Positions 1 through 64,000 of a stretch of DNA of 64,000 bases are shown one piece after another. Location of the stretch: positions 12,338,001-12,402,000 of the forward strand of contig JBHGNT010000021.1 in assembly GCA_043228905.1 (NCBI GenBank), in the 5' to 3' direction. Below the pieces are notes generated by a model that saw nothing but the letters and a program-made list of their open reading frames with translations, searched no databases and had not been told where the DNA came from. Both the position numbers and the translations under genes were made by a program. Position 1 is the first letter of the stretch. Each line of letters starts with the position of its first letter. The stretch comes from Azolla caroliniana. Its lineage: Eukaryota > Plantae > Polypodiophyta.

Positions 1-30
1 TCTCTCAAATAGTCATTGCGAGTGTGCAAT

Positions 31-420
31 CATTTAAAGTGGGAGAGTATGTTGTATAACCAAAACGGATCATGAAATATATTCTTTGTAGTTTTTTCTA
101 ATCTTATGAGGAACGACTACATGTGGGTTAGTTCTGGAAGGATTACGAGGTTATTGATTGATTTACAATTCTATGGTGTGAGATAACTATTAAGTGTATT
201 ATTACTTGACCACTTCACACCGTAGGTCATGGTATGGTCACACACCATGACCTAGGGTTTTTGCCTATATAAGAAGGCTAGCTACCTTCTTAGTGAAGGA
301 GTCTTAGCTTATGTTGAGCCTATGTAACTATGGTTATGGCTCTTGTTAACGAAGCACATGAGAACCTTGTGGAACTCAAGGTACGAATCAGATAATGTAT
401 GGGACATCGAGGAGGTTTGG
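31..420 (+). mobile_element. Probable degenerate 3' LTR (PPT followed by TG-start LTR); right boundary uncertain
   Basis: Purine tract aagtgggagag followed by tgttgtataac at ~50 and a TATA-like cctatataag at ~265. No partner LTR is seen in the window. Confidence 0.3.
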
Positions 421-1539
421 GTTCATCTAACACCGTTGGTAGGGGGTGTTTGGGGTGGTCTGGCACCCCTCTTGGCTTTCTTATGTTTTGATTTAATAAT
501 TAGCTAGACTCTAATAGATCGGGGGGACCTCGATAGGGTGTGGAACTCGTGGGAGGTGGATATGATGAGGGTGACGTTTCTAAATAAAAAATTAAAATGA
601 CATAACCGGCTTGAGCTGGGTTGGTAGGCCTCAAGCTAAACCAAACTAAACTCAAACCACTTAAGGAGGCTCAAGCTAAAACCGAGCTAAGTCAAGCCAT
701 CAAACCCCCATATTGATTTAAAGGTTTGGTTCAGGGTTGACCCGAGCTATTGCCGACTCCTATGCTAATCCATGGTTCATGAACACTACAACCGGCTCCT
801 TGATATCCTTGATTTTCACTAGGGGTGTTGTTGTTGTTATCCAATGAGGCCTCATATAGTAGCTATCCACATAGTCTTCTTCTACAAACCTCTCCATGTT
901 AGCATGTTCACCTTTATAGGTTGGAGTCGACAACAACTCTAATCAAGCTTGAACCAAGCCGCTTAAATTTTAACTGGTTTGGTAGCTTAATTTAGGCTTT
1001 ATGTTGGTTTGTAAACCAATTTAAGCTTGATTTTGTTTAGTGTGAGCACCGTTAAGACACTCAAACTGGTTAAGACAGTTAGGCCATTTAAGAATTTTTT
1101 ATATTTTTCCCTATCCCCTCCTTCCCCCCTTTTAACTACATCTTGAGAGCATGCCAACTATTGACTCTTGAACTCCTAAGTTGGGAGGCTCGAGCACACC
1201 TTCTATCAACTCCTACATAGTAAGTACACCTCCTTTGGTTGAATCTTGGGTTATAATTGAATAATAGAAATTCACTTTTTGTCAATGGTTAAAGACATTG
1301 GTGTGATAGTTGAAGTTGATATATGTTAAAAATTATGTAGGCCAACAACTAGTGATGAAGTTGACTATCATTGATATTGCTTATATGATTTTATTGGAAT
1401 ACCATTTGTCTAGTTCATGGCAAGAAACAAGGGTAGAATATATGCTATTGTCTAACTCTTCCGCACAAGGTAAGTACAAGGAAGACTAAATTTAAGACAA
1501 GGGTGATATTTGTCCTATCCGTGGGGTTTCCGTATATAT

Positions 1540-2405
1540 TATTCTTAATGAGTTGAAAGAAAAGGTTTATACGTGCTATAACCCCCGAACCAAAGAAGTG
1601 CAAATCAGTCGTGATGTCGTGTTCGATGAAACGACTTCATGGTACCAACCTCTGACGAATCCAACCCCTATGGACTCCATGCCGAATTCTGAAGATGAGG
1701 CAATGAGGCCGATCCAATGAATGAGGAAGAGCTTAGCACTCTAGAGGAGTGTTTGATCTCATTTCGACTAAGTGGGCTGATGGAAGAGCTGAGCCGAAAC
1801 GGCCGATTGTTTGACCCGGTGAGTGAGGAAGACTCGGACGTGCAATTCCCGCATACAAACCCGAAGAGACGGATAACATGCAAGGAAAAGGGGAAGAAGA
1901 AGATGCTGAAATACGGCACTGAAGTAGGCACGTCAGATCAGAGTGAATCTGATAGGGCCATGAGTGATGGAGGTCCTCTGGAGCTGAGGACAGATTCATC
2001 TAGAAGGGCCTGGAAGGCGGCCAACGAAAGGTTGCACCGGTCAACTCGCCACAATAACCCCATAATCTGGTACGTGTATAATGAGATACATGACGAAAGT
2101 GGTAGAGATACACGAACCAAAGAGCTACGCGTAGGCGGCACAAGACGCCAATTGGAAAATGACCATGGAGGAAGATATGCATGTGCCAAAAATGAGACTT
2201 GGGACTTGGTTGAACCCCCAAAAGGAGTCAAGCCGATCGGCTGCAAATGGGTGTACAAGGTAAAGTACAACGTTGACGAGTCCGTCAACAAGTATAAAGC
2301 CTGATTGGTGGCCAAGGGCTATGCGTAGACACTCGACATTGACTATGATGAGACATTTGTGTCGGTCGCGAAGATGACGATTGTCCGTGTGTTGTTGGTC
2401 ATAGT
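1540..2405 (+). mobile_element. Copia element Z, 5' remnant (end of integrase to start of RT), interrupted by element A
   Basis: Reads ...YTCYNPRTKEVQISRDVVFDE... and KNETWDLVEPPKGVKPIGCKWVYKVKYN...DYDETF. Homologous to element B at 17445-18150 and 24110-24360. Confidence 0.8.
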
Positions 2406-3939
2406 TGTTAACAGATATGTGCGGAGGAATGGGTGAGTACCTGACTGCTTATGAACAACAAACAACACAGATATGCAACACAAGAAGAAAATAGTAGATC
2501 GATAAACGTTAGAGCTTTAATGGAGGTTCACGTTATTTTGTAACTCTCTCTACGAGACTCAAGAAGAATACAAGAGGTGTTTGTTACAATGTTAGGTTAG
2601 GGCTTATATACTAAACCCTAACTATTTGGACGTGTTCACACACTAAGATACAAAGTGGAAGGAATCGGCCTTTGATGCCAACAAACTCCCCCATAAAAGG
2701 ACTACTCATGTTTACATACAATGGTAAGGGGCCATCTCCCCCATAAACCTAGATTACAATTTAATCTAAAATTATAGTTACAAATTAGTTCGCATGTAGC
2801 CGAATCGGTAGGGATAAAGTCAATATTCTACCTAACCTCCTGCTCTGCATTCAGCTTTCATCTGCTTGGTCTCTTGTCATAGTCCCATCTTTTTCCTGAG
2901 TGCTCTGAAGCGTTGATCTGGGAGTGACTTTGTCAAGTAATCGACGATGTTCACCTCGTTGTCGATCTTTCAGATTTCGAGCTTCTTCTCGGTTACTAGC
3001 TCCCGGATATGATGATACTGCACCTCAATATGCTTTGCCTTCACATGATAGACAAGATTATTGATGAGGTGCATTGCACTCTATGAGTCGAAGTAGATGG
3101 TTGGCGTTGGTTGATCGATTCGACTTGTAGACGAGAAGTTGACAGTCAGTCGATGTAGTCAGATCGATTCCTTTGTTGCCTCCGATGCTGCTATATACTC
3201 GGCTTCTATGGTAGACAGAGTCATGCACTCTTGAAGCTTCGACCTCCATGATATAGCACCATCACCATAGGTGAAGATGTAGCCTAATGTCGACTTATTG
3301 TCCGAGTTCACTACATAGTCTGAGTCGGTGTAGCCTTCAACTTTGGTCGGTTTTGCCGATCCAAAGGTTAGTTGTGCATCTTCAGTCCCTCTTAGGTACT
3401 TGAAGATGTGCTTGATGGCCTCCCAATGCTTCCGTCCTGGATTCGACATGTACTGGATGACCATTCCTATCGCATAGGCAAGATCAGGTCGGGTCGCCAC
3501 CATCGCGTACATGATACTTCCTACGGCCGATGCATAGAGTATCTTTCCATTTAGCTCTCTCTCCTTATCCATCAAAGGAGAGTCTTTGTCTGATAGTCGG
3601 ATTGACATCAGAAGTGGTGTTGGTGTTGGCTTCGGTTCTCCATGTTGGAGCGCTTCAGCACCTTGCAAATATAGTTAGACTAGGAGAGTCGGTCAGTTTT
3701 TGTTGTCCAATTTCGCTCTATCTTCATGCCCAGTATGTGTCGGGCTTGTCCGAATTCCTTCATTGCAAACTTTTCGTGAAGACTTCGCTTTAGCTTTCCA
3801 ATTTTGGCTTGATTGATTCCCTACAATCAACATGTCATCGACATATAGGATTAGATAGATCCGGGACACGTCGGCTAGTTGCCGAGTGTAAAAGAATACG
3901 TGTGCGGAAGCGTATGCGTAAGACATTGAGTACACGGTT

Positions 3940-3941
<2 letters not shown>

Positions 3942-3996
<55 letters not shown>
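3942..3996 (+). repeat. (GA)n microsatellite inside the B 3' LTR
   Basis: About 27 GA units; the equivalent tract in the other B LTR (~26655) is much shorter. Confidence 0.95.
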
Positions 3997-3997
<1 letters not shown>

Positions 3998-4381
3998 AAA
4001 AAGCGTAACTATATTCAAAATAATTCTCTGTATGTTCTCTGTACATACTTGGTGCTCAATGAGCACCTTTTATACAAGCCCTGACTATCGGGCTAACACA
4101 AGTACTTACAGTACCTAACTGCTCATAAATGAGCATCCTACACTTACCCCCAAAATTATTCCTTACGAGGAATAACATTCTAACGGCCTCTTGGTTTACA
4201 TACCGCTACGACCATATTTTGCGTACGGTTTTACGCATTGGGTTATGCACCTATTTACACTCCCAATGTTGAGCTTGTCTCTCAACACTCCCCCTCAAGC
4301 TCAACTTGAGGTTCCATATGCTTTTCCAGATCTTCTCTCTGGCCTCTCCTAGATTCACGCCTCACTCGCGCTCCTCGACCC

Positions 4382-5160
4382 TGATGAGGAGGGAGAGAAA
4401 AATGATAGAGAAGAGAAGAGGAAGAGAAAAGAATACTTGAATATATTATTAAGAAAAGAATACAATCTTCTTATACTCCAAGAGTAACAACTCCAAATAA
4501 CTACTTCAATATACTATTAGCCAAAATAGTCTTTCCTTCTTCTCTCTTTCTTCAACTAATCTTCTTCTCACTTCTTCTAATCTTCTTCTTCTTCCTCACT
4601 TCTTCTTGTAGATCTTCTATCTCTCCTTGTAGATATTATACTCTTCCTCCTTCCTTAGATATTCTACTCTTCCCTCTCCTTTGTAACTATTCTATTCCCC
4701 CTTCGTACTACTAAGAATACCACATATTTATAGGGTTTTAGTTGCATTATTCTTGCTTCTTTTCTTTTACATATCCTCGAGTTTGTGTGGTGCGTTTTTC
4801 ATATCATTATTTTTGGTTTGTCATCCAAATTTGTCATACAAGAAAGCTCTCTTTGTCTCTTTCTTACGAATATTTTCTTTTGAAATTTGGATAAGAGATG
4901 AAGAAGTTATGATCTTTTCTCTCTACCTTGCTTTTTCTGCTTAATTTCCTGCGTTTTTCTTCTTTTTCTTTTTTCCTGCTTTTTCTACTTTTGAAAAATG
5001 CCTCTAACTTTATATCTCTTCAATTTCATTTATCTTTTAACTCTTGGACCTTTCATATTGTGCTTTATTCTTCTATACCTTCGCATCCAATGTATTTTTC
5101 ACGGTCTTTTCCTATGAGCAAAAATCGACTTCAAAGACCCGTTCGATTTTGTGCGCTTCG
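4382..5160 (-). mobile_element. Solo LTR (779 bp) inserted in the B 3' UTR
   Basis: Flanked by a 4-bp duplication accc (4378-4381 and 5161-5164); ends TG...CG (mutated CA); TATA ctataaat on minus at ~4730. Removing it restores a 3' UTR matching element Z at 33225-33260. Confidence 0.7.
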
Positions 5161-6783
5161 ACCCTTCCGGTCGGCTTGTCTGCTCATGCAGCCTTTCTCA
5201 ACTCCCTTGCTATCGAGGTGTTGGCACCTCTTTCGCTACCCTTTTCTCCGCTTAGCCCTCAGTTGATTTGGCGTGTTTGACTCGAACATTTCTGATTCAT
5301 TCTCGCTTTAACTACATCCGACCATGTCTTAGTCCTGGCCTTTACGCCTTTCTTGGCTTTGCTTCCCCTTTGTTCGGCTGTCTTCGGCTCTTCCTTGCAA
5401 TAACGGCCCCTGTTTTCTTCTTCGGCTTCTTCACCTGGCCCGAAATCCAATTCTTCATCCGATTCGGCATCGCGGTTACTACCGTTCCTTTCACGCTCCT
5501 ATTCCCGTTCTTGTCTCCCCCTCAAGTTCGGTGTGTCAAGGTGTCGCAAACCCAGCTGAACCGAGAAATGCCGTAACTTGTCGAGACCAAGGGGCTTGGT
5601 GAAGATGTCGGCAATCTGCCGACCCGTCGGAACATACGCCAGTTCGACTTCACCAGAAAGGACACGCTCGCAGACAAAATGGTAGTGCACCTCAATGTGC
5701 TTGGTCCGAGTGTGGAATACAGGGTTTTTCACAAGGTGGATGTTGTTGAGGTTGTCGCAGTAGATTGTCGTTGGATCAGACACCTCTACGTGCAGATCCC
5801 GTAATAGCCATTTCAGCCAAATGACTTCTCACGTAGCGACTGTCACCCCTTGATATTCGACCTCTGTGCTCAACAGTGCTACTGTCAGCTGCTTCTTACT
5901 GCTCCATGCGATCACCGCACATCCCAATGAGAATGCGTATCCGGATGTGGATCTACGATCGTGGGCATTTCCGGCCCAATCGGCATCCGTCTAGCTGACT
6001 AACTGCTCAGCTACATCTACACAATACAACAACGCCATGTCTTTCGTGCCGCTGACATATCGTAATATCCTTTGCGCGCACTGAAGGTGTTTGGTTGTGG
6101 GCTGCGACATAAATTGACTGATCATTCCGACCGGATAGCTGAGTTCCGGCAGAATGATCATCAAGTAGATGAGGCTTCCGACAATCTGTCAAAACTGTGC
6201 CGGGTCGCACGCCTTTCCCGAATCTGGATGAAGGTTTACGTTGTCATGCCTCTTGGCGCCGGATCGTTATGTGAGTCGGGTGGGAACCGCTGGGGTTTTG
6301 GACTAGGAGAAAGGAGATCGTGAGATAGAGATTAATTATGAGTAGATAGCAAAGAGAAAGATAAGAAACTCGTGAATCACACAAGTATACTATATTAATT
6401 GGTACTTAGGTTGTTAAGAAAGAAGTAGATGCATAAATCGTGAATCCCACGAATAATTTTTATATTGATCAATACTTAATCCAAAAATAACCAACCCTTA
6501 TACATCTTTCTCTCCTCCTTATATAAGGATAGAAGAGGTTAAGCATAGCTTCTTGCTTTTCTAAAGTGTTCATGCTCTCTAAATTTGCATGCTTTACTTT
6601 TCCCACTACAATTTCCTAAATTTAGCATTCATGCCCGCTAGATGTGCACGCGTAATTTTATTAGTGTGCATATAAATAAAGTTTCACGCATTCTAAAAAT
6701 GCATGACTTACCTTTTAATAAAGGTAGGCAAAAATAAAGGTTTTATACGTATTAAATCTATATTCAAAACACTTAGAATAAGT

Positions 6784-6863
6784 TAGTACAATGGTAAGGT
6801 TGGAGTTTGTCTGTGCGGAGGTGTAGGGTTTGAATCCTACCCTATGCATGTAACAGAAATTTT
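6784..6863 (+). promoter_or_regulatory. tRNA-like Pol III type-2 cassette (A box, B box, TTTT) in the C 3' LTR
   Basis: TAGTACAATGG ... GGTTTGAATCC at tRNA spacing; stem GTAGG/CCTAC; TTTT at 6860-6863. Confidence 0.55.
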
Positions 6864-7310
6864 AATGTTTCTTTTATTTACAATTGTGTCTCTTCATCCC
6901 GTAAGAGACTCTCACCAGCCTTCTTCATCTGGCTCTTCCTTGCCGATTCCTCCTTGCCGGTTCCTCTTCGTCCGGTTTTCATCGGGTATTTCATTCTCTA
7001 TCCGGATGGGCAAAATGCAATTTCCACGTAGTGTGTAAATTACACTATGACACTCACCCCCTCTAAACCCGCACATCCTCTGGTATGTGCCGAAGTTCCC
7101 GATGTTCTATATTCGCCTCCATCCGTATCGCTCTCTGAATCTTCCCTTATGTCGACTACGAGTTGAAGTCCACTTTCTTCGCTATCCACATCACTGCGAT
7201 CTTTGTCTGGTTGTTCCTCATTGTCGGTGTCGTAGTGTATTTTGTACACTACGTGAAAAACGTATATAGTATTAGATTCAATAAAAAATGAAGAAATAGA
7301 AGAAAATAGC

Positions 7311-7390
7311 AAAATAAATGGAACATGCATAGGGCAAGATTCGAACCTTGCACCTCCATGTTAATAATGTAATGTCTTACCATTACACTA
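7311..7390 (-). promoter_or_regulatory. tRNA-like Pol III type-2 cassette in the D 5' LTR
   Basis: Minus strand TAGTGTAATGG ... GGTTCGAATC; stem GCAAG/CTTGC; TTTT ending at 7311. Confidence 0.6.
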
Positions 7391-7992
7391 GCATTTCATT
7401 AGTGTTAAAGCATAGATGTCCCACATAGAAAGGTAAATTCACGCTAGGATAAACATTAGAAAAACGCATAACAAAAGAAAAAGCTACACATACACATCTA
7501 GCGTGCATGATAAAAAACGCACAAGTTAGAAAAAAGCATGATCACTTTAGATAAAGCATATAGTCTATCTATAGGAAAAGCATGGGGTCTATAGTTAGAG
7601 AAAAAGCATGGATTATTAAGACTTCCTCATCACTACATAAGGATGGGAAGCACAATGTAATTGGGTGTGAAATACTTGGAAACTGGATATGTTTATAAAA
7701 AACACCAATTAATAAACTATACTCGTGGGATTCACGAGAATTCTATATCATTCTCTTTCAACCGAAGTTTATATTCTTATATTCATATTGATTAATCTAA
7801 TACAATACACTCGTGGGATTCACGAGTTTGCTATAACTCTTTCTTACAACATATTTATATTCTTATTAGCCTTAAAACTCTCTTCTTCCTAGTCCAAAAC
7901 CCCAGTGGTTCCCACCCGACTCACGCAAACGATCCGGAGCCGAAAGGCACGACACAGTTGGTGAACCCGACGTGAAGGCGGGTGGCAAGGAG

Positions 7993-10023
7993 ATGGAGAA
8001 TCAACAAGAGGCGATGAACATGATGATGATAATGTTTGAGCGGATGCAACAAGAACAACGTGCGATGTCGGAGATCACGGGGGCAGTAAAGCGGCTCGTG
8101 CGACGAAACGGGGAATTCAACGGTAAGGGTGTGTCACGCTACCTACGTGAATATAAGGCGGAGATGATGCAATATCGGATACCGGAAGGATTGCAAGTGA
8201 TATCCTTTAGTCGGGTGGCCTCGGACGAACTACAAGAGAGAATCCACAAGATACAACAACAAAACTCGACATGGGAGTCCTTTGAAGAAGCTTTACGGGA
8301 GGCATATGACTATGAGAGATGGACGGGACGAGATCGACGAGAATTCGACGAATGGGTGGCGTCGGAGAAGACTCACCGAAGTGCAACGCAAGCGTTCCTA
8401 GAGTTCGAGCATCGTTTTGCTCGACTCTCGGAGCGGGAACGAAGATTGGTGGGAGGAGATAAAGTCTTAATGTTCGTAAGATCGATCGATCGGAAAGAAA
8501 GGATGGACATTGGGATCGAACTCAAAGATGATGACGGTGCGAACGGCCTTACCGAGGATTGGGCTAAAGTCGAAAGGGTATGCCGAAGACATAATGAAAG
8601 GAAGCTGAGAATCTCGTCAACAACGACATGGCCCATGAAGGATGGTCGATTGAGGAAAAACGATGAAGCCAATATGAAGGCCGAAATACAACATGATGGT
8701 ACCACGGGAGAAAGAGTGGAACAAGACACCCACTCGTCTTGTGAAAGAACGATGGCGAAGGATAAGGCCGATAATTCAAGTGTAGAAGGAAATTTCGGGA
8801 TACAAGTGCCCGAGACATCGGGTCAAAAAGGGGTAAGCATAATAGATGTTTGCATAATTGATGCAGATAAAGAGTGTGAAGCGGATGTGATTAAGGAGGT
8901 AGCCACAAAAGACGAAATCGAATCGGAGGTGGCTATGGACGAATCAATGGCGGATTGCCATATCGAGACTTCCCCACCACTGATTCCAGAGACTCCGGCG
9001 GTTGCGATCGAAAGGCAACGTGAGACCGAAGAGACGGAAGGTGGCGGAGAGAAAACGAATGTCGAAGCCGACGAATACGATGAAGAGATAGCCGAGAAGA
9101 ATGCTAAGGGTGAAACTACGAAAGAAGGTAATACCGAGGATTCATGCCAACAATATCTAGAGACTTCGGCGGTTGTGTCCGAGAACCAACGTGAGACCGG
9201 AGAGACGGGAGATGGCGGCGAGGAAGGTAAAGTCGGAAGTCGGTTCGGATGGAAAATGATCCATCCGAAATTCCAATCTAAAAGAAAGTGCGACAATGCG
9301 GAGGTCGGGTCTACGACGGGAGAAGCGCGTAATACAGAGCACGCTCTACGGCGAATAAAGAAACGCGTGTTATGGCGAATAAAGAAGCACGCGCTACGGC
9401 GAGAAAAGAAGCATGCATTACAACCACACGAGGACCGAACAACGAGCACATATCGGAGGACCTACGTGGCGAACAACGGAAAGAAGTGCCGAAAGTCGAA
9501 CCGGACAAGGCAGGTGAAAACGAAGAAAAGAAAGCAAATCCGGATGAAAAGAAAAGAAAAGAAACCGACCCGAAAGAGCACTGAATCGGTAAAAACCGAT
9601 CAACCGAGTCCGGATCGACTGAATACAAATCGGAAAGGAAGCCGAACTAAACGAAAGACGATCCGACGAGACCGAATCGGAAGTAAGCTAATCCGACTAA
9701 ACCGAAAATCCGAAAAGAAGTCGAGATTGATGAAGAAAAGAAAGAGGGCAAGAAAAGATACTACCGCGGATGACAAGGACCAAGCGGGCCATGCAAAAAG
9801 CGAACGAAGACTATGGTGGATCGGATGTCGACAATGGTTCGGGTGGAAAGAATGGATGTGCTCCAAATGGAGAGACAAAGTCAACATAACAAGAGAAGTC
9901 GAGGGTACTACGAGCCGGCAACGAAACCAATCGGGTAGAGACCGGACGAAGGAGACTAACAAACACCAACAACTTCGGCACATACCGGAGGATGTGCGGG
10001 TTTGGAGGGGGCGAGTGTCGTAG
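7993..10023 (+). CDS. Gag-like protein of element D: N-terminal ~200 aa homologous to C Gag, then an acidic and a K/R-rich region
   Basis: MENQQ...RNGEFNGKGVSRYLREYKAEM aligns with C MENQQ...RNGQFNGKDVSRYLQDYKAEM. Open from the first ATG after the PBS to a TAG inside the 3' LTR. No CCHC knuckle. Confidence 0.75.
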   Translation: MENQQEAMNMMMIMFERMQQEQRAMSEITGAVKRLVRRNGEFNGKGVSRYLREYKAEMMQYRIPEGLQVISFSRVASDELQERIHKIQQQNSTWESFEEALREAYDYERWTGRDRREFDEWVASEKTHRSATQAFLEFEHRFARLSERERRLVGGDKVLMFVRSIDRKERMDIGIELKDDDGANGLTEDWAKVERVCRRHNERKLRISSTTTWPMKDGRLRKNDEANMKAEIQHDGTTGERVEQDTHSSCERTMAKDKADNSSVEGNFGIQVPETSGQKGVSIIDVCIIDADKECEADVIKEVATKDEIESEVAMDESMADCHIETSPPLIPETPAVAIERQRETEETEGGGEKTNVEADEYDEEIAEKNAKGETTKEGNTEDSCQQYLETSAVVSENQRETGETGDGGEEGKVGSRFGWKMIHPKFQSKRKCDNAEVGSTTGEARNTEHALRRIKKRVLWRIKKHALRREKKHALQPHEDRTTSTYRRTYVANNGKKCRKSNRTRQVKTKKRKQIRMKRKEKKPTRKSTESVKTDQPSPDRLNTNRKGSRTKRKTIRRDRIGSKLIRLNRKSEKKSRLMKKRKRARKDTTADDKDQAGHAKSERRLWWIGCRQWFGWKEWMCSKWRDKVNITREVEGTTSRQRNQSGRDRTKETNKHQQLRHIPEDVRVWRGRVS

Positions 10024-10098
10024 TGTATTTTGTACACTACGTGAAAAACGTATATAGTATTAGATTCAATAAAAAATGAAGAAATAGAAGAAAATAGC

Positions 10099-10178
10099 AA
10101 AATAAATGGAACATGCATAGGGCAAGATTCGAACCTTGCACCTCCATGTTAATAATGTAATGTCTTACCATTACACTA
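10099..10178 (-). promoter_or_regulatory. tRNA-like Pol III type-2 cassette in the D 3' LTR
   Basis: Copy of 7311-7390. Confidence 0.6.
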
Positions 10179-10746
10179 GCATTTCATTAGTGTTAAAGCA
10201 TAGATGTCCCACATAGAAAGGTAAATTCACGCTAGGATAAACATTAGAAAAACGCATAACAAAAGAAAAAGCTACACATACACATCTAGCGTGCATGATA
10301 AAAAACGCACAAGTTAGAAAAAAGCATGATCACTTTAGATAAAGCATATAGTCTATCTATAGGAAAAGCATGGGGTCTATAGTTAGAGAAAAAGCATGGA
10401 TTATTAAGACTTCCTCATCACTACATAAGGATGGGAAGCACAATGTAATTGGGTGTGAAATACTTGGAAACTGGATATGTTTATAAAAAACACCAATTAA
10501 TAAACTATACTCGTGGGATTCACGAGAATTCTATATCATTCTCTTTCAACCGAAGTTTATATTCTTATATTCATATTGATTAATCTAATACAATACACTC
10601 GTGGGATTCACGAGTTTGCTATAACTCTTTCTTACAACATATTTATATTCTTATTAGCCTTAAAACTCTCTTCTTCCTAGTCCAAAACCCCAGTGGTTCC
10701 CACCCGACTCACGCAAACGATCCGGAGCCGAAAGGCACGACATCGG

Positions 10747-13700
10747 TCTCGTCTATGGCTACATAAAATTCGTTGTTAGTCCGCTTCTTGAAGATCTTCA
10801 CCCGTTTTCCTGCTATAGGCACTCATAGTATCGTTCCATCCAACTCACTTACTCGGTAAGTTTCGTTGTCGAAAACTTTCCGAACCTCATATGGGCCGAA
10901 CCACCTTTTTGCGAACTTCCGTACAGTTGTATGTTGATGATCCAAACTACTGTCATAGACAATCACCCAATCTCCTTCTTCAATCTTCCGTGGTCGTAGT
11001 CGGTGCTTGGTGTCGAACCAGCTTTTGTTCCGGAGTCGCACTTCTTGTTGTCGGCGTGACGCTTCCGCTACATCTTCCAGTCTTCCCTCCAGTTGTCATA
11101 TCCAGACCGCTAGTAGTTCTTCCCGGCTCATCTCTTCCTTCCACGGTAGCATTGTCCATGTCACGATTGCGGTTTCTATCGGCATTACCGGTGCTTGTCC
11201 GGTCATAAGTTCTGCTGGCATATAACCGGTTACAGAGCTATGCGTCGTCCGATCCACCCATAGTGCATACGGGAGCATCTGCGGCCAATCCATCACCCTT
11301 CCGTCGCATGCTTTGGCAAGTGCTTTGACGATCGGACTATGTCCTCACTTGACCTTCCCGTTGGCTTCCGGATTGTATGTCGTTGTTAGTGTTAACCGAA
11401 CTCCATGTTTGGCGAAGAATCCCTTAGCTTTATCAGAGTCAAGTTCTCCCTGATCCACAATCACTTGTCCTACGCACCCGTACCTGCAAAACACTTCTTC
11501 CAAAAGAAATTGACATACCGCAGAACACGTTTTTCTTCGTAGCGCCTGACCTTCTACTTGATTTGTGAGATCTTCCCGAGCTAACACCAAGTACTTCTTT
11601 TGTCCGATCCCGGTTGGCATGGCTACAATGTCGACCATCCATTTGAAGTTGATTGTCGGTGAGAATGTCGGATGTAACTCATCTTGGTGTCGAACTCCGG
11701 AGTAGATTTGACACTTCTCGCAGCTTTCCGTGAACTCCGCGACATCTTTGTACATATTCTTCCACCCTCTTTGCTTGATCTTCCCAAATGTTGCCCATGT
11801 TCCCCGATGTCCAGCCCAATCAGATTCGTGAAATTCGAACATTACCTGGTTTCGTTGCTCTTTTGTCTCGACTACTCGAAGTGGTATGCCACCCGGTGTT
11901 TTCGGCTCCTTCCATAAAAATCCATTTTTCAAGAAGAACTTTCGGACTTGCCGTTTCTTACTTCGGAACTCGGCTCTCTTCTCTTTATTGTCTGATGATT
12001 CCTCGATTTCTCGTAGCATTTTCCCGATCAACAAGCTTTCTCCCTCGTATTCTTCTTCCCGGAATTCTTGGATTACGTCCACCCGGCATATGTGCTCCGA
12101 AGCAAAGTAGTCTTCAGAAACTTCTTCATTATCGGATTCGGTTATGTCATCTCCGAACCGCGCCCTTGATAGCATATCTGCTATAGCGTTGTCTTTTCCG
12201 GAGATGTGTCTTACCTCCGGATTAAGTGACTTAACATATGCAATCCACCTTAGCATAGCCACATCCGGTATAGTACAACACCGCATCATCCCGAGTATCG
12301 GAAGACAATCCGTTTCGATCACTACTTCGGCTCCGATCAAATAATCTCGATCCGATTTGATTGCCGACACGACTCCCCATAATTCTCTTTTGACTTGCGC
12401 ATACCCGTGTTGCCTTTCGTTGAGAACCTTTGCTCCAAATCGGATCGGATATCGCGAACCATCCGAGTCGAGTTGATTGATGACCCATCCGATTCCGGTT
12501 GGACTTGTATCAACCATTACTATAACCGGTCGGTTATAGTTCGGCTTCTTTAGAGCTTCAGCCCTCCGCAATGTTTTCTTGAGCTTCCTCATGGCTTCGG
12601 TGTGTTCCGGTTTACATTCGAACTTCTTCCCCTTCCGCAACAAGTGATAGAGCGGGTCCGCAATATGTGCGTAGTGCGGAATCCATATGTGATAGAATGC
12701 ACATGCTCCAAGAAACCTTCGGACTTCGGATTGTGACTTGCATACTTCTTTCATAGCTTGAATCGCATTGATCTTGGTTGGTGACGGTCTTCGGCCGTAG
12801 GGCCCACATAGATGTCCGACTACCAATATTTCTTCTTGTCCGAATGCCGATTTCTCTCCAGAAAGTGTTAGATGCACATCTTCTAACTTCCGTAACACTT
12901 TCCCACAATCACAGATATGGTTGACTACGAACCTCCGGCATCCCCGTTCATCCATAGCTTCATCTTTTTCTTCCACCGCACACCCTTTTATCGGAATGTC
13001 ATCTAGGAACGGCATCGTTATCTCCGGTATGCAATCCCCTAGCACCTTGTTCATCGCATTCATCATATGTGCGACTGAGTTTGTCGCGCCTTGTGGTAGC
13101 GTACACATCCGGACTAATCCTATCGGTGTCTGCATGGTAGTGATGTCTCGGCTCTCCACGGTTAGTTGGAATTGGTCATATCCAGAGTATAGGTCTCCGA
13201 TGGAGTATATCGCGCGAACGGCAAATGCTTCCGCAAATTCGTCCACTATCGGACCAACTCCGGAATTCCGGATCGTGACCTTGTTCACCGGTTGCAAGTC
13301 TTGGATAAATTGGAGTGATCCATTCTTCTTCGGAACCGTAAACCATCAATTTGAGCACGGAGCGTTTGATGGCTCTAGAATCCCCATCGCCACCTTCTCC
13401 TTGAGCAAGTCGATGACTTTCGGAATATGCGCCCACGGCACCGGAATCGGCTTCAGGCTCCACGGCACATGGTCAATCATGAAGATCACCATCGGCTCCA
13501 CTATCTTCGGATCAACGCACCCTATCTCCTTCGATGTGAATGCAAATGCTTTTCCATGTTGTTCCAGCATCTCACGAAATCGTTCTTCTTCTTTTTGTGA
13601 GAGGAAACCACCTCCACCAATCCGAAGTTTCTTCTGGGTCTCATCCGAGAAGGTATGTCCGATATCCACAGACTTCTGAAGTGTCGGATCCCCCGAGACT

Positions 13701-14160
13701 TCTTTCCTCTTTTGTTCGCTATCTGCGGGTAACGGTCCCGCGGCCGGTTTCACTTTCTTCTCCACGGTCTTGTATTTCGTACTTACCATTGCTTCTTCTT
13801 TGCGGAGTGCATCCGGCCCCATTTTCACAATGATCTCGTACATCTCGACCGACTCCACTAGAATTACCCGGTTTCCCTAGCTTGTATCTTCTGCGAGCTC
13901 TTCAAGCCGTTGTAGTGTGCTCCCATAGAACACTTCTTCGACTATTCCCACGATTTCTTCGCCTTCTTTTATTATTGATGCCGACCGTAACTTATCCTCC
14001 ACTTTTCGGTATTCTTTCTTCATTCCTCCGATTACGGCCGTGTACATGGATGCCCCATTCGGACCGATTCATACTTGTTTTGCACTGAGAGATTTCTTCC
14101 TGTGTGGGGTATCAAGGCTTCTCAGACTATCACTTCCCCACTCCGCAACAGTCTGCTCTA
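10747..14160 (-). pseudogene. Element C ORF2: RT-RNase H-integrase
   Basis: ORFs 13346-13858 and 11345-13297 share a frame. Motifs DLYSGYDQ, LPQGATNS, PFLDD, GHRG, YNPEANG, WFGPY. The acidic tail continues at 7053-7227 beyond the D insertion. No chromodomain seen. Confidence 0.85.
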
Positions 14161-16198
14161 AAAATCCATTCTTGTTTGGGACAAGAGCTCTCTCTTGTTC
14201 CTTTCATGATTTTCCGGCACCGTTAGGAATTGGACGGATTTCGCTCCGTTTTGGCTCCGAATTCGTGCAAAAGCTGCACCGCTATCGAGCACCTTTGTCT
14301 CCATCCGTGAAGCCATGATAAAGGGTTGCCCGAGGATCACGAAGTGTGAGACCTCATCTTGCACGAAGAAATTTTGGTCTATCTCCACATCCCCGATCTT
14401 CACCATCACATCCGGACAAGCCGCAAATAGCTCTTCCGTTGCTTTAGTGGTTGCCCGGATCTTCCACCCATGATTCGTGTTAATAGGCCACTTACCCTTC
14501 TGGTAGAACTCCTTGGACATCAAGTTGATCTCCGATCCATGATCAATCAATGCTAGCACAGGCTCTTTGATGTTACCGATTCGGACCGGAGTCTCCGTAG
14601 TTGCGCGTGCCCAGTGTGGCTTTGTGTAGTGAGAATTCGGTATTTCATCCTCCAATTCGATGTCATTCATTAGAACGGTATTTGCATTCACCCTTGGAGT
14701 GTTCTCCTCCGTACTTTGCCTTTTTCTCTTCACGAGATCCACAAGAAGATCGTGGAACTCCTTCTTTGCTATTCTGAGTAATTCTCGAAGCGAAAAATCT
14801 ACTCGGCTATCGAGGATTCTCTCCTCGAACACCTTTTTCAAGTATGTTTGTTGTTCGATGTCCGAGGCGAGCTTGAATGCCGGAATCATCTTTTCTTTTC
14901 CCTTACCTCCGGAGTTCCAACTTTCCGGTGTCTTCGATGGGCCGGCCACCTCATCCGTGCGCCGTCGCTTCTCATCTAAATACACTTCATGCAATTGGCA
15001 TAAAGCAAACACACTATTCTTATCCACGGGGCATTCCCATCCTGTAGCTTCACGGATGCTTTCCGCGGTGCTTCGGATCTCATTGGAGTCGGTTTTCTCG
15101 GGGTTTTCTAGCATATCCGGCCAAAAAGACGCCTTTGCTCCCTAACGACTCACCCACACTTATTCCCACGATTGTCGCATAATTACCTTTTTCCGCTATT
15201 TCCTCCTCTAGAACCTTCTTCATGCCGCCTTTCCGGAAGTTCGGTCGGAGTGGCTTCCGAGAGTCCATCGAATGAATCCGATTTCCCTCGTAGTAGATAA
15301 GATCCCGTCGTAACGCCTCCTTGTGCTCGTCGCAATCCCTCCAATCGTGTTAGGTGCTATCACACCATATACATCGACGGTCCATATACTTGGAGTTTGT
15401 GGGACGGTCTCCCGACTTCTTCACCATCGCGATTTTCAGATTCTCCATATCTTTCAGCAACTGCTCCACCGTGGTTGCGTCAATCCCCTTCTCGATCGTA
15501 GTCTCTCGAGTCTGCAGTTGATGGTCCTCCAATCCGGATCTCGGTTTCTGAATCGGTTCCGAAACCCTCTTCTCTTCATTAGCAAGCCATTGCCCCCTCT
15601 TCGCGTATCGCGCGACGATATCCTGCACGCTTTCCCACGTTTCGGTGAGGCCTCTTTCGGTGTTCGTGTCCTCCAGAAGCACTCCGAGATCTTTCCGGTC
15701 CCGGACGTCCACAGCTCGCAAAAACATGATGACTTTGTCCGGTGCAAGAATAGTTTGATCTCTCGCGGACAACCCCCCGAACCGACTTTCGAATGACAAA
15801 AACACTTCGAGGACCTTCAACCCCTTACCTGGCGTTTCCACCCAATCTTCGAATCCCCTCCACGTTGCCTTGGAGGAGTCCTCGATAGCGAACGTGGTCT
15901 TTAACGTTTCTTCAAATGCTTCCCATGTTGGATTTTGCTGTTGTAACCCGTGGATACTCCCTTGAAGCCCATCAGTCACCACCCGGTTGAAGGATGTCAC
16001 TTGTAGTCCTTCCGAAATCCGGCACCGGAGCATCTCTGCCTTATAGTCCTGCAAATATCGCGACACATCCTTACCGTTGAATTGCCCGTTGCGTTGCACG
16101 AGCCGCTCTACTGCTGCTGAAATCTCCGACATCACGCGTTGTTCTTGTAGCATCCGCTCGAACATCGCCATCATATTGTTAGCTTGTTGATTCTCCAT
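14158..16198 (-). pseudogene. Element C ORF1: gag-zinc knuckle-aspartic protease (one stop, one 1-nt frameshift)
   Basis: ATG at 16198; knuckle CIWCDST*HDWRDC with an internal stop at 15350; apparent extra G near 15140; protease ALIDHGSEINLMS; ends MDF* at 14158. Confidence 0.8.
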
Positions 16199-16778
16199 CT
16201 CCTTGCCACCCGTATTCACGTCGGGTTCACCACTTGTGTCGTGCCTCTCGACGCCGGATCATTACGTGAGTTGGGTGGGAACCGTTGGGGTTTTGGACTA
16301 GGAGAAAGGAGATCGTGAGAAAGAGATTAATTATGAGTAGATATCAAAGAGAAAGATAAGAAACTCGTGAATCACACGAGTATACTATATTAATTGGTAC
16401 TTAGGTTGTTAAGAAAGAAGTAGATGCATAAATCGTGAATCCCACGAATAATTTTTATATTGATCAATACTTAATCCAAAAATAACCAACCCTTATACAT
16501 CTTTCTCTCCTCCTTATATAAGGACGGAAGAGGCTAAGCATAGCTTCTTGCTTTTCTAAAGTGTTCATGCTCTCTAAATTTGCATGCTTTACTTTTCCCA
16601 CTACGATTTCCTAAATTTAGCATTCATGCCCGCTAGATGTGCATGCGCAATTTTATTAGTGTGCATATCAATAAAGTTTCACGCATTCTAAAAATGCATC
16701 ACTTACCTTTTAATAAAGGTAGGCAAAAATAAAGGTTTTATACGTATTAAATCTATATTATAAACACTTAGAATAAGT

Positions 16779-16858
16779 TAGTACAATGGTAAGGTTGGAG
16801 TTTGTCTGTGTGGAGGTGTAGGGTTTGAATCTTGCCTTATGCATGTAACAAAAATTTT
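16779..16858 (+). promoter_or_regulatory. tRNA-like Pol III type-2 cassette in the C 5' LTR
   Basis: TAGTACAATGG ... GGTTTGAATCT; stem GTAGG/CTTGC with G-U pairs; TTTT downstream. Confidence 0.5.
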
Positions 16859-18227
16859 AATGTTTCTTTTATTTACAATTGTGTCTCTTCATCCCGTAAG
16901 AGACTCTCACCCGCCTTCTTCATCCGGCTCTTCCTTGCCGATTCCTCCTTGCCGGTTCCTCTTCGTCCGGTTTTCACCGAGTATTTCATTCTCTATACAG
17001 ATGGGCAAAATGCAATTTCCACGTAGTGTGTAAATTACACTACGACAACATTTCTATCTAGAGTGGTCGAGATGGGCTTACAATCTGCCATCCCGAACTT
17101 GAAGAGCATATTCAGTGCGTATTGACGTTGATTGATCAATATGCCTTCGAGGGAACGAATCACTTCGATCCCGAGGAAGTGAAGATCGTCAAGATCCTTC
17201 ATTTCGAACGATGCCGCAAGCTGAGACTTTACACGACTGATTTCTTCCAGGTCAGCACCAACAATGACTAAATCATCAACATAAAGTAAAAGACAAACCA
17301 GTCCACGTCGACCTTGCCAAACGAACAACGAGGAGTCCGATTTGGACGTTGTAAACCCCATTCTACGCAACCGTTGCGTAATCTTCGCGGGGTTTGCTTA
17401 AGGCCGTATAACGCCTTCTTCAATCGGCAAACTGCCGAAGTGTTCTATTTGGATAGAAATATGGGGGGTTGTACCATGTACATTTGTTCCTCAAGATCAT
17501 CTTGCCGGAACGCATTCTTTACATCCATTTGATGTAGTTGCCACCCCTTCACTGCAACTATGGCTAGCAGAACTCGCACGGTAGTCATCTTCGCGACCGG
17601 CGCGAAGGTCTCGTCGTAATCGATGTCGTGCTTCTGCGTGTAGCCTTTCGCAACCAAACAGGCCTTACATCGATTGACCGAGCCTTCGGTGTTGTATTTC
17701 ACGTTAAACACCCATCTGCATCTGATCGGCTTAACACCTTTAGGTGCATCAACCAGGTCCCAAGTCTCATTGTCCGATAATTCGCACATCTCTTCCTCCA
17801 TCGCGGCACGCCAATTTGTGTCTTCTGTCGCTTCTACGTAGCTCTCCGGGTCACGCACTTCCGCCACTCGCATGATGTATGCATAATGATGTGCCATGTA
17901 CTCATTATACCCGTACCTCTTTACAGTGTTCTTCAGGCAGGTAGATCGGCGTAATTCGTGATTACCCGATTTCACGGCCTTTTCAGTCGATTTCGACTTC
18001 TTCTATGGAGATTCCTTTTCAATTGGCCCGAAGTTAGATTCCCTCTGATCTAACCCGGCACTACCGAAATCGTATTCCGACAATTTTTTAATCTTCCCTT
18101 TTTCTTTACGTGTAAACTGTCTCCTCGGTTCTTTACGCGGGGACAACACGGTGTCACATTGTGAAATAAGGCGGGACCACGGGGGCCCTGAACCGAGGAG
18201 CAAGAGAGACAAGAGGAAGTGAGAAGT

Positions 18228-21200
18228 TGTTGGGATTACAGTCCCTTTCGGATGGGATGGTCGGATGTTGGAGATGAATGCCGACAAGCCCGGTTGCGGT
18301 TTCGGAACCGGATGATGAAGACCCCGGCTTCGGAGCCGGATGACGAATGTACCCGGAGAGAGATCCGGATGCAGGGACATATCTGTGAATATGTTTGCCA
18401 AGGGCCCTTGAGGCTATAGTTGTAAATAGCCCCAAAGTCATATGTGTATAAATATGACTTAGGGCAAACAGTTTTAATGCTGCTGATCATTTTTCTGTTT
18501 TTCCACTCAAGAGGAGTGAAGAGAGAGCAGCCGCGAGAGAGATAGAGCGTGAGAGAAGAAGAGGTCGACGCCTCTGTGTATTTCCGCCGCCTGTGGCGAG
18601 GACAACGAGCTCAAGGTCGTCGCCTTGCAGCTCGCCATTGTATACTTCTCTGTGCATAGTTTTGGTTCGGAGTCATGTACTCCCGTGGTTTTTCCCGTAC
18701 AGGGTTTTCCACGTTAAATCGTGTGTCCACTTATTTTCTTCTGCATTTCCCATTTCTCTGCAACAACGATTCGTGTGTTTCCTCGGTTGTGGCCGAGAGG
18801 TGAAGTTTGGAAAGTGTCGATTAATTTTCCATCAATTTGGTATCAGAGCAGGCTGCTGCAGAAAATGGAAGGCGGCGGCAGCGGGCAGCCGGGGATGATG
18901 GTGCTGAATGCGCAGAATTACGCCGACTGGAAGATCAAGATGGAGGATCTTCTGATTGTTCGGGACCTGTACGAACCGATTGACAGGTCGGAAATACCGA
19001 AGGGGGTACTTGAGTCGGAATGGAGGCTTCTGAACCGGAAAGCCGTTGCAACCATTCGGCAATACGTCGACGTGAGCGTTCTACAACATGTGGCGAACGA
19101 CACCAACGCATATGAGATGTGGCGGAAGCTGTCGGGCCTCTACGAGAGGAAGAATGCGTTGAACCGGACCTCCCTGATGAGGAAGATAGTGAACCTCAAG
19201 TACCGGGACGGCGAGAGTATGGTGGAACACGTAAGCACGTTCATGGGATTCGTGAACCAGCTTGCGGCGATCAAGTTCCCGTTGGAGGATGCAATGCAAG
19301 CCATCATCCTGATGTGTACATTACCGGAAAGCTGGGAGAACTTGGTGGTGACTCTCAGCACCTCCTGCACGGAAGATAACTTGTCCCTACAAACGGTAAA
19401 GACAAGTATTTTGAACGAAGAAGCGCGTCGGAGAGATAAAGAACCGGCCTCCGACTCGAAGGCGCTGCTTACCGAATCGGAACGGGGAAGACAATGGAAC
19501 CGGAGTCCGCAAAGACGGGAGAAGTCGGGGACCCGGTCGCAGTCAAGAGGAAGACCCACATGCTTTCACTGTGGGAAGCCGGGGCACTTCCGGAAGAATT
19601 GTCGGCATTACCGAAAGGACAACGGAGCCGACGACACCGATTCGAAGAAGTCACCGGAGAGAAACGGTGCATATCGGGGAGCCACGGACCGGAGAGGTCC
19701 GGATCGGCGAGGGCAGGACTGGAAAGGAACGACGGCACTCGCGGCAAGTGAGGAAGAAATCATGCTCATCACCGAAGAAGGTGAACTAAACATTGCCGGC
19801 GATGAGACGACCTGGGTGGTCGATTCCGGAGCATCGTTCCACCTGACCCCGGAGAGAAGATACTTCTCATCCTACACAGCCGGTGAACATGGCTGTGTTC
19901 GGATGGGAAATGAAGGTACGTGCCGGATTGCCGGCATAGGAGACGTGTGGTTGACAACCCCGACCGGATGCAAAATGCTGCTGAAGGATGTCCGACACGT
20001 TCCGGAGGTTCGATTGAACCTGATTTCGGCCGGGAGGCTAGACGATGAAGGCTACACAGGTAGCATCCGGAACGGCGTAATGAAGTTCAGCAAGGGGAGC
20101 CTGATAGTGGCTCGGGCCCGGAAAGACAACACACTGTACCTGATGAATGCCCGGTTATGTCCGGAAGAGCTGAATGTGGCAGCCGACACTGCCGGTGAGC
20201 TGTGGCACAAAAGACTGTGCCACATGAGTGAGAAGGGGATGAAGAGGCTTGCAGAAGACAACCTTATTCCAGTGAAGCACGTGCACCTGGAGAAGTGCAC
20301 CGATTGCCTGGCCGGTAAGCAGAACCGAGCCTCCTTCCACTCAAGGCCACCGACGAGACGTAGTGTACCATTGGAGTTGGTACACACTGATGTGTGTCAG
20401 GTAGAAACGAAGTCACATGGCGGAGCCCAGTACTTCGTAACATTCATTGATGATCACAGCCGGAAGCTGTGGACGGCACCGTTGAAGACAAAGGACCAAG
20501 TGTTGTGCGTCTTCAAAGAACTCCACGCGAGAGTGGAAAGGGAATCCGGCAAGAAGCTGAAAGCGATACGAGCGGATAACGGAGGGGAATACCGGGGGCA
20601 GTTCGCGGAGTACTGTCGCTCGAAGGGAATCCGGCTCGAGTTTACTGTGCCGAAGACGCCGGAACTGAACGGGCTGGCCGAGAGGATGAACCGGACCATA
20701 ATGGAGAGGGTCCGGAGTATGCTGGCGCATGCGGAATTACCCAAGGGGTTTTGGGCTGAGGCGATGTCGACGGCGACATACGTGATAAACAGATCACCCT
20801 CAGTACCTTTGGACGGAGACACACCGCAGAGAGTGTGGACCGGTAGGGAAGTATCCTACCGGCATCTGAAGGTGTTCGGGTGTCTCGCATACGTGCATGT
20901 GGCAAAGGACCGGAGAGGAAAGCTAGATCCAAAGACCCGGCCATGCATATTCCTCGGTTACGGCGATGACGAGTTCGGCTACCGAGTATGGGACCTGGTC
21001 GACAAGAAGATATTCCGGAGTCGTGATATCATCTTCATGGAGAACAAGACACTCGCCGACTGGGAGTCGGAGAAGAAGATGAAGAGCTCCAAGTCGACCG
21101 GTGAGGATCAACTCTACGAGGAGCAGTCCCGACCGGCAAGGGACCGGTTAGCACTCGAGGATCCGGCCGAAGACGGTGAAGAAACAGAACCGGCCGAAGA

Positions 21201-23555
21201 AGATGAAAATGATACCGGAACCGGTCCCGATCCCGAAATGGATTCGGATGAAGAAGAATCGGAAGAACCGGTTACCGAAGCTCCGGAACGGAGATATCCT
21301 CTAAGAGAGAGAAGGGCCCCCCGGAGATTTCCGGAACCAGAGCACGTGCTGCTAACCGACGAGGGGGAGCCGGAGAGCTTTGAAGAAGCAAAGCATGACA
21401 CCCAGAGCCGCAGGTGGTTGAGTGCCATGCAGGACGAGATGGATTCCCTGCATGAGAACCACACATATGAACTTGTGGAGTTGCCGAAAGGAAAGCGGGC
21501 ACTTCGAAACAAGTGGGTGTACAAGCTGAAACCGGGAGATGCCGGAAACCCCCCGAGATACAAAGCCAGGATCGTGGTGAAGGGGTTTCAGCAGAAGAAG
21601 GGCGTCGACTTCGACGAGATATTTGCCCCGGTAGTGAAGATGACCTCCATCCGGACGGTGCTGAGCATAGCGGCAAGCATGGACCTCGAGGTAGAACAGA
21701 TGGACGTGAAGACGGCATTCCTTCACGGTGACCTCGAAGAAGAGATCTACATGCAGCAACCGGAAGGATTCGAGAAAAAAGGGAAGGAGCACCTGGTATG
21801 CCGGTTGAAGAAGAGCCTTTACGGACTGAAGCAGGCTCCCCGGCAATGGTACCGGAAGTTCGACTCCTTCATGACCGACGAAGGGTACCTCAAAACGCAG
21901 TCCGACCACTGCGTGTTTGTGAAGAAGTTCGAAGGAGGAGACTTTCTAATACTCCTCCTGTACGTGGACGACATGTTGATCGTCGAACGGGACCAGGTCA
22001 AGATACGGATGCTGAAGAAGGCTCTTCACCGAACCTTCTCAATGAAGGACTTGGGTCCGGCGAGACAAATACTAGGGATGCACATCATCCGGGACCGGAG
22101 CAAGAAGCAGTTGTGGCTGTCACAGGAGAAGTACGTGACAAAGGTGCTTAAACGGTTCAACATGTCGGAAGCAAGACCGGTCGGATCGACCCTCCCTGCA
22201 AACTGCAAGCTGTCCAGCAAGCAAAGCCCCAAGACAAAGGCTGAGAAGGAGGACATGATGAAAGTGCCATATGCCTCTGCCGTCGGAAGCTTGATGTACG
22301 CAATGGTGTGTACAAGACCGGACATCGGATACGCAGTCGGAGTGGTGAGCCGGTACATGAGCAATCCCGGCAAAGAGCATTGGAACGCGGCCAAGTGGAT
22401 ACTCCGATACCTGAAGGGCACGGCAAACGTGTGCCTCCGATTCGGCTCCGGTAAGCCCGAACTCGACGGCTTCACCGATTCGGATATGTCGGCTGATGCA
22501 GATACCAGCCGGTCCACATCAGGGTATGTGATGACGTATGCAAGGGGAGCGGTTTCATGGCAGTCGAGGCTGCAGAAGACGGTTGCGTTGTCAACCACGG
22601 AGGCGGAGTACATGGCGGCTGTTGAAGCCGGCAAGGAAATAATATGGATGAAGGACTTCATTAGAGAGCTCGGTATCCGGCAGGAGGAGTACCGACTCTA
22701 CTGCGACAGTCAGAGTGCAATCCACCTTGCGAAGAACGCGGCCTATCACTCCCGGACGAAGCACATCCAGCGAAGATATCACTAGATCCGGGAAAGGATA
22801 GAAGACAAGGAGTTCGTGCTGACGAAGGTCCACACGGACGAGAACGGGTCGGATATGCTGACCAAGGTGCTCACACCCGACAAGCTGGAAGCATGCCGGA
22901 AGAGGATCGGATTGGAGAGACATCCCATGCCGAAGTGAAGGGGGAGTTTGTTGGGATTACGGTCCCTTTCGGATGGGATGGTCGGATGTTGGAGATGAAT
23001 GCCGACAAGCCTGGTTGCGGTTTCGGAACCGGATGATGAAGACCCCGGCTTCGGAGCCGGATGACGAATGTACCCGGAGAGAGATCCGGATGCGGGGACA
23101 TATCTGTGAATATGTTTGCCAAGGGCCCTTGAGGCTATAGTTGTAAATAGCCCCAAAGTCATATGTGTATAAATATGACTTAGGGCAAACAGTTTTAATG
23201 CTGCTGATCATTTTTCTGTTTTTCCACTCAAGAGGAGTGAAGAGAGAGCAGCCGCGAGAGAGATAGAGCGTGAGAGAAGAAGAGGTCGACGCCTCTGTGT
23301 ATTTCCGCCGCCTGTGGCGAGGACAGCGAGCTCAAGGTCGTCGCCTTGCAGCTCGCCATTGTATACTTCTCTGTGCATAGTTTTGGTTCGGAGTCGTGTA
23401 CTCCCGTGGTTTTTCCCGTACAGGGTTTTCCACGTTAAATCGTGTGTCCACTTATTTTCTTCTGCATTTCCCATTTCTCTGCAACAACGATTCGTGTGTT
23501 TCCTCGGTTGTGGCCGAGAGGTGAAGTTTGGAAAGTGTCGATTAATTTTCCATCA
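18228..23555 (+). mobile_element. Near-intact Copia element E (Tnt1/Tork-like)
   Basis: 607-bp LTRs at 18228-18834 and 22949-23555 with 5 transitions seen by eye; TSD gaagt; PBS tggtatcagagc 18838-18849; PPT gaagggggag. Confidence 0.97.
18865..22938 (+). CDS. Copia Gag-Pol polyprotein of E with one premature TAG (22783-22785) in RNase H
   Basis: CFHCGKPGHFRKNC, WVVDSGASFH, WHKRLCH, LELVHTDV, YVDDML, GFTDSD. The frame continues past HIQRRYH* with IRERIEDK...SDMLTK to TGA at 22938. Confidence 0.92.
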
Positions 23556-26500
23556 GAAGTGCGGCGGCGTGAGGTCTGCTAGACCTATCAGCAACCGGCG
23601 ACACTTGCCGGCTGATTGAACCACCAACGCGTATAACGACTCAATCAAGGAGCATACTCGGGAGAGATGAAAGAAGAGACTCTCTGAACACAGATAACAT
23701 GGATAACACAGACAACACAGATAGGCGGAAACAAGAAATTCTATTACAATAACAGAGGTAATTACAACGGTTGCAACCCTGTAGAGGATGATGATAGAGG
23801 AAGAGAGAGCTCGGTTCCCAGTCTGACAACGCCTCCTCCTTCCCTCCAAAAACGTAATCCCCTTCTTCTTTCCCCCTTCTCCTTTATAGGTCCCAAGGAG
23901 CCGTTACATCGAAATATGTTAACTTTATTCTCAATCCCTTTGGACAGAGATACGCATTGATTTCCTAATATCTAATACCTAGTAAGTTACATCAGCCGTC
24001 CTATTCCTAGTTATATACAATGTATCAAATCGTGCACACTCGTGCAAAGGCGGGTTCACGCCTTTAATTCTTCAATTCTTCTTAGGGCCGGTTTTCTTCA
24101 CGACAACGGCCGAGTCTCCAGTACTAATTGGCTCTTCATTTGGTTGGCCATCTCGGCCCAACCCCTCATTTGGCCCACTTAGCCGAAATGAGATTGGACT
24201 TTCTGTCAGAGCTCCGATATCCGCATCACGCAAAGGCATCTTAGCCTCACTAACCTCTTCTTCAGAATTTGAAATGGAATCATGAGGTATTGGAGGTGAA
24301 GGCAAGTACCACGAAGCAGACTCGTCGAATACGACATCTCGGCTTATGCAAACTTCCTTTGTTCAAGGGTTATCAAACTTATACCCCTTCTGCACGTCTG
24401 AATAGCTGACCAAGATACACTTCTCGGCTTTGGCATCCAGCTTCCTCCTATTCTCCTTCGGCACATGCACATACACAATGCTGCCAAAAATCCTCAAGTG
24501 TGCCAAGTTCGGCTTCATTCCGAAATACAACTCGTGTGGCGACACTCCTCCATTAGCAGAAGTCCGATTCTGCAAATAAACAATCGTCCTTACGGCTTCA
24601 GCCCAGTAAAACTTCTGCATATGCTTCTCTTCAAGCATTGCCCTGGCGGTTTCTTCAATCGTCCGATTTTTCCGCTCGGCTACGCCGTTCTGCTCCGGCG
24701 TATATCTACACAAGAATTCACGTCGAATTCCCTCCTTCTGTATATAAGTCGTGAACTGGTCGGAGAAGTACTCCTTCCCGCCATCAGACCGTAGGCTCTT
24801 GATCTTACACCCTATTTCCCTTTTCGCAAGGTTTTTCACCTTCAGGAACCACACGAAGACTTCGCTCTTTTTAGCAATCAAGCACGCCCAAGTATGCCGA
24901 ATGAAGTCATCGATGAAGGTTACGAAGTAACGACTTCCATAGAGACTCACATTTTGTGTCGGTCCCCACACATCCGAATGGATCAAATCCAACAAATTTC
25001 GACTACGATTACGCTCATTGGGGAATGGAAGTCGGTGATGCTTCCCGAGTTGGCAGGCTTCGCAAACTTGGCCATTACGGCCCCAAAATTTCGGCAAGCC
25101 AAAACCAATGTTCTTCGTTTGCATTTCACGAAGCCATGGGAAGTTAATGTGGCCGAACTATTTGTGCCACAGTTCGATGTCTGACTCGACCTTTTGTCCT
25201 TTCGCGAACAGCGTGGTTTCGGCTTGATTGGTGTCGAGGATAAACATCCTCCCTTCATGACACCCTTGTGCGATAACTTGGTCTTCCTCTTCGATGTAGC
25301 ACCCGAGGTGCGTGAATCGAACTTGCATCCCCTGGTTGACGATCTGACTGACTAACACCAAATTCTTGGTTATTGTTGGGATGAGCAACATGTTCATAAG
25401 TTTCCCTTTCTACTCGACGTGGCTGAGAGGAACTTCTCCGACATGTTCGATGGTATGCGGAGTATCGTCTCCCGTTTCGACCACTCCTTGCTTTTCCGGT
25501 TTCTCCAAATACAAGAACCATTCCTCATGACTCATCATATGATTTGACGCTTTGGAATCAACATACCACATCTCGCTCGATTTCGAGGTGTTCACGGCCA
25601 TCGAATTGGCCTAGTGCTTCATTACGAAGGCTGGGCCTGATCCATTTACGACTTGTTCAGAGCCTTCGACGTAGTGTGATTTCTGACACCTTCCTGCGTC
25701 TCTTCTTCTCTATTCGGGTTTGTCCAAATCGACTCTCTTCTTCCAACACTCACTCTCCCTGTGGCCTTTCTTGCCACAGTACCAGCATTCCGTTGCGGCC
25801 TTCTCTTGCCAGCTTTTGGTGCCGTTGTGACTCCCCCTGCTTCCGGAGGGTTCAGAATTGCTTCCGGCATTTCAATTATGCCACACGTTCTACTCTTTTT
25901 AGCCGCCTCCATTGCGTGCCGATCCGCGTTGTCTGCCACGACTACGGGGCCTATCTTCCTTCGTGTACAACATCTTGTTGTCGGTATGTGTACTCGTTGA
26001 CGCACCCGCGTGATTTTCCTCCACGAGAAACATCGATTGAAGCTCGAAGAACAAAGGCGTAATCTCCCTTGTGCAGACCACTGTCTAGAACGCTCCAAAC
26101 TTTGATGCTAACCCACCAAGACAAACCTGCACCATTTTGTCCTCCTCAACGTTCACCATGCAAATACTCTTGGGATTCGCCCATGCAACCTTTTGCGTCT
26201 TAGCATCCCGAATGTAGCTCAAAAGTTGGTTGCTCACACAGGACGCAAAGCAGTAAAGAACTCTGCTTGCCGCATGTTCCCAAGCCGAAAAATCTCTGTG
26301 TGTCGATTCGGGTGCTACATCATTAGCTCCTTCAACATAACTCCAGTAACCATGACCAAGCAAATACTGGTGTATCTTGTATGACCAAGATGCGTAGTTG
26401 CTCCTGTCAAGCTTCTCAGTCGATAGCGAGCTTCCCATTCCTCTATCCATATTGTTGTCTTATCCTTTCCGAAAAACAATAACTTAACTCTGTCTTTATC

Positions 26501-27699
26501 GCAAGCTTATCTATCAGTTGCAGAGGAGTCTCAACCCTCGTGCTCTGATACCATGTAAAAGAATACGTGTGCGGAAGCGTATGCGTAAGACACTGAGTAC
26601 ACGGTTCAGAATTACGACAGTTTGATAAAACACACAAATCACAGAGAAGGAGAGGGAGAGAGAGAGAGCAGAAAACGTAACTATATTCAAAATAATTCTT
26701 TGTATGTTCTCTGTACATACTTGGTGCTCAGTGAGCACCTTTTATACAAGCCCTAACTATCGGGCTAACACAAGTACTTACAATACCTGACTGCTCATAA
26801 ATGAGCATCCTACACTTACCCCCAAAATTATTCCTTACGAGGAATAGAATTCTAACGGCCTCTCAGTTTACATACCGTTATGACCATTTTTTGTGTACGG
26901 TTTTACGCACCCAGTCTACGCACTGGGTTACGCACCCGTTTACGCTCCAAATTTTGAGCTTGTTTCTCAACATCGAGTATACATACATGGATCGAAGTCG
27001 AAGTATCCAAGTTGTCTGATGTAGGAGTCAAACTTTTGGTACCACATCCTCGACACTTGTTTTAAGCCATAAAGGTTTTTTTTCAATCGACATACGAGGT
27101 GAGCTTCCTCCCCCGTCACCGTGAAGCCTGCCAGTTGAGACATGTAAATGTCTTCTTCCAGATCTCTATGTAGGAATGTCATCCATATGTCCATCTACTC
27201 GAGCTCTCGGTCTTCTATCACCACGACCCCTAGTAGGAGCCAAAGGGTGATAATCTTAACTACTGGTGAGAATATCTCATCGTAGTCGACCCCATGTTCC
27301 TGTTTGAATCCCTTCACGACGAACCGAGCTTTGTATTTGGGTTTCTCACAGTCAAATACATATTTGTATCTGAAGACCATTTGTAGGGTAGCGACTTCCT
27401 TCTGGTTGGTAGTTCGATCAGCTCCCTTGTATTGTTTTGATGGATTGAGTCCATCTCGAATCTCAGGACTTGTAGCCATGTATCGTCTTCTGGTGCGGCT
27501 ATAGCATTTTCATATGTGCTTGATTTGCCTGCGTTCATGTAGTTGATGTAGTTGAGGCATGATTGGTAGAACCCTGTTGGCCTTCGAACTCGTCCAGATC
27601 TCCTGGTTGCCATATTGGTCTGTTCGGATCCTTCGATTGGCTCTGTTAGCCGATTGACATGTGTTGAACCTGTCAAGATTCGAACTCTTGACACGACCA

Positions 27700-28019
27700 T
27701 GTTATAATATAGTATCATGGGTTAACCAATATATCTAGTACACAATTATGTATGTAATTGGTCCTTATTGTTTTGCTAGCATCATGTGCATAGTTGCTCC
27801 CTTGTAGTATTTACACTTGGCACATGCATGCATACCTACATGCTCTATTGTAGATTCACATGTGTGCAACAAGTATGCATGCCATGTAGTATAAATAGAG
27901 GAATTCACCTTGAAGGAATTCAAGGTGAACAACACCAGTTATGGAATCTTTCCGTTAATACTAGTCATCCATTTGTCTATCTTCTTCTTATCTCTTGAGC
28001 TTATGATCTATCCGTGACA
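27700..28019 (+). mobile_element. Probable solo LTR G (320 bp) in element A
   Basis: AT-rich TG..CA block with tataaatag interrupting A coding sequence; TSD imperfect (gacca/gtacca). Confidence 0.55.
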
Positions 28020-28410
28020 GTACCACTTAAGTCAAGAGTCTTGTTGGATGACTCGTCCTAGTAGTAGGATTTCGACAATGTCACGTCATCCCCCCCTTCT
28101 TCAGGATTGATTGACTTGGCAACTTTTGCCTTTGACATATTGTCTTTGTTGGCTCTTGTCAATCTCGTCGTCGAACTATTTTCGACTAGTGGACCTCTTG
28201 CCGATTAGGAGTCGACTAGGGTGGTGTTGGCTCGGTCGAGTTCGACTTTTTGTCGTATCTATGATTCGGCCGAGTGGGTTGGTCTTTCTACGACTTCTCT
28301 ATCGATTTCGAAAGAGACCTTTTTGCCCAATATTTTCTATTGGTTCCTCTTAGAGAGAATAGAGTCTTCATTGAAGACTACATCACTACTCCGTATCAAT
28401 TTCCGGTTCT

Positions 28411-29118
28411 TGTTAGGAAACAGGTCCCTCCGGATGGGAAGTGAGAAGAACAGTGTTGATGAGCAACTCGGCCAAGGCCGAATCCGGATGACGAGTACCC
28501 AACAATGGAAGACCCGATGAGAACCGGATGACGAGTACCCGGCAACGGAAGACCCGGTGAGAACCGGATGACGAGACCCGGCAAAAGAAGACCCGGTGAG
28601 AATCGGATGTTGCAGGCCCGATGAGAACCTCTCATCGGATGGAAGGGACATATATGTAAATATGTTCCAGAGAGCCCTCTGGGGCTATATTTGTAAATAG
28701 CCCGAAAGTCATATTAGTATAAATATGACCTAGGGCAAACTTAATAGTGTATGATGTAGAGTTGGTTATGTTATTATCGTTGTGGCGATAATTCAGAGCG
28801 TAACTGTGTACAGAGAAGAGAGAGAGAGAGAGAGAGAGGAAGAGGTTGTTGCCGCTGTTGTAACCGCCTGGTGGCGAAGTGAGGGAGCAAGAGGTCATCG
28901 CCTCTGTGCCCCATTGTTGTAATCTTGATATAGTGATATTTTGCAGTCTGAGGGTTGCCGTGGTTTTTCCCAGATTTGGGTTTTCCACGTTAACATCCAG
29001 TGCACTCTCTTCTTTACTGTTTCGTGTGTAGATACATCTCACCACATCCCTATTTTATGTGCTTGATCCGACGTCTCGGTTGTAGCCGAGCATAGCTTAG
29101 GAAACCGTATTCCTTTCA
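28411..29118 (+). mobile_element. Solo LTR H (708 bp), related to the E LTR
   Basis: TG..CA, perfect TSD gttct; host reads YRLWDLEN|RKLIRSSDVVF; shares the TATA-region block and gggttttccacgttaa with the E LTR. Confidence 0.9.
28483..28610 (+). repeat. ~40-bp tandem repeat (x3) in U3 of solo LTR H
   Basis: Unit ccggatgacgagtacccggcaacggaagacccggtgagaa. Confidence 0.9.
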
Positions 29119-31646
29119 GTTCTCTAGGTCCCATAGTCGATAGCCAATGTCCGCATCGGTTCCATAACCGAGAAATATGCATTTTATCTCATAGGATGCC
29201 AATTTGGTCCTTTTCTCCCTGGGCATGAATGCGTAGGCTTCGCATCCAAATATACATAGCCTATCGTAGGTCGGTTTTTTGCCTGACCATAGTGCATGTG
29301 GCACTTCAAGCCTAATTGCGTTTGACGACGACAGGTTGATTAGATATATTGTAGTCTACAATGCTTTGGCTCAAAACTCCAGCTTTTTGGAGCATTGCCG
29401 TCACCCTTTCCTGGATCGTTCAGTTGATCCGTTTAGCCACTCCATTTTGCAAGGGTGTGTTATGGAACGGTCTTTTGGTGCCGGATCCCTTAGTCGGATA
29501 GTTACTGTTTGAAGGCTCGGGAGCTGTACTCACCTCCGTTGTCGGATCAGAGTGTCTTCACTCTATATCCCAACCGGTTCTCCACTTGAGCTATCCACCG
29601 AGTGAAGACCTTGAGCGCTTCGTCTTTTGACCTAATTGAGTAGGCCCAGACTTTTCGTGTACAGTCATCAACAAAAGTGATGAAGTACCGGGAGCCACAT
29701 AGTGATCTTTCGGGCATAGGCCGGCATATATCTGTGTGCACGAGCTCTAAGGGTTGTCGTACCATCTCATAGTAGAAAGAGTATGGACTTTAGGTCTGTT
29801 TCCCGTAGAGACAATGCTCACAGAAGTCCTTCTTTGCTTGGAGTTTCGGAATGTAGCCAACCGCCATCAGCTGATCGAGTCCAGCTTGAGACATATGGCC
29901 AAGTTAGCCATACCATAAGTTTGGGTCGGTCTTTTCGGCTACGTTTACGGCCCCTTCTGGATTGATCGCCATCATTGGGTACAAGTTGTTGTACTATGCT
30001 TGCTTCTGATTCTTAGATTTCCTTAGCTGATCATCCATGCCAACTCATTGGGAGTCGTTTTGCACTCGTCTTCGGCTAACATGCTGATGGAGACTAGAGT
30101 CCTTTTTAGTGCGGGCATGTGCCGAACTTGGTGTAGGGTGATCATGTTGCCATTTGACAATCAGATTAGTACTTCACCAAATCCTGCAATTCTACACTCC
30201 TGCCCATTGCCTAGTCGGACTGCGCCATTGGCTTCGGCTGAATAGTTTGAAAACCATTTGATATTTGGGTTCACATGGAATGTGGCACCGGAATCTAGCA
30301 ACCACGTAAGTGCATCTTGCGCACTATAGAGGACTTCTCCAATCATCGAATCCTCTAAGGAGAGAATTTCTCCGGATTGGGTGTCGGCAACATTTACTTG
30401 GTTGCCGACTGGAGAGTGGTTTGAGCCGGATCGTCCTCGATTCCGCTCGGATCGCTGACCACTCTCTTTCCTCTTGATCGACCAACAGTCAGAAACATTA
30501 TGATGGGCTTTTCTGCAATGGGTGCAGAATTCGCCTGATCAACTCGTTTTAGACTTCGACTGTTGTTGGTTCCCCCTCGTTCTTGACCGATTGGTATTCC
30601 GACCGGTCGGCTTGTTCTCTTGATCAATTGAATCAGTTGATTGACTTGGTCGAGTGGTGGGCTTCTGCCGACTCGTCGATGGTGAGTTCCATCGATTTTC
30701 GCCGAATGTCCTCTGTCAGGACTGGCCCACCGTTTCCTCTAGATTTAGATTTGGTCAGCTATTGGCAAATGTTGTGTAGAATACCTCTTAACTCACCAGC
30801 AAGCTCAATAGGAGGGCATGGGCTTTCACTTCTTCTTCGAAGTTGATCCCTTGTGAGGAGAGTTCAAACAACACGCGACTGAAGGTGTTGATGTGGGAGG
30901 TTGCTGGATCAGTCTCTCTCATCTTCATGTTGAATAGTTATTTGATCAATATCAGTTTTGATGATAAGGACTTCTTCTTGTATATAGCTTGTAGCTAGTG
31001 AGAAGTTTGTCGCCTCTTTTGTCATGCTGAAATAGATGTTTTTAGCTAGGTGCATTCGAATGGTGGAGCGAGCAATTTCGTATATTGATCTCCACTCTTC
31101 GGTTGTCATTGAGGCAGGTTTTTCACTATGTCGAACTATGTCGAATGGCTTCGACTTGTCTTCGAATGATCAACATGTCTTGCATCATCTCCTTCCACAC
31201 GAACTTTCAGATTTCAACTCACGTTCCAGATGTTGTAGTCATGTTCTTTGAATTCTATTCACTAACTTGGTCTTTTCTTTCAGCTGTAGGGTTTCCTCTT
31301 CTTGACTTTTCTGCTATTCGTCACCACTGAACAATAGGTCGCTCGGATACCAGTTGTTAACAGATATGCGCGGAAGAATGGGTGAGTACCTGATTGTTTA
31401 TGAACAACAAACTACACATATATGCAACACAAGAAGAAAATTGTAAATCGACAAACGTTAGGGCTTTAATGGAGGTTCACGTTATTCTATAACTCTCTCT
31501 CTATGAGACTTAGGAAGAATACAAAAGGTGTTTTCGGATATATCTTACTAGGACCAAATGGTCAGAACAAGGAGTGCATAAGGATAGGCACACGACGGTT
31601 AGAGAGTAGTTAAGCTAAACAAGAGAAAGTAGGCAACATACACTAA

Positions 31647-31679
<33 letters not shown>

Positions 31680-31875
31680 TATGTTTTTATTAAAAAGAGG
31701 GTGGTGGTCTTACACAAACTAGTTTTGATCCATGATGGAGCTCTTCAGTGCAAAGACCATTACAACAAGAGAATGTGATTAATAAAGGGGTGGGGAGGAA
31801 GAGGGAGTGAGAGAAAAGGAGTGGGGAGGATTTGATTTGTGTAGTAGATGAGATAGAATAGGATGTGGTGATGAG

Positions 31876-31882
<7 letters not shown>

Positions 31883-31930
<48 letters not shown>
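31883..31930 (+). repeat. (TG)n microsatellite
   Basis: Direct reading; a (TG)n(AG)n tract also lies at 31648-31679. Confidence 0.95.
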
Positions 31931-31934
<4 letters not shown>

Positions 31935-32031
31935 TGATAGGGAGTGAGAGAGGGAGAATGAGTGTAATGATGATGATGAGGGGGGAGTTCTTAATGTCAT
32001 GAAAAAGGGGTTTTTGGATGGCGGTATAATA

Positions 32032-32194
32032 TTAAGTGGGGGATGTGGGTGGATTTTTTGAAGCTTAGTCTTAAGTGGGGGATTTGGGTGGATTGATTGA
32101 AAATTTAGTTTGTAGTGGGGGATATGGGTGGATTGTTTGAAAACTTAGTTTTAAGTGGGGGATTTGGGTGGATTTTTTGAAAACTTAGTCTTAA
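32032..32194 (+). repeat. ~40-bp minisatellite, 4 copies
   Basis: Unit ttaagtgggggatttgggtggattttttgaaaacttagtc. Confidence 0.9.
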
Positions 32195-32199
32195 TTAGG

Positions 32200-33790
32200 A
32201 GAGCCTGTATGGACTTAGATTTTGTCCAACATATGAAGGGCCGGCTTGCGACGCGACACGGTTCCGATAGATTGTCAGAAACCTCATATATTTGACTATC
32301 ACCCAACCAGATCTTAGTTATCCGGTTGAACTGATTTGTCAATTTATGTCGCAGCCAACATCTAATTACCTCTTGTGTGCGCATCGGATATTGCACTACG
32401 TTAGCGGCACAAAGGATCGCGAGATGTTGTATCAGACCGATGTAGTTAAACAATTAATCAGCTATACAGATATCGATTAGGCCGAAAATGCTGGCAATCG
32501 TTGATCGATGTCCGGATATGCATTCTCTTTGGGAAACGTGATGATTGCCTGGTGTAGCAAAAAGCAACCAATAGTGGCATTCTAGAGCACCGAGGCAGAA
32601 TACAGAGGAGCAGTTGTTGCAACATGCGAAGCCATTTGGCTCAAGCCACTACTAAAGGATCTACGGGTGGAGGTCTATGATCCGATGATGATCTATTTTG
32701 ACAACCTCAATAGTATCCAATTACCTAAAAAACCTGTCTTCTACGCTCAGACAAAGTACATTGAAGTGCACGAGCAACTTCTCAATGGTGGTGTGGAACT
32801 ACACTATGAGTACATTGAAGTGCGCGAGCAAGTTCTCAATGGTGGAGTGGAACTACACTATGTTTCAACTGATCAACATGTGGTCGACATCTTCACCAAA
32901 CCTCTTGGACTAGACAAGTTGCGGCAATTCTTGAGCATGATCGGTTTACAACACCTTGACTTGCCGAACTTGAGGGGGAGAGATGAAGAGAGAATAGGTG
33001 ATAATGGACCTGATGACAAGGAGAGATCGGATGGGAGTAGCGAAGAAGACGAGTCAGAGCCAAAGCCAACCGAAGGTAAGGGGAGAGTTTAAGAAGAAGA
33101 CGAATCAAAGACAACCAAATTGGGTAGTGGAGATGATTTGGGTTAACCGAGTTCAAGAGGATTGACGGATCAAGGGGTGTTGAAACCGTAGAGGCAAGAA
33201 GAAGGCCAACGAGGGGCTAAGGAGTAGACAAGCCGACCATATAGGTCAAGGAGCGCGGGCTGAGAGGCAAGTTGGTAGAAGGAGCCTAGGCAAAGAACCG
33301 ACAGAGTAGAAGGAGGAACCTCAAGTTGAGCTTGAAGGGGAGTGTTGAGAGACAAGCTCAACATGAGCAGAATCGACTATAGGCCGGTAGGACAGATTAG
33401 CTAAGGAAGCTGACAACTGAGTCGGTTGGAAGGATTGACTAGATAAGTTGAAGTCAGAGTGGCTGAAGAAGTCGGCATGCCGTTAGGGCCTATATTCCTA
33501 TTCTTCGTAATAGGAATATTTTAGGCAGTCAGTGTCAGATGCTCATTTAGGAGTATTCAAGTACTTGTTAGTACTTGTGTCAGCCCGTTATCAGGGCTTG
33601 TATAAAAGTGCTCACTGAGGACACTTGTATGTACCGAGAACATTTTGAATAGAATTTTTTCTTGTTGTTTGCTAACTCAATCTCCTGTATGTGTGCATTT
33701 TCCATCTCTTTGTTTACCTAATTTTCTTCTGGTGCCCAACTGGCCGGGTGTGTCATGTGTAGTAGCTTCCACATACACTATTCTTTTACA
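32200..33790 (+). mobile_element. Copia element Z, 3' part (RT end, RNase H, 3' UTR, 3' LTR 33343-33790)
   Basis: ITQPDLSYPV, YTDID, DIFTKPLG; PPT cttgaaggggag; LTR tgttgagagacaagctcaac...ttcttttaca is the reverse complement of B-type LTR termini. Linking it to 1540-2405 is an inference from orientation and family. Confidence 0.8.
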
Positions 33791-34231
33791 TACTGATATA
33801 GGGTTGACCTAGAATGATTGGGTAAAAAGACTTATCTTGAACAAAGAAATTATGATCTATAGGAACATCCCCCTACAGTTAGTTTAATGTTGGGGCATGC
33901 GGAAAAGAGTCACGTGGTCGACGAAAAGCACAAAGCAACTTCGTACATCATCAATGTGTTCGGAATCGTAACAGTGATCTGCACAGGGAGTCACGTTCAT
34001 GGCATCAAAGGCGATGAAAGAAAAGGAGAGAGGAGAGATGTAGATGTAGATGGAGTTGATTCAAGTTCTCATTTGATTCGATCGGATCGATGGATCGATA
34101 GGTGGCAAGCATGAATGAGCACAAGAATTGTAGAGAAGAGGAAGAGGAAGGAAGAATGGGCATAAACAAAGGAACAAAGAGCATTCATTTGGGCATATGC
34201 GGAGCATCACAAAGGAAACAACACAACAAAT

Positions 34232-34233
<2 letters not shown>

Positions 34234-34307
<74 letters not shown>
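34234..34307 (+). repeat. Compound (AC)n(CT)n microsatellite in the S6K promoter/5' UTR region
   Basis: Direct reading, ~300 bp upstream of the ATG. Confidence 0.95.
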
Positions 34308-34310
<3 letters not shown>

Positions 34311-34611
34311 CTCTCTGTCTCTGTTTTCTCTGTCTCTGTTTCTCTGTCTGTGTCTCATCTCCCCAAACAAATTGAGAGATACAAGAGAAACACACAGAGA
34401 TTCTTCTTCGTTTCTTCCTGTTTCAGCAGGCAGGGGGCGCAATGTAATCCCCAGGGGAGACTTCCAGCCAGACAGCCCTTCATCTGTGGGTGTGCTGTGC
34501 CATTTCTTCTCTGAACAGAATACCCTCTTCTTTTTTTCGCCTTCTCCCTCTGTGGGTAATGTAAAACGTTTGCCCCTTTTCTCTTGGTAGCTTTCTTCTC
34601 CCTTTTTCCCC

Positions 34612-41789
<7,178 letters not shown>

Positions 41790-42338
41790 AGCTTTAACGC
41801 AGTTCTTCACATGTAAGTTTCAAATATGATTTGTTTCACGAGACAAACTAGTTAGTTTGCAACACGTAAATTAGCTTGGTTGTGAACGTGAGTTGGACAC
41901 TAAAGGAACTTTGGCTGAGATATCCATTCAACCTTGCCACTATTCATTCATCCGTATATATGATTGAAGCGTCGACGAGAAATGGTTTCCTGACCATTTG
42001 TATCAAAACCCTTTTTATTTTACACATGAAATCATACTCTTTGAGGTCTGTAGGTACAGTCTATATGTAATTCACTAGCCTATTTTGGTGTGCTGACTTT
42101 GTATGTATTGATTCAAAAACTTTGTATTATATAAAATCTACCTATTGACATTAGCAAAAATTCATTTTGTTTTGTATACAACGGATTTTCTTCTCTTCCT
42201 GTCACACAAATCAACTAGATTAGTTTGGAGTTTCCATTGTAGGCGAACACATTATGCTCCAAGCTTATTAATCTTTCCCATCTACCCTCACACTTAACAA
42301 GATACCCTTCATTTTTTATACATAGCAGCACCTTCAAA

Positions 42339-42512
42339 TTTGCATAGATTTGATTATTTTATACATTGATCTATATAGAAACACATGGAGCTTTCAAAAC
42401 ACGTAGTAGCACTTGCACATTTGCATAGATTTGATTATTTTATACATTGATCTATATAGAAACACATGGAGCTTTAAAAACAAGTAGTAGCACTTGCAAA
42501 TTTGCATAGATT
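42339..42512 (+). repeat. ~80-bp tandem duplication (two copies plus a partial)
   Basis: tttgcatagatttgattattttatacattgatctatatagaaacacatggagc... is repeated. Confidence 0.9.
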
Positions 42513-45500
42513 CTCCAACCACATTTTACTCTTTTTTTCTTAGGGGTACCTTATTTTGAAAAATTAATTCTTCTTCCAAAGTTTGAAAAAAGAAATATTG
42601 TAAAGAATCGGATATTATTCTTGTGCAACGGAAGAAATGCGTGTTATGTGTATTTGTGAGAGGAAAGAGATGAGAGGAGAAAACACAAGATGAATAGATA
42701 GAATGGAAAATAGAATATTGAAGAAAAAGGTGTATATTCACAAGGAGAATATGAGATACAAAATGGTAGAATTACAAGGAGTAGGCGGAAGGTGCTTTAT
42801 ATAAGGTCACCCTCTCTCTTCATTAACTCATTACAACAACTACTCTCTCTTGGGGAATTTGAAAACTCATAGTCTAGGGAATATGGAACTCATTAGTTGT
42901 GTTATAAAATATGATTCTATGACATATAGTTAATGTGTAAAGAGTAGTGGTGTGACTCTTGACCTTTGAGTAATTATAGATTCTCAAAGGGTGTGTTCAC
43001 ACGTTGTAGTAAGTTGAGCTTAATTCTCAACACGCCCCCTCAAGCTCAACTCGGGTCGGTTCCTTTCGGTTGATGTCCGCTTCGGCTTGTACTCCCCCTC
43101 AAGCTTGGCAAGTCAGGGATCATCAATCCAAGGTCTGACATGAATTGCCGAAGCTTGTTGGCTCCTAGGGCCTTGGTGAAGATGTTGAATGTTTGAAGAT
43201 TCGAGTTGATGTGTTGAAGGTCACCATCTCCGGCCTGAATGTGCTCTCGAATGAAGTGATAGTGCGCTTCGATATGCTTTGTGCATGCGTGGAACACCAG
43301 GTTTCGAGCCAAATAGATACTGCTCATGTTGTCACAGTAAAGGGAAGTCGAATCCTTGATGGGAACGCCCAGATCCTTAAAATCCACTTGAGCCATATGG
43401 CTTCACATGCAACCATGACTGTGCCCCTGTATTCGGCCTCCGTGCTCGAAAGTGCAACGGTAGGCTGCTTCTTACTACTCCAAGATATTGCTCCGCTGCC
43501 GAGCGAGAAGACAAATCCGGAGGTCGATAGTCGATCGGCTTTGTAGCCAACCTAGTCGGCATTTGTGTACCCTTCGAGTCGAATTGGTGTGGCCGATTCA
43601 TAGAGAATACCATAATCCATTGTTCCACTCACGTATTGTAACACTCGCTTAGCACAATTGAAATGAATAATTCACGGGGATTGCATGATTAGACGTCATA
43701 TGGTTCGAAGCATTGGAGTTGAGGAACCATATACCTTCCGGACCGGAGGCACTAGTTGAAGTAGAAGCCGACATAGAATTTTCTCTATGTCTCATCACAA
43801 ACATTCTGCCATGAACGTCATAGTCGAAGTTGGTGGCGTAATTGGTGAGTTGTCGGCTAGTGGAAGCCAACTCACGCATCTTCTTTCGGCACTCTTCCTA
43901 ATGGTGGCCGATTTTGCCGCAATATTCACATTTGATCGAGGTTTGTTAGCTCGGACCGGAATGGAAGTTCCCCTTTCTTTTGAAGGTTCTTCGATGACTT
44001 CCGTCTTGTTGCCGAAATTGCGACTTGTTTTCGTAAGTTGGGCCTCGTCCGTCTCGTCCTTGGCCGAATCGACCTCTTGCTTGGCCGCGTCCTCTTCCTC
44101 TGTTCAAATGTGTGTAGAGCATGTGGCCTTCCGAGGCGTTGCTTCTTGTTCGAACATGGTTTTCTTCAACCAACAACATGGATTGAAGATCGAAGAAAGA
44201 GGGAGGATTCTCCCGTGCTAGTACGGCGATCCTCATCGCGTCGAACCATGGTGCAAGGCCGCTAAGGCATATTTGCACCATCTCATCATCGTCCACATTG
44301 ACGATTATTGAGCTGAGTGAGTCACAAAACTCCTTGATCTTCAAGGTGTAGCTTGTGATGGACATATCCCTTTGTTGGATATTATTCAACTCTAAGCGGA
44401 GTTGAAGCTTTCTTGCGGTTGTGTTGGCCGCGAAAATCTTTCGTAGATTCTCCCATGCTTCCTTTGGCGTCTCAGCTTCTCGAATGTAGCCAAGCATGTG
44501 ATCATGAACACATGTCGCCAAGCAATACATCACTCGGCTTGCTACTTGCTCCCATGTTGAGTAGTCAATGCTTTCGGGTCGGGTCGATTTTCTTGTGCTC
44601 CTTTGATGTAGCTCCAATATCCTTGACCGACAAGGTATTGGTGCATCTTGTACTCCCAAGATGCAAAGTTGTTTCGATCCAACTTCTCGCTAGGGAGAGC
44701 GCTCCCCATTTGATCATTCATTGTCGATAAAGCTTTCTTTCTTCTTTTCCTTCTCTCTCAAACACGAGCTACGTAGTTGCACTACGATAGTGATGAGCTA
44801 GTTCTTCTTAAACGTCGGCATAAAACACAACACACGCTCATCGGCTAGATCGAGCTACCAAACCGCTTCGATACCATGTAAACAATCGGATATGATTCTT
44901 GTGTAGTGGAAGAGACGTGTGTTATGTGTATTTGTAGTGGAATTGATTCCGACTAGGTTTTCCACCTAGCCGGAATCTAGCCAGTTCATATTTTATGAGC
45001 CGGCTATTTATATAGATTAGAAAAAGGTTTTGTATATTTATGTAAATTTTTCTTTTCCCCCTCTTTTTCCCTATTCTTCCATTTTTTTTATTGTTCACGA
45101 ATCACTGCTTTCCCTCTTCATGTTGCTCCCTGCTCCCTGTCTGTTCCATTCTTAGCGTAGTGTTGCTCCATTCTTTCTTCTTCGCGTTGCGTTCTTCCAT
45201 TTTTTGCTACTCTTTCCTTGTTCCTTGCTCGCTCATTGTTGATTGCTCCTCCTTGCTCAGTTGTTGCTAATTGATCCTCTTTGCTCGCTTGTTGCTGATT
45301 GCTCCTCCCTGCTCCCCCATTGTTGATTGCTCCTCCTTGCTTGCTCATTGTTGGTTGCTCCTCCCTCCTTGCTCGTTGCCGATTTCTCATCCCTGCCTGC
45401 TTGTTGCCACTCTACCACTCTAGTATGTATGTTTGTCTTTCTTTGTTTATGAATTCTCTCTATTTTCCCTTTTTTTTATCTGTTTTCTTTGTTTTCAAAT

Positions 45501-46961
45501 AACATAACCATCTAAATAAGTTATGACACTCGAGAATAAGAGTAAATAGACTATGAATGCTTCATATCCACGTGATTGAAAACTTACAAATGTAAAATAA
45601 CTAAATGTTTGTTGCATTCCAAATTAACGATTTGCACTTAATTGTGTGCTTGCAATAACATTATTAAGGCCATCAAATTATTGCAAGTTTTATGTTTACA
45701 TTGTGCAAAATGAGGAGGCTCTAGTAAATCTATTTTATGGCTGCCCTCAAAAAAATATTGAATTCGTATAATAGTCATGAAGACTAAAAACATCTACAAC
45801 ATTGTTATTTGTCACGTTTGCTCATGCTAAAATCGTGCCATTCGTGAAAGCACACAAATCACCTAATTGCAAGGAACGAGTGATAAAGTCATGTCAAGGT
45901 CCTCTAAGTTCCATCAACCATAAACCCTTCAAACGATGAGGAATTTACATTCATGCAAGGAGTATATGTTGGAGAATGCATTGAAGGAGTTTCCTTTGCA
46001 TGCCATAGTGAGTTTCACTAGAAGAAGTGTGCAATGTTTGATTTCACATTGACTTGAACTTTCTATATGGCATGTGATTAGTGTTCATAATGAAAACCCA
46101 CAATTTGTTTACGACTTAGGCTGAAGGAGGACTCTATATTGGATATACTTAAAATAGTATACAAAATAAATATATATTATTCTAAGGATTACTTGTGGAT
46201 GTTGGTTGATTTTATCCAGTTTAAAAGACTTGAAGGTATGGTTGGGAATGTAATCGTGTCAATGAAAACTCACATTTGGTAGAATCTTTGTGTTTCGATC
46301 TCTAATATCTTAAATTTTTTGCCAAATGTTAAAATGATGTGCTTGTTTTTTTATTCTTTATTACACCAAGCTCTAAAAATGTATCAAGATTTACTTATAA
46401 GTATTATGTTTGTCTTTTGAATATAAATCAATATAATTGTCACGACTCACAACATAATATCTAATTTTGTATCTAGATTCTAGATAGATATACACCCACA
46501 TACATAGATATATTTCATGCAGAGACTTAATTGTAAAACAAAGAATGTCTATTTCTCTATACCCAAGTATCCGCACCAATGTTTGATTGTCAAATGTGTT
46601 TCATTTATTACAATCCTTTAGATTGAAGAAGATGGCTCTCCGCATGCCCCAAAAGTTGGTCAATTTTAGATATGCTAGCTGAATTTTACACTATCAATAC
46701 AATCTTCCATCATAGTATTCGTACATTTTAATACAAAGTCTGATCAAATTCTTGATTTTCTTTTCATACATGTTATCACATATGTACAAATTTGCATGAC
46801 ACAAAATTTTGTAGCAAGGACATTTATCTTTAATGACAATATCAAGAGTGTTTGATTGATCAATTGTTCATGACAAAATGTTCATTTTATTGCATTTGTA
46901 TTGTCCTCTTGTTTTAATATATATACACTACCTTTTTTCTCTTCATCATTTCCTTCAATAT

Positions 46962-49900
46962 TGTGAAATGCTCAAGATGTGAAATGCTCTCAAGAATAGC
47001 TCCCTTTCCATTACGTTCTAAGTTACATTTTATAGACTACTCTTAGCGTGGAGGGTGTTCTCCCGCTCCAATTAGCTCTTCTAATTATGGGGCTTGGTAG
47101 GGGCCTAATTTGGGTGTGGTCCATGTGACCGCCACAGTTCCCCCTTGTAAAAAAAAGTTATTGTGCGGTCGGATCGCGACGGGGCGTGGACGACGGTTCT
47201 AGGTGGGGGAATGACACGGGCATGGGCGTGGGCGTGGGCGTGGGCGTGGGCGTGAGTATGAGGGTGGGCGGGGGCAATGGTAGTTGATGGAAGGGCTTCA
47301 TGCGAGACTGGTGGGCAAAGGTAGAGCGGTTGTTAGAGGCGTGGCGGAGCAGATATGTAGTGTCGCGTATTTGCTTTTGAACTTCAAAGGGACCGATCCA
47401 TCGGTGCATGAGCGACTCGCTGAGGCCGCGACGACAGATGGGGAAATAGACGAGGACTTTGTCGCCGACGTGGTATATATGGTTGGCGTGGCCTGCATCG
47501 TGTTCTCGTTTTTGGCGTTGCTGTGCTTGTTGCAAGTTGCTCATGATGGCTTTGCGGAGGAGGGGCTGGAGTTGTTGCAGGTGGGACCACCAGGACACTG
47601 CGTCAGAGTGGAGTCATGTGATTGGTTGTGGGACTGCCACTTCTGGGGGTAAGCACGGGTCCCTTCCGTAAAGGGCCCGAAATGGGCTAATGCGGGTGGA
47701 GGCTTGCACAGTTGTGTTGTAGGCATGCGTAACGAAGGGCAATATCCGGTCCTAGGTCGAGTGCAGCGGATCGATGTAGGCCGTGATTTGTTGTTTTAAG
47801 GTTCGATTGAGGCGCTCCGTCAATCTATTCGTCTATGGATGGTAGGGTGACATGAATAATTGTTGGATTCCTAATTGTGTAGAAACTAGGCGTAGGAACT
47901 CGCTGTTGAACTGGGGTCCTCGATCGGACAAGATTTGGAGTGGGCACCCATGGGGGAAGATGTTTTTCTCCAATAGTTTGGAGGCGATGGTCATAGCCTT
48001 GGCATCTGGGATAGCGGTCGTCTCAGCCCAACGTGTCAAGTACTCGGTTATGACGAGGATGAATTTGTTCCCTTCTTGTGACTCGGGAAAGGGGCCCATA
48101 ATGTCCCATTCGACAATTTCAAATGGAGCTTGAACTTGTATTGGATGTAAGAGGCCTTGAGCCACTTGAGGTGATTTGATGGCTTGACATAAGTTGCATG
48201 CTTTGATGTAGGAGGCGACCTCGTGGCGTAGCCCCGGCCAATAGAATTTGCAACGGATTTTGTCTAACACCTTATGAAAACCCAAGTGGCCGGACAACGG
48301 GAGATCGTGGAAGAAACGAAGGTAAGACATGCGCAGTTGCTCAGGCACGTAGACCCGGGGTTCCTTGCCTACTTGGCAAAAAAGTAGGACATTATCCTGG
48401 ATCATGAATTGCTTGGTGAGGGATGATGTGGGCTCGACTCGTAGGCGGTAGCAGATGTCTGGATTTTTTTGTCGTGTTGTTGCATGTTGGCTATTTGGGA
48501 TGAGGATATGGGGAAATTGATTGTGTCAGAGGCGACCTGGTTCGCCTGAAAGGATATGTGGGATAATCCATCGGCGACGATGTTTTGGGGACCACGGCGA
48601 TAGCGCAACGTGAATGTGTAATCCTGTAGCGCCAAAGCCCAACGGAGTAAGCGATCGGGTGGATGAGCCTTCTTTATGAGGGAGAGCAATGGTTGATGGT
48701 CAGTTTCGACTGATGTATTTGATCTGTGTAGGTATGGGTGGAAATGATGGAATGCCCAGACGATGGCGAGCAACTCTTTTTCGGTTGTCGAGTAATTTTG
48801 TTCACCTTTTGTAAGTGACCAACTTATGCAGGCAATCAGGCATAGTTGGTCGTTGTCATCGGATTGGAGCAGGACCGCACCAAGGCCGACATTGGAGGCA
48901 TCCGTCTGCAGATGGAAAGGCTTCGTGAAATCAGGGTGGGCAAGGAGGTAAGAGGCTTGGAGTGTTCGCTTGAGCTGCAGGAAGCTGGATTCGCAGGCTT
49001 CGGTCCATAGGAAGGGTGTGTCTTTTTGCAGGAGCGCGCGTAGTGGAGCTGACAGGTCAGCTAGCCGTGGGATGAAGCGGAGAGAGAACGTGAGGAGGCC
49101 GAGGAAGCGTTGAAGCTGCTTGATTGTGGTGGGGCGTGGGAATTTTTGGACTGCTTCCGTCTTCTCTGGGTCCATTTGTACTTCGTCGAAGGAGATGACG
49201 TACTCGAGGAAGCGGAGGCGCGTACTACCCCATCGACACTTCTTCCATTGCAGCTGCAATCGATAACGTTGAACACAAGTGAGGACCTCCCGAAGGACTT
49301 GAAGGTGTTCCACCCAAGTGCTTGTATGTATCAGAATATCGTCTAGATAGACGATGACGACGTGGCAGGTATGAGATCATCGAAGATGGCGTTAGCCATT
49401 CGCTGGAATGTGCTCCCAACATCGGGTAGGCCGAAGGGCATTCATGTGAACTGAAAAATGCCTTTCCTAGTGCGGAATGCAGTTTTGTGGGCATCTTTAG
49501 GATTCATAGGGATCTGCCAATATCTCGAGGCCAGATCGAGGGAGGTGAAGTACTTTGATTTGCCGAGCTGGTCAAGGAGGTCCTCGATACGAGGGAGAGG
49601 ATATCGGTCATGGGTGGTGACATGGTTTAGTTGTCGGAAGTCAACACAAAAACGATAAGAGCCATCCCCTTTCTTTACCATGTGTGGCTCCGAGATCCAC
49701 TCACTCTTGGAAGGTGTGATAATCCCTTGTTGTAGCATATTTTTGACGACGTTGTCGATGCGCTCGTGGTCGAGAGGCGAGCGACGTCGAGGAGCTGCGT
49801 GGATGGGGCGGGAGTTGCCTGTAGGAATCATGTGGTGGATCAGAAAACGGACCGAGGGAGGTTTTGGAGGTGGTGTAGACAACGAGGGAAAGGTGGCTAG

Positions 49901-51398
49901 GAGCCATCGGATGTCGTGGATGCGCTCTGTTGGTGATACCAGGTACTGTGTGTTGCTGATGTGGGTGGTATCTCACGGAGTAGTGAAGAGCGCGATCGGA
50001 AGGTGATTGGGGAGGATGAGTTGTTGTAAGGAGAAATCGAGACAGGCTTGACTATGGAGGAACCAATCACAGCCCAGGGTGATTGGGAACAATTGGCGCG
50101 GGAGGACGTAGAAACGATGCTGGATCTGGGCGGAACTGATGGTGAGCATGCACATGACTTGCGTATGTGAGTGGTACACCCATTGTTGGTCGCCGAAGAA
50201 GATTTTAATGGGCGGTGTGTGGCTCGTGGGAAGTTGTAATTGGGTGACTAAATTTGCGCTGATGGAAGAGATGTTGCTGCCGGAGTCGAGGAGAACTTCT
50301 TGGGTCATGTGTTGGAGGCGGGTGATTGTGGTACAAACGGGCGAAGTTGATGACGTGGAGGCGTGGACATGTGGGGTTGGCTCGATCGTGGTATAAACGG
50401 GAGAAGTTGATGACATGGAGGTGTGGACGTGTTGGGGCGGCTCGATCGTGGGAGAAACGGGAGAAGTTGATGATGTGGAGGCGTGGACGTGCGGGGGCAG
50501 CTCTCCCTGCGGCACCCCACGCATTAGTTTTTTGGGAGCTCAGAGAGGGAGGCAACGTCGGCTAATTGGACGTTTTGCTTCTGTTGGTGATTTTGCCACT
50601 TTCTGCAGTGACGCTGAATGTGGCCATAGTTGTTGCAGTAGAAACATTTGGGGCGTCCCTGGCTATCTCGTTCGGGCAATGCACTCTTGGCACGTAATTG
50701 CGCGTTTTGGACGTCGATGTCCATGGGAGTGGCGCTTGGCATAGTGTTTGTATGATCGTGACTAAGATTACCTGGTGTGTGCATGTCGTGCGTGTCTTCA
50801 GCTTCGATGCGTTGGACGATGAGGATGGCTTCGTGTAGTGTCGTCGGGCCTTGATCACGTACACGGCGGCGGAGGTCATGTTGGATACGTGGCCAGAAGA
50901 AAAATAACTTCATGTCTTCCGACATGTTGGCGTCAGCCTGGCGTAGGATCTGCACAAACCGAACCACGAACTGGGTGATGTGTTCGTGTGGTTGTTGGGC
51001 AATTGACTCAAGTTGTTGTAGGGCAGTCTAGCAAGAGTCTTGATGAGCAAAATTCCGAATCATGGTTGCCCGTAACAGATCCCAGTCGTTGCGTGTCTCT
51101 TCGGGTTGTTGTATGAGCCATGTTGCTGCGATATTCTCGAGGAGTGTCTTCATTTCCATTGCCTTCCGTGGGTGTGGCCACTAGTGGTAACTGGCCACCA
51201 TTTTGAAATGATCCAACCAAGAGAGGACATCTTCTGAGATGTGAAATGCTCTCAAGAATAGCTCCCTTTCCATTACGTTCTAAGTTACATTTTATAGACT
51301 ACTCTTAGCGTGGAGAATGTTCTCCCGCTCCAATTAGCTCTTCTAATTATGGGGCTTGGTAGGGGCCTAATTTGGGTGTGGTCCATGTGACTGCCACA
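46962..51398 (-). mobile_element. Short-LTR Ty3/Gypsy element J nested in the hAT element
   Basis: LTRs 46962-47136 and 51240-51398; TSD atat; PPT caagggggaac. Gag CFYCNNYGHIQRHC, protease LLDSGS, RT YLDD, RNase H TDAS, integrase GHLG/SDRG/WIGPF; multiple stops. Confidence 0.9.
50325..50495 (-). repeat. 60-bp in-frame tandem repeat upstream of the J protease
   Basis: Encodes PHVHASTSSTSPVSPTIEPP about three times. Confidence 0.9.
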
Positions 51399-51842
51399 AT
51401 ATTGTTTGCAATATAGTTGTTCCCTGAATGTCTTTCACATTTACATACATGGATTTGTATGTGTGTGTAAGCTAATGTGAGCCATCCTCTTTCTTCTTTA
51501 TTTTTTGATAGATTGGAAGATCTATAGTGGAAACTTGTTCCTTATTGCCTCATAATCTTCAAATATCCCAGGTATCTTAATTTGTTTTTTCTCTTTGGGA
51601 AACATGGATTGTGTATGTATGCTTCGCCTTCTTGTAAATGGAACCCATAGATTATGTTAGTCCAACATTCTCTACATTATTGTTACAATATATCCCACAA
51701 CAAAAATACGAAAGGCAAAGGAAAGTAAATCAGCCTCTTTACAATGCCTAGTTTTAGGAAAAACTTGCCATCTTCCAATGAAGATGTGTCTCTAGAAGAG
51801 CCTATAAAGGACCATCAACACTTTGAATAATTACTTCATGAG

Positions 51843-53648
51843 ATGAATAGAATTAGTAAGGCCAAACTAAAATTTCAAGAAGATTGGCTTACTAAATTTA
51901 AGTGGCTTCAAGAGGATTTGGAAACTAGTCTTTTATGGTGTAGTTATTGTAGGAGTGATCCTCACTGTAAGTCTTCATTTGGCAAAATAGGTGCCAAAAA
52001 CTTTAAGACTTCTGCATTAGAAGAACATGCAAGAAGTGTGACCCATCAAGATGCCATTTTGTTACAAGAATGAGACAAGAATGGTCTTGAAAAATGTGCA
52101 TAAAAAAAAAACTAGTGTGGATGTAACAATTGAAAAATTGTTTAAATGTGTATATTTTATAGCTAAAGAGGATTTGGCATTTAGAAAATTGGAAAGCCTC
52201 TTACAATTGTTAAGAGAATGTGGTTTGGAAGGCCTTCCACGAATGTATAACGATAATAAGGCTTGTGCAAGCTTTATCTTGCACATTAGCAAGGCCTTTG
52301 AAGTTGAGATCTATGATAGGTTGAGGAAAAGTCCTTGGTTTGGGCTTATGGTAGATGAAGGTACTGATGTAAGCGTAACCAAGAACTTGATCCTTTATGC
52401 TACATTTGTGGAAGGAAGGCAAGTAAGAACCTCTTATTTGGGGTTACTTGAAGTAGAGGATGGTACATCAAACACAATAACAGAAAGCATTTTAGCCTTG
52501 TTAAAAAAGTGGAAGTTAGATGTTAGCAAAATGATGGGATTTGGAAGTGATGGAGCATTTGTTATGGTAGGTATGTCTACAGGTGTTGCTACAAGATTGA
52601 AGTCATATAACCCATTTATGACTTCATTACATTGTTGTGCACATCGAACAAACTTGTGTGTGCAAGAGGCTTCAAAGAACATTGAAGTCAAAGAAACATG
52701 CAAGTAGTTAGATGCCCTTGTGAATCGGGTGGTTGCACATTTCTCGAGGAGCTCAATGCGCCAAGGTGAATTAAGTAAGATGCAAGATGCATTAGAATAC
52801 ACACATTTGCATATTCTTGGGATTGTGACGACATGATGGCTTAGTTGGCATGTTGCTATCATGAGGGTATGTGATGTGTATGAACCCTTGATGAAGACTT
52901 TACAATTGCAAAGTGATGCATAAAATGCATTCTTAAGTTTAAGAAACTTCAAAGTAGTGTATATGCTTCACTTCCTTGTAGATGTACTTAAGATCATGTC
53001 AACGTTAAGTATGGAATTCCAAAAGGAATATGTGGATGTGACATGCATTGGAGGTTTGGCTATGATAGCCATTGGGGAGATAGAAGAACAATTTCTACAT
53101 CATGTTATGATAGATCTCAATGGTTTTGAGAAGGATAGCTATAATTATCCAATTATTCCAGAATATGGTAGAGAAAAAGGAATACTTTCAGTTTTAAGAG
53201 ATGTTATTAAAGGTAATATGTATAAAAGCATCCTCATGGATAGAAGTATTGATGGTGAGGACTTAATTGAAGCCTCTTTTTATTGTCTCTATTAATGCCT
53301 TAGAAATTCAAAAAATGGTAGATGGGAAAGTGTTTTCTCCCATAATTGATAATGATAAATTGTATGATGAATATGCAATTTTTCAAAAGGCAAGGTACCA
53401 CGCAATGGCTTGGAAGAGATTTCTTACATGTTTGGGGTATGATAAATTGTAATGATGTGTGGAAAGAAAAGTTACCCGAACTTCTAAAGCTTTCATTGAT
53501 AGGGTTAATTCAATGTTCTTCTACAACAACATTTGAGAGAGGCTTTAGTCTCCTAAATCTAATAAAAAAAAACTTTAGAAATAGGCTAAAAAACAATGTG
53601 GTTGATGCATTGATACGAATCTCTCTTGAAGGACCTGAACTAGAATAA
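51843..53648 (+). pseudogene. hAT transposase, ZNF862-like, with stops and frameshifts
   Basis: TTF-type Zn finger (WLTKFKWL..WCSYC..H..H), WFGLMVDEGTD, GFGSDGA, HCCAHR, and C-terminal dimerisation ERGFSLLNLIK..RNRL. Confidence 0.88.
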
Positions 53649-55224
53649 CATGATTTTAGTGCCAACATTTTGTTGTGGCGAGAAAGCATGGCATATCATC
53701 ATATTTTTATAGGAACTTCTTATGAGCATGATGATAACATCGAGGACTTCATAGAAGATATAGCTAAAAACTTTGTAAAATTGATCGATTTTGTTTTGGA
53801 ACTTTCTATATATTAGATCTAATTTGATCTAATATGTTGTTAATGCTACTTTACAAAGGTTTGAAAAGTGAATTCTATTTATAAAATTAGAATTTTTTTT
53901 GGTAAATATATATCTTTAGTTTTTGGGATCCAAAATTTTGTGATTGATTTGATTTGGTATTGCGCTAGATTATTTTTTTTGTATGTGGCCAAAAGAAAAT
54001 TTTAACATGTTCCAGTTGACATTGTCGTTGGTAGGAACGTGGTTGGCTAAAATTTAAAAATTACGGTTAGGTTCATGAGAAGCAAGAAAATTTCCGGTAG
54101 GGGCTACGGACTTTGCCCAACATTAGTCATGGGGAATAGGTAACTCATTAGTTATGTGTCATAGAATATGATTCTATGACACATAGTTAATGTGTAGAGA
54201 GTAGTGGTGTGACTCTTGACTTTTGAGTAATCATAGATTCTCAAAGGGTGTGTTCACACGTTGCACTAGGTTGAGCTTGATTCTCAACAAATACTATGAG
54301 GCCTTTTACTTTTTTATGGAATATAAATGTAAGATTAAGAGTTTAAATTATTTCATATGGTTTTTGTGGTTATCCTACACATATAGTAATTGAGGTATTC
54401 AGATCAAATCATTCTCTAGCCCACTCTATGTGGCATCATTACGCTCACTTTTACATTACAAAAATGTATCATAGTCATGGAGTCTATATATTTACCAAAA
54501 ACAAGTGTAACACATCTAACTTCAAACCACTTCAAATCTTGCATCCAAAACTATAAAAAAATCTTGTGTCTTCTGAATTTTTTTGCTTGCTTCCAATGCA
54601 ATTATAAATATGAAGTTCATTTATGTCTTTTGAAACTTACACATGTACTCTCACATCACCCTTTCTATGTCCTTGATCTCAATGTTATAAAAGCAAGACC
54701 ATATATGAAGTTTGTATCTTTACTTGAACCTTCGTAAAAAGGCACTTCCAAAAATATTCAAAATCTTTCCGAGTGGACTTTGGGGTTCTACCATGTCATA
54801 CTTCAACCCCCTCAAGAAACTCCAATGTCACCAAAGTGCTAAAGAAGTATATCTTGAGAATCCAACATTTTACTTCTTTATTTTGAGTGGCTAGTAGCAC
54901 ACTAGTAGTCTAGTTTCATCCAAGATTGAAACTTCAAGTCCATGGTATTCAAAGCTTTCTATTGCTTCAAGAATCTCATTGTACACAATGCATGGTTTTT
55001 CCTTATATTGAGCCTTCTCACATTTATATCGATGAGTGTAGTTTTCTCTCTTAGAGAAGGTGGCTATGTATTTTCGGACATTTACAAGTACAACCTTAGA
55101 CATTGAGTTATTTACACTCAAATATAGTGCAGGAAAGGTTTTTCCAAGACAATCATAAGCTTCTATGCATCTTCTAAAGTATGTGCTACAAGCGTCACAT
55201 CTTGTACATATGACAAAAGCATGA

Positions 55225-58200
55225 TATAAAGAATCGGGTATGATTCTTGTGTAGCGGAAGAGATGTGTGTTATGTGTATGTGTGAGAGGAAAGAGAGAAG
55301 AGAAGAGAAATGCAAGATAGATTAGATAGAATGGGAACCCAATGAAGTACTAAAGAAGAAGATGTATATTCACAAGTAAAGTAAGAGATACAAAAATGTA
55401 GTATTACAAGGAGTCACAACCAACGTTTTATGAAGTAGGAGAAGGGTGCTTTATATAAGGTCACCCTCTCTCTTCATTAACTCACTACAACAACAACTCT
55501 CTCTTGGGGAATGTGAAGACTCATAGTCATGGGGAATATGTAACTCATTAGTTATGTGTCATAGAATATGATTCTATAACACATAGTTAATGTGTAAAGA
55601 GTAGTGGTGTGACTCTTGACCTTTGAGTAATCATAGATTCTCAAAAGGTGTGTTCACACGTTGCACTATGTTGAGCTTGATTCTCAACACACCCCAGCTC
55701 AATTCGGGTCGGTTCCTTTCGATTGATGTTTGCTTCGGCTGGTATCCGGTTCAGACGATCTTTGGTGTCCGTTTCGGCTTGTACCTGGTTCGGACGGTAT
55801 CCAATTCTCGCTTGTACTCCCCCTCAAGCTTGGCAAGTGAAGGATCGTCAATCCAAGGTCTAACATGAATTGCCGAAGCTTGTCAGCTCCTAAGGCCGTG
55901 GTGAAGATGTCGACTGTCTGAAGATTCGTGTTGACGTGTAGAAGATCGACATCTCCGGCATGAACATGCTCTCGAATGAAGTGGTAGTGCACTTCGATAT
56001 GCTTTGTGCGTGCGTGGAACGCTGGGTTCCGAGCCAGATATATATTGGTCATGTTGTCGTAGTAAATGGGAGTCGGATCCTTGATGGGAATGCCTGGAGA
56101 TCCTTCAAAATCCTCTTGAGTCATACGACTTCACATGTAGCTATGACTACACCCCTGTATTCGGCCTCGGTACTCGAAAGTGCGACGGTAGGATGCTTCT
56201 TACTACTCCAAGATATTGTTCCGCTACCAAGTGAGAAGACAAATCCGGAGGTCAATTGTCGATCAGCTTTGTGGCCGGCCCAATCGACATTTGTGTACCC
56301 TTCAAGTCGAACTGGCGTGGCCGATGCGTAGTGAATGTCGTAATCCATTGTGCCGCTCGTGTATCGTAATACTCTCTTAGCGCAATTGAAATGGATATCT
56401 CGTGGAGTTTGCATGAATTGGCTAAGGAGGCCGACCGGATAGTTGAGGTCGGGTTGAGTGATCGTGATATAGATGAGCCTCCCAATCAGTTGACAATATT
56501 GAGTCGTCTCGCACTCGTTTATGCCGGAATCACCATCTATTTTGAGGTTTCGATCGAGAGGGGTTGCCAAAGATTTGCACTCAACCATTCCAAATATAAC
56601 AAGTTGAGGATGTAGTGTCGTTGAGAGATCATAATGCCGGTTGGAATCCGAATTACTTCGATTCCAAGGAAGTAATGGAGCTCCTTCATGTCTGTCATCT
56701 CGAATTTGCTAGAGAGGAGGAACTTGACCTTGTTGATGTCGACTAAATGCTCACCTCCAATAACCAGATCATCCACGTATAAAAGGATGACAATCGAACT
56801 TCCCGAATTGCTTCTTGTGTAGAGGGAGTTGTCGGATTTCGACATTTGAAAGCCAATTCGATAAAGATATTGTGTTATCTTCGAGTGCTAAGCACGCGGT
56901 GCTTGCTTAGAGAGGCTTCTTGAGTCGATAGAAGGCTTTTGGATGAATGTTGGATTTGAAACCTAGTGGTTGCACCATGTACACCTCCTCTTCTAATTCG
57001 CCTTGAAGGAAGACTTTCTTTACGTCCATTTGATGGAGGTGCCACCCTTTCGCCATTGCAAGTGTAATTACGGTCCGCACAATTGTCATCATTGCCACCG
57101 GGGCAAAGGTCTCTTTATAGTCGATTCCATGTGTTTCTGCGTATCCTTTCGCTACGAGTCTAGCTTTGTAGCGTTTACAGAGTCGTCGGCGTTATACTTC
57201 ATCTTGTAGATCCATCTACAGCCGATCACCTTCTTGTGCGGTGAGTGGGGGAAATCCCAAGTCTTGTTTTTGGAGAGTGCTTGCATCTCCTCATTCATCG
57301 CTTCAACACATCTGGGGTCCTTCGCGGATTGGGAAAATGTTTCCGACCCCGTACTGTTGCTACCTTCATCATAAAGGCGTAATGGTATGCCTTATACTCA
57401 TCGTAGCCGAATTGGCTTACTAGGTTCTTTTCTCGGGTGGATCGACATAGCTTCTCATTTGCAGAGACTAATGCTTTCTTCGCTCCATGTGTTCCAGTCG
57501 ATATCCATCTTCTATCTCTTGTTCGACGGATTCCGGGTTGACCGGAAATTGTTCGGGAGGATTTGGCTTGGGTTCGTACCATGATGTTGATTCGTCAAAG
57601 ACTACATTTCGGCTTACACGAACCTTCTGAGTAGAGGGGTTATAGCACTTGTACCCCTTTTGCTCCAGTGAGTATCCCATGAGGATACACTTCTCCAACT
57701 TCGGGTCGAGCTTTTGTTGCTTCTCGTCGGGGATGTGCATGTATGCAATGGAGCCGAATATCCGAACATGTGATAGGTCCAACTTCTTTCTGGAAAACGT
57801 CTCATGCGGGGTAACCTCATGCATGTCGGATGTTGTACACCGAATCATTAGGTAGACGACTATGTTCGTGGCTTCTGCCCAGTACAACTTCGGTAGGTGC
57901 TTTTCATTCATCATGGTCCATGCTACTTCGAGGATTTGCCGATTCTTTCGTTTGGCTACTCCGATCTATTGTGGTGTATGTCGACACTAAAACTCTCCTC
58001 GAATTCCTTCTTTCTAGAGAAATGGTGAAAATTAGTCAGTCTAAGTACTCTTTTCCTCCATCCGACCAAAGACATTGTACATGTCGGCCTATTTCCTTTT
58101 TGACTCCACTCTTGAATTTTTGGAAGTGTCCAAACATTTCGCTCTTTTGCCGCATGGGTTAGATCTACCTAGAGAAGTCGTCAATGAAGGCCACGTAGTA

Positions 58201-60390
58201 TCGGTCCGTTGAATGTCATTGTTTGAGCCGCCCCCCATACATCGGAATGAATTACATCGAGTACGCCTTTGCACACGTTCCTCCCCTTCGGAAATGGGTG
58301 CCGATGTTGCTTGCCGAATTGGCAAGCGGCACACACGTCATCAATCTCCTTCTCTTTGAATTTCGGGACCCCGATAACGACTCCTTTCGATTGCATCGCC
58401 TTAAGCTTTTGAAAGTTGATATGGCCAATCTGCTTGTGCCATAATTCTATGTCAGAGTCGGCTTTCATGCCTTTTGCGAACATGGCTGATTTCATCTTGT
58501 GCGAGTCGAGAATTAACATTCGGCCCTCTCTTCGTCCACGAGCGATGAGTCGGCCCTCTTTTTCGATGAAGCAATTGTCTTGATTAAATCGTACTTGCAT
58601 CCCTTGCTCAACAATTGGGCCGACGGAGACCAAATTCTTTATAATGGTTGGTACATGCAAGACATTCTTAATAAAAGTTTGGTTACCTTCTTTGTCAAAT
58701 GAGACATTGCCAATGTGTCAAATTGGATGCGTAGTGTCATCTCCAGTTTTGACATAGCTGGGTCGGTTTTGCTCTTGAAGTTCTCAGAATCATTCTTGAT
58801 GAGACGGCATATGGTTTGAGACACCGAAGTTGACGAACCATACGACTTTCGGACTAGATGTGTGATTTGAAGTAGAAGCCAACATAGAATTTGCTCTATG
58901 TCTCATCACAAACATTCCGCCACGATCGGAGTTGGTGGCGTAATTGTTGAGTTGTCGGCTAGTGGAAGTTGACTCGCGCATCTTCTTACGACACTCTTCT
59001 TCGTGGTGGTCGATTTTGCCGCAATATCCGCATTTGATTGAGTTTTGTCGGCTCATATCGGAGTGGAAGCTCCCCCTTCTCCCTAGGTTCCTCGATGGTT
59101 TCCGTCTTCTTGCCGAAATTGTGAGTTGTTTTCGTAAGTCGGGCCTCGTCCGCCTCGCCCTTGGCCGAATTGGCCTCTTGCTCAGCCGCATCGTCCTCTT
59201 CCTCCGTTCGAATGCGTGTTGACCATGTGGCCTTCCGAGGCATTGCTCCTTGTTCGAACATGGTTTTCTTCAACCAACAACATGGATTGAAGAACGAAGA
59301 AAGAGGGAGGATTCTCCCATTATAGTACGACGGTCCTCATCGCGCCAAACCATGGTGCAAGGCTGCTGAGGCATATTTGCACCATTTCATCATCCTCCAC
59401 GTTGACGCTTATAGAGCTGAGTGCATCACAAAGCTCCTTGATCTCCAAAGTGTAGCTTGTGATGGACATATCCCTTTGTTGGATATTATTCAACTCTTGG
59501 CGGAGTTGACGCTTTCTCGCGGTTGTGTTGGCAGCGAAAATCTTTCGTAGATTCTCCCACAATTCCTTCGGTATCTCGGCTTCTCGAATGTAGCCGAGCA
59601 TGTGGTTGTGAACAACTCACTCCATTTGTCGTCGGGCAATACATTACTCGACTCACCGCTTGCTCCCATGTTGAGTAGTTGGCATCCTTCGGGTCGGGTC
59701 GATTTTCTTGTGCTCCTTTGATGTAGCTCCAATAGCCTTCGCCGACAAGGTATTGGTGCATCTTGTACTCCCAAGATGCAAAGTTGTTTCAATCCAACTT
59801 CTTGCCAGGGAGAGCGCTCCCCATTTGAGCATTCATTGTCAATGAAGCTTTCATTATTCTTTTCCATCGCTCTCAAACACGAGCTATGTAGTCGTATTAC
59901 GATAGCGATGAACTGGTTCTTTTCGAACGTCGGCGTAGAACATAACACACACGGATGAGCTAGATCGAGCTACCGACCTCACTCTGATACCATTTAAAGA
60001 ATCGGGTATGATTCTTGTGTAGCGGAAGAGATATGTGTTATGTGTATGTGTGAGAGGAAAGAGAGAAAAGAAGAGAAACACAAGATAGATTAGATAGAAT
60101 GGGAACACAATGAAGTACTCAAGAAGAAGATGTATATTCACAAGTAAAGTAAGAGATACAAAAATGTAGTATTACAAGGAGTCACAACCAACGTTTTATA
60201 AAGTAGGAAAAGGGTGCTTTATATAAGGTCACCCTCTCTCTTCATTAACTCACTACAACAACTACTCTCTCTTGGGGAATGTGAAGACTTATAGTAATGG
60301 GGAATATGTAACTCATTAGTTATGTGTCATATGATTCTATGACACATAATTAATGTGTAGAGAGTAGTGGTGTGATTCTTGACCTTTGAG
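55225..60390 (-). mobile_element. Copia element K (decayed, same family as I)
   Basis: LTRs 55225-55689 and 59993-60390 (truncated); PBS tggtatcagagt 59981-59992; gag, CGYCGKIDHHEEEC, integrase, RT YVDDL and RNase H fragments. Confidence 0.9.
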
Positions 60391-61340
60391 AGAAGTTTTA
60401 CAAGCATTATGGAGCATGTGGACATCCATGTACCTATTTTAGCCTTTGTATGTATCCCTCCTAGTGATTCTTGTTAATATTATGGACTTTATGGAAACAA
60501 ACTCCCATGGTATGATCCAAATCTTTCAGTAATAAAGTTGGTACAGATCTTGTTAGAATTATTAAAGTTTGTTGGAACTTGGCATAGGTCCGTTTGGGAT
60601 TATTAATGTTCAACACCAATGCTCTCTATAGTGAGCCACTTGCATAATCTTTGGCCATGATAGTGTGCAACTTGTGGGCAATATGTTTAATGTAATGAGC
60701 TATGTATACTTGAGTATTTGGAGTGAGTCAAATGAAGCATTAGATCAACAAGATATCTCTGTGGAGCCTAGAGCGTGGTTAATTCGAGTTCTCTCAGCAT
60801 GGCTTGTTGGCTGTCAAATAGGAGAGACTAACACTTGTAAATATAGCTAGACACATCTCTAATCATAATTCTAAGAACCTAGAGAATGGTCCAAATCCCT
60901 CAATTATTAGACAATGCAAACTCGTTCTCAGATCTCATAGTAAATTGTGCATCAGTGAATGCCGTGGTTTTGAAACATTGGCGTTGCTATGGCATAACTC
61001 ACAGGTCATATCCTGTGCTTGAGAGAAAACCCTAAACTGACTTGTATGTATCTTCAACTGATGTAATGAGGTGATGTGATGATATGGAGGTGGTCTTGAT
61101 AGAAAGGCCATTTTAGTGGACGAGATCAAAATTGGAGAACATATATTGAGAGAATATACATTCTGTAACATTGTAGAGTACATCAAATTTGAAATATATG
61201 TACACTTCTGGGGAAATGAACATTTGATATATTAACATATGTTCATCAGAATAGGAAAACCATCTTTCCATTATTTTTTATTTATTTATTACAATGGGGT
61301 ATACATAATGAATCGCTCAGGTGAAGAAGCAATATTTTCC

Positions 61341-62603
61341 TTACACAGCCCCACTTGAAATAAAATGCAGTAGTAATGACACTAGACAACCAAGAAACCC
61401 ACCAGCGGTCACCTTTTGAAATAAGAACAATCATCACATGTCTCAGAATATTCAAGAGTACTTGGCAATCTGTTATCATAAAGATGTTGAAGTTTATATA
61501 ACTTGTTTACCTGCAAGGGAGTATGGCCGAGGAGCTCCCGTAGGGGCGTTGAGTCTGATAGCGGATGATCCGGAGGTAAGTCTATGACTATTTGATTTAG
61601 AACCTGTAGAAAGATGTATTGATCCAACAAGTAAGGGATATACACATTTGTTCATTGATACAAAAAACATGTTATAAGCAAGAAAACTCTAGGTCTATGA
61701 CTATGTTGACTTAGAATTACTATGGTATAATACATTAAGAACCTCAACATTAGGAAAAAGAAAGGATATGGCTATCTGTTGTTGTGTCAATGTATGTTCA
61801 TCTGTACATATACTCGTAGCAACTGTTACAAAAAACAAAGCTGAAAACACTTGTTTCAAACACTAGGGATGAGATATTTTGTCATCGCCAATATCATGTA
61901 CATTCATGAGCAACTTGCATGATTTAGTGATAATGCATAGTTTTCATCAATGTTAAAGTGATATAAGGGCCTCAAAATCCCATACAAATTGGCTGCTGAA
62001 ATCCAAAGGATGATTAAAGGCACTAGATCTATCAAGTCAAAGAGCCTGAATCCACCAGAAGGATCTGAATTTTCATGAAGAGTTAAAAATGTCATCGACA
62101 CAATTGGATGTCTCCAACTCTCAAAGAGAACTTGAAATTTGAAAACATTATTAGCATGCTTGCAACAACATACCCACACATTCAAAGAAGTAAGCATATT
62201 CTAAAAGAGTTCTACCTCTGCCTGTTGACCTGCTTGAAATCTCACCCCTGACGCATCATACATCACCTGCATGTGTCAAGTTTCAGTCCATCAAAAAACT
62301 TTTTCGTTTTTGTTTCCATCTTCACAAATTTCTGTAAGTAGCGTTATTTCTCTTAGTGGGGAAAATTCTGTAAGCATTTCATCTTCTCTTAGCGTGTCAT
62401 ACTTCCTAACCATTAAAACAAACAAACACATCACAAGAATGATTACCACAATTGCCAACACCATTGCAATGGCAAAGAGAGAGCTCTCCGGACCCTCTTT
62501 CAAGCAAATTGAAGCTGCAAGTCCCATAACCGTCGCCGCGTGGGATGATGGCATACCACCAGAACCCATGAGTCTCTTTACATCCCAATGTTTCTCTTTA
62601 TAC
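61341..62603 (-). CDS. DUF212 acid phosphatase/vanadium-dependent haloperoxidase-related (YuiD-like) protein, last 4 coding exons; 5' part not identified, probably beyond the window
   Basis: Exons 62447-62603, 62216-62266, 61511-61603, 61341-61412 with GT-AG borders. Motifs GSGGMPSSHAATV, VMYDASGVR.QAG.QAEVLN, LRELLGHTPLQV; stop TAA at 61341. Confidence 0.9.
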
Positions 62604-64000
62604 CTGAATATTGTAACTTTTAAGCCTTGGTAAATGCATTTTAATTGGGATTAATAAAACTAGGTTTGCCATTCGTAGCAACAACCTCACAAGTATAAGG
62701 GTTCAATATTGCTAAAATGGAAGGAAGGCGGTTCAACAGATTAAGGAAAGAATAAATGTGGCCAATGCCATATCTACCAAAAACATAAGATCGTGCATCA
62801 TAAATATGAATAGTAAAAGATGAATTACACATCGTCATAAATATGAGTCCTAAAGAAAGCAATAACTCCATATTCAAAACAGTATCATGAAACATGAGTT
62901 ATAGAGATTCCCATCCAAGCCCTCATGAGCCATAAGCATTGTATATATGAAGGTGGGTTTCAACCCATGTCCAAACACTATCATAATTGATGAGGACGAG
63001 ATTCACATCCTTGTCTTTATGAGCCTTGAGCCTTGTATTATTAAAGTTTGCTGAATTGTTTGTTTCATTGAGGCTTTACTGTCCTCTGGAAGTTCCACAG
63101 ACTGGTTTTATTACCCCCATAATCGCATGATTGTGAATGCACAGCTAATGCCTGCTGTGGGTTCGCTGCCATTGCGAACCTGACAGCAGTCAATCCAACC
63201 CAACCCTCATGACTGTTACATTCTACGCTGGCAAAAACTGGGCACAAGGCGGAGAGTCTTGATCCACATCCCATCCAAACAGAGCTCATCACGGCATCAT
63301 TAATTCTCACTTGCTGTCACTGCCATCTTAACCTCTTCAACCAAACTCAGCTCATGAAAATTCTTGATCTACACAAAAGAATTTGGGCAAGGTGAACCAG
63401 AAATAGGTAGAGTCATCTCAAAAGAGGAATTCTTTGTCATATTTTCCTGATATGGATACAAGTTAATGGTAAGTAGATTGCTTGAGGCTTTATTTCCGTA
63501 ACTAAATGAAGAGAAAAAAACACCACATATTTCAATGTGGTTCTTAATACAACCAACCAACACCTTGTTGACCTCAAGGAGTCTTGCATTGGCTAGCCAA
63601 AAGAACAGAAATGCATGTGTGCATGGATACTTCCAACATCTGAAAGCAAATTGCCTGACATGATCTACATGTGTTTGTGACAAAGATAGATAATGTGGGG
63701 GCTGGATGTCTCAAGTGGTTCCATCAAATTTGTAAAATACAAGCCACGAGTCCCTCGGCATCCACTTGGATGAGGTTCCCACGCCAGATAAAGAGAATCC
63801 CATTTGACATTGAACAAACTCAGGTACAAAAAGCCAATGCCAAGGCTCTACAACCACATCATAATATATAAGTAACAACCCAAAGAACATGTGTTTCTAT
63901 CACTACTTGCATAAGAGACAGTAAAAGTTCCCAGAAACACGTATGTTTCTCTATGCTTCACCCTATCTCTTACTTTTCCAAACATTGTTTTCCTGTTTCT

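What the first reader, a model, noticed from the sequence alone, without database searches (positions are those of the whole stretch)
6784..7390. Antisense tRNA-like Pol III cassette conserved in the LTRs of Gypsy C and its gag-only partner D
Seen: the U3 regions of C and D are mostly hard to align, yet all four LTRs carry a shared module antisense to the element. It has an A-box-like TAGT(AC/GT)AATGGTAAG, a B-box-like GGTT(C/T)GAATC 43 nt downstream (tRNA geometry), CCTATGCATG and a TTTT run. A box to end of TTTT is 80 nt in both C (6784-6863) and D (7390-7311). The stem around the B box covaries (GCAAG/CTTGC in D, GTAGG/CCTAC in C) while the sequence between the boxes has diverged. Known: A/B boxes recruit TFIIIC, T runs terminate Pol III, and Cassandra TRIMs carry 5S-derived Pol III promoters in their LTRs. 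Inference: this lineage maintains a tRNA-type Pol III unit in U3, either making a ~90-nt antisense RNA or acting as a TFIIIC insulator against silencing. I know no description of this for such a Gypsy/TR-GAG pair but could not check the literature.
Basis: partly seen in the sequence, partly recalled or inferred. Interest (0 to 1): 0.85.

Follow-up and report, generated by a model that had tools for sequence, protein, structure and literature searches.

The report
Backward tRNA-type promoter in retrotransposon LTRs
A family of plant jumping genes carries, backwards in its end-repeats, a worn tRNA-gene remnant whose promoter signals change far less than the DNA around them, so it is likely a working docking site for the tRNA-gene transcription machinery rather than junk, although no transcript or binding has been shown.

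Summary
The cassette is real. All four LTRs of Gypsy C and gag-only D carry it antisense in U3: A box, B box 43 nt on, TTTT at +76. C and D look like Phygy-lineage elements (NCGN target sites, tRNA-Trp-type primer site).

A scan anchored on the LTR end, not the cassette, gave 78 LTRs long enough to score; 61 hold both boxes. The ten box-defining positions show 1 change on internal branches against 13.9 expected, while the inter-box stretch drifts at background rate.

CCTAC is a minority state of one LTR copy, and no stem tested around the B box beats shuffles. The cloverleaf is broken. Against a canonical promoter, B-box C56 is T in 34 of 59 copies. No RNA data were available.

Best reading: a captured tRNA-derived Pol III promoter kept as a DNA element, likely TFIIIC-bound and weakly transcribed, that protects the LTR's own promoter. 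It resembles Helenus/Cassandra and foamy-virus LTR Pol III units but cannot drive the genomic RNA. The scan noted antisense tRNA relics before in fungal and protist Gypsies, mostly as passengers; here selection is measured.

The parts
6242..7052 (-). 3' LTR of Gypsy C (Phygy-type)
   Evidence: 96% identical to 16237-17047; 32 differences in 810; TG...CA ends; purine tract just inside at about 7053-7070
6784..6863 (+). tRNA-derived cassette in C 3' LTR, antisense to C: A box 6784-6798, GGAGGT 6817-6822, B box 6827-6836 (T at C56), CCTATGCATG 6841-6850, TTTT 6860-6863
7228..7954 (+). 5' LTR of gag-only element D
   Evidence: identical to 10016-10742; TCGG duplicated at 7224-7227 and 10743-10746
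7311..7390 (-). cassette in D 5' LTR, antisense to D: A box 7390-7376, canonical B box 7347-7338, TTTT 7314-7311
   Evidence: gapless fit to tRNA model positions 8-63 except one inserted base, 13.4 bits, E 2.5, below the gathering score of 29
7959..7976 (+). primer-binding site of D (tRNA-Trp type, the label recalled)
   Evidence: same 18 nt in C at 16215-16232(-); Phygy uses tRNA-Trp in 81%
7993..10023 (+). single ORF of D: Gag-like N-terminus related to C's Gag, long low-complexity tail, no pol domains
10016..10742 (+). 3' LTR of D
10099..10178 (-). cassette in D 3' LTR (identical to the 5' copy)
10744..16258 (-). gag-pol region of C, broken by stops; RT, RNase H and integrase domains in 11345-13345
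16237..17047 (-). 5' LTR of C; target-site duplication ACGT (6238-6241) / ACAT (17048-17051)
16779..16858 (+). cassette in C 5' LTR; B box 16822-16831 (T at C56), arms GTAGG/CTTGC

Best explanation
The U3 region of this Gypsy family carries a backward, unfoldable tRNA remnant whose A-box, B-box and T-run positions are conserved while the sequence between them drifts, and it likely works as a DNA docking site for TFIIIC and RNA polymerase III that would help keep the LTR's own promoter open. Shown: tRNA geometry, family-wide presence, selective conservation of box positions, loss of the cloverleaf, antisense orientation about 250 nt upstream of the TATA-like box. Inferred: an ancestor captured a tRNA gene or tRNA-derived SINE head; TFIIIC binds the B box and adjacent GGAGGT, the A box places TFIIIB, Pol III makes a short RNA of about 95 nt pointing away from the TATA box and stops at the T run; the benefit to the element comes in cis from occupancy (barrier to silencing or nucleosome-free region), not from the RNA's shape.
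For: 61 of 78 LTRs found by an anchor outside the module hold both boxes; spacing is 43 in 59 of the 62 that scored 20 or more. In 60 LTRs the ten box-defining positions have 1 internal-branch change against 13.9 expected from base-matched columns outside the module (0 of 20,000 resamples); the free box positions vary (1.57 per column) and the inter-box stretch is at background (26 against 23.2). The signal holds in each of two clades (0 against 5.8, p 0.007; 0 against 5.3, p 0.001; C56 left out) and against the whole U3 in 16 full-length LTRs (0 against 3.3, p 0.04). One subclade changed the B box only at positions the consensus allows (57 and 59). In three DNA runs 1 of 25 box positions but 6 of 18 inter-box positions show other letters (Fisher p 0.015). 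TTTT lies at +75..85 in 53 of 55 LTRs but inside +0..75 in 3 of 55. Yeast TFIIIC contacts extend to tRNA positions 44-47, where the conserved AGGT sits (PMC11724288 section 26). A kept A box argues for more than a solo B-box site.
Against: C56, a direct TFIIIC contact whose mutation to G abolishes TFIIIC-dependent targeting, is T in 34 of 59 copies and in 83-86% of laid depth for C-like contigs. T56 copies do not have longer terminal branches than C56 copies (0.063 against 0.092), so T56 was likely inherited from replicating elements. Only 19 of 60 have a canonical B box and 11 of 60 both canonical boxes; one subclade has T at A-box G10. The first T run is only four T between A's in most copies. 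Counting all changes, including terminal ones, the signal is weaker (33 against 50.6, p 0.02; 6 against 12.8, p 0.05), and the module as a whole is not significant against flanks (p 0.15). The G/C background pool in the main test is small (8 and 6 columns). GGAGGT and CCTATGCA were added to the tested set after I saw them conserved. LTRs recombine, so the tree is approximate. The cis-protective role has no direct evidence.
Confidence: 0.5

Rival explanations
1. The tRNA relic was co-opted as a cluster of binding sites for Pol II transcription factors in the U3 enhancer; tRNA geometry is inherited and TFIIIC no longer matters.
For: Conservation persists in the clade where C56 is mostly T. CCTATGCA, not a Pol III element, is as conserved as the boxes and contains a CATGCA (RY-type motif, label recalled); GCATG/CATGC recurs 5-7 times per LTR. 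A telo-box-like TAGGGTTT (label recalled) overlaps the B box in 18 of 60.
Against: The pattern of fixed and free positions follows the A- and B-box consensus in both boxes (1 change in 10 defining positions, 11 in 7 free ones), spacing is held at 43, and T4 is kept at the end and nearly absent inside.
Confidence: 0.22
2. The short antisense RNA is the functional product: a hairpin around the B box acts in trans or pairs with the U3 end of the genomic RNA to tune silencing, like foamy-virus LTR Pol III RNAs.
For: RNAalifold finds an 11-pair hairpin on the antisense strand only (92.7% of cells paired; -2.59 against -0.25 kcal/mol on the sense strand; column-shuffle p 0.01-0.07). Wobble-tolerated sides change at background rate (11 against 13.9), disruptive sides do not (2 against 10.7). 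D's unit folds with z -3.7.
Against: No compensatory change beyond shuffles (301 of 500 reach the score); structure conservation index 0.14-0.23; the wobble test is circular because the structure was chosen on the same alignment; C's 5' LTR copy folds no better than shuffles (z -0.1).
Confidence: 0.12
3. Neutral passenger: an old tRNA or SINE insertion carried along in U3, with apparent conservation from chance and shared ancestry.
For: No tRNA call by ARAGORN or significant Rfam match; frequent T56; other U3 blocks are also conserved where alignable; single copies lose the A box (L011, L035, L058/L075) or the whole module (L067).
Against: Box positions are far below base-matched background on internal branches while the adjacent inter-box stretch is at background; each deletion is seen in one insertion only.
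Confidence: 0.1
4. Bipartite primer-binding site: on the sense genomic RNA the U3 copy is complementary to tRNA loops and anneals the primer's D and T arms to bridge the genome ends, as in Ty3.
For: Orientation and U3 position are those of the Ty3 3' PBS component (PMC5371799 passages); the best conserved letters are D-loop and T-loop letters common to tRNAs.
Against: The module's 3' part matches the primer's 3' end read from the PBS at only 6-7 of 15 positions; the PBS is already a full 18 nt; conserved GGAGGT, CCTATGCA and TTTT are not explained. The primer's D arm could not be compared.
Confidence: 0.06

Closest known systems
Helenus TRIMs (TRIMp3; Kojima 2024, PMC10886601; parts 1-4 of 6 read and searched passages, supplements not read)
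   Same: tRNA-derived sequence in the LTRs, conserved around boxes A and B, not a functional tRNA, proposed to arise by SINE insertion into an LTR; includes one lycophyte family.
   Different: Helenus is non-coding, 311-1263 bp, and its Pol III promoter is proposed to transcribe the element itself. Here the unit sits in 727-811-nt LTRs of a 7.3-kb coding Gypsy and a 3.5-kb gag-only element, points away from the element and ends in a T run, so it cannot make the genomic RNA. The paper expects autonomous partners to lack such LTR sequence, but also says that 'not a few' Repbase LTRs resemble part of a tRNA, without describing the non-TRIM cases.
Cassandra and Ajax TRIMs (as described in PMC10886601)
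   Same: Small-RNA-gene promoter kept inside LTRs.
   Different: 5S-derived (type 1) promoter, non-coding elements; in Cassandra it starts the element's own transcript.
Foamy-virus LTR Pol III miRNA units (PMC3993851, abstract and passages)
   Same: Self-contained A box / B box / T-run units inside the LTR of an autonomous retroelement; non-canonical boxes are tolerated.
   Different: They give processed miRNAs from strong stem-loops, shown by experiment; here the structure is weak and tRNA-derived, and no RNA is shown.
Ty3 bipartite primer-binding site (PMC5371799, passages); HIV-1 U3-R tRNA-like motif (search listing only, content recalled)
   Same: U3 sequence that is complementary to tRNA on the genomic RNA.
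   Different: Those match the element's own primer; here the testable 3' part matches at 6-7 of 15.
Phygy lineage of non-chromoviral Ty3/gypsy elements (PMC6317226, passages and one supplementary row)
   Same: 4-bp NCGN target duplication, tRNA-Trp primer site, polyprotein filling the internal region.
   Different: C is 7.3 kb without D, just below the listed 7656-9968 bp; no LTR cassette is mentioned in the passages seen.

Membership tests
Type 2 (tRNA-type) Pol III promoter | A box TNGNNNANNGG at tRNA position 8 | tested here: met
   All four window copies fit; 40 of 60 family LTRs fit; T8, A14, G18, G19 have no internal-branch change.
Type 2 (tRNA-type) Pol III promoter | B box GTTCRANNC | tested here: inconclusive
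   Met in D and in 19 of 60; 27 of 60 differ only by T at C56, including both C LTRs.
Type 2 (tRNA-type) Pol III promoter | tRNA-like A-B spacing and a downstream T run | tested here: met
   Spacing 43 in 59 of 62; TTTT at +75..85 in 53 of 55, usually only four T.
Type 2 (tRNA-type) Pol III promoter | TFIIIC binding and Pol III transcription | not testable with these tools
   No ChIP data; no stranded RNA reads offered.
Functional tRNA gene | Cloverleaf with paired acceptor, D, anticodon and T stems | tested here: not met
   Acceptor 39.8%, D 61.0%, anticodon 41.8%, T 79.3% of cells paired; ARAGORN 0 of 60 at default; Rfam 13.4 bits against 29.
Helenus / TRIMp3 | tRNA-derived sequence with conserved boxes in the LTRs | tested here: met
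Helenus / TRIMp3 | Short non-coding TRIM (up to about 1.3 kb) | tested here: not met
   C 7.3 kb with RT, RNase H, integrase; D 3.5 kb with a 715-codon open frame.
Helenus / TRIMp3 | Pol III promoter able to transcribe the element's own RNA | tested here: not met
   Antisense in 4 of 4 window LTRs and in all 72 profile hits with E under 1e-3. The paper's text does not state Helenus orientation; sense is inferred from its model.
Phygy lineage | 4-bp NCGN target-site duplication | tested here: met
   TCGG/TCGG and ACGT/ACAT; 59 of 81 non-PPT flanks end in NCGN, 16 more in NTGN/NCAN; reference.
Phygy lineage | tRNA-Trp primer-binding site | tested here: inconclusive
   An 18-nt PBS shared by C and D; its assignment to tRNA-Trp is recalled, no host tRNA was available.
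Phygy lineage | RT phylogeny with named Phygy references | not tested
   No labelled Phygy RT at hand; best named hits are liverwort (Riccia) proteins at 62-68%, fungal Gypsies at 34-42%.
Free-standing SINE | Copies outside LTRs with their own duplications and tail | tested here: not met
   All 72 strong hits in 222,619 bases lie inside family LTRs (the loci were selected for LTR ends); 1-5% of laid contigs run on unlike. The genome itself was not available.
Ty3-type bipartite PBS | U3 segments complementary to the primer's T and D arms | tested here: inconclusive
   3' part 6-7 of 15; D arm not testable.

The most novel reading that the evidence does not exclude
An autonomous plant Gypsy lineage and its gag-only parasites depend on a domesticated, backward tRNA-type Pol III unit in U3 that recruits TFIIIC as a built-in anti-silencing boundary, and tolerate or favour a CpG-free B box (T56) that cannot be CG-methylated: a self-insulating LTR.
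Probability: 0.3. Interest if true: 0.82.

Novelty: new variant of a known kind. Interest (0 to 1): 0.6.

Why it matters
Pol III promoters in LTRs are known where they transcribe a tiny parasite (Cassandra, Helenus) or make viral miRNAs (foamy viruses). A backward one under selection in a high-copy coding retrotransposon can do neither in the known way. It would show a transposon using the tRNA machinery as a chromatin device, would spread many potential TFIIIC sites through its host genome, and offers natural C56 and T56 variants to test how strict the plant B box is. It would also turn the recurring 'antisense tRNA relic in a Gypsy' from a curiosity into a selected feature in at least one lineage.

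Tried and rejected
No whole genome is held for this window, so family members came from public contigs. ARAGORN: 0 genes in the window; 0 of 60 modules at default, 9 calls at a lowered threshold with inconsistent isotypes, no control run. Rfam: nothing relevant in 5500-17500; nothing for the second tRNA-like repeat in L052. Viral contigs: 0 for the LTR-end pattern, the Gag alignment, the pol alignment and the module pattern. Prokaryote genome contigs: 3 RT loci without LTR or module, so distant Phygy LTRs were not reached. No RNA holder listed; the one guessed RNA run laid 0 contigs; neither is evidence on expression. Cloverleaf covariation: score reached by 1 of 500 shuffles but only 53.7% paired and relatedness not controlled; rejected. 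Landing-pad idea from earlier scan notes: homology breaks upstream of the A box lie at -23, -45, -68, -68, -73, -117 and beyond -340, no cluster. Sister family lacking the module: the low-scoring LTRs are each uniquely cut or interrupted. T56 as mere ageing: not supported. Depth peaks were not used. The donor tRNA isotype could not be determined. No earlier scan note on this DNA.

Full report
Setting. The window is plant DNA packed with LTR retrotransposons and one S6-kinase-like host gene. Element C lies on the minus strand, LTRs 6242-7052 and 16237-17047, 96% identical, with a broken gag-pol region holding RT, RNase H and integrase domains. Element D, LTRs 7228-7954 and 10016-10742, identical, sits in C's 3' region in the opposite orientation and has one long frame with a Gag-like start and no pol domains. 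Both have 4-bp NCGN duplications and the same 18-nt primer site. This fits the Phygy lineage (4-bp NCGN in 100%, tRNA-Trp in 81%; PMC6317226, passages and one supplementary row); that the site is tRNA-Trp type is recalled. Best named RT hits are liverwort proteins at 62-68%. No RT tree with labelled references was made and the host was not determined.

The observation. The module is in all four LTRs, antisense, with the stated spacing. A loose A..B pattern finds only these four sites in 64 kb, against 0.18 in shuffles. The Rfam tRNA model fits D's copy over positions 8-63 with one inserted base in the T stem, 13.4 bits, E 2.5 for 4227 families: right geometry, not a significant match. The A box lies about 250 nt upstream of the TATA-like box in both LTRs and points away from it.

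Family sample. To avoid circularity I scanned metagenome contigs with the LTR's 5' end: 111 loci, 101 of them with the family's LTR start. 75 distinct loci with at least 185 nt, plus both C LTRs and one D LTR, gave 78. 62 scored 20 or more on the antisense strand (sense-strand best 17); one of these (L035) had lost the A box, leaving 61. Of the 16 low scorers, 2 have the module with small indels, 3 lack the A box, 1 lacks the whole module, 1 breaks inside it, 1 contig ends before it and 8 lose LTR homology before it or at its edge. L035 and L029 (same insertion as L015) were dropped, leaving 60; three with spacing other than 43 were left out of alignment A3 (57 rows). Both integrase-bearing elements (L042, L076, L037) and D-like elements without integrase next to the LTR (L056, L053, L065, L062, L013, L022, L109) carry it. 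The family loci come from a few assemblies with neighbouring accessions, so breadth beyond this host group is not shown.

Conservation. I counted parsimony changes per column on a tree, separating internal-branch changes (fixed in elements that went on to replicate) from terminal ones. T8, A14, G18, G19, G53, T54, T55, C56, A58 and C61 have 1 internal change against 13.9 expected from base-matched columns outside the module. The seven free box positions have 11, the inter-box stretch 26 against 23.2. GGAGGT (0 in 6 columns), CCTATGCA (2 in 8) and the T run (0 in 4) are also conserved; these sets were chosen after inspection. The deficit holds in each clade and, more weakly, against the whole U3 in 16 full-length LTRs (0 against 3.3, p 0.04). 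With terminal changes included it is p 0.02 and 0.05, and the whole module against flanks is p 0.15. Laid contigs of three DNA runs agree: 1 of 25 box positions and 6 of 18 inter-box positions vary. TTTT occurs inside +0..75 in 3 of 55 LTRs, at +75..85 in 53 and in the 75 nt upstream in 50; these counts share ancestry.

Structure. The 5-bp stem is at shuffle level. The cloverleaf is 53.7% paired. An 11-pair antisense hairpin around the B box is 92.7% paired through wobble changes but shows no compensatory excess, and beats column shuffles only at p 0.01-0.07. The constraint is therefore mainly on sequence, as expected of a DNA-binding site.

The C56 problem. C56 is T in 34 of 59 copies, in both C LTRs and in 83-86% of C-like depth. 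T56 copies are not older than C56 copies. In yeast TFIIIC this base pair is contacted directly (PMC11724288, section 26 read), and C56G abolishes TFIIIC-dependent integration of TRE5-A (PMC5391098, passages); I found no data on C56T in plants. Yet the other box positions stay fixed in the T56-majority clade. Either plant TFIIIC tolerates T56 here, helped by the A box and positions 44-47, or another factor reads the motif. This is the main reason that confidence stops at 0.5.

Mechanism. Shown: capture of a tRNA-shaped sequence, its spread through the family, selective retention of promoter-type positions and the T run, loss of fold. Inferred: TFIIIC docking, low-level transcription of about 95 nt away from the TATA box, and a cis benefit to the LTR promoter. 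Rivals are a Pol II-factor cluster (0.22), a functional antisense RNA (0.12), a passenger (0.10) and a Ty3-type second primer site (0.06; 6-7 of 15 match to the primer's 3' end; PMC5371799 passages).

Comparison and novelty. Helenus (PMC10886601, parts 1-4 of 6 read; supplements not read and may bear on this) has tRNA-derived boxes in LTRs but is a short non-coding TRIM; this family fails that membership on size, coding and orientation. Foamy viruses carry A/B/T-run Pol III units in the LTR (PMC3993851, passages). Searches for Helenus/tRNA-like/LTR, Phygy, Pol III/tRNA-derived/within the LTR, tRNA-like/opposite orientation and TFIIIC/LTR/bryophytes listed no paper describing an antisense tRNA-type unit in Phygy or other autonomous plant Gypsy LTRs; most listings were seen as titles and abstract starts only, and subscription papers are not covered. 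Kojima's remark that not a few Repbase LTRs resemble tRNA parts means similar cases may sit undescribed. TR-GAG was seen in a search listing only. Earlier scan notes report antisense tRNA relics in fungal and protist Gypsies, unchecked by me, none on this DNA.

Verdict. A real feature under measurable selection, a new variant of a known kind, function inferred. Interest 0.6.

Noticed in passing
L052 946-866 (-), L014 93-13 (-), L026 1428-1306 (-): A second tRNA-like A/B-box repeat in the host DNA flanking family LTRs, 75-84% alike among the three; its stretch after the B box resembles the module's. It may be a SINE or another element's cassette, and a possible relative of the donor (no Rfam match).
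   Followed up: partly
window 27740-27660 (-): A weaker tRNA-like relic with a B-box-like hairpin, next to what looks like Copia coding sequence.
   Followed up: partly
window 7228-7254, 7026-7052 and the other LTR starts: Every family LTR begins with a strong inverted repeat (alignment fold -11.6 kcal/mol on one strand; part of it was the search anchor), and R/U5 holds two conserved GTG(G/T)GATTCAC palindromic repeats.
   Followed up: no
L042; window 6900-7005: L042 is an integrase-bearing element with a D-like LTR, so D's helper may be that type rather than C. C, L076, L042 and L051 carry 100-160 extra nt between the LTR start and the module.
   Followed up: partly
window 6822-6831 and 16817-16826: A telomere-type TAGGGTTT (telo-box label recalled) overlaps the B box in C and in 18 of 60 LTRs; it needs T at C56.
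   Followed up: partly
window 6837-6842: Three of the 32 differences between C's two LTRs fall within 6 nt just after the B box, which may reflect template switching or conversion between variants.
   Followed up: no
window 7993-10023: D's frame is intact for about 680 codons and runs into its 3' LTR; after the Gag-like part come some 430 acidic and then basic low-complexity residues with no Pfam match.
   Followed up: no
window 34591-41789: Multi-exon S6-kinase-like host gene with a large inverted-repeat element (38500-40400) in an intron (the S6K label is my reading of the translation).
   Followed up: no
L112, L113: Contigs filed under a cyanobacterial and a Streptomyces assembly encode RTs 55-58% identical to C's, probably plant contamination.
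   Followed up: no
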